DNA from: Dimorphilus gyrociliatus
Lineage: Eukaryota; Animalia; Annelida
Assembly: GCA_904063045.1 (NCBI GenBank)
Contig: CAJFCJ010000006.1
Location: 4,852,408-4,916,407 of the forward strand
DNA length: 64,000 bases
Direction of reading: 5' to 3'
Program-made: the position numbers and the translations under genes
The notes under the pieces: model-generated
Told to the model about the DNA's origin: nothing
Seen by the model: only the letters and a program-made list of their open reading frames with translations
Database searches by the model: none
Shown: positions 1 to 64,000 of the stretch, piece by piece
How the letters are laid out: the number at the start of each line of letters is the position of its first letter
Position numbering within the stretch: position 1 is the stretch's first letter

Positions 1-47
1 CCTACACTTTCCTTAAAAATCGGCCTTAAAGACTTCAGTTTGTCCAT
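1..47 (-). CDS. 5' end of a gene running off the left edge (MDKLKSLRPIFKESVG...), product unknown
   Basis: ATG at 47 on the minus strand directly follows an acceptor-like CTAACAG; candidate 5'UTR intron 49-100; divergent from TYSND1. Only 15 codons are visible. Confidence 0.3.
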   Translation of the reverse strand, partial: MDKLKSLRPIFKESV

Positions 48-330
48 TCTTGTTAGAACATAGGTCTTATTTGAAAAATGCATTGATATGTGTGTCTAAC
101 TTTTAAGTTTATCGATGGGGTTAAGTGTATTTAAGGTTAAGAGGAAAGGCGGTCAAGTGGTAAAGCGGTCTCATAAATATTCACGAAGTCTGGTTTCGAG
201 GATTGTTCTATTTATCGGGTGTATCCAGGATTCCACGTTACCAAGCGTTTCGTCTGCTACAAAGTAAAAAGAAAATAGCATGATTGTTTTTATTTTGTAA
301 TCGAGGAATTATTCATATTTATTTTAAGTA

Positions 331-2325
331 ATGGAAGTTCGTAACTACTCCTGTCTTATCGAGCTTTTAGGTGAGAGTAATGTGGCCCTTCCATCTAGTT
401 CAAGTGGGATTTTAATTGATAGCCGACTAGGAATTTTATTAACTCATGGCACCGTCCTATTTGAACACCTTTTACATAACAACGATAATCATCGGCAGCT
501 GTTGAAAAATCAAAGTGTAAACCTAGAAAAATTTAATTTACGAGCTAAAGTTTCCTTTGAAAAATTCGATAAAGATAATCAAAAGAAAAGGAGCACTTCT
601 CATATACAATTATTTAATTGTAATCAAGGAAGTAGTGTCACTCCAAGAGATAACCATTCAGCGCAAGTTCTACAGATATTTGTTTGTCCAGAATTTGTCA
701 ACGGATTGAACGATGTAGCACCGAAACATTCCGATTGGTCTTTCAACTATATTGATGACACAAGCGAAAAAGACCAATTAATCATTGATCTACTACCTAC
801 GTTTGTGTTGCTAAGAATCGATAATTGGCGTAACGAAGTTGAAAATGATTTGAAAATATCACCTATTAAACTAGTTAGAGAAGGTTTAGAAGTATATTCA
901 GTTGCTACTCCGTTTGCTAATCTTAGTCCAGGAGTATTCTTAAACTCTATTAGTCGGGGAATCATATGTAAAGCTACTGGAAAGCACAAGAGTGTCTTAC
1001 TGACCGACGCTAGATGTGTACCAGGAACCGAAGGTGGACCATTATTCGACAAGCAAGGGTAGGACATTCTAAATATTACATATGTTTACAGTTTAACCTA
1101 CTAATCTCCTTTCAGACGCTTGATAGGCTTAATTGCTTCGTCACTCTGCTGGAAAGGTGGAGAGTTTACCGGTTTGGCCATTGCTTGCTCAATTCAGAGT
1201 CTTCTTCGTTCACTTCCGTTATATAGAGCCATAACGAATATTATAAGGGAAGAGGACGTTGAATTCAGCCATGATCAACAAACATTCTTAGTAGAGAAGC
1301 TATCGAAGAGTGTTGTATACGTTAAATGTGGGGCTCTGAGTGGATCTGGAGTTGTGATCGAGCCTCAGATGGGTTTGATCGCCACTTGCAGACATGTGGT
1401 TGCCCAGTCGGCCTATAATCCTAGTTAGTAAAAGATATAATACAATTTGTATCTTGGAATATTTAACGAGTTAAAACGATTTCATTAAAAATAGCCAAAG
1501 TTAAATTAAGCGACGACTGTGATTGGTTTGAAACTGATGTGATATTTTCGACAAATTCTTCGAGTCCATACGATTTTGCACTGCTCAAAGTAAAACATTT
1601 TGTTGATTTGCCACTTTTGCCAAGCGTTCAAGTTGAAAATAATCCATTTGAAGGTAAAGTAATGTTCTAAAAACTCGTTCAAGATTTATAAGGTCTCAAT
1701 TAAAAACATTCTATTTTATTAATAAATAAAGGAGAAGAACTATTTATGATTGGACACGCTTTGTTAGAGGATAAAGCAAAATATTCACCTATTGTTAGTA
1801 CTGGCTGTCTGGCGAAGTTAGTCTGTCAAGATTCCCTTCCGGTAATGATTCAAAGTACAACAGTTATACTACCAGGTGCGAGTGGGGGAGCACTTTTCGG
1901 TAAAAATGGGCATTTAGTAGGACTAATAGTCTCAAATTCAAAGTAAATACATTCAATAAATACTTGATAATTTATATTCTGTAAAAAATCTAAACTTGAT
2001 ATTCAGAGATACGGAAAATAATGTCAACTATCCCCAAGTAAACTTGAGCATTCCTTTTGTAACTCTTTGGCCATATATTGAAGCATATAAAGAAACTAAA
2101 GGTAGGAGAACTATCTTTTCAAATATATTTCTAAATATATATATATATTTTTTTTCAATGTATAGATATGCAGCATTTAGAACTCTTGAACACTGCAAAT
2201 AATCTCTTAAAGGAACTTTGGTCTCTTCAATCAAAAGGTTAGTTTTCAATTTATTAATGTCATCGTTCTTCTCATACTTTCATTTTTATTTTAAAGCAAG
2301 TAAAGTATTAAAGAGCAAATTGTGA
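331..2325 (+). CDS. TYSND1: Peroxisomal leader-peptide processing protease (trypsin domain-containing 1), multi-exon
   Basis: Two trypsin-like domains: N-terminal PGTEGG (inactive type) and C-terminal triad TCRHVV / PYDFALL / PGASGG. Introns include 1059-1115, 2102-2165 and 2238-2296. The spliced C-terminus reads ...ELWSLQSKASKVLKSKL* (PTS1). Confidence 0.9.
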
Positions 2326-2882
2326 ACAAAAACATATAGAATGAGGTGCTCAATCCTTCTCACTGTGATGATGATGAAGAGTTATATACATTTTAAAAAT
2401 CAAATGTCAAATATATATATATCTTACACCCTAATGAATGATAATAGTAATAATAATATTTTTCCTTTCTGCTTGTTATATTTAAACGAAAATGTTGAAT
2501 ATTTGTTTGGAAGTAAAAGTTTTGGGTTTTATCTTTTTTTTTAAAGAAAAAAAGTGTAACCTTTTAAACAGTTTTCTAACATAAGCAATTGAAACTATTT
2601 ATAATTCCACTATTACATTTGACTCTTTTTCTTTAACTATCTGTCTGTGACTTTCTCTCTCTCCCCATCTCCATCAATCGACAGTTCTAACTTTTAGATT
2701 TCTATCAATCCTTTGTTATTTGATTCATAATGATTATATATTTCCTTTATTCATGTAATTTTTTTGTTTTGTTTCTCTTTCAAAAACTATTCATGCAGAT
2801 GTTCATAATTCGATCATAAAAAAAATAGAAAATTAGCCGGAAAAATGAAAACAATTAACCTTATTCCAATAAATTAATAATT

Positions 2883-4036
2883 TTAATTAAAGTTAAGTTT
2901 TAGAACGTAAAATAAAATTAGCCAAAGTAGAGTTGATTTTAAAATATCTCCTGAATTTGGTTGATAAAGATTACAACTTGAACCCGGTTGGCATTTCATC
3001 ATAGCTTCAACTTCCGATTGATTGTCAATGCAGCCATCAATTTTATTTTTCATAATTGCTTTCAAAGCTTTTATGCTTTCATCATTTGAGCAGACTGTGT
3101 TACTTCTGTGTTGAAAACATTATACTTGATAATTGATATTAGAAAACTGGTATTAATCTTACTTTGCGTTGAATATCATTATTTTCAATTTGATGTTTAA
3201 TTTTTGTAGTTCTCTTATTTCTACTCTTCCAAACACTCTAAATATTTGAAATGGCTTAATATTAAATATGCCATATATAGATATATAGAAAATTATTTTT
3301 CAATTACAAACCCTCCCGAATTGAATACTGTATCTTTTCTACCGTTCAATATAACATGGGCTCTCTCACCAATAGCAAGACTAGCCAATCTACGCGAAAT
3401 TTGGTCCCAATAAGAGCCTTGAGCAGAGTGATAATAGGGTGTACATGATGTACAATTTCGACCAAATTGTGCAGGTTTATCCGGATTCGAGCACCAAGTT
3501 AAATCATCCAACGCATAACCTAATAAAAGATCGTTTATAGCTGTAAATCGACCATATTTAGAGCGAACATCCTGCTTAAACCTCCCTCCAAATCCACTCC
3601 AAAGTAACAACTTAAGAGGATAATTGAAAGGTAATAAACGAAAAGCAAGTTTGACGAAATACTTACGTCATTCTCTTTTGTTATCGGATTAGCGAAATTA
3701 ATTACCAGTTGATAATTATGATTGTTACTATTGCAATTACCACGACCAAGACCTTGTTTAAAGAGGTTCAAAAATTGATTGCACTGAACTTTCGATTTCC
3801 TTATCCTAATTAGACAGATAAAATGAGTAAAGAAGTTTTAATTGAAACCATAATAACAAAGGTAAGAAGCAAAAGAATAAATTGGAAATGGGAAAACTTG
3901 ATACAAACTTTAGACATCTATTCACAATGATTCGGTCAATGTTTTGCGTAGTAGTCGATGAACTTAATTCGTTAGCGTTACATGTTTTATAGGAAAAGTA
4001 GACAAGGAAAAATAGGTAGAAATTCTTTATAAACAT
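2883..4036 (-). CDS. ADP-ribosyl cyclase / NAD glycohydrolase (CD38/BST1 family), signal peptide and probable GPI-anchor tail
   Basis: Motifs LLWS, LLGYALDDLTWC, YWDQISRRLA, HVILNG and catalytic FGRVEI align with CD38/Aplysia cyclase. Hydrophobic N-terminus from ATG 4036 and hydrophobic C-terminus (STLLWLILFYVLKLNFN). Confidence 0.85.
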
Positions 4037-4553
4037 TCCTTCTAGCCTAAACAATTAGACTGTGTTCACTGAAAGATAGTAATATCAAAACTGAGTCTAA
4101 AGAAAAGATTAGATTACGTTAATTTTTCTTTTCATTATAGTTCTTCATATTGCTTTTTAATTCGAATAAAAAACTGCAATATAATGATAAGAAGCTCATA
4201 GAAAAATAAACAATGTATTAACTATATCAGATAAATAATATCAAGTATTGAAATAATGTCTGATGTACGATGATAATATCAATTAACAGTGTCAGTATGT
4301 TACGGATTATCAGAACTATAGAAAATTAGTAAACAATTGAATACCAAACAATTTAATTATTAGTTAATTAAAGCTTTATTTATAGTTTAAAGTAGTCAGC
4401 ATATTTCCTTTGAAACTTTGAAATAGTATTTCCTATTAAGTTTAAAGAATATAATATTTCCCGCTTCATCAACTTCCGGTAGCATGTGTTGTCAAGGCCG
4501 TTTAAAATAAAATTTTTTTTTTCTAGCGATAATATCAGAGATAAAAAAAAGTT

Positions 4554-6379
4554 ATGCTAAAAGTAAGCTCCTTGTTAAATATAGCGACCAAACTAAAAAA
4601 TGTCTGCTCAATCGTTAATATGGTAAGAAATAATAGTTTGCATATGATACATTATCCTGAACAAATTAGGATTAATTTACAAGAATCATCTGCAGGCAGG
4701 ATACAGACAGTATAGCCAAAATCGAGAAGCTGTAGTTTTTCCAGGCATACAAAGCCATTATACCGAAGAAATGGTATTTAGCGATATACAAAATGAGGAA
4801 AAGATGGATACATTCCGTATTATGAATTTAAAAGGCAAAGTTATAAATAAAACAATGGAGCCTGATGTACGATTTTTGGATAAAGCTAATAAAATAATCA
4901 TAAAATATTGATTTAATTATTTTATCTAATAACACAGCTTTCCAATGAAACATTAGTAAAGATGTATAAACACTGCATTATTCATAAACATATGGATAAA
5001 ATTATGCATGAACTGCAAAGGCAAGGACGAATATCATTTTATATGACAAGTCGGGGAGAGGAAGTTTTACAAACCGGTTCAGCAGCTGGTTTCCATCCTG
5101 AAGATTTGCTATTTGGTCAATATAGAGAGGCTGGAGTTATATTTTGGAGGGGCTTTTCTGTTTATGATATGATTTCACAATGTTATAGTAATAATTCTGA
5201 TCTATTGAAAGGAAGGAATATGCCCGTTCACTATGGAAGTAAAGAACACCATTTTGTACCCATGTCGTCTTGTTTGGGAACGCAAATTCCTCACGGTTTG
5301 ATTGCTTTTTCTCAATTGAAACACAATACAAAAAAAAAATCCCGTCAAAAAAACCAAAACAAAAACGCGCGCAAAAATCAGACAATGGACACGAAATAAC
5401 AATCCCTATTATTTATTAAAATAATATAGACTTATGAAATTATTCAATCATTTTGAACATTCTATTACAGCTGTTGGAGTTGCCTATGCAAACAAAATTA
5501 AAAATAAGAACCTCTGCTCTGGTGTATATTTTGGCGAAGGTGCCTCGTCGGAAGGTGATGCTCATGCCGCTTTCAATTTCGCTGCCGTTTTGAAATGCCC
5601 CGTTATTTTTATATGGTAGGCATATTGTCTATCATGTGCTCATTGAAACTTAATTACAGCTAATGATTATAATTTAAACTAAAAAAATTCTCTTTTCTAA
5701 TATTTAACTGTTTATTTTTCAAATCTTATTCCACTTTCTCCGTCTTTAATTCTACCTACCATATCTACAGCCGAAACAATGGTTACGCAATATCTACACC
5801 TACCAAAGATCAATACTCGGGTGACGGACTAGGTAGGCCTATATTGATTGACGATATTTTTTTCACTAACAACAATTTTAAATCGAACCAGCTGCTAGAG
5901 CTAAATCTTATGGAATATCAACGATTAGAGTTGATGGAAACGACATATTAGCTATGTACGCCGCAACAAAACAAGCAAGAGAGTTAGCGGTTAAGAAAAA
6001 CAAGCCCTACTTTATAGAGGCTTTGGCCTATAGACTAGGAGACCATAGTACATCGGACGATAGTACTGTATATAAAAATGCCGAAGAGCAAGAGTATTGG
6101 CTAGTACAAGGGGATCCAATTCCTAGATTTCGTAAATATTTACAAGATAAAGGCCTATGGGATGATAAAACGGAAGAATCATTCAATAAAGAGGCTAAAA
6201 AGGAGGTCCTAACAGCTTTTAAGAAAGCCGATAAACAATTAAAACCAAATCCCAATTTTATGTTTACCGACGTTTACAAAGAAATGCCAGAAAGATTGCA
6301 AAATCAGCATCAAGATTGGAGAAAACATATTTTAGAAAATGCCGATAAATATCCATTGGCCAACCATGATCAATTTTAA
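4554..6379 (+). CDS. BCKDHA: Branched-chain 2-oxoacid dehydrogenase E1 alpha subunit
   Basis: [24 protein letters not shown], ThDP motif [11 protein letters not shown]...[10 protein letters not shown], and [10 protein letters not shown]. Exon 1 (4554-4622, [23 protein letters not shown]) resembles a mitochondrial presequence and splices to 4696. Confidence 0.92.
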
Positions 6380-6750
6380 CATAAAAAATGAATAAATTAG
6401 AAACAACAACATGAAATAAGAACACTAATTAAACTAATGACAATGACAACAAAATAACACTAGATAAACAAATAGAACAAGGGGTATATGTATATCTATG
6501 CAAATATATAGATTAACTTGAATTTAATACATAATTTTCATATAAAAAATATATACAGTATTCAAGTTATTGCTAATTATTAGTATATTATTATAATTTA
6601 TTCATATAATATACACTTTAAATGTGTATAAGTAAGATAAGAATTGTTGGAATTTATTTAGTTTGTTCAAGTTTTTAGTTTAAAAAAACGAAATGTAGGA
6701 CATGGAAAAATTTTTTATTTATTTTTTATTTTTTGTTTTTGAACGTGGAC

Positions 6751-6787
6751 GGGGCGGACGGAGGGGTGGAATGGGGGGGGGGGAGGG
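6751..6787 (+). other. G-run tract (G4, G4, G11, G3), potential G-quadruplex upstream of the Fox gene
   Basis: ggggcggacggaggggtggaatgggggggggggaggg within otherwise AT-rich DNA. Confidence 0.5.
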
Positions 6788-7025
6788 AGAGGCGGTACTG
6801 TATAGTGGATAAAATTTTTGGGCGGGTGGCCGAAATCAATTAGAGAATAGAAGGCAATAAAGACAACGGAATAATTTCAATGTCAGCGTTGGCTGACGCT
6901 AAACTCTGAATTGTTTAGTGACGGTTAATTTATTTAATCTAACCGATTTCTATTGTTCGTTGGCCGTATGCCAGCGTTAGATGAACTGTTTGCCCGTAAA
7001 CGCTCAAACGCTTTTTTTTCACCTT

Positions 7026-7062
7026 TATAAAAGTACTCGAACGGACGCATTCCAAGTCATTC
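7026..7062 (+). promoter_or_regulatory. TATA box plus initiator-like element of the FoxQ2-like gene
   Basis: TATAAAA at 7026-7032 and TCATTC at 7057-7062 (about 30 nt apart); ATG at 7084. Confidence 0.55.
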
Positions 7063-7083
7063 AACGATTGGACACTGTTAAGG

Positions 7084-7803
7084 ATGTTTAGCCCCATCTC
7101 ATATCCCTACAACTCTGTTTCTTCTTATTATTATGGAGATATGTATAATATACAACCGACGGAACTTGTTCAAGAGGAGCCCTTGGATCTGAGTATTAAG
7201 AAAAGTAATTCAGCTGTAGAATTACACGAAGAAGAGGAGATAATCGATGTTGTTGGAGAAGGAAATGATATTACCGAAGAGGAGGAGGACGAAAGAAGCG
7301 ACCAGTCGTTCTCGGTGTCGCCAAGATCTTTAGAGCTCAGTCATTCACCTCCAGACATTGGACGAAGTAACAATTCGATAACTTATTCTCCTCCAACAAT
7401 CGGTAACGTTAATAACAACAACTACCATGGAAAAGAACTACATAACGGTCACCACCACCAACATCAACACTCTTCAACTTTATCTCGAAGGAGACAGTTA
7501 CCGAGTTATTCCAACGTTATTGCTGAAATACTCATGTCGTCTCGTGACCCGCTTCCACTGTCTGCCATCTACAAGATTTTCGTAGAAAAACAGCCAAAGT
7601 TTCTCAACGTCCTTGAACCTCATGGTCTAAAGGCTAATGTTAGAAGGGAATTATGCGTCAATGCAGGATTTATCAAAGTCGGTAAAGCAGCAAACGCCAA
7701 AGGAGCTTTATGGACTGTTCATCCTGTGGCCAGACAATTATTTAATCGTGGAGTTTTTTCCAAGACCCTTGTAAATAGGACTCTAAATAGTCCTTATCTT
7801 TAA
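7084..7803 (+). CDS. Single-exon divergent forkhead transcription factor, FoxQ2-like, with PLDLS CtBP motif
   Basis: C-terminal PSYSNVIAEILMSS...LPLSAIY...FIKVGKAANAKGALWTVHP...FNRGVF follows the forkhead fold. The wing segment resembles FoxQ2 (FIKAGRSANGKGHYWAIHP). PLDLS at 7180-7194. Confidence 0.75.
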   Translation: MFSPISYPYNSVSSYYYGDMYNIQPTELVQEEPLDLSIKKSNSAVELHEEEEIIDVVGEGNDITEEEEDERSDQSFSVSPRSLELSHSPPDIGRSNNSITYSPPTIGNVNNNNYHGKELHNGHHHQHQHSSTLSRRRQLPSYSNVIAEILMSSRDPLPLSAIYKIFVEKQPKFLNVLEPHGLKANVRRELCVNAGFIKVGKAANAKGALWTVHPVARQLFNRGVFSKTLVNRTLNSPYL

Positions 7804-7916
7804 ATATGTACAAAAAAAGAACACTCTCAAAAAAATGAAATCGTCGTTACCCCATTGTTTTGTCATCTTTATTATTATACAATTTGTTTTTGTTTTATTG
7901 AATATTCTTCCAATTT

Positions 7917-9880
7917 TTAACTTGTTTTCGATTTCTCGAAACAGTTCATGAAATTTCGAAGTTTAAATAAGCCTTCATCTACAGTTAAATCTCCTTTCAT
8001 CCAGGTAACTATGGGAGAACTTTGTTCCAAAACGAACTCTCTAAACTTCTCCCATGTGACCTTGACCGTTAAATTAACAGTCAGGTGATTCTGTTTTTCC
8101 TTCGAATTTTCAACTAGTATAACTCCGTTCCTAATTTGTACATAAATATATTCTTTATAATCAGGAAAATAGAACTCAGCGATGTCAGTTAAATGTCCAC
8201 ATTCTTCAATATTAAATTTAAATCTAAATAAGTTGAACAAAGTTGCCGGTTTCATCGAGTTAACGGCGCTTATTTGCCTTTGTTTTGGTATATGCGTATC
8301 TATAAGCCCGGCTTGTTCTAGAGCTGTTGTTAGATAATAATTTCGAGAATTGGCGCTTGTTTGACGAGCTGCGAAGGCTTTAAGAGCCTCTAGCCTAATT
8401 GATTTAGCCTCTGTATCAGTGGGATGAACGTTAAGAACGTGAGTAGACAATTCTAAAGCCCACCGTAGATCGTTGACTAACGCCTTTCTAGCTGCTAAAT
8501 TTGCGTAATATGCACCCCCGGCTAATTGAATGATCCTCTCGCTCCTTTCATCTCTGGTAAGTGGATCAAGATTTGAAATATCTCCGTCAAACCAGCCTAT
8601 ATAATGAGCATAGACCGCTTTAGATGACCAAAACACGCTACCATAATATTCTGTAAGCCAATCAGTTTTGAGTGATGCCGTTAATTTGACACGACGAGCT
8701 ATATCATCAGGGTGCATGTCTTTATTCATCCAACGAACTGTTTGATCGTGTACTAATTGAATGGCGTCTCGATACTTTGTTAATAGATTGTAAATTTCTT
8801 CCTCGCCAACAATTGGTTTCGTATGGCTAGGTATCAAGTATTTTGGTCTAAGAGCTCTTATCTTATCTAACGATTTAGCCCATTTCATTACATCTCTACT
8901 AGGAGTTCCTCTTATGGCATAAAGATTGGGAAATGATCTATAAAAGTCGTCTGCGCAGAAAAATGCTTTCCATTCTTCTACCCATACACCAATCTGATCA
9001 GGAGTCTCGCCAGGTATGTGTACCAACTTAACTCTTAAACCAGCTATGATTTCGTCACTTTCATCTCGTTTTAATAGTCTATTTGGAGGAATGTAGCCAA
9101 ATGTAGCATCTATACGAACTTCCGGACCAATGCCTGAATTGATATGATACGGTTTAGGTAATAAAATTCCAAATTGTCTTATCGCTCTTCGAAATATTGT
9201 GTCCGAAGTAACTAAATAACGTTCCATCTGATCAATTAACATTTCGTGAGCCCAAATTTCAACGTTTTTCGAAGAATTACGTAAAAATGCTTCAGCTCCC
9301 ATCACGTGATCTGCGTGATTATGGGTGTAGATAATAGCTTTGATTTCTCCAACATCTACAGTCTTGGAAAATGCTTCTAGAATTTTTTCAGCTGAATCAA
9401 TGCTCTCAGTCGTGTCAATTATGATACTCCCCCGAGGAGCTTTGATGAGAATAGAATTGGCCAACGCAAACCCTATAGCCATATAGATATTGTCTGTTAC
9501 CTAGGGATAATTTGTTATATTTAGCTATTTATTCATTCACAAACAATAACAACACAAAGAAATTACCTTGTATATTATTGGTTCTGAAAATTCTAAAGAG
9601 TGTTCCTTAAGTTTGTCGTGAGCATCAACGTCTCCCAAAAGCTTATTTACATGATTTGGCGAAGGGGATAGTAAAAAGTATAAACATAAAACGGCTACAA
9701 TGCAAAATGAAGCTGCTCCAATTTTATCCCAGTGGCTAAGAGGAGGAGTTCCTTGCTGTAATTGAACAAAATATATACCTTATAAATAATATAAATACGT
9801 ATAGTTTTTCAATTGTGTTTTTGTATACAAACCGTAAAAAAAAAAGCCCTTTTCTTTCGTTCTGTGCTTAGTTCTACCAT
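7917..9880 (-). CDS. Alkyl/aryl sulfatase (SdsA1/BDS1-type metallo-beta-lactamase fold with SCP-2-like C-terminal domain) with N-terminal membrane anchor
   Basis: YTHNHADH (HxHxDH), GETPDQ, FPNLYAIRGT, IPSH, YYGSV, Y.GWFDG motifs. Exons 9833-9880, 9567-~9755 (hydrophobic IGAASFCIVAVLCLYFLL) and 7917-9500. Confidence 0.85.
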
Positions 9881-10616
9881 ACTGAGCTTTTCTTTAGATC
9901 CTACAGCAATTATTGATCCTTTTCTCCTTGGATTTTATAAGAAAAAAACTAGCTGTAATGAATAGAAATCAAGTCATCTACTCAGACAGATTAAACTGCC
10001 ACAGTATTTGAACTGATATTTCTAATGAACAACTTATCTTACATATTGGACTATAGGCTTAATTCTCATAAAAATCAGTTTAAAGACAACCTGATTAAAG
10101 CGAAATCCATAGAAAAAGATTAATATCTAATGGTGGATGTAAACTATTAGTAATGATAGTGCTCTACTTAATTTATCATATCAAAAAAAATTAGATATAG
10201 ACATTACCGAAAAAAAGGACAAGTTCGTATATATCATCAATATCTATCCATCTATTTTATCGTTAACATAGAATTTGTAGAACGATGTTTCGATATGAGA
10301 AATTAGTATTCATCAGTCTCTCTTTACGTTCAATGTTCTAAAATATTATTTTTTTTTTAAATGAGAAAAAAAATGATCTATATTCTTGTTTCGATGTCCT
10401 TATATGTTCCATTCTTCTTTTACTATATATAACGATACCTTTATGTAACTTTTGTCTAACAAAACTTTCTTAGGTAGAAAATATTTTTAGGTATATTTTG
10501 CCTTTTATTTAGCATAGAAGAACTTTTTTAATTCAGTCAAATTGCTCTACCGAATGAACAACATTATCAGGATCCCGGACTATTTTTATTCAAATGTTTT
10601 CCGTCTTGTATATATA

Positions 10617-10620
<4 letters not shown>

Positions 10621-10650
<30 letters not shown>
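10621..10650. repeat. (TA)15 microsatellite
   Basis: Directly visible, with imperfect TA flanks. Confidence 0.95.
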
Positions 10651-10651
<1 letters not shown>

Positions 10652-11182
10652 TGTATATATATCCTTTATATAAATATATATAAATTATATATAAATAAAA
10701 TATACATACATATAGATATATAGTTTGTAATATTTTGAAATTAATAATTTGCAATTACAAAAAGAAAGTTGTGAGGCGATAATAGAGTAGTTTAAAAATT
10801 CAATAAACAAATTAAGGGTGAGCACTTAGAAATATCCATTGCAAGGTCGTTGTCTAGTGTTTATCCTAAGTATTAAATATATTTAAATTTTTATTAATAT
10901 TAAGTATTGACTAAATATTGGGGTGTAATTGATTAAAGTTATGGGTTAGAAGTAGTCTCTTTTTGGCGCGAAAGAATAAAAGGGTGATAAAAAGTACTAT
11001 TTTACAGGTTAAAAGGAATTCACTTATTTATAACAAAATTTATTCTTTTTGCGTATCAATAAGATAACAATAGAATTTTATCAGTTCGTCTAAAATTGCG
11101 CTTTATAAAGTATACCATAAAGCATTGATAATACTGAAAAGATTAGGCTTCCCTTTCGTGTTAACATTGGTAAGATCACAAA

Positions 11183-13772
11183 TTAAATGTTTATGAACCA
11201 GACCCTTAAAGTTCCATCGTCGCTAGCAGTAACCATTTTACCAGATTTTATTTTTAAATCCTTTAAACCTGCTCTGTGGCCATGAAGCACTCTTGTACAA
11301 GTTAGCGTTGCAAGGCTGTATTCCTTAACGCAACCGTCGGATGACGCTGTGTAAAAGAAGCTTCTTGTTCCTGTCCCTTTTAAATAGTCTATTGCGGTTA
11401 TTTGAGAGGAATGGGCCTTTATCAAAGCTTCTAGCCTACCATTGCATATATTAAAGGCTGCTACCTTTCCTTTAACATCACCGCACAGAGCCAAATAATT
11501 TATGACTTTAAGACTAGTTAAGGAATCAACTAGTTTATGTTCAAAAACTTTTATGACTTGACCAGAATGAATATTGGTCAATTTTAAAGTTTTATCAGTA
11601 CTTGCTGTGACTATGAGTTTTGTCTTGTCAAAGAACAATGCGTTTATATGACTCTGGTGGAGGGGTAATACCTTAATACATTCGAAATCGCTAGCTCTTT
11701 CCCATATTCTTACTGTACCATCGTGCGAACCGGATATTAATAGTTTACCATTTGAAGACATTGTCGAAACAACGCCAGTATGGCCTGTTAAAATTTTGAG
11801 TAATGTTAAATTTATCCCGTGCCATATCATTATTGAAGCATCCCAAGAACCCGTAAATATTTCCTCCCCATCTGTGACGATACAGCGAACTCCTCCTTTA
11901 TGACCGTACAGTTTGTAGAAAGGTTTCATCTGTCGACTATCCCACATACGAATTGATCTATCAGCACTGCCAGTTAGAATCCGTTTTTTGTCGATCTCAA
12001 CGCAATTGACAGAATCCATATGGCCTTGAAGTTTGTAAGCTTTATCAACATTTGGCAATTTTCCGATTACTTCTTCTAATTTTAAGACTTGGGTTACGGA
12101 TCCTGAGTCTATGTTTCGAAACAAAGGATTAGTATTAGAGAGTAAGGGTAAAAGAATGTTAGTATAAACTGTAAAATGTATAAAAGCGTACTTTGAGCAA
12201 GATTTTTAGATTGCATCAAATGTAAGTGTATGTCTAATGCTGAATCGTCTTCCGATTCTTTCTCCTTCTTATGCCAAGTTCTTAAAGGTTTGCATTGAAC
12301 ATCTTTAAGATCTTCTCTCTCCTCCCACGACAAATCTTCATTCTCACCTCCGCTTCTGAATTTAGACGACGCTCTCGACATCCTACTTTGAGGTTTAGAC
12401 AGACCTCCAATACTTACGGTATCTATTAGAAATTAACAATCGTATATTATAGATTAAGTGTCATTGTTTGAAAACTTGAAAAAAAACGCTATTTATTACC
12501 ACTTCTTGCAGTTTTTCTTCTTGATTTTGGCTTTTCAATAATACGAACTTTGGCACCGGAAAGTTGATAAACGTTACCCCATAATTTTGAGAAGCTGTCC
12601 TCTCTAACTTCTTTCCACAATCCTTTATTTTGCTCAGATAACAACTTCCATCTTCGGCAGACAAGTGAACAATTTCTTAAATCATCCGTATCTAAATATT
12701 TAAATATATTAAGTAAAATATCATCCGGCAACCAATCAATATCAATTTTTTCGCGAAATCTTTCCATTAAACATCTCATAAACAGTATCAACTCATTTTT
12801 ACAACAGACTTTCAATAAATCAACTAGAAGTGATAACAATTCAGATTGTGACCAAGTATTCATCCATAATCGTATCTAAGCATGAAAAACACACATGAAA
12901 AACAGATTAGTAACTTGTAGAATGAATGAACGTGGAGAGGGTTGGGAAAAAATTCAATAAATATAATTTATTATAAATAATTCTCTTATAGATTTTTTTA
13001 CAATCTCTTTGTTATGAAAACGAAGTAATAACCTGTTCTACTTGTTCTTTGAAGTGTTTGTGTAATTTCTTTTCATCAGCCTTTATTAAACGTTCTTTTG
13101 AATTGTTTGACCAAAATTTTGAGGGTTTGTACAACGATTGAGCTGCAATAAGCTTCGGTTGAAAATCAAGTGTATTTTCTGTAAGACTTTTAACAAATAG
13201 TTTCTCAGCTTTCCAAGATCCTCTCTTTGATCTTTCCGGTAAGAAATCCTTAGAAGGCGATGGAAATGATTCAAAACTTTTCCTATTTTTATATGTCCAT
13301 TGTAATGTTTTTGATTTTTTAATAAAATCAACCTAACAATTAAAAAAGGAAAAAATGTTGAAAATTTTCATTATGGTGTGAATTGAAAAGTTAACTTTAT
13401 ACTTACTTTATCTATATTTTTACTTTCAGTATCCGATGTTTTTTCTTCTTTACCAAAATATTGTAAAGTGTCTTTTAATATACTTTTTGAAAAATCTTGA
13501 CAAAATTTATTGAATATTGCTGTTTTATCAGTAGTTTCTTTCTTTTCTTTTTTATGATATGTTAACTTTGGTATAGTTTCGATTTGATGTAAAAGAGGTT
13601 CAATAGAGGTAGTTAATGACTGCAATTGTTCAATTTGACATCTGGTTGTCAACTCCGAAAGAACAATTTCTTTTTGCCAATTTGGCCAGATTGAGAACCA
13701 TTCAAGTATTTTCTTTCGAACTTGTTCATGAGTTAATTGTAGAGGCGGAAGGTACTTTAGAATCGTCGTCAT
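11183..13772 (-). CDS. F-box/WD40-repeat protein (FBXW family)
   Basis: F-box (LPDDILLNIFKYLDTDDLRNCSLVCRRWK) at ~12620-12720; seven-blade WD40 region in 11183-12124 (GH...SAD..IR.WD repeats). The exact ortholog is not recognised. Confidence 0.85.
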
Positions 13773-14319
13773 GGTCACTGCAGACAGAATAATAGCCTCG
13801 GAAGAACTACTTTTTTACAGTGTCCATAATATACATTGGTGGACAATTCAAATTTAAGCCTATTCAACTTTGTAAATATGCATTATTTATATCGGTATTC
13901 AAATCTTTGTTGGGTTAAATAAAATTTAACAAATAGAATACTTGAAACCTAAGTGTATTTGTTAAGTGATTAAAATCTTAAAATGTTGATATTTCAAAAT
14001 ACTTAATTAATTTTTTGTTGATTATTTATAATATTTTTCAAATTGAATTATATGGCCAACTGTGTGTAATAGTTTAATATGCAAAAATTTCAAAATATTT
14101 TATTAGACGAGTAAAAGAGATCGCCAATTTTTTCATAATTTGAAATTTTGAGCAAGAAGTCCACTCTTTGAAAGCGATAATATATGTTTTTCCATTTCAC
14201 GACCTCGAAATGTTCAAATCGAAAATGATTCTAAATTTTATGGTCAGTTTCGCTGTCCACGGAAGAGGTCAGTGTTCAAAACTACGAGCCATTTAAAGCA
14301 CGTTCGCTTCGCAACAATC

Positions 14320-15523
14320 ATGAGTGTATTGAAAGCATCAAATGATGATTATCCGACGTTTCAACTCAACACACCCCGATTTGATCAGGTGCAACTCGCT
14401 ATTGCTTGTTAAGATTAAAAGCCAAAAGAAATTGATGCTAATTGATATATATAGTTTTGCTTATAATTGTTTCTTTTACAGTCTACATTCAAAGGAAGAT
14501 TGAGACATTTTTTGGATGTAACCGATCCGAGAACACTTTTTACAAGTCAAGTTAGTATTAAGATATTCTGACTTTGAAACCTAATTAAGATGCTGTTTTT
14601 ATCTCATTTAGGCTGAATTAGAAAGAAGCCAAGAACTATTAAAAAGTTTTGAACGAGGTACTCTTGATAGTACAATTACCAATAAACAACTATGGGAAGC
14701 TCAGAAGATAAAGCAAGCAATAATCCACCCAGATACTGGGGAGAAGATACCAATGCCATTTCGAATGTCAGGCTTTGTACCATTTGGCGCGCCAATTGTA
14801 ACTGGCCTATTACTTCCGAATCAAGGAATTGCCCAGATTGTATTTTGGCAATGGTTAAATCAGAGTCACAATGCGGCAGTTAATTACTGCAATCGCAATG
14901 CATCTAAAAAGACGCCAACATCGAGATTCTTATTAGGTTATGCAGGGGCTGTCACTAGTGCAGTTACGATAGCGTTATCTTTAAGCGTGCTTGTCAAACG
15001 AGCTAATGGTTTGAGCCCTGCTGTAAAACTTATAGTTCAGAAATTTGTTCCCTTTCCTGCCGTCGCTACGGCTAGTGTTAGTAATGTTGTTCTAATGAGA
15101 AATTCTGAACTAAGCGAGGGAATTAACGTTGTGGATAAGAACGGAAGAGTGATTGGTGTATCAAAAGTAGCGGCTAAGAAGGCTCTGACAGAGACAGCTT
15201 TGACCCGAGCTTTCCTACCCGCTCCCATACTTGTCATTCCACCTATTATCATGACGGCTCTGGAGAAGACAAAGTGGCTTAAACGAAATCCCAGAATGCA
15301 TCTCCCGTGCAATGCCCTGGCTGCAACACTTTCATTTGCTTTTGCCTTGCCAATTGCAATCGCCCTTTTTCCGCAAATGTCTTCGGTAAGTCCTTACAGT
15401 GTTTAACTCAGGTCACTAGCAACTTACATTTACCTCCTTTGCCAGATAAAACGGGAAGATTTGGAGGCCGATTTGCAGGAAGAATGCAAAGATGTGTGCC
15501 TGTATTATAACAAAGGATTGTGA
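14320..15523 (+). CDS. SFXN5: Sideroflexin-5 mitochondrial carrier
   Basis: [24 protein letters not shown]...[20 protein letters not shown] is SFXN5-type. PRFDQSTF.GRLRHF spans exons 1-2; C-terminus ...YYNKGL* at 15523. Confidence 0.9.
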
Positions 15524-15904
15524 AAGAACCCGAAAAACAATCTTTTAATAACCTTTCGAATGCGTTTTGCTGTCATAAGCGATTACAATATTATCTAAAC
15601 GATTACAACTAAGAGGTACGCTAAGGCAGTGTTAGATGATAAAACAAATAACGTTGTAATAAAGTTTACAGAACTTAAAACACCAAGATGACATACTTGG
15701 TGTATATACATATAAATATTTACGATCAATAGAACTGCATAATAAAGGTTACAACTTAAAAATAACTACAGGATGGACGCACTAATCGTTTTATACAATA
15801 ATTATTTACAATCCTGTACAGAACACTCACGCACTAAAGTAAACAGACGATGCTAAATAGAATAACAATAATAATAATAGTAGTTGTTGTTAACAAAGTC
15901 ATCT

Positions 15905-18722
15905 TCAAGTCATCAATGCTAAAATATTTGAATCGATGATAATTTCTTGCTGCTGGTTTACTATACCTTCAACGACAATTTGTTGCCCACTATTTCCAGT
16001 CAGCATTACTTGTTGCTTTGTTCCAGGCTTTGCTGAAGACTTTATAACAAGAGGTTGGCTTCCAGATTGTCGTTGTTGTTGTTGCTGCTGTTGTTGCTGT
16101 TGCTTAACTTGTCTCATCATGGCCTGGGTTTGAGGTGTTTTTAAAAGACTTTGCATTGGTGGACTAGAAGTGGCTGGCGCAGGAGCCGGTTCCGGTTCAC
16201 CCTTCTGTGTCATCACATCTGATGGTCTCATGATTTGGTCACTCATATCTAAAAGGGCTGGTACAACCGATGATTCAACTAAAATTCGGACATATTCCGA
16301 GCTATTTGGATCGAATCCTTGTTCTTCAGCCTGTCCATCTCCCATTATAGATGGCAAGAGGTTTTGAGGAACAAATAAATATTCCTGTCCAGGAGGGGCA
16401 GGAGGAACTTCACCTTCTCCCGTTGAACCTGTTTCAGCTTGCTCAACGGCTGCGTTTTCGCGTGCATCATCTTTCGTATTTTCAAAGAGATTATCGGGTA
16501 GTTGGTGCTCAGCATTGGGAGCAGTATCGGCTGGAGCTTCTTGTTGCTCTTGTGTTTCCATTTCTTCTTGATCGACAACTTCTTCACCTTCCATGGGGGC
16601 TGGTACATCGGCACGAGGTGTGCCGGCTCCCTCCATTTTCGGTGTGGAATTTGCTCCTGGATATCCAGTCATATTTGATGGTGTGTTAATTACGTAGCTG
16701 ATAGACTCAGTTTGAGACTTTTTATAGCTTATGTTGTACTTCTTGTTTGGTTTCAAGCTAACAATTTGGCCGTTAGGTAATTTCAAAGAAACATTTTCTC
16801 CTTCCTTAACTTGTTGAATGATGGTCTGTCCACTTTCTTCTTCTGTTAATTCTCTAACTTTAGTTCCATCCTCTAAATAAGTATATTTAGCTTCTGTTCT
16901 AGGTGAGAATCCCCCACTCTTTGGTGGTCGTCCACGTGGACGACCTCTAGGAATATAGCCTCTATTTGCTGTTGCACGACCTCTTGGTGTGTCAGGTTCA
17001 GTCCAGTCTGGGTCGTCGGGATCCCTACCGCGACCTCTTCCAATTCCTCGACCGCGACCTCTTACTCCAGCAGACACTGCACCTCGACCCCTTATGCTAT
17101 TGGTATTAGCAGAACCAGGAGTTGTTGGTTTGGTAACAACCGCACCAGCTTGAGCTTTTTCTTTTTCGTCTTCAGAATAAGGTACAACGAGTACTCTTTG
17201 TCCACCGCCAGGTTGTGGAATAACTCGAACAACTTTGAAGGTACCCTGGGGCGTATGCAGTATTTTGCCTTCCTTCATATCTGTCGATGTAACTCCCGTA
17301 GCCTGAATCTTATTTTGAGTGGCAGCATTAGCTGCTTTTGAAGCTTTATCTTCGTCTTCTTCTTCTTCCTCAGCCTCCTCTTCATTTTCGGCCTCATGAA
17401 CCTCCTCTTTATCAGGAGTATATTCATCTTCTGATTCTTCAGCGGCCTGAAGGTGTTCAACGTTAGATTGGAAATTTAAACTTAATTTGCACATTACTTC
17501 ATCTTCTTCTTCATCATCAAAGTAGACAAAATCACCACGTCCATAATCGCCCATCTGTTTACGTTTAGAAACAGTAACAGGAGGTTTTACACCTGATCCA
17601 TCCCGACCTAAATTTGCATAATGGCTTTTTGGCGGCCTTCCCCTCTTAGCTACAAGCAATGAAGAGATCAGTATTTTCATAATAGTATGGCTCTATTAAT
17701 ACAAACCACCGGTTTTGGAGCGTACTGGATTTTTACTAGCGCCATAGTACACATATCCGTCCGCTCGCCTCTTTCCGTCTTTGTCAAGACGAGACCCAAG
17801 ACGAACCTATTTTAAGACAAAGTATAATACATTAATCTCAAATTACAAATATTTTATGCAGAAGTTTGACTTACCGCGACATCTTTTGTGGCATAATGAT
17901 CCTCCAAGTGAGTGATAAGACCTTCTCTGCTACGTGTTTCGGCACAAAATGGGCATTTATAGGAACGCAAATTTTTCTAAAAAAAAATTTAAAATACATT
18001 AGCATTTAAAAAAAAAGCATATAAAATCAATAACTGTTTTTTTAACGCTTACTTTATTTTTTCGTTTGTTACTCTTTTTTGTCAACTTTCCTTTTTCCCT
18101 ATAACATCAAATATAGATAGTTAGAATTGAGATAAATCACAAGAAATATACAACTTACTTGAGAATGTGATAACGACTGTGAGCTGTTAACTGCGAGTCT
18201 CTTTGAAATTTTTTGGAGCACTTCGGGCACTGGAGAGGCTTCTGGTTGGAAATATAATTTTTACGTTTATCAATTAAGGAACTAAATGTTTAACAAACCT
18301 CTTTGTGCTCATTAATGGATGGAAATTTGCTAGTTAGTTGCTTATGCATCGACTGAACATATTTCAAGGATTCGTCCTCAACTGGTTTAGCTTCGGCTGG
18401 AGCTTCTTCCGGAGCAGCTTCAGGTAAATCAGAACCTGAGCATCGCTTGTTATAAATGCCGTTTTACAAAAAAAGAGGAAAATCGCATACCTTCAAGAAA
18501 CTTATCCAATTCGGCTGTTTCCATAGGAATATCCTGAGCTGTTCCTGCTGTTTCTGCGATCTGTCCTAGCATACTCATTACTTCAGCTGTTTGTTCCTCC
18601 TGAGAGGCCATGGTTTCTCCACCGCTAACAGGTATTAAGCCAATATTTCCGTTTTCCAAGACTACTCTTTTATATGAACCGTCAACCAATGTATGTCCGT
18701 TGACTATATTTGAAAATTCCAT
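15905..18722 (-). CDS. AT-hook / C2H2 zinc-finger, largely disordered nuclear protein with polyQ
   Basis: AT-hooks KRGRPPK and GRPRGRPPK, RGRG repeats, one CPFC...H.EDH finger (exon ~17874-17975), acidic tracts, polyQ at ~16069-16105. Consistent splice sites. Start codon uncertain. Confidence 0.7.
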
Positions 18723-19343
18723 ACTATTTCGAGCTGAAATTTTTTATGAACAATTATATAAAAATTTTAAGCGGGAATTTCTGCCACCTAGTGACAATGG
18801 TAATCATTAAATAGTATTTCTCTTTAAATGTACACTTCTGTAAACTATAATTATTGGTAAAACGTTTCATAGGTTATAAACAATTGGGCGAGCACCAAGA
18901 TTAAATGAAAATTAATTTTTGGGATATTTTTTTTGAGGACGCCGGTTCTAAAAATGACGCGGGCCAAGATACCTTACAAAAAGAAACCTGCCAGGGGGGT
19001 TGAAATTTCAAGTCTGCCATAATTAATTTAGAAAAATTTAAAATCAATTTAACCTATGATTTAATCAAGAAAAACTTTAACTAACCATGAAAATGCCGAA
19101 AAACGATAGCATTTAGCAATGCCGGCCATCTTAAAATGTAGTCCGTGAAAAAGAACGCGACTGTATTAATACGCCAAGTAAATTAGAGCCAACGCAAATG
19201 TTAAATTTCCGCTAACAACATCAATTTTTTAAATATATAATTTATTTTTCCATTGAAAACAAACCTTTATCTATAAAATGCCGAATAATTAAAAAATTCC
19301 AAGTTTCAAACCTTTCGGAGAGATTTAGCAATAATCGACTAGT

Positions 19344-19363
19344 ATGCAAATCAGATGACGTCA
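19344..19363. promoter_or_regulatory. Octamer (ATGCAAAT) and CRE (TGACGTCA) in the bidirectional promoter between the AT-hook gene and RhoBTB
   Basis: Perfect consensus matches at 19344-19351 and 19356-19363; function inferred. Confidence 0.4.
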
Positions 19364-19716
19364 CTACGCTTTTTGGCGCTCTCTGAAGGCGAAATGGGAT
19401 CAGCTGTCGTCCACTGAATCTTGCACATTCTTTCTATCAACATTGAACCGTTCAACATTATATACTAAGGTTAGTATAAATCACTTTCTCTTTTAACATT
19501 TTAGATCGGCTCAGAGGGTGGTCAGGGTTATATTAAGGTTCTTTCAGTAAAATGTTAATTTTATAGTAATTTCTTTGTTTACTGTTTGGAACAAAGTTAC
19601 ACTCAATGAACACCACTTCGAAAATATAAATTGTTAGGAAGGAGTTAAAAAGTTTAACAACTATTTAAGTTAAATTTATATTTTCTTAATAAATATTAAG
19701 AAATTGAGCAATAGAG

Positions 19717-22201
19717 ATGGCGACAGTATCTCGTTCTTTTGCTTTATTTTTTTTGTTCTATTCGTTCGATGATAAAAACATTTTCATATGTTAAATCATT
19801 CTCAGGTTCATATAAAGGTGGTCACTATAAGCCCAAAAGTAAAAATGATTCGCAAAGTATGCTATGTTCAGCGTTAGTTATGAAAATATGGATAAAGCCA
19901 TCTTTCAACAAAGTGACACACAACTACGCCATATAGTTGTAAGTTGTTATCTCTAATATTCTTTTATATGATTTTCTTTTCTTTTGCTAATATAATGAAA
20001 AAATATATCGCATTGTAAACAAAGGCCGAATCCGAAACAGTGAAATGCGTCGTTGTTGGTGATAGCGGCGTTGGAAAAACGCGACTGGTATGTTCTCAGG
20101 CTCGAGGAACTAAATATTCACTTGAACAGTTAATTCAAACACATATACCCACCGTTTGGGCTTTGGATCATTATCAGAATAACATTCATGTAATATTATT
20201 AGACAACAATACATTAATTATAATAACTAGTTAATAATTTGCATTTTACAAACAGGTATTAAGAAGATCTATCCGCAAAGTAGACGGAATAACAGTATCT
20301 CTAAGATTATGGGACACATTTGGATATCATGATAAGGATAAACACTTCGCTTATGGAAGAGCCGATGTAATTCTAGTGTGCTTTTCGGTTGTTCGACGAC
20401 GTTCCTACAATAATATATTAAGTCATTGGTATCCAGAAATTCAAAGAACATGTCCTGGTGTACCAATAATATTATGCGGATGTAAAATTGACCTTCGTCA
20501 CTTATATTTGGAGGATTATTTCATGCAAATGGACAAAGGTCCTTTTTTTAAGTGCGTAATTTTTTTTAATTTTAACATAAAAAACCAATAAACATTAGTA
20601 TACTTGTAATTAATTCTTTCTTTATTATAATCTACGTACAGAGCAATTACAGACGATGATATTCTCTATGCAAAAGACGGTAGAAAACTGTGTGAAGATA
20701 TAAAAGCTGAAGGTTACTACGAAACAAGCGTTTTAAGACAATTTGGAATAGCAGAAGTATTCGACAATGTAATAAGAGCGGCACTAATCTATAAACGAAA
20801 CAAGAGATTTTGGAATGTTTTGAATGTATTTAGAACACTTAATAAGCCGTTTATTCAAAAACCTTATTGTCCGCCTCAACCAAAACTGCCTAAATTTAGC
20901 AGAAAATCAAACGATCCATCCATAGATTTAGAGTCACTGTTAAAAGTCACAACAGATTCTACAGATGTTGTTATTCGATGCCAATCAGTTGATATTTCGC
21001 TGCATAAGTTGATCTTAATCGGCAGTTCAGAATTTTTTGAAAATTTATTTTTACTTGATTTGAATGCTTCTAACAACTTGGATAATCCTCTATTTCCTTT
21101 CGTTGAAGTACAAAAGAAACATGAATCCGATTCATTGCAAGATGCCAAATATATCTTACATGCACATCCCGCTTTCACAGCTGCTACGTTGACTTGTTCG
21201 GTGGAATTTTTATATACTGGACGCATGCAGAACACGAATTCGAATCATCTACAAATTGCGGAAGTAGGTCAGCTGATTAAATGCCAGGAAATGGTTTTCT
21301 ATGTTAGACATATTTTGGATAATGAGAGTTATCTAAATGATGAATTGACAAAACTGTTTCTTGAAAAACAGAGGAAAAGGATACAATTACTTTATATCAA
21401 TCATCAATTACTCTCAGGTGCTGTATTTGTTTTTCTAACATTATTTTAATGTCATATGTTACGGAAAATAAATAAATTATAGATATCCTCTTTCAATTGG
21501 ATGATGGTGTTGTCGCAGCGCATAAACTCTTGCTAACGATTCGTTGTGAAGTTATGGCTGGTATGTTCTCTTGTAATTTCATTGAAAGGTCGGCTAAAAC
21601 GGTAAATTATTAATTTTATTTACGACTAAATGCCAGAATTTGCACATTTTGACCAAAATTTTTCTTATCTTTGTATTAGATTCCCCTTCCTGGAGTTAGT
21701 AGAAGCACATTTGTTGCTCTGCAGGAGTACTTATATACTGGATCCAATCCCTGTATGAAAGATGTTGAGCTTTTGGAATTCTTGGAAGTCGCAAACAGAT
21801 TTTGTCTGCCTGTTCTCTTGTCGATGATCGAATGTCAAATCGTCGAAGAGATGGAGATCATTCTCAATAGATATGTGAAAAAAGATGTCAACGAAAAAGT
21901 ATTAAATCTTTTCGAATTTGCTCAGATGCATAATGCAGATCAATTGGTCTCCTGGTGTTCTCGCTATATTCAGGTCAATTATTCTGATATTTTGGCCAAA
22001 AATGGTAAAAGATTGTTTGCATTACAACCAGAAATAATAGCCGAGTTAGAAAAACGACAATGGCCTCCAGCATGGTATCAAGAAGAAATACAATTTTATG
22101 AAAGACGAAAGAAGGATGGTATCATGATTTCTGAACCACCAACCAGCTGGGAAGAGGATAAAAATCCTGGTTGTTTGGGTTTTTGCACAAAAAGAAGATA
22201 A
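19717..22201 (+). CDS. RHOBTB: Rho-related BTB domain protein (RhoBTB1/2 type)
   Basis: KCVVVGDSGVGKTRL, HIPTVWA, SLRLWDTFG, FAYGRADV, tandem BTB domains and WPPAWY. Putative micro-exon MAT (19717-19725) splices to 20025. Confidence 0.9.
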
Positions 22202-22465
22202 TTTTAAAAATAATTGTATTCATGTGACTGACTGATTTCTCTTACGAGGAAAAAATGGACCGATTTATCTTAAATAGTATTTCAAACAGCATATGTTAAA
22301 TCGTATACAGTATATATCCTAATCAATGGAATATATACATATCTGCTTAAATGATTAATTGTATTAATTTTACTAGATTGTAAACGCTAGTTTGATAATT
22401 TTTTATCATTGTATTCTATTAAGTCATATTTTGGTGCTTAAAAATCATTGCTTTATTATTGATAA

Positions 22466-24738
22466 TTAAAGTGACTTTGCTGTCTCTGAAAATGGGCCAT
22501 TTCTATTCCAATAATCAACGGCTCTAACTTTATATTTGCCGGTATTTTTGCCAGAGGCATCTTCGTAGAAATTGAAGATGGTGTCTTCGACGTTTATCCG
22601 TGAAAACTTTCCGCTTGGAGTCTTTTTCATTACCTCATAAGTTTTAATGCACCTATTAGTTGTAATAGCATCTAGAATGTAATTAACAAAGAATATTTAA
22701 TGAAATACCAGCCTTGTCTTAATTAATTTATCACTCCAAGTTATAAGTATATTAGTAGATGTAATTTTTTCAAATCGAATATTCACTACTGGGCCTGGAG
22801 CCGAAGACGTTCTCTTACAGACGTGATATAAAGAGATGCTTGGCAAGGCAAGATCAAAGGCGATTGACGTTAGATATTTAACGGATACTTTTCTGGGTGA
22901 TGCTTGTCTGTATAAGCGAGAGGCATCTTTCATAAGTAACAGCTGTTTGTGGTTTGGTGTTTTAGGAGATCCAAGTTTTCTCCATATTTTATAGGGATTT
23001 GTATTCCAGTTGTCAATTGTATATTGGACTTTCATCAAGTCTACATCGCCTGAGCCGAAGAGTTTTGATAATTCACTTATTTGAACTTTGACCTTTGTAT
23101 GACCACTAGTAGAATTAGCACTATCGTTTGAATTGTACAATAAAATACTTAATTCATTGCTGTCAAGGGACGAGGCAATAATTCCAATTGTTGATTCGAG
23201 GGATTCAACTTTGGAATATAATTCTTTATTTCCCAAGTAGGCTAGAAGAGCGAATGAATTAAACACCGGTTTTGGTATGAATTGAACGTGATGGGGATTC
23301 GTATTATTTATCTGAAATCTTGCCAAGATGGTTCTCTGAGTAAAGAAGAAAGGATTGTAACTGAGAAAAGCATTATCATTACTCAGTAATTTCATAGGAA
23401 ATTTTCTCCTATTTCCGAATTTATTTATATAATTGTAGATAATTTTAATGACTAAAGCAGCGTATCTTGCGTCCCCTCTCCACTCCCTATCCTTATTCCA
23501 TCCAACTAGAGGATCAGCTTCGCTTAAAAAATATTTCTCTATTAGTGATTATCTAGCTAAAAGAGAGTTATTAACATTAATATAACATACTCATTGCCGA
23601 CAGCTACAGAAGCCAATGATGGATAAGTCTTAGATAAAAAATTAAAAGTGTTTTTCGTTTTACTTATTAAGACTTTGGTGTTATTCGGGTCGTTACCCTT
23701 ATTATGGAAAGTAATCAAATCGCAAATCTGGGGCTGATTGCCGTCAAAAAAATCGGTACCGTTTACATAGTGTGTTAATATAGCGTTGGCGAAAGGTCTC
23801 CTTGGTAATGGCTTGATATCACCTCCAATAACAGCTAACTTTAAGTCAGAGTGGGCAAGATTTAAACCCTTTCTACAAGCGTCTATGTAATTAAGGAATC
23901 CTGTTTAAATAAGAAGATTGAAGAGAGGAGTCATTGAGTAAAATACAAAATACGCCTTCCTAACCCTAATCTTTTAAGGGGCGAAACGCTGCATAGTTAT
24001 ACTAACCTTTCGTTGTAAAATTCAAATGATCAAAATCGTGATTGTCCGGTTCATTCCAAGTTTCGAATATCCATTCTTTAACATAAGTAATACCAAATTT
24101 ATCTATTATATAGAAAATAGAAGAATAGAAATAAGAGAGATATCTAGAGAGTTGTTTAAATGATAATTTACGTATGTATCTTGACGCTATTTGTCGGATT
24201 AAATCAGCCCAGAAATAGACTTGTGTTTTATTCTCAAAGTTTGTATAGAATCCACTTGGATTACCCATAAGTTCAAACCCTGGTTGCAATCCCGAATCCT
24301 TTAATATTATCATTAGACTATCTAATTTGGTAAAATTATATATAGGCTTGTGATTTTTCCATCCCGCTATGCGAACAGTCTCCAATAGCCAGTGTATGCG
24401 TATCTGCTTTATGGCGGAGAAGGGCAAGGAGGCAATATATTTAATGTTGAGTCGATTGTCTTGAGAGAGAAGCCACTCATCAGCTCTATTATGAGGATCT
24501 GGTGGGCTGTGAACCAATGGAAAAAATGGCGCCTAATTAGAATGATACGCTCTTTTTCAGAAAAAAAATTTTCCTACCATTGTCCAGTGCTCTCCCAAAA
24601 ATGGGGCAAATCATTAACAATTCTTGATACATTAACAGTCACCTTCTCAACTCGCTGGTTAAAACGAACAATATTATTTTGGCAACAATGTGAAAGGGCA
24701 ACGAAAATTAATAAGATGAAGGAGGCGGCAAGCGCCAT
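22466..24738 (-). CDS. IDUA: Alpha-L-iduronidase (GH39)
   Basis: Signal peptide, FWESTGQC, IRIHWLL, PGFELMGNPSG, FETWNEPD (acid/base), NDEADPLVGW, and FnIII-like C-terminus YKVRAVDYW. Confidence 0.93.
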
Positions 24739-25374
24739 ATCGTATCTTCAGATAGCAGCAGCAGACATAGAAACTAGATATACATTGCAAAGTCTAAAAG
24801 AAGCTAGTCAATTTTTTGTACCATGAAAATTTGATTATTTATATTTGTATTTTTAGTATAAAAAAATCACTACTAATGTGGTATAAGCGTCGCAAAAGAC
24901 GTCAAATAATATAAAATACGTCATCATTAAGCCTATAGAAATAGGACAAGAGGGAAATTATTAATATATATATAAATGTATATATATATATATTTCTGGC
25001 AATAGTAGCGGCATGCTAAAAGGTGTAAAACCATGTACTGTCTTCCTCTCTTAACATCCTTTCCACACCATTCCCCTAGCGTGTCTTTTTTGTATATATA
25101 CAAAGGAGACGCCCCTCAGTTTTGCAATCGATAAACTTTTGCCACTTACGTCGAAAAATTTATTATAGAAAAGCTAAATTGTTTGTTTAGCAATTATTAT
25201 AGAATATAAATGAATAATATAAAGGTATTATCAGCGTTTAATGAGATTGAAATAACAGGTTGACGTACGTTTTGTTTTATTTTTGTTTGTTTATTACGAT
25301 AAATTCTAAACACAAAATTGTAAAGCTATATTGTTTATATACACGTTATTCGTTCATATCTTATAAAAACTTCC

Positions 25375-28149
25375 TTATTTAATGTCATTGTTAACTGGTA
25401 AAGATATACGCAAATTTTTTAATAGGACCGTTACACCTATCATTAACAGGACCAATGTAAACGATATTAGCCAACTAGAATTACCAGATTTTATTAATGT
25501 ACCGCAAAATTTTCCATGAACGTATTTTCTCCATAAATTCCAGATTGGTTTACATTTACCAAAATGATTTATGACGGCGTCAACTTGTACTTTATATAAT
25601 TGATCGGCGACGTTCATAATCGACTTTTCAACATGTTTTGTAGCGTTCATAATGATTTTGTCCATAGCTGTTTAATGAATTTTAATGAATAGAAATTTTT
25701 ATCAAGTTTCATTATAACCTTTAAGAAATTGAGAAGAAAACTTTGTTAAAATATATTCAATTTGACCAATTTCCTTTTTCAATTGAATAATTAGGAACCG
25801 TAAACGATTTGATTTGGTGAGGATGTGAGAATTTTTCTTCAATATCTTATCAATGTATTGGGCACTTTCGCTTAACTTTTTCATCATTTTGCTCCTCTCT
25901 TCCTCTTCAAAAGATGAATGAGATATTGCCGCTTGAGTAAGATCAGAGATTTTTTGCGTTTCGTAAACTCTTCTTTTCCACAAAGTAATCTCCATCATAA
26001 GATTATCGTTTAATTTCTTAATTTCATCACCTAATATGAGTTCATCGGATAGCAGTCGACCGAGTAATGAAACTGGGAAACAACGGAAAATTTACTAAAT
26101 TACTGTATTTATTTATGTTGTATACCATTTTCTTGAATGGATTTTGTAAGTAATAGACGATCTGGCAGGGAGTTTAATGCTTCAATTTCCGACAGTTTAA
26201 AATCAGATTTGTACAATTGATCAGTTTGTATTCGTATTGCTCTTGTTAATGGTTTGTCTTTAGAGCATTCGGACAAGAAGTCGGCAGCGGAAGTCTTTTC
26301 TTCATAATGATTGGTTAGTAAAGCATGAAATTGTCCTATAGCAGTGTCAAGTTCTTTAAGTTTTGTTTTTAAGAGAATAGCTTGAAAATTTTAATTAAAA
26401 GTCTTTTATCTTAAAAAACCTGACACTGGCCCAAATCCATTAAAACTTTACATAATCCCGTTGTTTCAATTCCGAATGATAATAAGTTAATTACTGAAAT
26501 AGCTGCCAATAAAAATGTAACAGTACAAGAAACTAGAAATGATAATGTAATGAGTGTCCTTATTGCCGCCCTTTTCAAATATAGAAGGAAAGTGATAGCT
26601 AGTAAGATGATAATGAAAAGGACAACGGCTGAGAGTACATGAGAAAAACAAGCAGTATTATGTAATCCCTTGAGACAGAATCTTAATCCGGGATCATTGA
26701 GTTTTTCAGGAACAAGACGTATCAATTTACTAGCAATCATTCTCAAGAGATTATCTAGGGGTTCCTTAAACATCTAGAAAGAAAAAGGGATAGGAAAGTG
26801 TTAAAATGCAATAGAAATTTTACACTTCTACTTCATTTCTAATGTTCGTACCTTATTCTTATATTCTTCCCATTGCCCTGAAGAAATTATAGAGGGAATC
26901 TCTGTTGAATTTATAAACAAACCAACAGAGTTGGAGAAATCTATAATAGAATTTTCATATTCAATCATAGCTTTATCGGTAGCATTGGTAATTGATTGAA
27001 GCCTATTATGGCCCCTTTCCAAAATGGCTTCAACAAGAGTAGGAGAATTCATTGTTAGACTGCACATACCCTTTGGTTGACTCTGATCACAATTTATATT
27101 ATTTCTTAATACATTGTTCACATATCGAAAATTGGTGTCAGTTTTTTCAGCATATATCATCATTTTCTTTGAAGTTTTGGTAACCATTTCCGTTAATCGC
27201 CAGACATCATTTCTTAGTTGTTTAAAGTTGCTAAATAAATGATTTATCGATGTTATTTCCCCCATAAAATCTATAAATATATCATGTCAAAAAGATTAGG
27301 TAGAGTAGAAGGGAAATTGTATTTTTTACTATGTACTTTTGAACACATACCTCCTAGGGAAGCTTCTATCGATAAAGTAACAATTAGCCCTATACTTTCA
27401 ATACGTTTATTAGCTGCTCTTGTTGCAAATTTTCTATACGTTTCTAATGTTTTAGACGTATATCTTAATCTAGCATTGATAAAGTTTGTCATTGAATCAA
27501 GTGCAAATGGTATATTATTTATCATTTCTAGACTATTCCTTCTAATACTTTCATTTTCAATCATTAATTCAATATTTAAACCAGAAACAATTAACAAAAT
27601 GATACCTAAACAAATCCAGATAAAAATCATAAAATTTTCAGTATCATCTTTATTCGTCAAATGATATTTTAATAAGTAAAATCTATATAAGAATAGCGAA
27701 AAATTATAATTAGACCATGCTATTAAATTATTCAATGTAATCAACCTTGAACACAAAACTATTAATGATATAATAAGAACGATTGAAAATAGTGATATAA
27801 ATATTATCCCTGCTAAATTTAAATGAGCTATTGATAGCCAATCTTTATTCTTTATTATTCTATTCCAATCCCACTGATCAGGATTTGTAGATAATAAACT
27901 TGACAATTTAACAGCTATTGACTTCATAAATAATTTCCCTTTTAAACTCCAAAATTCAGGTGAAATATTTAAAGATATTCTATTGTCTTGTTGAATCTTT
28001 GAAGGTTCACTCCAACTTATTGATCCATTTTTATATTGTTCATTTCCCAATTCATCACGTGATAAAGTTAAATCAGGATATTGTAAAAAGACTGCCTTTA
28101 TTTTAAAATTCATCATATAGACAATAGCTAATGATATAGGAAATAGCAT
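25375..28149 (-). CDS. Highly divergent prominin-like pentaspan membrane glycoprotein
   Basis: Signal peptide, five hydrophobic segments with two large loops. LLSFGIETTGLCKVL after TM4 and CKPIWNLW...FCG...NSSWL before TM5 echo prominin motifs. Spliced frames join (e.g. intron 27271-27336). Confidence 0.65.
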
Positions 28150-30319
28150 AATAGAATATTATAGGCTAATCTTGTTTCTAAACGATAACACATATGTAAT
28201 TTTTAATTATATTAATTACGTAATAGAAATATTATGACGTCATTCAATCCATATATAGTTAAAAAATTCAATTATCTTTAATTTTGACAACATTCTCTCT
28301 TCATTTCTTAATAACAAAGAAGATTTCCTCTTCGTCTCTCCGTCCCTATTTTATCTTTTGTCTTTACCCTCCCCTATCTTGTCATAAACATAAAGTCCGC
28401 AAGATGGAAGCAAAGGGCGTGTACTGTATGATATACGAAATAAAAAATACACTTATGAAGTACTTTCAAGCTTTTAATACATTCAATTGAATAATGATAA
28501 AGGCATTTAACGGGAGCAAATACGTAAGCGATAATATATATATATATATTCTAAACACGCCTTTCTTCTCTTTTCAAAAAAATGAGAGTTTTAAAGAAAA
28601 AAAGAACGTTTTGTTTTCTTCTTCAACAGTAAAAACTCTAACAGCTGCTCTATGAACAATTACATCTTTTTAACATTCTTTCTATTTTACCAATATATAT
28701 ATATGTAATAGATAAAAAACCAAATTATGCAATAAAGATAGGATAATGAACTTATTTCTTTATTATACCTTACTAAAATCTTAAGACGTAGTAGGTTGTT
28801 TTTATTGGTTATTGGCCCAGTTTTATACGTTATATACAAGCATGTCTAATTTGATTATTCTTATTTAATGATGCTTTATATACATTTCTCCTTTAATGAA
28901 TTTAATTAAATTCCTTTTTATGAGAGATTCATTAGCCTAGCTATCAGACAATTCTTTATAAGCATTGAAAGGAAAATTACTCTGAACAGAGCGTTGAATT
29001 CCTCTAGGAAGAGTTCTTCTACTAATTTTTCATTCCCTTTCTTCTTATGTAAACTTTATTCAGTGGTAACTTGAATATTTGGTTGTCTTTTTGAAAAGTA
29101 TGAAACGTAATATCTAGCTAACGTTTACCATCTCCTGAAAGAGTAAAAAAAATTAAGAAATCTGGACGTGTCGTTTTCACTAAGGACAATGAAGAACGTA
29201 AGAGAGAAACTCTAAACTTTAAAATACGAAGTCTGTAAAAAAGCAAAAAATGCGAACCGGAAGATATTAAAGCATTCAATTGTCAGAGAAAAGAAAGAGG
29301 AGAAATTATTGAATCTGCAGGGAGGAGAATTCTGAAAGAGGGATATAGGAAGTGTTTATTCATATAAGAAAATTGAAGTATTCAGGAAAGAAATATTTGT
29401 AAGATGGAAATCAGTATACAAAGAGTAGAATATAATTATGTCGTATATTGGATGTTCAACTATAAACGTCTACGTAATAAATTCAAGTGTGACGTCAATG
29501 CTTTAGAATTTACGTTGTCAGTTTTGTTATAAATATAAAATACGTGGGAAAAGGTATTAAATCAATTGAATTTGATGAAGGTGGAGGATCTAAACAAAAA
29601 TGAAATTAACAATCCTATCAAAGTCAATTCTATTAAAAAACTAGAGTTCATTTGCAAGGAAAAAAACGCCCAAATGTTAATATCTATTTATACAACAATG
29701 TTATCTATCTACTTTCGTTGCATAAACATTACACAATATATAGACAAATAATATGTAGATTAGGATTATAATTCAATAAAAGATGACCTACTTTATCTTG
29801 CAGAAAGATGATACATATGGAAGAATCCTTAGCCTATTATTTCTAATATTCTTGTTTATGTAATTGTTAAATATCTCTGAGTAATATTACATAAATAAGT
29901 CAATTAGATAACTTATAGTAAACAACTGTTCTTTTTTTATTTATAGAATACACCCACCACTCGAAAGAGTAAATTGCATTATGTTAATGAGTTGTAATTC
30001 ACAAAATATAGAAACGTCATCTATTTTGTTTGGCATGTCAGTAAGGATTTAAGATTAAATTGATAACCTACTTTTCTTCACTTTTTAGCAATAAAATGTA
30101 TAAATGAAATTGCTATAATATAAAACAAGAAAAAAAAAGTAAAACAAGATAACCAGGACACAATTTAGCCTATAAAGAGCTTATTTATAGTTTACAAAGT
30201 TGTAATTGAATAATCTGTTAAGGGATTTTGAATGTTAGAGAGAGAGAAAAAAGGAAGAAATAGGGAACAGAGATAACAGATAGTGCAATAAGGATTATAA
30301 AACCGTAAAATATAAATTA

Positions 30320-31636
30320 ATGGCCGCACCTATTCAAATATATAAAAAAACAATATGCTGTTCAATTTGCGGTTTCCAGAAGAAGAAAATTTCGAAAGGT
30401 CAGGAATTTTGTGAAAATTGTCAGCCGGATCGTTGCGAACAATTGATGTTGATTAAAGATTATTCATTATGGCTACAGGAGAATTTAATGAATGAAATGA
30501 ATGAAAATCGTAAGAAATTGAGACGGAACAGAGAGAGGTTATTTACAGACGATGAAATTGACTTTATTCTTGAATATATAGATAAAGAAGAAAAATCAAC
30601 GTTTGAGTTTATTCTTGAGAATGAAAAGGCTCGCTTTAAAAGAGATTTTAACAGGCAAATAAAAGAATTACAATGTAAAGTTGAGAGCTTCTTCCTAGAG
30701 AAACGAGCAACTTTAAAAATATTCCAAGACGATGAACAAACAGAGAATGCAAATTATAAAAAAGACATTTCATTATTAAATAATTCCAAATGGATTATAG
30801 AGAAAAAACTAAGTATAATCTTACGTCATATTACATATCAACCTCGTCAGTATGCTCTGGGTAATTTGAGTATTACTGGAAAATCTGTTCAATTTGTAGG
30901 GTTACAACAAAAGGATATGAAGAATTGCAAAGCTGTAAGGGGTCTTTGCGTATTTAATGAAAAAATATTTATGATAAAATGGTCAAACTTTAATCCAACT
31001 GTTTCTATTGTTAGCGTTTACGATCTGAAAGGAAATTTTATACAAAATTTAAGCAAAACTTCTAATGAATTTACTGCAATAGACGTTACAAACGATGGTA
31101 AATTTTATATTGCAGATATGACAAACAATTGTGTACTAGAATCAGTTGACTGCACTGATTTTAAACCACTTTTTAACATTGACCACCCTCAAGGCATCTC
31201 AATTGGTTCAGATGGTATATTTATAGCTTGCGACGATCCACAAACTTCCAGAAAGCATTTAATTAACATGTACAAATTCAGTTTCGACGGTCAACTATTG
31301 TATCATTTTGAAGATAGCTATAAGTCGCTATTCAAGGTATGTGTGTCTGGTAACAATATCATCTCAACTCATGATATTGACAATGAGATAACAATATTAG
31401 ATACAGTAACTGGTAGAAAGATAAATTTATTACTGGACAAAGGCTATACTCCTATAGGAGTTTGTTCACTTCCCAACGAATCATTCGCAATTGCCAACTA
31501 TAACAAGAAAAGTCTTTCAATTTATGATAAATCTACTTCAGAAGTATGTCAAATATCTCTAAATGAAAAACCTGTTCACTTGGCTTTCTACGAAAATGTT
31601 AACCACTATTTTTTAATATGTCATCTTTTGGAATAA
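30320..31636 (+). CDS. Single-exon TRIM-NHL-like protein: Cys-rich N-terminus, coiled coil, NHL/beta-propeller repeats
   Basis: 438-aa ORF; CxxC...CxxC N-terminus; E/K-rich helical middle; AIDVTNDGKFYIAD, HPQGISIGSDG and PIGVCSLPNE repeats. Confidence 0.7.
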   Translation: MAAPIQIYKKTICCSICGFQKKKISKGQEFCENCQPDRCEQLMLIKDYSLWLQENLMNEMNENRKKLRRNRERLFTDDEIDFILEYIDKEEKSTFEFILENEKARFKRDFNRQIKELQCKVESFFLEKRATLKIFQDDEQTENANYKKDISLLNNSKWIIEKKLSIILRHITYQPRQYALGNLSITGKSVQFVGLQQKDMKNCKAVRGLCVFNEKIFMIKWSNFNPTVSIVSVYDLKGNFIQNLSKTSNEFTAIDVTNDGKFYIADMTNNCVLESVDCTDFKPLFNIDHPQGISIGSDGIFIACDDPQTSRKHLINMYKFSFDGQLLYHFEDSYKSLFKVCVSGNNIISTHDIDNEITILDTVTGRKINLLLDKGYTPIGVCSLPNESFAIANYNKKSLSIYDKSTSEVCQISLNEKPVHLAFYENVNHYFLICHLLE

Positions 31637-32852
31637 CTTTCAATTCTATCTTACTCTCTTCCTCCTCCTCCTCCTCCTCATCAACCTCTTTTTCATTTAT
31701 CTTTATCTTCTTCATCTTTATGCGTTAACACTAAGAACAAATTCATTAAACAAGTAAACTTTTTATTCGTTCAAAGAAGTCAAAAAGAACATATAGCTAT
31801 TGTGTTTAAATATATCGATATTCTGAAAGGTGAATTCTATTTGAACATAGATTTTACTTGAATCATTATTTACATAGGCCTAATTGTTAATAGAAGCATA
31901 CGTATGAATATTTCGAATATTTTTATGTTCTACTTTCTTCTTTCATGTTCATTTTTTTCATTTTATTGAAACTGTGATGGAAAGTTCTTTTGTGTAAAAC
32001 ATAATCATCTTGTACAAAAAACATTGTGATGTTATCTTATCAATTATTAATATTATATTTATGTTTTTAATGGAATTTTACAGATTTTCTCTCTATCGTA
32101 AATTTGGTATATTTGTTCTAAACTTATAAATTAGTTTAGTGTATACGATATGTTAGATTTTTTTTATTTTCTTTCTCAAAGAATACTTCAGAATAAAAAA
32201 TTAAATCTGGATTCCAGTTCACCTATTAAAAAGTCTATATGTTAATTGCGTTGGAGCAAAACCCAGCTATTCGCTAACTCTCTTTAAGTTTAAACCTTTC
32301 GTTATATACTTTTCTAAATTTACTTTATGGTTATTTGTCGCAAAAATTCAAATTTTCAATAAAACCAGCGCACTTAAGAAAAGTTAGTGCAAGGTTATAA
32401 AGCCTATTGAATAGTTCATTCGGTAGTTAACAATAAAAACTGTTTCTAACGGGTTCTTTAATTTTGCTGAAAAACTTTTAAAAACATATCAATTTTGTGT
32501 GAGTTGATGAATGAATTCTAATTTCAACCATTTTGTAGTAATATCCCACTTTGATTGGTAAAATTGATTTAATATTTTAAGGATTTTCGATTGAATTGTA
32601 TTCAAGCAAGTATGAAACTACTGGGGAAATTGATTTTGTCATTGAAGTTAGAGTTTGTTCGCCAAAAACAGCATTAAAAACATTCTTTTAGTATTATTTG
32701 CATGTTGCTTTATTGAATTTTATCAAATTTGTCTAAAAAATTTCAACCAAAAGAGAGTTCTCTTAACTATCGAGTGTAATATGCAAATGAGATACATATT
32801 CGAAATATCTATATGCGTGTTATTTATTAATTCTTGCGAATTTTAATTCTTT

Positions 32853-32993
32853 AGTCAGTAGAGTAAGTCACTGGCCTGTTACCCCCAAAGCAGGGGATAA
32901 CAGATATGATGACAAATAGGTGATGATTCTTGACATGAATTACACCTGACGATCGTTGGGACCGTGTTGAGTTCTTTCGATCAATGTCTGATA
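32853..32993 (+). ncRNA. Box C/D snoRNA candidate with U8 (SNORD118)-like four-stem architecture
   Basis: SL1 GTCAGT/ACTGGC; SL2 CTGTTA-CCCC/GGGG-TAACAG; box C ATGATGA 32906-32912; SL3 AGGTG-TGATTC/GAATTA-CACCT; SL4 GATCG-GGGAC/GTTCT-CGATC; box D CTGA 32988-32991. Intergenic, ~140 nt. Confidence 0.7.
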
Positions 32994-33147
32994 ACTTCTC
33001 TAAAACTATCCTGATAAATGCATTATAAAAAATTATATATAAAAACGGTTTGAAATAATCAAACCTTTTATTTGTTTGAACTCACCAAATTAAACAACAA
33101 AACGTCAGTCTAAATTTTATTATAAATCCCTGGTCGTGACAAAAACA

Positions 33148-34059
33148 TTATACTGTCTCTAAAGAGTGCTCATCAGCAGTAGAGGATTTCTCATCGGTCA
33201 AGTGACTAATTTGAACCGGCTTACGAATTGATTTCCCCTTTAGATAGATAAATGTATTCTCTCTTTTCCAAGCATAGTATATAGTCATATGATATCGGCA
33301 AGTAATCTACAGAAGCAATTACTCTCGTCGAAACATTCTTTTAAACTTACGAAGACTTACCGTAAACCAAATAAAAAAAACAACTAGAAGACAAACTGAG
33401 AGAAGGATTAATGCGATATGTAATCCTTTTTTGTTCTCTTTACCAAAATGTAAAGCACCAACAAAACAAAACCAAACGCTAGCAATTGTGAATGGTAGAA
33501 GAACAGAGAAACAGATCAAATCAAAAAGAATGTCCACTCTATCACCAGGCTCACTTGGTCTTCTAAACCACTAACAATTTAAAGAATACGTTAGTAACTA
33601 AAAATAACTATTCCATAAAACCTATATATGTATTAATACATATATATATATATATACTTCAATGCAAGATCGTGCTCCTTTATTTAATTCAAATTCTGTC
33701 TGACAAACTTCACAACGAGCCATATTAGCTGAATTTATCCACATCTCTAGGCAATTTCTATGAACAATTGCCATAGAACCTGAACATTTACAGGGTGATA
33801 TAAGATCATTTATGTTATTGGGTTCATGGCAAATTCGGCAAGTTTCAATACTCCTTTCAGATGACAATCTATTAGATAAAACACGAAAATATCAGTACCT
33901 TTATATGATAGATTATAATTAGATTTACGAGTGAATATCTTCTAATATATTAGGATTCGATATCGTCCTTAATTCTTCATAAACTGGATCACTTAAAGAT
34001 TCTACAGAAGCTAAAGGTGCACATAAAAAGTTTGATTTTTGAGCATAAGCATACGCCAT
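33148..34059 (-). CDS. Membrane-associated RING-CH E3 ligase, MARCHF2/3-like
   Basis: CRICHE...LISPCKCSGSMAIVHRNCLEMWI...CEVC, two TM helices, and a spliced last exon (CRYH...WKREN) ending in the PDZ-binding motif ETV*. Confidence 0.88.
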
Positions 34060-34311
34060 TTTGTTCAATTATTACTATATTTTTGTTCTCTTTAAACAAA
34101 AATTTTGTATTAAAAACACTCTTTAAAGAATATTAAAATAGAATGTAAATTTTGTATATTCCAATATGTAACCAAATGCACAACGACATCGAATAATAAC
34201 AAACATAAACGACGTAACGCGTTAACTCCTATCGTAACGGAATACGGCTAACTTTAATTTTTTTAGTCTGTGACAAGTAATAAGTAATTTTATTCTATTC
34301 AATGAATAAAA

Positions 34312-34591
34312 TTAGTTTCTATCTTCCGTTTGTTGGGGAAAAGAAAGTTTGTCCATTAAATCGTCGACTCTGTCTTGCAACACTGAGAGGATTTCTGTTG
34401 TTATGAAAAGATGCGTATCATCGAGATTTTGCAAAACGAATCTACAGCCTAAAGCTTCGGTTTCATCCAAATTTAATAGAAAAACTTTCATAGCCGGATC
34501 GCTGAAGGAGCAAAGTTGGTTTATTATCGCTCAGTATAAGACGAAAACGTTCTTACCATTCAACAAGCACGCCTTTGTTGACATTCACCAT
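34312..34591 (-). CDS. GTF2H5: TFIIH subunit p8/TTDA (74 aa), two exons 34557-34591 and 34312-34501
   Basis: Spliced translation [74 protein letters not shown] closely matches TTDA; 55-nt GT-AG intron. Not in the ORF track. Confidence 0.95.
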
Positions 34592-34839
34592 TGTTTGTGG
34601 ATTTATTCAGGAATCTATTTTTGGAATACAGGGAAATAGACCTTCCTCTTTTACCAATGCTGATAATTTAATGAAAACATTGAGCACTCTAAAGTCTCTA
34701 GCGCTACCAGCTTTCATAAGATACTAAGACTCGCACCGAATTATGTACTTTTTTGAGTACTTTGAAAATTTCAGATAAGACAATAAAAAAGGTCAAGCTA
34801 CTTTTAAAATGTATTATTTATGATCAGTTGAATATAAGA

Positions 34840-35562
34840 CTAATCTTTCAAGCCATTATATTATCATAAGCCATTTTGATGCAACAACCCATTAGAGAAA
34901 TGGCTCCAATGTAACCAAAACTTCCCCAATATCTTCCCTCAGGCTCTATAAAAGAAATTAACAAATTTAATCAAATTACATTTTGAATACTTTATAACAG
35001 AGAAACAAAGAAAAGATTTGCTTACTTCCAGTAGAATAGCCTCTAGCATATGCAATTTTTCCCAAAATATAAATGCCACCAGCTCCTGCGGCAAAGCGCT
35101 AAGAAAAATATGAAAATTAAGTTAATTAATAAAAGTATTATGAAGTTTATTTGCTTACTGGATATTCAATACCAGCGATTAGTAGCAAAGTCAAGAATGA
35201 TGGATTATTTTCCAACCTGATGAAAGGGCAAAAATAAAGTGAAAAGCTAAAATTTGCAATAGCTGAAAGTATTCTTTTTTAAGACATTACGTATTCTGAT
35301 GAGCTCTCTGAATACAATTGAATATGTTATCACCGCCATTTTCGCAGCTATACATAATTGGGTACTGAAAATAAAGTGTTCATAGTTGATATTAGTTTTT
35401 CCTAATATAAATAATATTTCACTTAAAAGTGAAAAATTTACTGACTTTAACGCCATATTGCTTTCTTGCTTTGCCAACTTTTATTCCAAGCCAAGTATTG
35501 ACCAATTGGGACCCAACAGCAGTTAGAATAACGTAACCATAATCTTTAGGTAGTCTGTCCAT
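34840..35562 (-). CDS. MGST3: Microsomal glutathione S-transferase 3 (MAPEG)
   Basis: Spliced: LPKDYGYVIL...VGKARKQYGVK|YPIMYS...FNCIQRAHQNT|LENNPSF...|...YARGYSTG|EPEGRYWGSFG. Not in the ORF track in the correct frame. Confidence 0.92.
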
Positions 35563-36286
35563 GTTGATACACCTTTATAGAAGGTTATAAAAATTATATT
35601 ATATATTTCTTTATCATACTTTGAATGCAAATGAAGAGTGAAAGTACAATTTATGACATAGAAACATAAATATCATTGAAACTTTCGAAAAACAATAAAA
35701 GTACCTTGTTAATCAGGAATTTCTATCGTTGCCGGTAAACAAGAACGCTAAATGACCTTGTTGAGAAGACCTACAGAATGTTTTACATATCCACTTGACT
35801 TGGCGCCATAATTCAAAACAAATTACTTTATTGTTTTCTCGTCTATTGTTTTTTTCTTTGCACACTTTAATCATAATTTCACTCATTTTAATGAAAAGGA
35901 GGGAAAAAGCTCAACTTTTAACTCTTAAACATACTTATATTCTTATTTTGCCTTGCAGAATTCGTTTTGCTTACTATGCAAAAATGAAAATATTCTCATA
36001 TTTTCTTCATAAAATATGCCTCTCTTTCCCATTAAATCTCATTTCTTAATGCATAAATCTTTCAAATATATGTATAAATTATAATGTTTGCACTCAGGTT
36101 GGCAAAAAATCCCTTATTAAGCATTTAGAAAATAGTTAACCTTTTGATGAACCAGGTGTATGCGCCATAGAAAATGCTCTGATGATTCATATCCACAAGA
36201 TCAAGCTTTTGAACAGGGCTTGATAAATCTTTGAATCTCTGCAACATGTGTCGATGAATAACAAGTTTCTATCACGACACTAGGGG

Positions 36287-36315
36287 TATATAATGAGTGT
36301 AGAAAGTTCGTCAGT
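36287..36315 (+). promoter_or_regulatory. TATA box plus TCAGT initiator of the secreted repeat-protein gene
   Basis: TATATAA at 36287-36293, TCAGT at 36311-36315, ATG at 36351. Confidence 0.6.
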
Positions 36316-36350
36316 ATCAATCTTCGGTTTGAAGAGAGAAAGAGAACAAG

Positions 36351-37731
36351 ATGAAAAAGTAAGAAAACTTTTAAAAGTTATTTTTATGTTGTTTAATTCC
36401 AAATTTTTTTTTTCAGTTTTATTGCAATCTGTATTTTAGCTCTAGTGGCTGTAGCAACATCTTTCCCATGCAAATCTTTTGATAAAAAAAGGCATGAGGC
36501 TTGTAAGACTGTTTTTTCAAATGGAACTGAATCTGAAGGAAGCGAATGCTCTGATGGAAAAGTTTGCACAGCTCCACCAAATGTTCAAGTTTACTTCTGC
36601 TCCGGAACTGATAATAAGAGACAAAGATGCAAAGTTGTTATTGATGAAAAAGAGGAAGAATTATCTGAATGCCCAGAGGGAAGCGAATGTCTTCTTGAAG
36701 AGAGAGAAAAAGTTGAATGGAGATGTAAATGCGCTGAAAATGACACAGAATGCGAAAAGAAAAGCAGACCATGGGCTAGACCAGTCGATAAAGGAATCTG
36801 CAAACTTATCGTCAATGGAACAAGCAAAGTTGAAAAAGAATGCGAAAATGGTTTAGTTTGCAAAAAACCCGCAGAGGTAAAAGTTTCTGTTTGCAAGAAA
36901 GTTGAGGAAGAAGCAGAAGAAGAAGAAGAAGAAGAAGAAGAAGAAACTGAAGGAGATGAAGATGAAGCAGATGCAGAGACTTTTGGCTCTTGGGAAAGAA
37001 GGAGAGGTGGAGACAGAAGAGTACGCAAAGATAGAAAGAGAGGCGGAGACAAAGAAGAAGGTGAAGACAAAGAAGAAGGAGAAGACAAAAAGAGAGGCGG
37101 AGACAGAAAAGAAAGGGGGGGTAGAAAGAGAGTTGGAGGTAGGAAAGGAAGAGGAGGTAAAAGGGGAGGTGGAAATCAAGACCGTAAAAAGGCCTTCAAA
37201 ATCTGCGATATGTCGATTGATGGACAAAAAGTTGAACGTGACTTTGCTGACTGTGAAGATAATGAAGAATGTGTAGAAGCTACTAGACCAGCTGAAAAAA
37301 TAGTCGAAAAATGGCATTGTTCCTGTCCAGAGGGAGATGAAGAATGTGAGAAAAAGCATAAAAACATCAACAAACCACAAAGACTTGAGCATGGTGTCAG
37401 ATCAAAAAGACCTGGACATGGTGGTAGATCAAAAAGACCTGGACGTGGTGGTAGATCCGAGGGTGACAAGCCAGAGAGACCAGAAGGTGACAAGCCAGAG
37501 AGACCAGAAGGTGACAAACCAGAGAGACCAGAAGGTGACAAGCCAGAGGGAGATGCCTCTGAACCCGCAAGAAATGGAAATAACCAAAACAGATCTGGCC
37601 AAAACAAGCCAAAAAGAAATGAGGGAGATAAACCAGAGAAATCTGATGAAGATAAGCCAAAGAAACGCGAAGGAGGGAAACAAGAGAGACCAGAACATGG
37701 TGACAGAAAACGAGGAGGAAGAAGACAATAA
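36351..37731 (+). CDS. Orphan secreted protein (440 aa) with four Cys-rich modules, acidic and Arg/Gly blocks, and EGDKPERP repeats
   Basis: Exon 1 36351-36358 (ATGAAAAA), intron 36359-36416, then an open frame to 37731. This gives signal peptide MKNFIAICILALVAVATS; internal domain duplication is visible. Confidence 0.85.
37390..37554 (+). repeat. Coding tandem repeats: 27-bp unit (HGGRSKRPG, ~2.5 copies) and 24-bp unit (EGDKPERP, ~3.5 copies)
   Basis: Directly visible, e.g. gaaggtgacaagccagagagacca. Confidence 0.9.
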
Positions 37732-37944
37732 TTAATTAAAATATTTGCTGGATCAAATATTCTCTGTCTTTCTGATTTGATCTGCTTGTTACAAGCAATC
37801 AATCCTACTTTGATAAACAACGTAAACAATTAGTTAGAAGCACAAATACATTGATTAATCATATCGCAACTGTTTTCTCTTTCGTTTATTTCGACAGTTT
37901 ATTCAAATGAAGGACACTTCAGTAGTTTTTAGCTTAAACTTTAC

Positions 37945-40900
37945 TCAATCATTTACAGCACCTTTGTTATTTGGAAAAGAAGATTGTTGAACATCTTCAG
38001 AATCGTCTACTTTCTGATATTTTTTGCGTAGTCTTTCCTTTATCAAGATACCTTTTATCAGCAATTTCCATCTTTCTAGTACTCGCTTTTCCTTTTTCTA
38101 CAAAAAATTTATTTAAATATAATTAGTAAACTAAGTGTTTTATTACTTGAGCTTCTTTCTCTGCCATTATCTCCTGTTCTTCATCCCAAGCTGCAAGTAA
38201 TATGTCTTTGCTCTCCTCCGGAACAACATAACCATCAACACTGTTGCGAATAAATAATATTAATAATATAATACTCTGCTTCCTTAGTTCAAAACTTTAC
38301 ACTGGATGGTTGAAGCCTCCGTGAAAGTCCCAACTAGTTACTGCAGGGACACAGTCAATATTCAACTTTCTACCTACCTTGTTTAGTCCTGGTACTATAA
38401 GAATTCAAAGTTAAAGAGAAGATTAATGGTATTTGACTACTAACGTCTCAAATGTACACCTCCTTTCGGTAACATAGATTCTTTATACAATTCAACATTA
38501 CCATATTGGTTACGAGGAACTCTGCCATTTTCAACCGGATCTGGTGTATATACCTCCGTTTGCCATTCCCCAAACAATTCAGCTTTTGGCTCTTCTACAT
38601 AGACATGTTTCTTTAAGAATTATAATTTGTGTAATTCTTTCAAATATAAAATATTTAGACCTTACTTTATTTTTTCTAGCTTTCACAGTTTTGTATGGAA
38701 TTTCGAAAGGTTTTACCTGCCTTCCCTCTCGAGTCCAAGTTTCTCTTGTATGAAGCTATTTGAAAAGAGGAGAATGGTGAAATTTGAAAAAAATTTGTCA
38801 ATATTTTACCGTATGAACACACTCTCTTACGTATACTTCTTCGTTTCTTATAAAGCCAATAGGTGCAGCTTCTGGAGGGTAAATAGCCTGAAATTTCAAC
38901 AGATGTCGCTTCAGTGCGTACAAGGCATGATTTTTATATTCGTTGATAGTTTTCGGTAAAGGTTCTTCTCTTTTCTTGTCTAAAAAACATAAGTCAATAC
39001 GCATGTAATTAAATCTCCATGACCTTTGACCTACCAAGGATAAGTTTATTTTCATCTTCATCCCTTTTAGACTTTGATTCAAATATTTCCTGAGTTTGTT
39101 TCCACCAGTTATGATCGGCCCGAAGTTTTCGATTGTTAACGTTAAATTTCGCTGAATATTTCTCCGTTAGATCCTTCATTGTATTATCTGAGCATTGAGT
39201 CACTAGATTAATTTCATTCCTTTATTTTGATTTTATATTACTAACCTGGATTAAAGCCGATGACATAAACCAGAGTATTAGAGCAACGATCTTCCATGCT
39301 TGATGTACAATTAACATCCATATTAACAAAATCTACACAAATCCATTTTTTTTCCTTTTTCAAATATACTTCACACCAAATATCTACGTCTATTTTTTCT
39401 TCTAACCCATCACTACTTGATTCAGAAAGAATTTTGATAGGTTTAAACTCTTCCTTAGCACATGTTCCCTTTTTTGATTTCTTTGATTGACTTTTTCCAA
39501 CAACTTCAAAATCGGAATCGTCAGAATTGGAAAAAGTGGAAATTTTTACCGCAGATTTATTGCTTTGTTTCTTATTTCGTATTCTAGTAGAAGATCGTTT
39601 TTTCAACTTTTTCGACGCACTGAAATATTTACTTTCACTATTATTGTCCGTTTCCTCAATGTCGACTTTTTCGTCTATTTCTGTCTCCTCTTCCTCAACA
39701 GGCACATCTTCATCATCTTCGGATGAATCTTCTATTACTAATTTCTTAACTTTCTTTTTAGGTATTGCGGCGGGATTTTTTACGTGTTTTCGTTTGGTGC
39801 TATTCTTTGCTACTAGATGACACTTAGGAATCTGAAGGTAATAGTTTTCTTATACTTTTTTCATAGTAATAATAATCGATGACTCATACTTTTTCTCTAA
39901 AATGAAGAGGATAGAAAGACATGACAAGACGAACTTCTAGACCAAAACCTTGTAATATTCCGATACAACTCTAGAAAATTAGAAAGTATTAAAAGTGTAT
40001 TATTTAAGAAATTTGATTAAAAGCTTACTAAGATATATTCTGTTCGAGAAAATGCCACTCCTCTTGTAATAGTACACTCAAGACGTTCAGCCTGTTTATT
40101 ATAATTAATTAAACTGATAAGAAATATTAAGCTTTGTATGAAATAGTTATTACAATATTTCCTTTCACATTTTCATCTTTTATATTCATCTTTACTATTT
40201 CAGTTATAGAATTAACTAACTTCCTTAGAGTTTCAATACCCCAGTTTTTCATTGCCGTTTTCAAGAATATAAACGAAGGCTTAACTGAGAGAGAAACAGC
40301 TCTGAATATGTCTCCTTTTAGTACATCATTAACATATCTACCATGAGCAAGTAATAGTAGTAGATGGACCTTTAATACAGACAAACATATATATATACTG
40401 TATATAATATTATTTCATTATTATACAGTATATGCTCTACAAACTTTATGCATCCATGAAAATGTGTCTCTTTTATATTTAGCCATCCAATATTTGAACC
40501 ATTCCATCATCCTCTCCTTCTTGCTGTAACAACAACACTACTTTTAAGGGATATTTTTAAATGTCTATGAAAAAAACCTTTTCCTTTTTAATTGTCCTGG
40601 AATATGGTCTAATTTGATGTTGACCTCCTCTGATGGTTTAACGTAATCGTCCTCATTTTCGGCATTTTCCACTTCTTCCCAATCACTACCTTCTGATTCC
40701 ATTCCATCTTTCTTATTCTGCTTTGAGTGAACTTTTCCTTCCATTGCTTGAAGTACATCAGTAACGGATGAACAGTTCATTAGTTCAGGGCAAGACTTGA
40801 TCAGTGCAGGTTTTTTAGGTGTAGAATCATCACTGTCTGTAAAATCTTCTTGTTCTACATCGTCTACTTTTGTTTCCAATGTTGCTTCTTTAACCATTGA

Positions 40901-41162
40901 CTTTTCGGAAAGTGGTACCTTTTCACCATCTTTCAACGATTTTCCACCGGATGATGAGGCTATTTCAGAGTTTTTCTTTGCGTTAATCGAAGTTTTATCA
41001 TCGTCATCTTCTGGAGACTTGCGATTTTTTGTCTCTGTTGCTGTGATACTGGGTGAACGCTTTTTGGCTTTGGAAGCCGGTGCTTTTCTGGTAGCGAGCG
41101 ATAAAAGGAGAATTTACGCAATCTTCCCCTAACCAATGAAATTATACAAACCTTTTCGACAT
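37945..41162 (-). CDS. XPC: DNA damage recognition protein XPC (Rad4)
   Basis: [19 protein letters not shown]...[57 protein letters not shown] and [20 protein letters not shown] at 41162. Confidence 0.93.
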
Positions 41163-41964
41163 GACGTAAGAAAAGTCAATGTATGTATCCCTTCACCAAT
41201 AGAAAATTGCCTTGTTTGCCAAAACTCTACTTAAGCAGTCATACGAAAGTTGAAGAATGAAAGAGAAAGGGAGTCTAATTTGAAGAAGTTAATAACGATA
41301 ACTAACCAATCAGAATTTAGTATTCACTTTGGAGCTAATAGGTGGCGCTTCATAAAAGTGTTTTATTCAAGTTTGAATTTTTGGAAGAGACTTACAACTA
41401 TTTCATAAATTGTTTGCATAACGAATAAATAAATAATACATTAATAGTTAAAGGTAAGATTATTGGTGAGATAATCAAATATTTTACCTTTCATTTATAG
41501 GTCAATGTATTTAAAGCAAAAAGTATAAAATTTACGGAATGATGAAAGGTTTATTTCATTCTTTTTTTCCTATTTGCCTATTAGAAAATATCGATTTTCC
41601 GATAAAGAACTCACGAATAAAACTGTAAAGAAAAAGAAAGTCTTAAGAATTGTTTTATTCTCTGGATAAATCAAATAATAGATAAACAATACGAAAAATT
41701 CTATCATTCGATAATTTGATCCGTAAGATCATTATTTAGAATATTTCATAAGATTCCTAAAATGGCAAGAATTTTTCTTCTCAACTATGATCATATCCTA
41801 GATTCTTTCAAAGAAAATCTACTTTCCCATTGAATGCAGTTAATAACAAGAAACTTATTGCACGTAGCCAGTTAATAATGTTTGACCAATAGATGGCACC
41901 ACAGCCATATGAATCTACATTTCGTCTTCTCTCTGTTTTTTGCTGTCGCTTCTATTCGTTGCAG

Positions 41965-44715
41965 TTATAGAACGGTTACACGTTCATCTATAAGCACTTG
42001 ACTGTCGCAGACATCTTCAAGTCCCTTAGTTCTAAGACCCGTAGGTAAAGATGCAACATTCGAAGCAGCAATTAGACTAGCTACAATGCTAAAATGCCTA
42101 TTTTTCTTTTCTTTCCTTTTCTTGCATATCTTTTTCAAGCAGTTGCGTCCCGCAAAGAGTAACTTGGCGGCAGCGAAGGGTATCGGAGTGGCGAATAGTA
42201 TCCAAATAGGCATGGTTGATAGAAGATCAGAGTCTGGTGAACCAACTGTAAAACGAACAATAGCCAACGCTAACATTGAATTTTTCGTTGTACATTCAGC
42301 CCTTATTGCCTTCCTTCCTTTAGCATCAATTGTCCTACAATTTAAATACGAACATCCAATACCAAAGCAATAATTTAGTATGACGAACAAACTAGAGGCA
42401 AATAACGAGTTGAATGTTAACAGAGAGAGCATGTATATGTTTATATACATTCCTAAAGTTATAAACAGTATAGAGAACAGCAGTAAAAATGGTTTAATAA
42501 ACCAAGTTAACAATCCTTCAGCAAAACCAGGTCCTATTCGCCGAAGGTATATACCAACAAAAAAAGAGGCAATATATCCCAATAACCATATCTGTTAGAT
42601 ATATAATACATAAATAATGAGCAAGTCGTCGGTAAGAATTTATTGTTGTAGAGAAAAAAACAAAAATCTACATGTCTACCTCTGTATAAAGTAGGCTGGA
42701 AGAGTCGATTGGGAATATTTGCCAGGCTATAAATAACCAAAAAGGACCAGAGGCTGCAAGAATGAAGAAAAACAAAAGAATAATGTATAATATTAACATG
42801 TAGACATTTATTAAGAGTGAGAAAGAAAAGAAAGAAAGAAATATCAGGTGTAAACATTGCGTGAATATTAACTATTCTCGGTTGTTCCCTTGAAAAAAGA
42901 AAACGACAGGAAAAGTGTATGGAAGCTGATTAATTGAAATCGGTATACGTGCCCAATTTGTCCCCTACTATATATTATTCCCAATGGTCTCATCAATATA
43001 AACATGACTAACGCGTTTCTAGGTCCTCTTCTTTTTGATGAAGACTAACCTAATTTAAAATTATTGATAGGGGGGGAAAAAATCCTACAATCTGAGCACG
43101 TAGGCCTAAATATTAGATTTTTTTTCCTTTTTATTGTAATCTTCTAAAAGTGGTAATGATCAATTTTAAAAGAATTAAGTTTCTTCTCATTTTACTGTTT
43201 TGCAACTATGGATTGAGGTTAAAGGTCATTAAAGTTAAAAAGAAAAAGCTTTGCGTGTTTGTAAAGATCTTCTCGAACTTGTTCTCTTTTTTTTTGTTTT
43301 TACAGCAAGGAGATTAAGAGATTGATGACTCTTTTTCTGTGTGCGTTTTACATGTAGCAAAGTAATAGGCCTAAGTAATAGAGAAATGTTCGAGAAAGGT
43401 AAAAATTGAAAAAGAAAAGGAAAAGAGTCTAAAAAAAAAGAAAACTAAACTGACCCAGAGCGAAACAAGCGCTCAGAAGATTAATAGCTGAGCTTAATGC
43501 CTTCTCGCCGTCTAACATCGACGTAATGATGAAGCCGAGTCCGCCGCCGGCAAGGCAGGAAACATAAAAAGCTCCCAAACCCTCATCTTTGCTCAATAAG
43601 CAGGCAAAAGATAGGGAAAGAGCCACCTGTATAGAAAAAATTCCAAAGATGCAATCTATCTTCCTTCAAATGGATATGATAAATTAAATTAAATAATAAG
43701 AAACTTATTATTCCTTACTAGAGGAGAACTAAATTGACAAATAGCCACTGAAAGTAGAGTTTGCCATTTTTGCTGCCGAATTGCCTCCAATTTAGTGACT
43801 AGGCCAAGAGAAAGACTATTGAGCATAGAAACAGATGCAATTACGCAATCGAATATGTAGTCGGGTAATTTCCGTTTCCTAACAATGACTAAACGATATT
43901 GAACAGTTGTGGTATAATTTCCATGTAAGAATTTCACTGCGAAGATTGTAGGAGTAGAGTTTTTTTATGGGTGGTTATACGAATAGAACGAATAGTGGAC
44001 ATTTATCTGGATAACTCTATATAAAAGTCCTATTAAAGATATAGATTAATGCTGTCTCTTCTAAGCTCCTTTCAATAGAATCGAAAATTAAAGGAACATT
44101 CTTCCGATGAGTTAAGGATACTTGAGTGGATACTAAAAAATCGATTTACAAGAGGATAAAGCATCAGAATAGGACAATCTAACGCCTTTAAGCTAGCCAC
44201 TTTTTACGAGATGAATTGAGTGGCATAAACAAAAATATCAAATTGAAAATGGAAAAAAGATACCCTATCTTCTCAACACCACAGATGTCGCTACAATCGA
44301 CAATATAATCTTCAAAATTCAGAACAAGATAATAAGTAATATATTTTGCCATCTTGTTGTATCAGTATATATGATTAAGCTATAAATAATCCTTCTATTC
44401 TGTTCGAATCGTATAATCACCCGAAAAAGTAGCTCGGCCAACGCAAACCGGTTGTATAAGGAAAAAAGACGATGTTCGATTAGTCAGTTCTAATAAAACC
44501 CAGGCACTAGAATTAAAAGTATTCTGAACAGAAGATTCAGGCAACGCTACTCTATGATCTTCTGATCGTACTTTTATATCCATTATATCCGAATAATTCC
44601 ATGCAAATGTCACTATACTGGATTGATCAAGGCGGAAATGAGAATTTTGAGTAGGTACAAATAGTAAGTTGGCGTTTGAGAAGTTGACGAGAGAGAGTAG
44701 GAGGAAGGGCAACAT
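41965..44715 (-). CDS. SLC10 sodium/bile-acid symporter family member with signal peptide and extracellular N-domain (SLC10A3/A5-like)
   Basis: Five exons join in frame (GRATFS|VKFLHGN; SSPL|VALSL; FALG|ASGPFW; YTE|IWLLG). Motifs SCLAGGG and ECTTKNSMLAL; multiple TM segments. Confidence 0.75.
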
Positions 44716-45393
44716 GCTTTTTAATCCGTCAACGACCAACGTCAAAGTGGGTGTGCAAGGCGCTGCGTAGCGAAAAGGAAAATTTCTCAGCTAATCTGTC
44801 AGCTAATCAAATATTGACTCGCTACTTTGTATACAACTACTTTTGTAAGTATTCCTCTTTTACATAAAGGAAGAAAACTTTTATAAATTACTCACTTTAA
44901 AGTTTTTGCAAATAAATAAAAAAAAACAACAACAACAACAACAACAAAAGCGCTGTTTATAAAAGAAACAGAATGAAACAGAAATATCCTAATTTATCTA
45001 TAAATTGCTTTTTTTATATAAAGGTTATGTAATTTATTAATTTAACTATAGCTTGTTAATGTATTATTAATTATTTAGCAATACTTCAACTATACAAAAC
45101 TCCTTACTACTTAAACATGTTTCTTATTTTTATTTTTATGCTTTTAATACCTTTTTTGCCACTCCTCTCTACTCCTCCTTTCCACTTCGTTCCGTATTCC
45201 CTTTTCTCTAGTAGAATATTTAAGAATTGAAACAATGGCTATGTTGCATTGCATATTTAAGTGTGTATTTTAATAGTAGTTTTTTCTTAATATAACAAAC
45301 AAGCATAAAGAAATATAAAACAACAAACCAATTTTTGTTTGTGCAAACTTTCCTTCCCTTTTTTTCTCTCCCTTTAAAAGGAAATAAAAGATG

Positions 45394-45425
<32 letters not shown>

Positions 45426-45495
45426 GCAGAGTAAGTGTTGCTATCGAATAAATACCAACAAAACAGGAAAACATATTCTAGACAGTCCCTGCCCC

Positions 45496-45498
<3 letters not shown>

Positions 45499-45527
<29 letters not shown>
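45499..45527. repeat. (CT)n microsatellite (further GA/GACA/AAC tracts lie at 44927-46116)
   Basis: Directly visible. Confidence 0.9.
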
Positions 45528-45530
<3 letters not shown>

Positions 45531-46714
45531 CTTCCTTATACACATACTTATACGATATTTATAAATATAATTGAACATATTCCTTTAATTTGTCTACAGT
45601 ACGCCAACCCCTACAAAGCAGCTTTTCTTATTCTGATCATTCTTTTTTCCCCTTCATTTCTCTCTCGCTCTCTCAAAGATTAGAGAAATGTATCACAATT
45701 AATTTTACAAAGCAATCCTCTTCTTATCACTTATCCCATTTCAAATTCTACTATTATGCATAACTTTAAACTAGGTCAATATAATGGTTTTTAATTGTTT
45801 TTAATTGCGTTATAATATCTAGCTTAAGAGGTAAATACCGCAAAGTAGTTGCGAGGTATTAACACTCATAAAAAATATTTTTTAAGATTTATTATAAGTA
45901 AACAATCGTTGAATATTTTATATAAATAATTCTATATAGAAGAAGATTAGAATAGATTTGAACTATTTCTCGGTCACTTGAAAACCCCAAAAATGAAAAG
46001 AAATCCTTTGCTAAAAAAAAATCGGTGTTATAAATCTTAAAATTGATTTTTTTTGTTACGACCACAAAGGGATTGAGATAAGAGAAGGAGAGAGAGAAAG
46101 AGAGAGAGAGAGAGAGGATATAATATACAAATTAGTTTACTATATGAAAAGATTAAAGTTTAATTCATTTTATTTTATTAGTTTACGACATCAGCCTAAT
46201 CATTTTATTTTCTCTTTCTATCTCTTTTTTTAGCCCATCCTTTCTCTCTCTTTTTTTTTTACACTCTCCATCGCTATTCACGCTGCCCATTGGTCAGTAC
46301 AATAGACCAATTAGAGGTATATATTTGAAATCATGCATATTAATGAAGTTCTAAAGAACGGTAATTTTCATCTTTAATTAACTGAATAATTTTTATTAAG
46401 CCCATTCTAATAACAGAATTATAAAAAAACTATACGCCTGAGTAGTTTGACAATATAGCAATAAATAGCTATAAATATATCTATATATAAATATATATAA
46501 TAGAAAGAAGTAGATCATTGATCCCAAGAAGAAGATTTCCTCAACAAGATAATTTTATAATAATAAGAGAATGGTTTTGGCACAAATCTGCAGTTTTCTT
46601 TTTTAATGAGAGAAGTAAAGAAAGGAAAAGGAAAGAAGAGTTTTGACATATCTTCTTCCTTTTTTTCCCATTAGTTGCATACGAAATAATTCCAGTTTTC
46701 CTTGTAGATATATA

Positions 46715-47381
46715 TTACCAAGGACGCCAAACCCTTTCATTCTCAATATTCTCTTTATTCTCTTCGTTTCCGTATGAAAGTTTCCTTTTTGTATTTCGAA
46801 TATCCGATAGAGGTGGCCGATAGTTTGCGTTATAAACTTGTCCATAAGGCTGACAATTCACGTACATATGCCTTCTCACTATTATTTAAAGAAAAAAAAT
46901 TAATTATTAATATTACTCCTTATAGGCCTAATAAAGACAAAATTAGTAATTAAAAAGTTACTATTTACAGTGATTTTATATTAAATTATTGAAATTCAAA
47001 TAAATTAATTACTGTCGTTGAATGGAAAGCAATAACTTAGTGGAAATCTAATCAATTCACTTATCAAGATCGATAATCTTATTGAGAGTTTACAACCAAT
47101 GCAACATATTGGTTCTGATCTTAAGCTATGATAAGTAGGTGAAGAATAAGTAAATGAATGTTACCTTCCATATCTTTTGATATTCTCTTTACGTAGCCAG
47201 TTAAATGTTGAACAGCTAATTCTAATATTTCAGCTTTTTCCATTGTTTCTTGGTCTTCGGGTCTTTGGCCTGCGGCAGTTAAAACTAATTTCCTTATCTG
47301 CTCTAAACAATTATTGATCCTCTCGCGCCTTCTCTTCTCTACGGCGGTTTTTACTAGCTTCCTTCTCGTTTGCCTGTCCAT
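46715..47381 (-). CDS. Minimal Hairy/E(spl) (HES) bHLH repressor, 126 aa, WRPW tail, no Orange domain
   Basis: Exon 1 47165-47381 (217 nt) encodes bHLH VEKRRRERINNCLEQI...MEKAEILELAVQHL. Exon 2 46715-46878 (164 nt) joins in phase and ends ...ENERVWRPW*. TATAA at ~47419-47424. Confidence 0.9.
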
Positions 47382-48025
47382 CCTTGAATGATCAACTCGT
47401 GTTCAGCACCCGCCTTATAAACCCTCCTCGGCTCTGTTTGATCAACAGACCGCGTCATCTGCCTATAATTAGCAGAATGGTCACTAAGTAAGAGGTTAGA
47501 ATGTAGAAAGTTTCCTGTTGGCCGCTGGTTATGTCATGGTTACGTCACAGCAGTGTAGCGCCTCCCGCCCACGTTTTCAAGTCAATTACCAGGTGCCTGG
47601 AAAATCTTTGAAGTATTAAACTTTCGAAAAAGAGCTAAAATCCGACTTTCAGGTATTAAGGATATACAATCTTTAAAGTACCAACTTTCTAACCAAGCAC
47701 GGGTGATGTTCACTTAGTTCAAGTAGTCTTACTAATTGGTTATATAAAGTATTATCCGGTTTTGCTAAAATTTTACTCATGTTAAAGAAAAGCCTCCAAT
47801 CTATCATACCAATAAAGTACAGGGAAGGAAGGGGTGGAAGGCGATAGCGAAGGAGGAAAAGAGGGGGAGAGGAGAAGACCTAATTTTGTTTCGAAGTGTT
47901 TGTTCGTGTGCGAAAATTTCTCTCTCAATTCCCTTTCGAATTAATTAAGGTCCTATTGATTAAGTACAAAAACGGAAGATTCCGAAAAAAGACCGTCCTT
48001 AAATGCTTATATATAATTTAATCAA

Positions 48026-48178
48026 GATCGCCCTAGGCGTCGAACGCCCACGAGAAACATCTAAGGCGGTAAGGCGTCAAACGCCCCTAGCGCCGTTCAA
48101 TCAGGGACCGATTGTTTACCGGAAACGATCAGAAGACGCCAGCAGTTTGACAACACTCCCAATTGACGCCCGTCGTCT
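48026..48178. promoter_or_regulatory. GC-rich cluster of GGCGTC/GACGCC motifs with two GGCGT-N3-ACGCC palindromes upstream of HES
   Basis: Palindromes at 48036-48048 and 48073-48085; GACGCC at 48135-48140 and 48165-48170. Regulatory role inferred. Confidence 0.35.
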
Positions 48179-49486
48179 TCTCTGCACGTTCTATCAAAGC
48201 ACTCCCCATACACTGGTGTTAAAGTTGCCACACCGAATTTGTTTTATTAATATGTTACCATAAGAGACTTTCTAAAAGGTGCATAATCAACTTTTAATAC
48301 CCATAAAAAAAAGGTGTATAAATTTGTCGACTTAATAGATTCGAACATCATATTACGTAATATTAGAGGGAGAAAATCCCTAAAAAATTAGGGTCTTAAT
48401 GCTTCTAGGATAACAAAATGATTATTGTATCGAGTTTTACTTAGCTTTTACTAAAATTCTATTCATTTTCGGCTTAAGACACAAGAAAGAAAAAATCATT
48501 CTTTGATGTTAACTTGTTAATAATTTACTATTGTTGTTTAATTACTATGCAAGAATAAGGCGGTAAATTAACCCCCTACAAATAAAGTTTCCTAAACAAC
48601 TTAAATCGTTTTTAATTTACCTCGAGGAATAGAGAATTACCTTGAAAGAAGTTGCGATAAATATCAATAATCTAATTGATAATTACTTAAATTTTAATGA
48701 CCCCTATAAACTATTTGATACAATATCCTGTATAAACTAAAAAGAAAGCCCTTATTACGCAATCGGGAAAGAAAGATTAACTCTTTATATCATCTATAAT
48801 ACGTACTTTGCGTGCTTACTTTCTTTTCTTGTCTCTGTCTCTCTCTTCTCTTTCTCTCTTTCTTTCTCCCTTCCACTCTATCTCTATATCTAAAGTCTAC
48901 TCTAAAACTTAAAGATAAGATTAAAGTGGACGAAATCCTCTTAATATCTTTATATATTACCATTGTTCTCTCAAGCGTTACCAATAGTAAAACCTAGAAA
49001 CGGCAAAACTCCCTAACATAGTTATAAACATACATAAAGAGGAGAGAATTTAGTGCGAATGGGCTCATTGATGACGTAAGAACTTAGGAAGTTGGAAATT
49101 ATAAGGAAAATTTGAGGGCGGTCGTCATTGGAAAATTACAAAGTTGTCAATTTGTGGAAAAACAAGAACCTTAAAAGAATTCTTTAAATACTATTATTAT
49201 AATATAAGTTGTATAACACACTTATCGTATAAAAAGACCTAAGGGAAAGAAATTTGTATTTTATTTTGTAGGTGTATTCTTAAATCTTGAATAAATTGAA
49301 GCTTTTATTCAAAGATAAAGACTTTTCAATGCTATTCTTATTTTTTACTTTCTTCGTAAAATAGCAAGACAGAAAATCTTGGTTGTTCTTATATTTAATA
49401 CGCTTAGGACAATTACACCTAGATCCCAAATGTAAAGTCGTAACGAACAATAAGATCTTAAATGCTGAAAGAACATTGGCAAAAGT

Positions 49487-49490
<4 letters not shown>

Positions 49491-49526
<36 letters not shown>
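49491..49526. repeat. (GA)18 microsatellite
   Basis: Directly visible. Confidence 0.95.
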
Positions 49527-49529
<3 letters not shown>

Positions 49530-50580
49530 TGCACCTAAAACGTTCTTATCCCTCTTATGTTTGCACACGTATTAATGATTGATAATCTTTTAACTAATTA
49601 AAATATAGTAGGCTATGAATCAAAGAACTCTTTTAAGTACTCAGAAGGGGTAGAAAGAAAAAGGGAGAAAGATAGAGGGAGAGTAGTAGTAGTAGTAAGG
49701 GAATTTATATTCGACTACCTTACATATAGATTTATAAGGGACCTTGTAAAAGTAATGTGGTAATTTATCATGAAAAAAAAAACGATACTATTCGGTTGCG
49801 AAGATGAATTTTTCTCTTCTTTTTCCCTGCCTCTGTTAATATACGTACATTGATAGTTTTTGTGTTGTATAATATATGTCAATGAAAAAGGAAAACAAGT
49901 GCAACAATTGGAGGATTGCGACAAATTTAGCTGATTGACTAAAAGACAAATTTTTCTATCATTTCCGCCACTTGCAAACACCAATTGAAGTAGAGTTTAA
50001 TCGATCATTCTATTACTTATGGTTCACTACTTTATGATCTCGATATTGGATGATAAAATATCTTTCGCATATCAAAGACCGAAAGACCGAGTTAAGACGT
50101 TGTTTTATTTATTTGAATGTATTATATAGGATAATATAAAGGGTAATTATGTCTGATATGGTAATAAGATGTAATTAGGTCTAAAAAGAGCCCTTAATAA
50201 TTAACTGATGCTGTTCGTGGAAATTTGTTTCAAAACACCCAAATGACTTTCAGTACCATTAAAAAATTTACTTATCGAATACAACTAGTATTTTCGGTTA
50301 ATTACTTCATAATAAACTAATGTAGATAGGTTTGTCTTTAAGGGTTGAAGAAGAGATTTTCCTGTCTTAATGTAGATTTATTCAAGTCTTGCATCAAATA
50401 TCAACTTTTTAAAAAGCCACATCTAATTTAAATCGTTTCCTATAGAACTTGGAGATGTCTCTACCGTATGAACTATTTAATAAAACGGCCTAAATGGTAG
50501 TGATGTCATTCTTTTTCATTCAAATAGTTTATGTAAAAATAAAGAAATTCAAGTTTAGTTGAAAAGAATTAAGTAAAAAT

Positions 50581-50855
50581 ATGCGCGTACTCATAGAAAA
50601 CCTAAAAGAGTTTTGCAGGAGAGTAAGATGTCAAAAATGCGGTAAATGGACTTGGACAGGTTTATATTGATTTTCTAAACTGAACCTAGGTATATTGTTT
50701 ACATATTATATATTTCTGTCTAATTGTTTGAAGGTTGCGGTCAGCATGTACAGCAAGTAATGAATGGTATTTCGCCGTCTGACATATGTCATTGTAAGAA
50801 GAATGAATCGACTAGTAAGCCGTTTCAACAACCTTACTACTACTGCAGATATTAA
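50581..50855 (+). CDS. Small Cys/His-rich microprotein (CxxCGKxTWxGCGxH...CxC), spliced; start uncertain
   Basis: Exon to 50659, GT-AG intron 50660-50733, exon 50734-50855. Reads ...FCRRVRCQKCGKWTWTG|CGQHVQQVMNGISPSDICHCKKNESTSKPFQQPYYYCRY*. Start is ATG 50581 or an upstream ATG micro-exon (50455 or 50494). Confidence 0.75.
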
Positions 50856-51007
50856 GAAAACGTGGTCAATTAGTTTTGGTTCTGTTTTCAATCTATAATT
50901 AATAATCAATCTCGGTATCATCATAATAATAAAATGAAAGGAATTCTTAATATTTTCATCACAATTATTATTGTATTTCTAATCTGCTTACAGAAATGTG
51001 AAGAAAA

Positions 51008-51412
51008 TTATTCGTTTTCTTCGGTACGCAAGCGAGCGTGCCCGTTTGTCAACTTGATGTTTAGTTGTTGGGCTCTGTCGACGATGGCTTTTCTCTTCCT
51101 TGAAGAGACTGCGTGGCCAATTTCTCCGGCGTAGACGCGGTTTTGCATCAACAACAATTCCAAATCTTTCACGTTGTTGACAAGGAATTTCTTGAAGCCG
51201 TTGGGCATAACGTGACGTGATTTTGCGCTCGAGCCATAACCAACATTGGGCATCAAGAATTGACCCTTAAATCGGCGACGAACTCTGTTGTCGATACCTT
51301 TCGGCTTTCTCCAGCTCTTCTTTATTTTATCATATCTATCCGATTGGTGGCGAATAAACTTCTTTGTTCGCTTCTTAGACTCTTGGCGCTTTCTAAGTGG
51401 TCGTATCGCCAT
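51008..51412 (-). CDS. RPL32: 60S ribosomal protein L32 (eL32), intronless CDS
   Basis: [45 protein letters not shown]. Confidence 0.98.
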
Positions 51413-51899
51413 TGTTCTGAAGATATTAATTAAATTATTAAAACGATTTTAAAGAAAAAATTTTCATATGAGTGTTTATATAACAATATGGCGACTTTTA
51501 GCCTGGAACGATAATAGCGAAACTTGGTGATATAGATTATTTCAATGATTAAATTTTCATTATTTTACACCATTAGGAATCTTTGTTATCTTATTTAAAG
51601 AACACAGGTAAATTTATTCTACTATAATGACTAAAATATACAAATTTCTTTAATAACTTACACAAAAAGTTGCACACGCTTCTTATAGGCAAAAAAGGAA
51701 GGATCCTACCAGTTTTCGTAGAGCCTCTGCCATTACGACGCTTACCCCATCTACAGTTTATTTCAGCACTAATTCCCCTAACGGCTCTAGTTGTGTCGAA
51801 ATAATTCAAAGTCAGCTACATTAAGTACAATCAATTAAGAATTTATTTGGTTAAAATCATACAAAAAAGGCCTCTTAAACGAATAAAGACTTTTAAAGA

Positions 51900-54800
51900 T
51901 CAATCAAAACTTGGTAAATCTATTTTAGCTGATTCTGAAAGTTCTTTAATAGCATTTAAACAATTTTTCATCTGCTCGCACCTTTCTATCACTTTGTCAT
52001 ACTGCTGTGAAGTTGATTTTAAGGCTTGTTTATATAGCTTTTTATAAAATTCAATAATTTCTATAGTTGGTACGTTTTTTCCCTTAACCGATGAATTAAT
52101 TTGAACGATCGCTAACAAAGTCGCCAGTAGTCGGCTTCGCAATATAGCTTCCAGCTTCAATACTTCATTCTCATCTATATTTATTGCTTGTTGAATATTG
52201 GAAGAATTTAATATCTGACTATCGTTGAGTTGTTGACTTATTATTTGCAGTGGTTCAATAGCGTATAAACACAGGGATAGTCCTGTTTTCAAAGTATTGA
52301 ACTTGGTTGAATATTCCGTTTGGTCTAAAAATTAAATTATTCAACATAATTATAATCAGAGAAAGAAAGAAAGAGAAAAATAATTAATTAACTACTTTTT
52401 AATGTATATTCACAAAAAGCTATTCTCTCAAGAATTATTCGTATGCATTCCGTTGAGCTTTCAAGTTCTTTAAAGATTCTTAATGCCGAATTATAATGAT
52501 AATTTAAATTACTCTTTAATTTCTTTTGCCTTGAAGCATTACGAGACTGCAAAAGTTATTAAAAAAATTATTTTTTTATTTTATACTGCCCTAATTAAAA
52601 ATGAAATTGAAAATACCTGATTACGTAATGTGTTATGATATAGAGAAGCAAGACGATGATGGATAGTAGCTTCTCTATATTGGCAAGTTGGAAATTTAGC
52701 TGAATTTGGTTCTACTTTACAGTTTTCTAGAGCTAAAAGTAGATAGTTTGTGACTTTTTCTTCGATCTAAATGACATCCCAAGTGAATAGAGTATTTAGA
52801 TATAAGTATACTTTATTCGATTCCCTCCTTACCTGCTCTTCGGCCATTACACTCACTGGAGGATGGTCCTGCATCAGTGTTCCTAATGAGAAATAAGTAG
52901 AACTTAAATTCCAGCGTATATTATCCATAAACTGAATATTTTCAAAGTCTTTTGCATTCTCCAAAAGTTGAAGTGACTTTTGGAAATGATCAGCAGCCTA
53001 TGTATTAGAGTATTTTTATAATAATTATACATAATTGCTGGAATAAATCATACACATACCATTCTGAAATATTTCCCCTCTGCAGTACTAAATTCACCCC
53101 TTTCAGAATGAAAACGATTATGAGCTTCAGCGCATAATCTAAGAATAGTTCCAATATTATTGTGCAATATACTTTTATTTAGAAAGTCTTCGGCTGCCAG
53201 CCAAGTGGGAATAGATTATAATTAGTAAATATTTTACAGTAATATACTTCTTTAATTAGTATATTTTATAAATTATATACCTTGAAAAGATTTTAGCCCT
53301 CTTTCGAAGCAGTCAATAGCTTGATTAGCGAATTTTCTAAATCTATTTTCCTGATCAACATCTTCGTAAGATTTTCTTGAATTATACATGAATAGCATGC
53401 CTAATTCATTCCAAACGTTTCCTGCTCTTTTCATTAAGTCGTGATCGCTAAAAGATTGTCTTTTTTGAACGAGTAATTTAAGAGCTGTTTGGTAGCATTC
53501 AGCTGCGTGCACTAACATATCTTCATTATCCAATCTTTTAAATGTTTCATTGATCCAATCGTACTCTTTGAGTGAAACGTTTTCAATTAATTACTAGGTA
53601 ATGAACTTATGAATAAGACATTAAGTTACCGAATTCCTTTTCTGCCAATGATTCTGAACATGAATCTGTAATAATATTTCCAGCTATTTCATCAATGTCG
53701 GTGGCATGAATTGTTGTCTTAAGTAGACGGTCGATATTTTCTCCATCCCTAACTAATCTCTCCACTGTCACAAGAGTATCACCAAGAATGCCCAAACAAA
53801 TTGCTTTACTCGATTGGGTTCTAGGAATATTTTTCTCCGGCAGCGACAGCAAATTACACGATTCTAGGAAAGATAATATTTGATAGTATTTAATAAAGAA
53901 AATTTACTTTAGGCAAGAATATTATAAATGCAATTACCGAAACAAAAGACAGCTTTCTTAACAAAAACCAAAGTATCACCATAATTTTTCTCTTCCATTG
54001 TAAAATAAGCTAAATCAGTGTAACATTCACCACTTTTGGCTAAAAGTAAATTCCTTAATTCTCGATGCCAGTTAAACTGAGAAGAGTCTGCAAATTTTCA
54101 CAAGTAAAAATATACCACAATTATATATAATAATATATAGAAAAGTAAAAAAAATTATGAAAGGAAAAAAACTATTACGTTTAACAAGCGACTCGCTATT
54201 AGTGTTTTTTACACTGAGTGGCTTATAGTGTAAGGGTATGGCCTGTGACGGATTACAGTGAGCTTGTTCTTCGACAGTATGCTTTTCAGTTCTTCTGATT
54301 TTTTCCAAGCTAGATCTAATTGACTTTAATGCCAGGACAATGTGCTCAAGGCCTTTAGCGCATTTCTCTTTAAGATCACTCGGTAGACGCTTGTATTGTT
54401 CTCCCTATCAAGTAAAATTATGTAAATATTATGTTATTCTTTGAGGTAAAATTACCTGACGGACTGAACTCTCAGCCCATTGTGAAATACGATAGTCAGG
54501 TGAAAGGAGTTGTTTGACATTTATAGAATTAAAATTATCGCCACTTTCTGGAATAGTATCTTTATCATCTTCATCATCTTCAAAAATCTGTGAGTCACTA
54601 TCATCACTTTCCCCCTCTTCGTCATCCCTAGTGTATAAGTCCGCCAGTAGATAGTGTGCTGAGGTTATTATTCTCTTATGTTCCTCTTCGTCAATAAGTT
54701 TAATACAGTTATTTAATAAAGTTCGAACAGTTTTTGCTTTCTTTTTGCCTTCAGTTTGCATCATTTTTTGAGCCACTCTATAAAGTAACAATCCAACTGG

Positions 54801-56464
54801 ACCGGTAAAAGGATTAGCACTATCAGAAAATTCTTGGCTTGTTGGTTCATCGTTATATAAAGAAGTTAAATCATACAATTTCACATAGTCATCCGTTTCG
54901 CCTGTTTAATAGGAAAAATTTTATTTAATAATCATCGATTGGTTAAACATACAATTGAAACTCAACCTTTAAATAACCAATAAGTATGTCCCTCCTTTGT
55001 AGCATTTGTTTTCAGGAACATTAATATATTTTGAGCAATATTTTTTATCACTTGGGGCCTAAATCTAGAGTTTTCTAAATTAGGTATTTCTTCAGTTTTA
55101 TATAAAGTATATTCTTGAACCATCCCGTTCAAATGATAGCACATGGCAAGTTCTGGAACATTGCACATGAGATTATCGAGCCAATAGTCTATACCGGTCA
55201 GAACATTGATAGGCTTCTCGGTGTCTCTGAGCCTGAGGCTGACACAAGGATGGTTTAGGTCTCCAAAAATAGGTAAGTCTGTTCCAATTAGCATTGTTAA
55301 ATCTTCAAACGACCAAACACAAGTTCTTTGATATTCTTTCTCAGGTTTATGTCCCTTGATTATTTGCAAAAAGAGGATAAAAACTACAAGCCCTAAAAAA
55401 GAAGAAAACTTGTATGAAAATATCTTACCGGGGGAAATATGTCAAGAAGAGAGTATAAATTGTTTGGTGCTTGTAAATCAGTACATTCTGGGGTCTCTTC
55501 CGGTTTTTCATCACGTGCCTCAGGAAGGCTTTGGAAATGAGTATTTATTTTACCATTAGGTATACTTCTAATAAACTGTTTTTATTCAATAGCCTACCTA
55601 TAATATAAAAATTTAGAAAACATGTTACGGTCTTGTAAATAGTCTCTACTCTTATTTTTCTTTGTTGAAAATTCCATCTGACTTTGAATAGTTTCTAAAT
55701 AAAATTTTCTTAGCCATTCCCAATCATCCTAAAAAGTGTAGAGTTGTTCTTTAAAAGTAAAATCTAATGGTGCCTCTTATATCTGTTTAACAACCTGCTG
55801 TTTTCTAAGTAAATGCCTATGAATATCAAATTCATCTATTAGAACGGTTCTACCAATTTTATGAACAATCATGGACACAGGAGCTTTACTATAAGGCATT
55901 TTTAGCAATTGTTTAATATTCTGTAAGTAAAATTTAATAAATGAAGTAATATTGGGATATTTGTAAAAGTAATAGCATTAAGATTACATACTTCAGAATC
56001 AGTTATTATGTCAATTTCTCCAACACATTCTGGAAATGTGTGAGCCATTTGGAAGCTTGTAAATAAGTGATTGGTCTTCAGGGAGACATCCCGCACGAAA
56101 CTTTCATATTTCGAAGATGCTCTAAGCCAATTTTTTGGAGCCTTATTTAGGTTGGTGTTGAATTGTAACCTCTGTTCAGATGTAGGGAAAAGAAATTCAT
56201 GTTGCTTATCACTAATGCTATTTCAATACTAACATTAAATTCGCTTAGAGGGGTGACAGATTCATATTTGACAATTGCCGACGATTTTACGTCATAGAGT
56301 TTACATAATTGGTTCTCAGCAGAAATTTGTTCATTGTTCTCTATTTTGATTTTATCAGAGGACCTGAACGCATCCGGTAGCTATAAAATTAGAAGCTATT
56401 GTATTTGAATGTCCTATTCTTCAAAAAGACTTACTGAGATATTCTTAACACTACTGTTTTCCAT
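51900..56464 (-). CDS. EDRF1: Erythroid differentiation-related factor 1
   Basis: LRLRDTEKPINVLTGIDYWLDNLMCNVPELAMCYHLNG...KEGHTYWLFK...KLYDLT; N-terminal VKSSAIVKY...NWLR; TPR-like C-terminal exons. Confidence 0.92.
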
Positions 56465-56700
56465 TTCAAGCTCTTTGGACAATTTTCAGATATTTTAATG
56501 AGCTATTGATACTATATTATATAAATGATTTATTACGCTCTCTTTCGCGATTTGCTGCCAAAAATAAAAATTCTGCAAAAAGAAACATCTGGAAAGACAC
56601 TTAATTTGCAATAGTTAAAAAATTGTTGGAACACCACACCGTGTTAAAGGTGCCATGGCGCGATCAAAACAATATGGCGTCCGATGTCACGTTGCTGGCA
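56465..56700. promoter_or_regulatory. Compact bidirectional promoter EDRF1/PRADC1 with YY1-like ATGGCG motifs
   Basis: 236 bp between divergent ATGs; ccatggcg at ~56653 and atatggcg at ~56672. Confidence 0.6.
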
Positions 56701-57547
56701 ATGAATTTTATTCGAATTTTCGTTATTTATACATTTGCAACTTTTATTGTTTTTTGTCGTAAGTAATCCATTTAATTTACTTTGGGTATGTCATACTTAT
56801 GGCTTTATTATTTTACGATGATAGACACAGGAGGTGATTTACACCTAGAATCTGTTTCAACTGGTGATACCAGTGCTGGAACTGTAAATTATTATTTTGA
56901 ATTGACTGATCCTCCAGAAATAGGATATATGTATAAGATTAGACAAGCAAGGGACTTTGGAGCCTCATTAGTAAGTGTATTTTTAAAATATTTTTGTTTG
57001 TATGCATCGAACGATTTTTCATTCATAGAATGAAACTTTATTAAATGTTGAGCTAATACCTTCAAACCCTATCCACGGCTGTTCCAAGTTGGAAAATGTG
57101 CGCTATGTAAAAAAAAATATAGCTTTAGTGGAAAGAGGGTAAGTTTATTTGTTTGATATTTTTAAAAATTTCAACTGACTGATATTAATATTTTAGAGGT
57201 TGCTCGTTTCTCTCAAAAACTATTAACGCTGAGATGGCTGGAGCTGTTGCAGTAATTATTATGGATAATGACCATTCGAACTACGATCGTTTTATTGATA
57301 TGATTCAAGATGAGACTAACCGCAGAACTATGCTTCCGGCATACTTTCTATTAGGAAAAGATGGGTACAGTAATTTAATTTTATTAGTCTTTTGGGAATA
57401 CAGATTGTTCTTCCTTTTCATTTCAGGATTATTATTAGAAGAACGTTAGAACAAAAGCATTTACACGGTGCTTTGATCAACATTCCGTTAAATCTTTCAT
57501 TAGTGCCTTTGCATAAACGGAGGCTTCCACCATGGACTATATGGTGA
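56701..57547 (+). CDS. PRADC1: Protease-associated domain-containing protein 1
   Basis: Signal peptide exon, YFELTDP...ARDFG, IALVERG, AGAVAVIIMDN...MIQD...FLLGKDG, C-terminal PPWTIW*. Confidence 0.92.
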
Positions 57548-57883
57548 TAATAGCAAAAAAAAAGAGGTTTTGGTGATAAACTTTAGAGATTTGCTCAGAA
57601 TACCGTTTTTTTTTTAAAAGCCGACTTCATCTTTTATCAGTAGGAAAATAAATTTGTAAACTGCAATAGTAAAAGAATGTTCTTTTTAAAAGCACAAAAA
57701 ATCACCTATATCGGTAAAAAATAAAAGTTGGAGAATTTTTGCAAACGATTATGAATTTGTACTTTAGATGCAAACATAAACGAAAATGTGTAAAGTCTGG
57801 CATTGTAATTCAAATTAATAAATCCTACATTTGAAATTTCGAAAAGCATATTCAATAGCACTTGAATGAATCTTTTTATGTAT

Positions 57884-59920
57884 TTAGCTAGATGAATTAG
57901 AAGATTGATTCCTATCTGTCCAGGCTTCATGATGTCCTTTGACAGTACGATGAGGGTTTTCTCGAAGTGATTCTGCTCCATTCGATTCTAGATGCCCAAC
58001 ATCTAACTGCATATTATCTGCTGTACACTTATCAACATTACCATCCCTGTCTAGCACAGGCTCTAAATCATTTTCCTTATAAACTTCCTGTTTGCTCTCG
58101 TATCCCTTTTCTATAGATTTTTCCTCATCATCGGAACAAATAACTTTGATACTACCACGAGCCTTCTTCTTCCGCCTTCTTTTCCTCTTTTTCAGCGAGT
58201 ATTCATAACGAAATTTCTCTTCGCTTTCGTCCGAATCCCACCTCACCGTTCCTGGTAACATACCCCGCAATTCCTCCGTAGAAGAGAAAGATAGGAGCGA
58301 ATCATCATCATCCGAGAAATGGGTTATATGCGTATTAATAGAGCTCAATAAAAGCTCTTCAATATATAAACTGGCAGCAGATGCCTCTTCTTCTAGTGTT
58401 GCACGTTCTTGTTCAGATAAATCACTATTCGACAACCTGTAACCGATAATAAAAATTTTTGAAGATAAAAAACTTGCAGGTTCATATGTAGTGAATATTA
58501 CTTTTCGAGTAAAAATTTTGATTTCTCGGTAACACTCTGACTAGTCTTTTCCTGGGCTATGCTAGGATCAGATGCTACTTCCACGTCAAGTGGTAGAGAA
58601 AACTTCGTCATACTCATTTCTGGCGTCTGGGAGACGTTATTTGACTGAGGTGGCGGATTCGAGAAGGTTCCTCGATTAAATGTAGATTGTGGAGGTACGT
58701 TTACCTGCGGCTCAGACATCCTATCCATACGACGAGGTAGCCTCTCTAATTGTTGCCTAGTAAAAATCGATTTAAATGTTTTTGACATTTTATAGAGTAA
58801 AATTACCTAGTTGTCTGCAATTGCATTTCAAGTTGCTGTAATCGAGACGACACACTATGCGCCGGAGTCCCTCTTCCACGTACCGTTGACAGTTGAGATA
58901 AGAGTTCTGATCAGATAAAAATGTTTCGTAATCCATGGATTAAGTACGAGCAAAAGTACGTGCATTTAGTTAGTCAAAACAGGTTGATGTAAACAAGAAT
59001 TGAAATATCTTCTAAATATTTCATTTTGTCATACTGTTCATATAAAAAGAACAAACTAACCTGCAATAGGATCAAAATTTGAAGCGTCTCTGGCGGCTGC
59101 TGTTAGTGTCGAGAAATTGGCTTGGAAGGGTCCAGTATTGGAAGTACTACGACGACCACGACCTATACCCCTTGTAGAATGGGGAATTCGTCGCATGTGA
59201 CGGATTCCACTTAAAGGCTCTTCCTACAGCGATTTTAATAGCAAAATGAATAATGCACGAAAATAACAATTTAAAATTCGAAAGAAAACTTACAAATTCC
59301 TTTGGTGCTCGATGCTCTACTGCTAAATGAGAGGTAAAATCATCAGTTACATGGTTAGGATCTCCTCCAGGCTGTGACGCGCATATAGGACAAACCTGTG
59401 AATAGATTAGTATAAAGTATGATTGCCTCTGTAGCTATTAGTAACGGTTGTTGTAAGTATAAAGACTAAGTACAAACCACTTCATTTCCAGCTTCAGCAT
59501 GCTCATTTGATACGTGATCGTGTAAATTGATGTCGGTAAATCCAAATCTACCACAATACGGGCATGTAAAAGATACTGCTTGATCATGCGGCATAATTTC
59601 TCCACCGAAATATAATTCTAAATGTTGGAATTGCAGCTGACTGTTTTATTATAAATTCAATGATTATACTAACCTAAATCAGCTTTAGTCAAAATGCATT
59701 GCATCGGATGATCGGGTGTATGACGAGGCGAAGCGGCAGAATTTTCAAAACAGCTCGCGCAAAGGTCAAAATCATAACATTTAAGACATTTATAACGTTT
59801 TCCCTTAAAGTTACTTTTCAGGCACGCGTCGCAACTAACACCTAAAAACGTTTTAAAAGGAGATTAAATCGAAGATATTGCTATGGAATTCCAGTGAATA
59901 CCTTCGTGTCTCGAAGTCAT
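57884..59920 (-). CDS. KCMF1: E3 ubiquitin ligase KCMF1 (ZZ and Di19-type zinc fingers) with long C-terminal extension
   Basis: MTSRHEG|VSCDACLKSNFKGKRYKCLKCYDFDLCASC...HPMQCILT; FTCPYCG; VCPICASQPGGDPNHVTDDFTSHLAVEHR; LYIEELLLSS. Confidence 0.93.
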
Positions 59921-60281
59921 TCTTGGCAAGTGCACTTAAAGCGGCCTCAAATAATTCGATAAATAATGAACTTTAACGTAAACAATTCAACCGAGAGAAT
60001 GGTAACTTAATTTATTTTAAGAAACGTTGAAAAATTGAAAAATATACTAATAGTTCTTCCTGATGGTGAAATGGTCGTCAGCTCGGTTCGACTGCATTCA
60101 TGTTCCGTTTCCGGTTTTTTAATAATTCTAATAAATCTAGAAAAAAACAACACCAACCATGTTTATAAATTTTATTGTATTATTGGTAAAATTTTGGAAG
60201 AATTTTTTTCACTTTACGCAAGAAAAGTTTAAACAAGAAAAACCTGAGCAGATCGGTAAGAGATTAGAACCTTGACCGAAA

Positions 60282-61573
60282 ATGGCGGCATCAATTTCTC
60301 GAGTAGTAGTCTATGGTGGAAAAGGAGCTTTAGGAAGAGAAATAGTCGGTTATTTTAAGCAAAAAAGTTGGGTAAGTTTAATTTTATTAACTATCCTTAC
60401 TTTGTCATAAAGTGTAATTATAGTCTAGTGGAAGGAATAGTTAATTTTGTTTTCAGCCTATTTATGCGTATAGGCCTATACAATTCCATGTTTGTTTTGT
60501 CACCGTCACCCTAAAGCTTTTATGCTAGTGACGGAAATTAGAGGGAAATATCGTAAAATTTTTAAGTTAGGGGATCGATTTTATGGGCTTTAAACAATAA
60601 GTTGTCGAATTACACAAACTTTGAACTTTGTAGTGGGTCGGTAGCATTGACATTTTCGGTAACGATGAAGCAAATGCTAATTTCCTAATCAATCCGGAAT
60701 TATCTTGGACTGAGCAAAACGAATCGATAAATAATCAGGTTTGTGACTTATTTCAGTCTACACTTCCCAATTGAACTCAAAAATTATCAATTAGGTATCT
60801 TCGGCGATAGGAGATGAAAAATTGGACGCAATTGTATGCGTCGCGGGAGGTTGGGCTGGCGGAAATGCAGCCTCTAAAGGTACTATAATACTTATTTTGA
60901 ATATCCATTTAAAGCTTATGGGTTTTTTTTTTAGATTTGGTTAAAAATAGCGATTTGATGTGGAAGCAAAGCGTTTGGACGTCGATTATTGCAGCTGGCC
61001 TGGCTTCAAAGTAGGTTTTAGAATAAAAACCTCTAACGTTTTCTCATTTTCTAAATAAACATGATTATTGTTCTTTTTATTTGTACTTTAGTTATCTTAA
61101 AGTTGGTGGTATGTTGACATTAACGGGAGCAAAGGCTGCACTAGAATCTACACCAGGCATGATTGGATATGGCATGGCAAAAGCTGCTGTGCACCAACTC
61201 GTTGCCAGTTTATCGGATGGCAAAGGAGGGCTTCCCGAAAATAGCTGTGTAGCTGCTATATTACCGTGGGTATTACAACTTTGTCCTTTGTCTGTTAAAA
61301 ACGTCTTTCAATTCTTATAGTATTACCCTTGATACTCCTATGAATCGTAAATTTATGCCCAAGGCTGATACTTCTACTTGGACACCACTCGATTTCGTTG
61401 CAAAGTACGGAAAAGAATCATTTACACAATCAATAATCTGTAACAATACTTTAACTTCGATTTTCAGGCTGCTCTACAGCTGGTCTACTAATGTCGACAG
61501 ACCGATTAGTGGCAGTTTAATGCAACTTGAAACGAAAGATGGAAAAACCGAATTGAAAACGGCTAAGATGTAG
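60282..61573 (+). CDS. QDPR: Dihydropteridine reductase
   Basis: [63 protein letters not shown]. Confidence 0.96.
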
Positions 61574-61833
61574 AAGTGCTTATTATGTTCACGAACAAAA
61601 TTAGATAGGCTGAAATTTACATAGTCCAGAAAATATATTTTGTCAGTGTTATAGATAGACACGGACCAAAGAAAAAAAATTACTTATCACAAATTATAAG
61701 AGGAAAATATATAGGCCTAATTAAGCGCAAAGATTCGTGAGTAATCAACAGTAAGATGAGTCATTCTGTCCCGAAATTCCGTCTTCAGTAAGAGAACGGT
61801 ATATATTCAATTTTTTATTACCGCGCGTAAAAG

Positions 61834-61851
61834 ATATATATATATATATAT

Positions 61852-61907
<56 letters not shown>
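61834..61907. repeat. Long imperfect (TA)n microsatellite between the convergent QDPR and CAB39 genes
   Basis: Directly visible. Confidence 0.9.
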
Positions 61908-61913
<6 letters not shown>

Positions 61914-62107
61914 AGAAGAAATAATTATGGATGTAACCCATTAAAGCTCGAGAAAAATAATAAATTTTTGTTCTTGTTTCAATCGATAGGAACAGAACGT
62001 TTCTTTTTTGATGTCCACTTTACTGAAGTTTTTTCTTTGTTTTTTGTTTTACACAAGGAAAATTAGGAAAAAAATGACATCGTGCATGTGTGCGAATGTG
62101 TTTTTCT

Positions 62108-63154
62108 TCATTCGTCTTCGGCTCCTGGCTTCAATTCTCTTAGCTCCTTAATTTGCTTAATTAAATAGGCCTTTTCGTCGTTGAATTGTTCGTCATCTGC
62201 ACGGTCGGTATGAAATTTGCTCAAGAAATCGACGAGTTTCTCCTGATTGCGGAGGAGAATGTCAAGAATAGGTTTAGGTTTCGACGGATTGGCTACGAAA
62301 ACTTTAAAGACGTGAAAGGCCTCAAACTGGATGTTGCGCGATTTTTCGCGTAGAAGGCACATCATTAATTTCAGATTAGCTGCGCTTGATATATAGCGCG
62401 TCATCACGCTGAAGTTGTGCCGATCCAACAGTAATTCGCCCAATAGTTTCAAAGCTTGTCGTTTTGTTACATAATTCTCAGAGTTGAGTAGTTTCTGGTA
62501 ATGCTCTTCGAACACTTTCTCGTAGTTATTTTCCAAGAATTCGGCTATTAACATCTTATAACTTGACCGTGTAAGAAGCTCTTTGAACGTTGAAAAAGCG
62601 TCAGAGGCTATGTCAAAAGTAGACATCTCCACATAACTAAATAATTTATAAAATTCTTCGGAAGAAAGTATAATTCTCGCTAAGGCTTCATGCCTTGCAC
62701 ATTCTCTAAGCATTTGACCGCAACTTAGGGCTATTTCTTGATTCTCATAGCCTTTAAGTAGCATAAAGAGAACTTGAGGATTACTGCAAATATGTTCAAC
62801 TGTAGGAGACCTGGCACCTATCTGACGTCGTAAACACTTGTTAAAGATCTGCGCAACATCCTTTTTAGCTTCAAAGTCAACCGAGTGCAGATTCTCCACC
62901 ATCATTCTCAACATTCCCCCTGGTCCACCAGTAGCTTCTAATTCGTGACATAACTGCGCCACTATTTCCGCTTGAGGTTCTTGTTCCCCTGATCCACAAA
63001 TATAGTTCTTTATCATTTGAAGTGTTCTGGAAACTTCATCCTGAGCCTTCGATAATTTCTTCTCAGAGTCAGCTGCCTTCCTTAATGCCTGAAGGTTTTC
63101 AGCCAAATGACGAACTAGTTCGGGGTTACTTTTCGATTTTCCGAAAAGTGGCAT
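62108..63154 (-). CDS. CAB39: Calcium-binding protein 39 (MO25), intronless
   Basis: [76 protein letters not shown]; uninterrupted 348-aa ORF. Confidence 0.97.
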
Positions 63155-63607
63155 GACTTCTAGTACTATTCTTTTTAGCTGTCAAGATAAGAATGCGATT
63201 GAAAAGAGGCGTGGCGAACGATCGACAACCTGCTCTCGAAAACGCCAACTTTTATCATATTGTGCGCTAATTTCGATTGACCTTATCTTAAAATTGAAGA
63301 ATTCACTCACCTACTAATTAAAACAGGAATCGATTATCAGATGATGAGTAAGCCTGAAAATAGACGCTGGTCAACAACTGTTTTCAACGTCTTTTCAGAA
63401 AACTTTCTGCCCTACTTCTGCCATGGCGCATTTGTTTACCTTTTCCTACTGTAGACGGCGCTAAATTATTGAGCTGGATCAGAGTTCCTGCAACGTGGAC
63501 CTTGGTACCAGATCAAATTGCTGCGCATTTCCGGTTACGTCAAACTGTATTGAATTGAACCGACTGAAAACTAGCGTCTTTCACCCGCATTCCGCACTAG
63601 ACGTTAA

Positions 63608-63754
<147 letters not shown>

Positions 63755-64000
63755 TAACTTATTAAAATTGGTTCAGTCGTTTAATTTTTAAATATAAAGG
63801 TCTGGCAGTTTATTTAATTGCGTAAATACTCGTGGTCATAAACTAGATTTTCGATTCGAATCAAACAGCTGGCAGAATTTTTTGATTAAGATAAACAGAA
63901 GATAGTTTAAAAATACTTTACTATTAAAGTAACTTAAAATAATTAGACAGTCATCAATTCTTCTATTTTAGAATACTAATTAAAGTATAATACCAAAGAT

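Follow-up and report, generated by a model that had tools for sequence, protein, structure and literature searches.

A predicted, conserved U8-like box C/D RNA gene in the annelid Dimorphilus gyrociliatus

Introduction

The small nucleolar RNA U8 is needed for the maturation of 5.8S and 28S rRNA, and its mutation (SNORD118) causes a human leukoencephalopathy. An initial annotation of a 64-kb stretch of the Dimorphilus gyrociliatus genome (64,000 nucleotides of contig CAJFCJ010000006.1, hereafter the window) proposed a divergent invertebrate U8 homologue at positions 32853-32993, raising the question of whether this annelid encodes U8. The literature is divided on the distribution of this RNA. 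A wet-lab review (PMC8993069) and a 2025 preprint (bioRxiv 10.1101/2025.10.10.681432) term U8 vertebrate-specific, and among the open questions listed in the review is 'why is U8 not conserved in non-vertebrates?'. Computational and RNomics work suggests a wider range: one study describes U8 as occurring 'from Cnidarian to human' (PMC3273799), and CeR-2 has been proposed as the nematode U8 (PMC2943600). The premise of novelty on which the locus was put forward therefore agrees with the reviews but not with these last two reports, which already place U8 outside vertebrates, so that an invertebrate U8 would be no new kind of RNA.

Results

Anatomy and fold of the unit

The 141-nt unit is, as predicted here, a real and conserved plus-strand box C/D RNA gene with the layout of U8 (Table 1). 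Its minimum free energy (MFE) fold consisted of four hairpins at -47.0 kcal/mol. The z-score was -3.96, and not one of 200 dinucleotide shuffles gave an equally stable fold. All four hairpins of the initial annotation were recovered, the third at 32917-32948 rather than 32918-32947, together with the perfect box C it had placed between hairpins 2 and 3 and the box D after hairpin 4. The kink-turn elements that serve as a general test for box C/D snoRNAs, UGAUGA and CUGA, were present and invariant in relatives, with a flanking stem of 2 bp only (U53-A141 and A54-U140, read from the sequence). For U8 the expected layout is RUGAUGA at approximately nt 55-65, CUGA a few nucleotides from the 3' end and an RNA of approximately 135-140 nt; the unit, with box C at nt 54-60 and box D at nt 136-139 of 141, matches this arrangement. 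Hairpin 3 stands where vertebrate U8 has its LSm stem-loop. Within the window the unit is single copy and is therefore not a SINE.

Table 1. Coordinates of the predicted RNA gene, its parts and its flanking features (window positions; nt, position within the unit; negative numbers, position relative to the unit)
Feature	Position	Strand	Basis
Predicted 141-nt box C/D RNA (U8-like)	32853..32993	+	Full-length match to Rfam U8, ends of conserved block, fold z
Hairpin 1 (nt 2-23), 5' region with GUCAG	32854..32875	+	MFE fold of free RNA
Hairpin 2 (nt 24-51), CCUGUUA-CCCC...GGGG-UAACAG, equivalent to U8 hairpin 2	32876..32903	+	Covariance-model alignment
Box C, AUGAUGA (nt 54-60)	32906..32912	+	Read directly (ATGATGA); aligned to box C of U8 model
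Hairpin 3 (nt 65-96), 12 bp, loop UUGACAU	32917..32948	+	MFE fold
Hairpin 4 (nt 99-130), loop CGUGUUGA	32951..32982	+	MFE fold
Box D, CUGA (nt 136-139)	32988..32991	+	Read directly (CTGA); UCUGAU aligned to 3' end of U8 model
TATA-like TTATTTATTAA (-33 to -23)	32820..32830	+	Read directly
Octamer ATGCAAAT (-72 to -65)	32781..32788	+	Motif count
Second octamer ATGCAAAT, inverted (about -155)	32696..32703	-	Motif count
3' flank pyrimidine run ACTTCTCT	32994..33001	+	Recurs in all three relatives
Terminal (3'UTR) exon of RINGv (MARCH-type) gene	33009 to ~32563	-	Spliced contig

Covariance-model evidence for U8

No Rfam family matched anywhere in the whole 64-kb window at gathering thresholds. In a permissive scan of 32600-33200, U8 (RF00096) was detected at 20.1 bits (E = 0.25 in 601 nt), the top bit score among nine permissive matches, one of which (proV, minus strand) had a lower E-value. 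The alignment was full length, placing model positions 1-135 on 32852-32992, and retained UCAGU, CCUGUU...CAG, AUGAUGA, GGAC and UCUGAU. The 5' domain thus carried both elements sought, with UCAG near the 5' end, in the region of hairpin 1, and the CCUGUU and closing CAG of hairpin 2 kept; the inner stem of hairpin 2 differs from that of the model yet pairs. Hairpin 4 corresponded to the final hairpin of the model, in which GGAC...C was retained. None of the Rfam families on the plus strand of this interval fitted better than U8, and the nearby sub-threshold matches to proV (minus strand), SCARNA7 and sR3 were not taken as identities.

The covariance-model search suggested at the outset returned U8 as the best-scoring family over its full length, but the score is half of the 41 bits at which RF00096 membership is gathered. 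In an all-family scan of 21 kb the same match had an E-value of 8.9. Ten matches in that scan reached an E-value of 10 or better, this one included, and several were clearly spurious. Calculated for U8 alone, E is approximately 0.25/4227 per 601 nt, or 0.002 per 21 kb, and approximately eight chance U8 matches of such a score are expected in a genome of this size. The covariance model alone leaves the U8 match at noise level. Moreover, it scores the same motifs from which the homology was first proposed, and so quantifies the resemblance without independently confirming it. A SNORD108-like match at 41757-41826 had no recognisable box C or D on reading and was rejected as spurious.

Conservation in relatives

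Comparison sequences were contigs from public sequencing runs (X1, X5, X6 and X7), a source that carries no information on strand, ends or abundance; those of relatives bearing the conserved block measured 205-253 nt. The X6 contig (organism A) was identical to the window. X1 and X5 were coral metatranscriptomes from two studies, whose contigs of 220 and 205 nt had matches to the window confined to 32848-32993 and 32853-32993, respectively; identity inside the block was 96-98%, and the flanks on both sides were unalignable. The X7 contig, from a close relative (organism B), matched 32804-33001, with four listed changes in the 141-nt unit (C82U, C91U, A97G and G106U) compared to seven in the 17 nt immediately upstream and one at 32852, an approximately 10-fold lower divergence of the unit than of the adjacent flank. 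Strong cross-species conservation is thus confined to the unit, and the match ends in the relatives' contigs give the conserved block the ends that the U8 alignment predicts.

The listed differences are lower bounds, accounting for 4 of 7, 3 of 6 and 12 of 19 of those counted in the contig summaries. With A64C, U65A and U104C from X1 and X5, seven substitutions were listed within the unit, of which four fell in loops or linkers, two at helix-end wobble pairs and one converted a G-C to a G-U pair (C91>U in X7, affecting G70-C91 of hairpin 3; C82>U lies in a loop). Across the three relatives there were no listed changes in nt 1-63, which include hairpin 1, hairpin 2 and box C. The variant sequences kept the fold (-46.0 and -43.6 kcal/mol), and compensatory double changes were absent, the relatives being close. 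Since the coral runs of two studies hold a copy 96-98% identical to this annelid unit, the sampled corals may have carried a relative of D. gyrociliatus, such as a dinophilid-like worm.

Strand and genomic context

The unit has a clear preference for the plus strand. Boxes C and D occur on that strand only, its fold is 6 kcal/mol better (-47.0 versus -40.9 kcal/mol; the minus-strand fold has z = -3.47), and five G-U pairs together with the C91>U change are compatible with the plus strand alone, becoming A-C mismatches if the minus strand is read.

The locus had been described as intergenic, which is accurate for the plus strand only: the unit lies antisense inside a transcribed minus-strand 3'UTR exon of a RINGv (MARCH-type) gene. 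The X6 contig ran continuously from 33011 to approximately 87 nt past 32650, and its joints from 33009 to 33064 or 33085 correspond to canonical minus-strand GT-AG introns (33010-33063 and 33010-33084; donor TTTG/GTGAGT, alternative donor AAAAG/GTTTGA, acceptor TTATCAG/GATAG), so that X6 contains RNA. An ATTAAA at approximately 32569-32574 lies near the end of the terminal exon, and the RINGv domain itself was found in the exon at 33622-33867 (minus strand, 5e-16; exons searched singly). Contigs covering the unit can therefore be explained by the antisense mRNA. On the unit's own strand no host gene or intron was seen, in agreement with the original description, and no joint skips the unit; the nearest plus-strand gene, an NHL-repeat open reading frame (ORF) at 30320-31636, ends 1.2 kb upstream. 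The RINGv 3'UTR intron (33010-33084) is itself variable, with two alternative donors yielding 54 or 75 nt and an unspliced form in the same run.

Two further minus-strand genes of the window are single ORFs. That at 62108-63154 encodes Mo25/CAB39 in one uninterrupted 348-aa frame (Pfam 1.8e-136), and is thus intronless here; an exact copy of its protein was located on contig CAJFCJ010000006.1 of assembly GCA_904063045.1, which PMC10212961 assigns to D. gyrociliatus, a dinophilid annelid. The other, a 521-aa ORF at 7917-9482, combines a metallo-beta-lactamase fold with alkyl-sulfatase dimerisation and C-terminal domains (Pfam 3.5e-32). Enzymes of this type are mainly bacterial, and the gene may be horizontally acquired or simply a conserved eukaryotic gene.

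Flanking elements

Upstream of the unit, a TATA-like element and two octamers (Table 1) are weakly suggestive of promoter features. In the otherwise unalignable upstream flank of X1, TATATA occurs at approximately -31 to -26, although the region is 70% A+T, which makes the TATA evidence weak. The octamer occurs 11 times in the window compared to 5.9 expected, with two copies within 160 bp upstream of the unit, a placement noted after the fact. Downstream, the pyrimidine run ACTTCTCT is identical in X7, while X1 and X5 carry CTTTTTTT after a 1-nt indel in flanks that are otherwise unlike; a function in 3'-end formation is possible.

rRNA pairing and the LSm loop

Pairing was assessed against 118 rDNA-bearing metagenome contigs from other organisms, a set that does not include the rDNA of this species, with real 28S 5' ends taken from metagenome contigs (for example CGACCTCAGATCAGACGAGATT followed by an anchor motif). 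The initial annotation had suggested a test of complementarity between the 5' end of the RNA and that of 28S rRNA. Duplexes of nt 1-23 with four 28S 5' ends of other organisms (RNAduplex) reached -9.8 to -12.6 kcal/mol, no better than shuffles (p = 0.14-0.59). A G-U-permissive scan of all 11-mers against the 118 contigs returned only degenerate, G/U-rich matches at scattered positions, and pairing of the 5' end with the 3' extension, a feature of vertebrate pre-U8, was likewise not above shuffles (-7.6, -2.0 and -6.6 kcal/mol). A scan of IMG/VR viral contigs for the LSU 5' end gave two contigs of no use. These 'viral' sequences (L001, 6300-6348; L002, 2520-2607) end in the eukaryote-type LSU rRNA 5' end ACCCGCTGAACTTAAGCATAT and are probably chimeric assemblies.

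No conserved 10-mer with Watson-Crick complementarity to rRNA was found in the 118 contigs at nt 80-93 (beside D') or nt 122-135 (beside D), which argues against a methylation guide. A single conserved rRNA match was found, between 18S GACUCAACACGG and nt 110-120 of the loop of hairpin 4. The match is approximately at chance level (0.2 expected) and lies 16 nt from box D, where a guide element would not be placed. Extended to the loop sequence CCGUGUUGAGUU (32962-32973), the pairing with this conserved 18S segment covers 12 bp, one of them G-U. The segment is the helix-31 loop, which carries the hypermodified pseudouridine, and the match could represent an additional contact.

That loop 3 does not exactly match the vertebrate LSm octamer had been recognised from the start. 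The loop, UUGACAU (UUGAUAU in X7), also differs from the U8 consensus loop, UGAUUAA. The covariance model sets UGAAUUA opposite the consensus UGAUUAA, but in the annelid RNA this segment is paired, as the 3' side of the stem.

Discussion

Identity of the unit

The architecture of the unit fits U8 rather than an ordinary guide, with a 53-nt 5' domain, a central box C, a terminal box D and a CCUGUU...CAG hairpin, and we consider a divergent U8 homologue the probable identity, if by no wide measure of confidence. The homology originally proposed is supported by the best-fitting Rfam family, the ends of the conserved block and the layout, and is weakened by the sub-threshold score, the 28S pairing and the LSm loop. 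These same three shortcomings favour a lineage-specific, conserved long box C/D snoRNA that is not orthologous to U8 and whose likeness would come from C/D boxes, length and short motifs, and another target is hinted at by the 11-12 nt over which the hairpin-4 loop can pair with 18S. Such an RNA would nonetheless have to be colinear with the whole U8 model in element order, length, 5' UCAG and CCUGUU...CAG hairpin, to have its strongest constraint in the 5' domain, as in U8, and to find no better-fitting Rfam family on the plus strand, and we regard it as unlikely. The shorter methylation guide of approximately 72 nt raised as an alternative in the initial annotation (32920-32991) does find its motifs, GTGATGA at 32920-32926 (GUGAUGA in the RNA), a D' box CTGA at 32946-32949, a C' and the D box at 32988, and generic archaeal C/D models match there weakly (sR3, 12.7 bits). 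However, conservation extends 67 nt further 5' of its C box without a listed substitution, that box is sequestered within the 12 bp of hairpin 3, and none of the 118 rDNA-bearing contigs offers a conserved complementarity of at least 10 nt directly upstream of D' or D, which together make this reading highly improbable.

The block might also act in cis, as a structured 3'UTR element within the RINGv mRNA on the minus strand, with no plus-strand RNA at all. The sole transcript demonstrated is the spliced minus-strand mRNA whose last exon covers the block, and the minus strand folds well too. The strand evidence nevertheless points the other way, in the perfect boxes C and D on the plus strand only, the better plus-strand fold and the pairs that would become A-C mismatches, and in X1 and X5 the block is almost unchanged amid flanks, UTR there or not, that cannot be aligned; a purely 3'UTR element is therefore very unlikely. 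Non-functional DNA that folds and carries short motifs by chance would be in keeping with A+T-rich sequence and an unremarkable covariance-model E-value. It would hardly be expected to diverge approximately 10-fold less than the adjacent flank in a close relative, to survive amid unalignable flanks in a more distant one and to fold at z = -3.96, while the differences and flanks of X1, X5 and X7 counter their origin as contamination from the same genome, and chance is scarcely credible as an explanation.

Comparison with known RNAs

Like vertebrate U8 (SNORD118; RF00096), the annelid unit is approximately 140 nt long, with a UCAG-containing 5' end, a CCUGUU...CAG hairpin before a central box C, two hairpins separating boxes C and D, and a UCUGAU close to the 3' end; it apparently has its own gene rather than being an intron product. 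It differs in scoring 20.1 bits where the gathering score is 41, in the loop after box C (UUGACAU rather than the LSm-type UGAUUAA), in the 5'-terminal sequence after GUCAG, for which the fit to 28S is not above chance, and in the antisense position of the gene within the 3'UTR exon of another. CeR-2 of Caenorhabditis elegans, compared here by its description, is likewise an independently expressed, U8-like C/D RNA of an invertebrate, in which a single hairpin precedes box C, two more separate it from box D and the likeness to the LSm motif is partial, but its TMG cap, nucleolar location and ITS2 processing phenotype come from experiment, whereas the annelid RNA is predicted (PMC2943600). The Tetrahymena U8 candidate TtnuCD26 was similarly recognised by Infernal/Rfam comparison and structure, and its LSm motif is not conserved; it is 98 nt long, lacks hairpin 2 and has demonstrated expression, whereas the predicted annelid RNA keeps hairpin 2 (PMC3273799). 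Ordinary box C/D methylation guides have the two boxes in common with the annelid unit and probably bind the same core proteins, but in the annelid unit box C is preceded by 53 nt of structured 5' sequence, and no conserved antisense element lies beside D or D'.

A working model and its implications

The transcription, cap, proteins and target of the unit are inferred from vertebrate U8. By this analogy, its own promoter, comprising the TATA-like element at -30 and the upstream octamers, would drive transcription from A32853. Boxes C and D would form a kink-turn binding Snu13, Nop56, Nop58 and fibrillarin, and these core proteins would take the RNA to the nucleolus. There, the invariant 53-nt 5' domain, with its GUCAG end and CCUGUU...CAG hairpin, would act as a pre-rRNA chaperone for 5.8S/28S maturation and not as a methylation guide.

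We see an even chance that the unit is a true spiralian U8 orthologue, nested antisense in a 3'UTR exon, and that U8-dependent 5.8S/28S maturation predates the vertebrates. The finding is incremental and concerns no new kind of RNA, but the conservation of a U8-like gene in an annelid whose genome is very small would be spiralian evidence that U8 is of ancient origin. It would also separate the old parts of the RNA (the 5' domain, hairpin 2 and the C/D boxes) from possible vertebrate additions (the LSm loop). If the gene is a true orthologue, it would contradict the term 'vertebrate-specific', which the disease literature still applies to U8, and would provide a compact invertebrate in which U8 function could be dissected.

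Follow-up and report, generated by a model that had tools for sequence, protein, structure and literature searches.

A predicted secreted Cys-module protein of Dimorphilus gyrociliatus with a blocky acid–base insert, a derived member of a small dinophilid family

The window analysed here is a stretch of 64,000 nt of D. gyrociliatus DNA, AT-rich (~32% G+C), which carries an intact two-exon gene on its forward strand at 36351–37731 with a product of ~440 aa. The parts of the gene and the signals on either side of its coding sequence are as follows:

36287–36293, + strand: TATA-box-like TATATAA, the sole TATAWAW in 36150–36360, at −32 from the Inr-like A
36317–36323, + strand: Inr-like TCAATCT, matching YYANWYY, with the A at 36319 as candidate transcription start
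36351–36358, + strand: coding part of exon 1, 8 nt (ATGAAAAA), giving Met-Lys and two bases of codon 3; donor AA/GTAAGA
36359–36416, + strand: intron, 58 nt, GT-AG (GTAAGA...T10CAG)
36417–37731, + strand: exon 2, 1,315 nt, residues 3–440, with the stop TAA at 37729–37731
37735–37740, + strand: poly(A)-signal-like hexamer ATTAAA, the sole one before 38100, starting 4 nt past the stop

The coding length of exon 1 is 8 nt, not 9, and the join with exon 2 keeps the frame. Because stops make up 6.5% of the triplets in the window, the 438 open codons of exon 2 are not there by chance (P ~1e-13). The intron length fits the D. gyrociliatus genome, which has a median intron of 66 bp and in which trans-splicing was reported absent (10.1101/2020.05.07.078311). 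Exons 1 and 2 were joined locally just for residue numbering, composition and shuffles; searches and fold predictions took exon 2 or its pieces.

A strong TATA plus Inr promoter, of the kind found at highly expressed genes, had been proposed in the sequence-only reading that preceded this work. Both elements were located and a TATA/Inr promoter of the window gene is plausible, with the reservation that a single strand has 18 such pairs of patterns per 64 kb, or ~3% by chance for a 100-nt target; the strength and high expression ascribed to it go further than the motifs do. The first ATG after the candidate start at A 36319 is the one at 36351, with an A at −3, and transcription from 36319 would leave the upstream ATG at 36293 out of the transcript.

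Two further genes were observed in the same window. Upstream, at 30320–31636 (+), a single open frame of 438 aa whose N-terminal part is rich in Cys and which also has NHL repeats (Pfam NHL, E 4.9e-6) has the look of an intronless gene of the TRIM/NHL type. Downstream, exons of an XPC/Rad4 DNA-repair homolog lie at 38798–39705 (−) (BHD_1, E 3e-18; Rad4 transglutaminase-like, E 3.9e-7); this homolog probably extends to ~41000 and converges tail to tail on the 3′ end of the window gene.

The product is built from the following parts:

36417–36462, + strand: remainder of the signal peptide, to about residue 18–20, with the core I-A-I-C-I-L-A-L-V-A-V-A followed by A-T-S
36502–36600, + strand: module A1, residues 32–64, 4 Cys, N-G-T sequon and P-P motif, modelled as two beta-hairpins
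36628–36753, + strand: module B1, residues 74–115, 6 Cys, W-x-C-x-C-x6-C ending
36799–36894, + strand: module A2, residues 131–162, 4 Cys, N-G-T sequon
36898–36978, + strand: acidic block, residues 164–190, 20/27 D/E, net −19, GAA-rich
36979–37194, + strand: Arg/Lys/Gly block, residues 191–262, with 29 K/R, 19 G, net +14, six RGG and inner 54-nt and 18-nt repeats
37204–37347, + strand: module B2, residues 266–313, 6 Cys, W-x-C-x-C-x6-C, E 1.7e-14 to the unit profile
37369–37728, + strand: charged Pro/Gly tail, residues 321–440 (120 aa), charges well mixed and unsegregated

Read from its sequence, the window protein looks secreted. The N-terminus (M-K-N-F-I-A-I-C-I-L-A-L-V-A-V-A-T-S-F-P) is a typical signal peptide and aligns with the unspliced one of a paralog on the same contig; this alignment and the in-frame join agree with the earlier prediction of a spliced signal-peptide exon. 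The mature chain of ~422 aa has a charged fraction of 0.49, a net charge per residue of −0.01 and a pI of ~6.2. It contains 21 Cys, the odd one being C21, directly past the signal peptide.

Four modules of the form C-x13/15-C-x5-C-x10/15-C follow one another in the order A1-B1-A2-B2, each with an even number of Cys. The regular expression C-x12-16-C-x5-C-x9-16-C found four matches against a shuffle mean of 0.06, and 0 of 2000 shuffles reached four, in agreement with the four modules that had been picked out from the sequence; the A-B-A-B periodicity and the Trp-containing ending of the second and fourth are there too. The A modules are marked by an N-G-T sequon and a P-P or K-P motif, and the B modules by a Trp and two extra Cys, on top of a first half, or core, common to both types (hhalign E 1.5e-4).

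A six-frame search of the 78-Mb genome identified one paralog at C6:4517768–4518592 (−), on the same contig and 334 kb away, with a gene span of approximately C6:4517501–4518607 (−) and a BLASTP value of 3e-20 against the window protein. When a profile of the A+B unit was run over the same 78-Mb genome, it returned six unit matches in only these two genes, those in the window gene with E values of 1e-30, 1.7e-14 and 9.5e-10. The protein had been called an orphan, which is wrong in the strict sense: besides the paralog in the genome, orthologs of the paralog are present in two public Logan assemblies with 58% and 54% identity. An NCBI entry, “unnamed protein product [Dimorphilus gyrociliatus]”, matches the paralog at 100% identity. 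No ortholog of the window gene itself was seen in the collections searched.

Like the paralog and its orthologs, the window protein combines module similarity with the same type of signal peptide, and it shows the same alternation and Cys spacing of A modules (4 Cys, N-x-T, P-P) and B modules (W-x-C-x-C). The paralog differs in being intronless and in encoding 369 aa with a signal peptide, six modules (A-B three times), 28 mature Cys and a short basic tail, without any acidic or basic block; the window gene, unlike it, has four modules, the 58-nt intron after 8 coding bases, a 99-residue insert and a 120-residue repeat tail. Across the two proteins A1 fits A1, and the window A2 scores higher with A1 and A3 of the paralog than with its A2. 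The window gene is the divergent, derived sister in a small, dinophilid-only family. On that relationship, it shows a low-complexity derivative arising from a plain six-module family.

Conservation within the family bears on the chemistry of the modules. A1 and A2 retain the N-x-T sequon in 4/4 family proteins, even where its middle residue has changed, which argues for real glycosylation of the A-module sites in the secretory path. The paralog family lacks both C5 and C6 in its middle B module, and this joint loss suggests that they pair with each other as a third disulfide and that the four-Cys core is self-contained. A Cys was also observed 9–13 residues ahead of the first module in 4/4 family proteins, at the border of the signal peptide. 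These pre-module Cys may fall inside the signal peptides; if they stay in the mature chains, the Cys count would be odd in every member and disulfide-linked dimers would be possible.

AlphaFold2 modelled the A1-B1 pair (90 aa, with a six-row module-unit alignment) at a pLDDT of 84.9 and a pTM of 0.59. The predicted structure is all beta, each module having four strands, with hairpins between C1-C2 and C3-C4. From this model and the Cys pattern we infer that every module forms a unit of its own, two beta-hairpins held by two disulfides, and that the third disulfide of the B modules is probably C5-C6. The whole protein, predicted from a four-row alignment, reached a pLDDT of 38.8. It was the stacking of rows that made the difference, with the modules at pLDDT 85 when repeat rows were stacked and below 50 in the whole-protein alignment, and confidence in the predicted fold comes from the module alignment alone. 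AlphaFold and Foldseek had been suggested as checks on the modules: the first delivered a confident model, while the second, run against the PDB and viral models, returned nothing at E ≤ 0.001.

The top structural match was Argos, far below the level of a shared fold; Tx33.1, the other solved two-finger structure, received no score. A three-finger neurotoxin ranked fourth in Foldseek, also below significance, and the unit profile aligned colinearly and non-significantly with the ectodomain of TGF-beta receptor II (E 2.5–4). The Cys spacing of the B modules (x13, x5, x11–15, x1) resembles that of Cys 1 to 5 in short three-finger toxins, but the window modules lack the third finger, the CC doublet and the closing C-N motif of the three-finger fold. 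Argos domains are a four-stranded “two-finger” version of that fold, and ~1800 secreted Argos-like proteins were identified by PSI-BLAST in protostomes, one annelid included (Khilji et al. 2025, PMC12514838). Since the Argos, TGF-beta receptor II and three-finger toxin signals point in one direction and the architecture is similar, we take a two-finger fold for the modules as a lead, not as membership, and regard it as possible though somewhat short of probable.

Searches of sequence against known families agreed with the first impression that none is recognisable. Pfam hmmscan (E ≤ 10) on the whole of exon 2, on its pieces and on the B modules gave no family, and PDB sequence searches with the single protein and three profiles gave only non-significant matches to TGF-beta receptor II and TFIIA. 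Word searches with region 1–165 and with a 145-aa piece of the window protein found no match, as did a second protein-atlas query; a metagenome scan produced 211 pattern matches, 0 of them confirmed. From 1.84 billion representative proteins, the profile of the family retrieved only the paralog's own cluster. The window protein itself is absent from the protein collections searched and is probably unannotated in them.

Individual candidates were rejected in turn. DUF4789 (PF16033) had an atlas score of 0.76, below lead level, with no hmmscan match, and is absent from the genome. The B modules have the six Cys and the C-x-C of an EGF-like domain, yet no EGF model scores: the sole trace is JAG1-like_EGF2 at E 0.044 over 11 residues, and the A modules have just four Cys. 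For the three-finger, Ly6-uPAR and TGF-beta receptor families, UPAR_LY6, Activin_recp and ecTbetaR2 gave no hmmscan match at E ≤ 10, and neither PF08917 nor PF01064, searched across the genome, touches the locus of the window gene or of its paralog. Exons of Activin-receptor-type ectodomains did pass the Pfam cut-off at C12:125826–125975 (−), C1:56815–56982 (−) and C32:138722–138922 (+), presumably belonging to TGF-beta family receptors of D. gyrociliatus; the match at C1:56815–56982 contains an in-frame TAG.

Between A2 and B2 the window protein has an insert of 99 residues, acidic and then basic, as had been described from the sequence; its charge segregation, and that of the whole chain, lies above all of 2000/2000 shuffles. 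The insert is disordered, and the protein as a whole is supported as a blocky polyampholyte that is near-neutral overall. Separately, the insert was considered as a decayed pair of middle modules and this was rejected, its alignment to B2-A3 of the paralog being no better than shuffles (p 0.13–0.37). The repeats reported for the tail were also recovered: Tandem Repeats Finder supports a 27-nt unit (2.9 copies at 37379–37457, 88% matches) and a 24-nt unit (3.6 copies at 37462–37548, 96% matches). There is no second copy of the tail in the D. gyrociliatus genome, and its well-mixed charges favour an expanded, non-sticky chain.

The many dibasic sites had also suggested a proprotein. On that reading, cleavage at these sites would set free Cys modules or short charged peptides of a hormone-like or antimicrobial kind, and the acidic block would keep the cationic part neutral up to that point. 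Cationic antimicrobial peptides do carry acidic pro-pieces, which the neighbouring acidic and cationic blocks recall, and the chain contains 30 dibasic pairs and two R-S-K-R sites. However, that count fits the composition (23.9 ± 3.8 expected, with 30 reached by 136 of 2000 shuffles), and in the tail 8 pairs compare with 9.9 expected. Pro follows both R-x-K-R sites, a setting that suits proprotein convertases poorly, and the four G-[KR]-[KR] sites all lie inside RGG-rich low-complexity sequence, none of them ending a repeated peptide unit. With the paralog family also without charged blocks, the proposal of a precursor with many dibasic sites found no support, and we consider it very unlikely.

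The same low-complexity sequence could instead mark a recent duplicate that drifts fast and does little or nothing, in which repeats grew by replication slippage once constraint was released. Repeats nearly identical in DNA and a GAA run typical of slippage would suit such a history, as would the absence of the window protein from protein collections and of any visible ortholog of this copy. The structure of the gene speaks against it: a 438-codon frame stays open in AT-rich DNA (at the probability given above), 20/20 module Cys, the B-module Trp and both sequons are in register, the splice sites are intact and the TATA/Inr pair is properly placed. An idle copy seems to us highly improbable.

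On present evidence the window gene encodes a lineage-restricted secreted Cys-rich protein, and our overall explanation, of a two-gene module family with an inferred fold and an extracellular polyampholyte as product, is offered tentatively, at somewhat less than even confidence. Its functional part, a polyampholyte that associates by charge outside the cell, we hold to be possible but doubtful. On export, the protein would receive N-glycans at the N-x-T conserved in its A modules, and its folded modules would act as stable knobs or as binding heads. The acid–base diblock could pair by charge within the chain, pulling A2 and B2 together, or alternatively between chains or with charged polymers, and the odd C21 could link chains. 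Charge pairing of this kind would suit a component of mucus, cocoon or matrix. The coacervation or ion binding put forward in the first reading is likewise a hypothesis. Very little is known of the proteins in the secretions that let small marine worms glide, adhere and make their egg cocoons, and an undescribed, confidently modelled disulfide module joined to a strongly segregated acid–base block is a candidate secretion material.

A comparison with Argos leads to another function. Argos/2FTX (PDB 3C9A), like the window protein, is secreted and consists of arrays of small all-beta, four-stranded disulfide domains (predicted by the model in the case of the window protein), and fly Argos has long flexible regions, one of them of 119 residues within a domain (PMC12514838), recalling the insert of the window protein. 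An Argos-like soluble binder would use its two-hairpin modules to clamp a secreted ligand, for instance an EGF-type growth factor, with the basic block as a tether to a heparan-sulfate-type matrix and the acidic block as a mask. The matches to Argos, TGF-beta receptor II and the three-finger toxin described above lean towards this, as do the size of the protostome group with its annelid member and the three A+B units of the paralog; yet every one of the scores is below significance and the Pfam receptor models miss both loci. Sequence kinship to the Argos-like 2FTX proteins was found neither by the profile search of 1.84 billion proteins nor in Pfam or the PDB, and the domain number differs, with 2–3 in the Argos-like group against 4 or 6 modules in the window family. 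We judge such a binder unlikely; if the Argos-like lead is nevertheless true, the recently described two-finger group would come to include a very divergent branch of the annelids.

For the polyampholyte that we prefer, the closest known counterparts are the cement proteins of the sandcastle worm, which are likewise annelid, secreted and furnished with acidic and basic stretches able to pair. An adhesive had been among the materials first suggested, and one of the mussel or sandcastle type is unlikely: the window protein has one Tyr and no Ser-rich block. A mucin-like Ser/Thr/Pro region is absent as well. The sandcastle-worm cements divide the charges between different proteins and base them on phospho-Ser and DOPA, whereas the window protein uses Glu/Asp as its acid and has the two blocks within a single chain. 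A bolder reading, in which a new small disulfide module, possibly a miniature two-finger fold, is split by a self-neutralising diblock and yields a single-chain coacervating mucus, cocoon material or temporary glue of a meiofaunal worm, strikes us as quite improbable, but if true it would be a glue design from one gene, made without the DOPA or phosphoserine on which the sandcastle cements depend.

Follow-up and report, generated by a model that had tools for sequence, protein, structure and literature searches.

A probable two-exon gene hidden in the annelid Dimorphilus gyrociliatus and an uncharacterised family of predicted metal-binding microproteins

A small predicted gene with two exons lies on the forward strand of a 64,000 nt stretch of the Dimorphilus gyrociliatus genome (termed the window, by which we mean the whole of the DNA analysed). 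It converges on a complete eL32 (RPL32) gene, whose product is recognised by Pfam with an E value of 1.9e-49 and whose top PDB matches are eukaryotic eL32 chains. The RPL32 stop codon occupies positions 51008-51010, 153 nt from the end of the microprotein gene, exactly the distance given in a preliminary description of this DNA. An open reading frame for a HES-like bHLH protein is also present on the same contig. An Rfam scan of positions 49500-51600 gave no match.

The features of the gene are collected in Table 1. The preliminary description had proposed a canonical 74 nt intron at 50660-50733 that splits a Gly codon, and direct reading of the sequence bears this out: the intron falls between the TWx and GCG portions of the motif. 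Its length is typical, because the median intron of D. gyrociliatus measures 66 bp (PMC7854359). Exon 1 encodes an 11-residue N-terminal extension followed by the motif residues C12, C17, C20, G21, K22, T24 and W25, and exon 2 continues into a C-terminal tail of Lys, Ser and aromatic residues that ends at a TAA stop codon (50853-50855). The first AATAAA sequence downstream of this stop begins 73 nt past its final base. On joining of the exons (79 + 122 nt, or 66 codons plus the stop), the frame reads ...CQKCGKWTWT-G-CGQHV...CHC... and, over a longer stretch, ..FCRRVRCQKCGKWTWT/G/CGQHVQQVM..DICHCKK... A reading that retained the intron would end after ...WTWTGLY, at 29 aa.

Some particulars of the first description had to be revised. 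The ATGs at 50455 and 50494, both offered as candidate starts, run into in-frame stops, which leaves the ATG at 50581 as the only start for this frame; an in-frame stop lies closely upstream of it (50560-50562). The spliced product measures 66 aa rather than about 55-65 aa, and the predicted protein contains 7 Cys and 2 His where five or six Cys and one His had been counted. Seven of these residues (C12, C17, C20, C28, H31, C44 and C46) occupy conserved family positions. The N-terminal extension has two Glu residues and seems, on reading, unlike a mitochondrial presequence. GC content is 0.41 in exon 1, 0.39 in exon 2, 0.23 in the intron and 0.33 over the whole window. Contamination was considered and rejected on the basis of the intron, the host-like composition and the position of the gene on one contig with the animal RPL32 gene and the HES-like bHLH frame.

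Table 1. Features of the predicted worm gene and its fungal relative, and genes found near the bacterial family members.
Feature	Position or occurrence	Strand	Remarks
Exon 1, coding part	50581..50659	+	Met1 to Thr26 and first base of the Gly27 codon
Intron, phase-1 spliceosomal, 74 nt, GT..AG	50660..50733	+	T-rich 3' end; CTAAT about 10 nt before AG
Exon 2	50734..50855	+	Remainder of Gly27, C28, G29, H31, C44, H45, C46, tail, TAA
AATAAA, candidate polyadenylation signal	50928..50933	+	Consensus match
Ambispora small gene	Contig L121, about 3109-3430		Concealed as the tail of the chimeric CAG8661927.1 model
CoA-disulfide-reductase-like flavoprotein (CoADR), mostly rhodanese-fused	24/122 bacterial copies		Within 3 kb
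MBL/persulfide-dioxygenase-rhodanese fusion	17/122 bacterial copies		Within 3 kb
CsoR/CstR-family repressor	16/122 bacterial copies		Within 3 kb
Thioredoxin	13/122 bacterial copies		Within 3 kb
TauE/SafE exporter	12/122 bacterial copies		Within 3 kb
DUF302	6/122 bacterial copies		Within 3 kb

The Cys-rich motif of the spliced frame had been likened to a family of tiny proteins said to occur in actinobacteria and fungi, among other groups. This family is real. A degenerate DNA pattern for CGKxTWxGCGxH, scanned over bacteria and archaea with each species represented by a single genome, retrieved at least 120 bacterial loci, and the matches listed comprise about 112 from Actinomycetota together with a few from Acidobacteriota, a Myxococcales MAG and Thermoflexus. 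A word search with the bacterial alignment returned 3362 clusters at E<=1e-3, and together with the pattern scan it establishes that the family is abundant in Actinomycetota. The bacterial open reading frames encode 37-79 aa and begin with MC. Specifically, an ATG stands exactly 9 codons before CGK in 115 of the 122 bacterial copies, and a start codon directly precedes C2 in 121 of them. Residues M1, C2, C7, C10, G11, K12, T14, W15, G17, C18, G19, H21 and C35 are invariant among 55 diverse members, corresponding to the consensus MCxxxxCxxCGKxTWxGCGxH..C. After C35, the sequence takes the form CxC in 54/122 copies, whereas 64/122 have CxG and then a His in most cases, otherwise a Lys, Arg or Thr.

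Family members occur on chromosomes and plasmids alike, including 60 actinobacterial plasmids. Twelve listed plasmid records carry no annotated feature under the match, in a collection whose gene table is incomplete. A scan of viral contigs gave one actinobacterial-type copy on a contig of 60% GC, which is uninformative for the worm gene.

The uncharacterised status originally ascribed to the family also holds. The names given among 120 listed clusters are ‘hypothetical’, ‘uncharacterized’ or ‘unannotated’, with the single exception of a mislabelled phage terminase, and none of these clusters has a precomputed Pfam domain. Six sampled intact bacterial members produced nothing above cut-off against Pfam and NCBIfam; PF02928 (zf-C5HC2) scored 16.9 bits for one bacterial member against a cut-off of 22, and TIGR02605 (FmdB-family) scored 12.4 bits against 31.3 (E 0.12). 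Searching PDB sequences with bacterial members gave no match, and literature searches with motif strings and with sulfur-cluster terms turned up no article about these proteins. The family is large and uncharacterised, and is without a name, a curated model or a studied member.

To compare the worm gene with this family, the two exons were always used separately and never as a joined sequence. When aligned by hhalign to the bacterial profile A1, exon 1 matches columns 1-16 (E 5.3e-9, 63% identity) and exon 2, read in its unspliced genomic form from the Gly codon onwards, matches columns 17-43 (E 3.4e-10, 48% identity). Because one match ends at column 16 and the other begins at column 17, their boundary coincides with the intron, and both order and phase are correct. 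Each exon thus matches the bacterial family significantly, in keeping with the resemblance first proposed for the peptide. Furthermore, when a profile of bacterial members was run by hmmsearch against the 3317 stop-to-stop pieces that the six frames of the window yield, nothing matched apart from the two exons. Exon 2 scored 37.6 bits and exon 1 scored 24.2 bits, with the next-best piece at 6.6 bits and the best score over 20 shuffled windows at 9.8 bits. Chance resemblance was rejected, since both exon scores stand well clear of noise that does not exceed 9.8 bits. The flush fit of the two exons to the profile gives the splice model its best support here. The worm gene is probably spliced and expressed.

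All 12 of the 12 invariant non-Met residues of the family are kept in the worm (C12, C17, C20, G21, K22, T24, W25, G27, C28, G29, H31 and C44), and at the seventh candidate ligand position the worm sequence C44-H45-C46 is of the CxC type. Its length of 66 aa falls within the range of the small single-domain proteins of the family (about 37-80 aa). The domain does not begin with Met-Cys in the worm, where 11 residues precede C12 and a Phe occupies the Met position; we take this as lineage variation rather than as exclusion from the family. On these sequence grounds, the worm protein almost certainly belongs to the MCxxxxCxxCGKxTWxGCGxH family.

A comparison with individual actinobacterial MC-x4-C-x2-CGK-x-TW-x-GCG-x-H proteins leads to the same picture. 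Examples are BAE46169.1 (RER_pREL1-02260, from plasmid pREL1 of Rhodococcus erythropolis PR4) and the genes at L018:1775-1951 and L056:4766-4882. These are likewise small single-domain proteins with the invariant residues and spacings of the worm protein, including the 13 residues from His to the next Cys. In contrast to them, the worm gene bears an intron and is rich in AT, and its product has the 11-residue N-terminal extension, with Phe at the site of the bacterial initiator Met, and a tail rich in Lys, Ser and Tyr.

The gene had been described as overlooked, and the worm product is indeed missing from the protein collections searched: neither a word search with exon 2, which yielded no candidates, nor a search of 1.84 billion cluster representatives with exon 2 returned the worm's own microprotein. 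Neither exon peptide matched Pfam or NCBIfam, a result made weak by the split motif. The RPL32 protein was also absent when an exact look-up was made in protein records.

The search of the 1.84 billion representatives with exon 2 (phmmer) did produce three matches at E<=1e-3. Two of them (P0121 and P0122) were rejected on reading as repeat artefacts. The remaining one (P0123) is a gene model of 319 aa from the arbuscular-mycorrhizal fungus Ambispora leptoticha (CAG8661927.1 / A0A9N9E6A8), whose residues 260-288 match worm exon 2 with 52% identity and 35.5 bits; BLASTP of exon 2 against this homologue gives 15/29 identities and E 3e-13. The 319-aa model is a chimera, in that the gene upstream has a stop codon of its own and the small gene lies about 700 bp beyond it. 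The first exon of the small gene consists of ATG TGC TAT, followed by GTGAGC, and the second encodes TVACTKCQKTTWAGCGRHIQA; the exon beyond a phase-1 intron carries ..LCHCKK together with a run rich in Ser. The Ambispora domain aligns to the bacterial profile with an hhalign E value of 7.6e-15. Eukaryotic members of the family exist, and the fungal one begins with MC, has introns and is mis-annotated. With this gene, the suggested occurrence in fungi is verified in one case.

The fungal gene resembles that of the worm in being eukaryotic, intron-bearing and AT-rich, and in having a CxC-type CHCKK ending followed by a Ser-rich stretch. It differs in starting with MC, as bacterial members do, in the replacement of the invariant G of CGK by Q, and in the location of its introns, which lie after codon 3 and, in phase 1, after ..HIQA. 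The fungal copy is annotated solely as the tail of the chimeric model and is present in the collections only inside that wrong model. Clusters from Ascomycota and Streptophyta (68-84 aa) emerged as language-model look-alikes and are leads only; those from Streptophyta, which are what suggests plant membership, have language-model scores of 0.88-0.90.

No animal relative was found in the word search with exon 2, among the 1.84e9 representatives, or in a word search with the worm-plus-fungus alignment, which returned bacteria only. A metagenome scan for CGxH-13-CHCKK gave five matches, all of which were rejected as chance occurrences that contain stops or lack the motif context. The suggestion that most animals lack this family thus stands so far as the searched collections go, but the absence is weak evidence because the same collections omit the worm's own protein and its RPL32 neighbour.

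A structural model was computed with AlphaFold2 for a 39-aa bacterial member, using the family alignment. The metal-free model is confident and compact (mean pLDDT 91.3). Residues 3-6 and 13-16 make up a predicted beta-hairpin, and short helices begin at residues 22 and 31. The loop of the hairpin carries the CxxC, C18 and H21 mark the beginning of the first helix, and C35 and C37 follow the second helix. Zinc sites often have a CxxC in a beta-hairpin and then Cys or His where a helix begins. Searches of PDB folds with the bacterial model (Foldseek and VIA-align) gave no match, although the model is too small for this to carry much weight; CW domains were at E>5 by Foldseek, and VIA-align gave Z<2. 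Fold searches of the ESM Atlas returned thioredoxin-domain clusters alongside the family's own clusters.

The family is likely metal-binding, judging by its conserved Cys and His residues. As modelled, the fold looks much as small zinc sites usually do, but with seven conserved residues of ligand type there could also be a second, incomplete site, an Fe-S cluster or reactive thiols. We infer zinc or Fe-S binding from the conserved Cys and His residues, and any assignment of ligands is a guess. The seven conserved positions would hold one or two metal ions, with zinc as the default guess, and the candidate ligands are C2, C7, C10, C18, H21, C35 and either C37 or H38 in bacteria, and C12, C17, C20, C28, H31, C44 and C46 in the worm. 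Residues 12-46 of the worm protein are taken to form one compact Cys/His-rich domain, with the predicted fold being a knot made of a beta-hairpin plus short helices. Any role of a free N-terminus would differ in the worm, given its Phe and 11-residue extension.

The family works most plausibly like small zinc-ribbon or treble-clef zinc-binding proteins. The FmdB-family CxxC_CxxC_SSSS proteins (TIGR02605), zf-C5HC2 (PF02928) and CW domains are likewise short and Cys/His-rich, with a CxxC knuckle in a beta-hairpin. However, the GKxTWxGCGxH sequence has no counterpart in any of the three, and no threshold was passed. Neither worm exon matched the PF02928 and TIGR02605 models.

The genes that surround the bacterial members offer a clue to their function. 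Neighbours were counted from seeds within 3 kb of the 122 bacterial copies (Table 1). At least one listed sulfur-related neighbour is found within this distance of 59/122 copies, and about half of the copies have none. The CoADR-RHD gene is directly upstream of 14 bacterial copies on the same strand. Fusions of CoADR with rhodanese carry out reduction of CoA persulfide or polysulfide. In Streptomyces coelicolor, a PDO-rhodanese, TauE, a rhodanese and a CsoR-like repressor make up a circuit for sensing and removing sulfane sulfur (PMC7533328). On the basis of these bacterial neighbourhoods, we therefore propose the family as a metal-binding accessory of thiol/persulfide metabolism.

In such a role, the family protein would act in thiol/persulfide (reactive sulfur) chemistry, perhaps as a partner, a sulfur or metal carrier, or a sensor that stands beside enzymes resembling CoA-persulfide reductase and persulfide dioxygenase. 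The accessory proteins of cst/BigR-type sulfide detoxification (TusA-like, rhodanese, DUF302 and DUF2892) keep genomic company in common with the bacterial family, but they have no sequence or fold relation to it, and it is the neighbourhood that points to a possible sulfur-relay role. We put the case for a sulfur or thiol-redox role in bacteria, as suggested by gene neighbourhood, at about even. For the worm, where the role would be extrapolated from bacteria, it is rather doubtful. The passage from bacteria to an animal is the weakest step of the argument. Operon context does not carry over to a eukaryote.

Three of our conclusions, that the worm gene is active, that its product would bind zinc, and where the gene came from, have to be weighed against other explanations. 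The locus might be a decaying or silent relic, a homologue of the family that is not expressed or not functional in the worm, and no annotated product turned up in the collections searched. However, the frame is intact over both exons, the splice sites are canonical, and all twelve invariant residues have been kept under the strong AT pressure of a biased genome. Selection is therefore favoured over decay, making a relic very improbable, and we conclude that the worm gene is, in all likelihood, a real and functional two-exon protein-coding gene. The chemistry of its product may also differ from that of structural zinc, with the Cys and His residues holding an iron-sulfur cluster or serving as redox thiols, disulfides or persulfide carriers. 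Seven conserved candidate ligands cannot be shared out evenly between two zinc sites of four ligands each, the bacterial neighbours include thiol/persulfide enzymes and thioredoxins, and the ESM Atlas searches brought up thioredoxin-domain clusters. Nevertheless, Fe-S assembly genes are not prominent among the bacterial neighbours, and the hairpin CxxC with Cys/His at a helix start is a frequent zinc arrangement, here matched at the level of secondary structure in the model. We consider this different chemistry unlikely and retain a zinc-type site as the default guess.

With respect to origin, the gene could have been retained patchily by vertical descent, or have spread among eukaryotes, such that the worm gene falls in a branch with fungi and probably plants and has been lost or overlooked in most animals. 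When exon 2 is considered alone, the Ambispora gene scores above all bacterial sequences among the 1.84e9 representatives. Furthermore, a CHCKK..S.SK tail is common to the worm and Ambispora genes and is absent from the bacterial sequences inspected, both genes have spliceosomal introns and host-like AT-rich composition, and the Ascomycota and Streptophyta leads (68-84 aa) fit such a branch. Against it, there is a single verified eukaryotic relative, its intron positions differ from those of the worm, and the collections searched held no further animal sequence. Over 38 core positions, moreover, the worm matches Ambispora at 20 (a hand count), which is not above its matches to bacteria (median 19 for 250 bacterial members, best 24). 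The best actinobacterial proteins, identical at 24/38 positions and over a 10-residue run, GCGQHVQQVM, could instead speak for horizontal transfer from an actinobacterium, possibly by way of a plasmid, into the Dimorphilus lineage, with later AT amelioration, N-terminal extension and gain of one intron. That the family is overwhelmingly actinobacterial and is mobile, as its 60 actinobacterial plasmids indicate, and that the 1.84e9 representatives hold no animal homologue, are consistent with such an event. However, these top-identity bacteria were preselected among thousands by a word search that rewards the same run, the Ambispora gene outscores every bacterial representative on exon 2, and the lack of animal relatives counts for little where the worm's own protein is missing from the databases. 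Since the worm gene carries an intron and matches its host entirely in composition, any transfer must be old. We lean slightly towards a eukaryotic branch, whose chance we would put just short of even, over direct transfer from actinobacteria, which strikes us as somewhat improbable.

Overall, the best explanation for this locus, and probably the correct one, is a real two-exon worm gene for a 66-aa predicted metal-binding microprotein of the family, with a tie to thiol/persulfide chemistry. It is a hidden member of a real and wholly uncharacterised family, a finding that goes beyond the ordinary but falls short of a new kind of system. A bolder reading, which we think improbable though worth stating, is that the family has a hitherto undescribed fold, which binds metal or persulfide and acts in concert with CoA-persulfide reductase and persulfide dioxygenase systems, and that a sediment-dwelling animal has kept a copy, or acquired one from actinobacteria, as part of its own protection against sulfide. 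Such a protein would be a rare bacterial-type sulfur-stress microprotein in Metazoa.

The family occurs in eukaryotes as hidden spliced genes, one in an annelid, where it is absent from the collections searched, and one in an arbuscular-mycorrhizal fungus, whose gene model wrongly fuses it to a neighbour. Gene finders, as this case shows, overlook microproteins when an intron interrupts the sole motif by which they could be recognised. Should such genes turn out to be rare in animals, the worm gene would offer a neat test of ancient patchy retention against transfer from a bacterium to an animal. The family is also a compact target for structural work, metal analysis and genetics, and a conserved group of small proteins with thousands of members is now tied to a testable setting, the sulfide/persulfide homeostasis clusters of actinobacteria. 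On plasmid pREL1, for example, genes for DUF302, DUF2892, thioredoxin, CcdA, TauE and rhodanese are found around the family gene.

Family members encoded by bacteria, typified by the MCxxxxCxxCGKxTWxGCGxH signature, occasionally occur in pairs. Two copies lie no more than 8 kb apart in six of the 120 bacterial loci listed from the DNA-pattern scan (L020, L022, L060, L083, L107 and L114). In four of these six, a short copy accompanies a long copy ending in ..FF.RLFGR, suggesting paralogous pairs that have diverged.

A second association is with thioredoxin. At several bacterial loci, thioredoxin genes are located immediately downstream of the family gene, for instance separated from it by a 3 nt gap at L009 and overlapping it at L119. 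Moreover, ESM Atlas fold searches with the 39-aa family model retrieved clusters labeled 'thioredoxin domain-containing' (about 101-107 aa; TM 0.76), which match the model with an rmsd of 1.3 over 39 residues. These larger proteins may represent fusions, or else gene models created by read-through.

Family members also reside on mobile DNAs (see table). The sole match in the viral collection (IMG/VR) is carried by a putative actinobacterial (pro)phage contig. Among plasmids, none of the 12 listed records, including Rhodococcus erythropolis pREL1, has an annotated feature under the family match, although the pREL1 copy does have a GenBank entry (BAE46169.1). On this plasmid, a same-strand gene for a sigma-70-family sigma factor ends about 100 nt upstream of the family gene.

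Features described in this section, with their coordinates
Feature	Location	Strand	Description
CAG8661927.1	L121:1431-3609		319-aa annotated protein; contig CAJVPS010010987.1, Ambispora leptoticha
Long-type family member	L127:9068-9244		59 aa; IMG/VR contig, 60% GC
Plasmid family member	L128:5001-5165		R. erythropolis pREL1
HES/Hairy-like bHLH ORF	window:47121-47381	-	signature ..VEKRRRERINNCLEQIRKLV..
72-aa ORF	window:50706-50924	-	antisense to exon 2, between small gene and RPL32

The annotated A. leptoticha protein CAG8661927.1 is a chimera of two separate genes. Its upstream part, which has its own stop near 2430, is a secreted protein rich in Pro and Thr whose C-terminus is hydrophobic; the separate small MC.. 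gene (about 3109-3430) has been joined to it in silico. With the last predicted intron kept, the Ambispora small protein would end instead in the hydrophobic stretch GITLLETIVYGAIIFAIALWLSG..

Within the Dimorphilus window, the most likely readings of the antisense ORF are that it is spurious or that it belongs to the 3′ untranslated region of RPL32. The bHLH ORF, which precedes the small gene by about 3 kb, provides further animal context for this locus.
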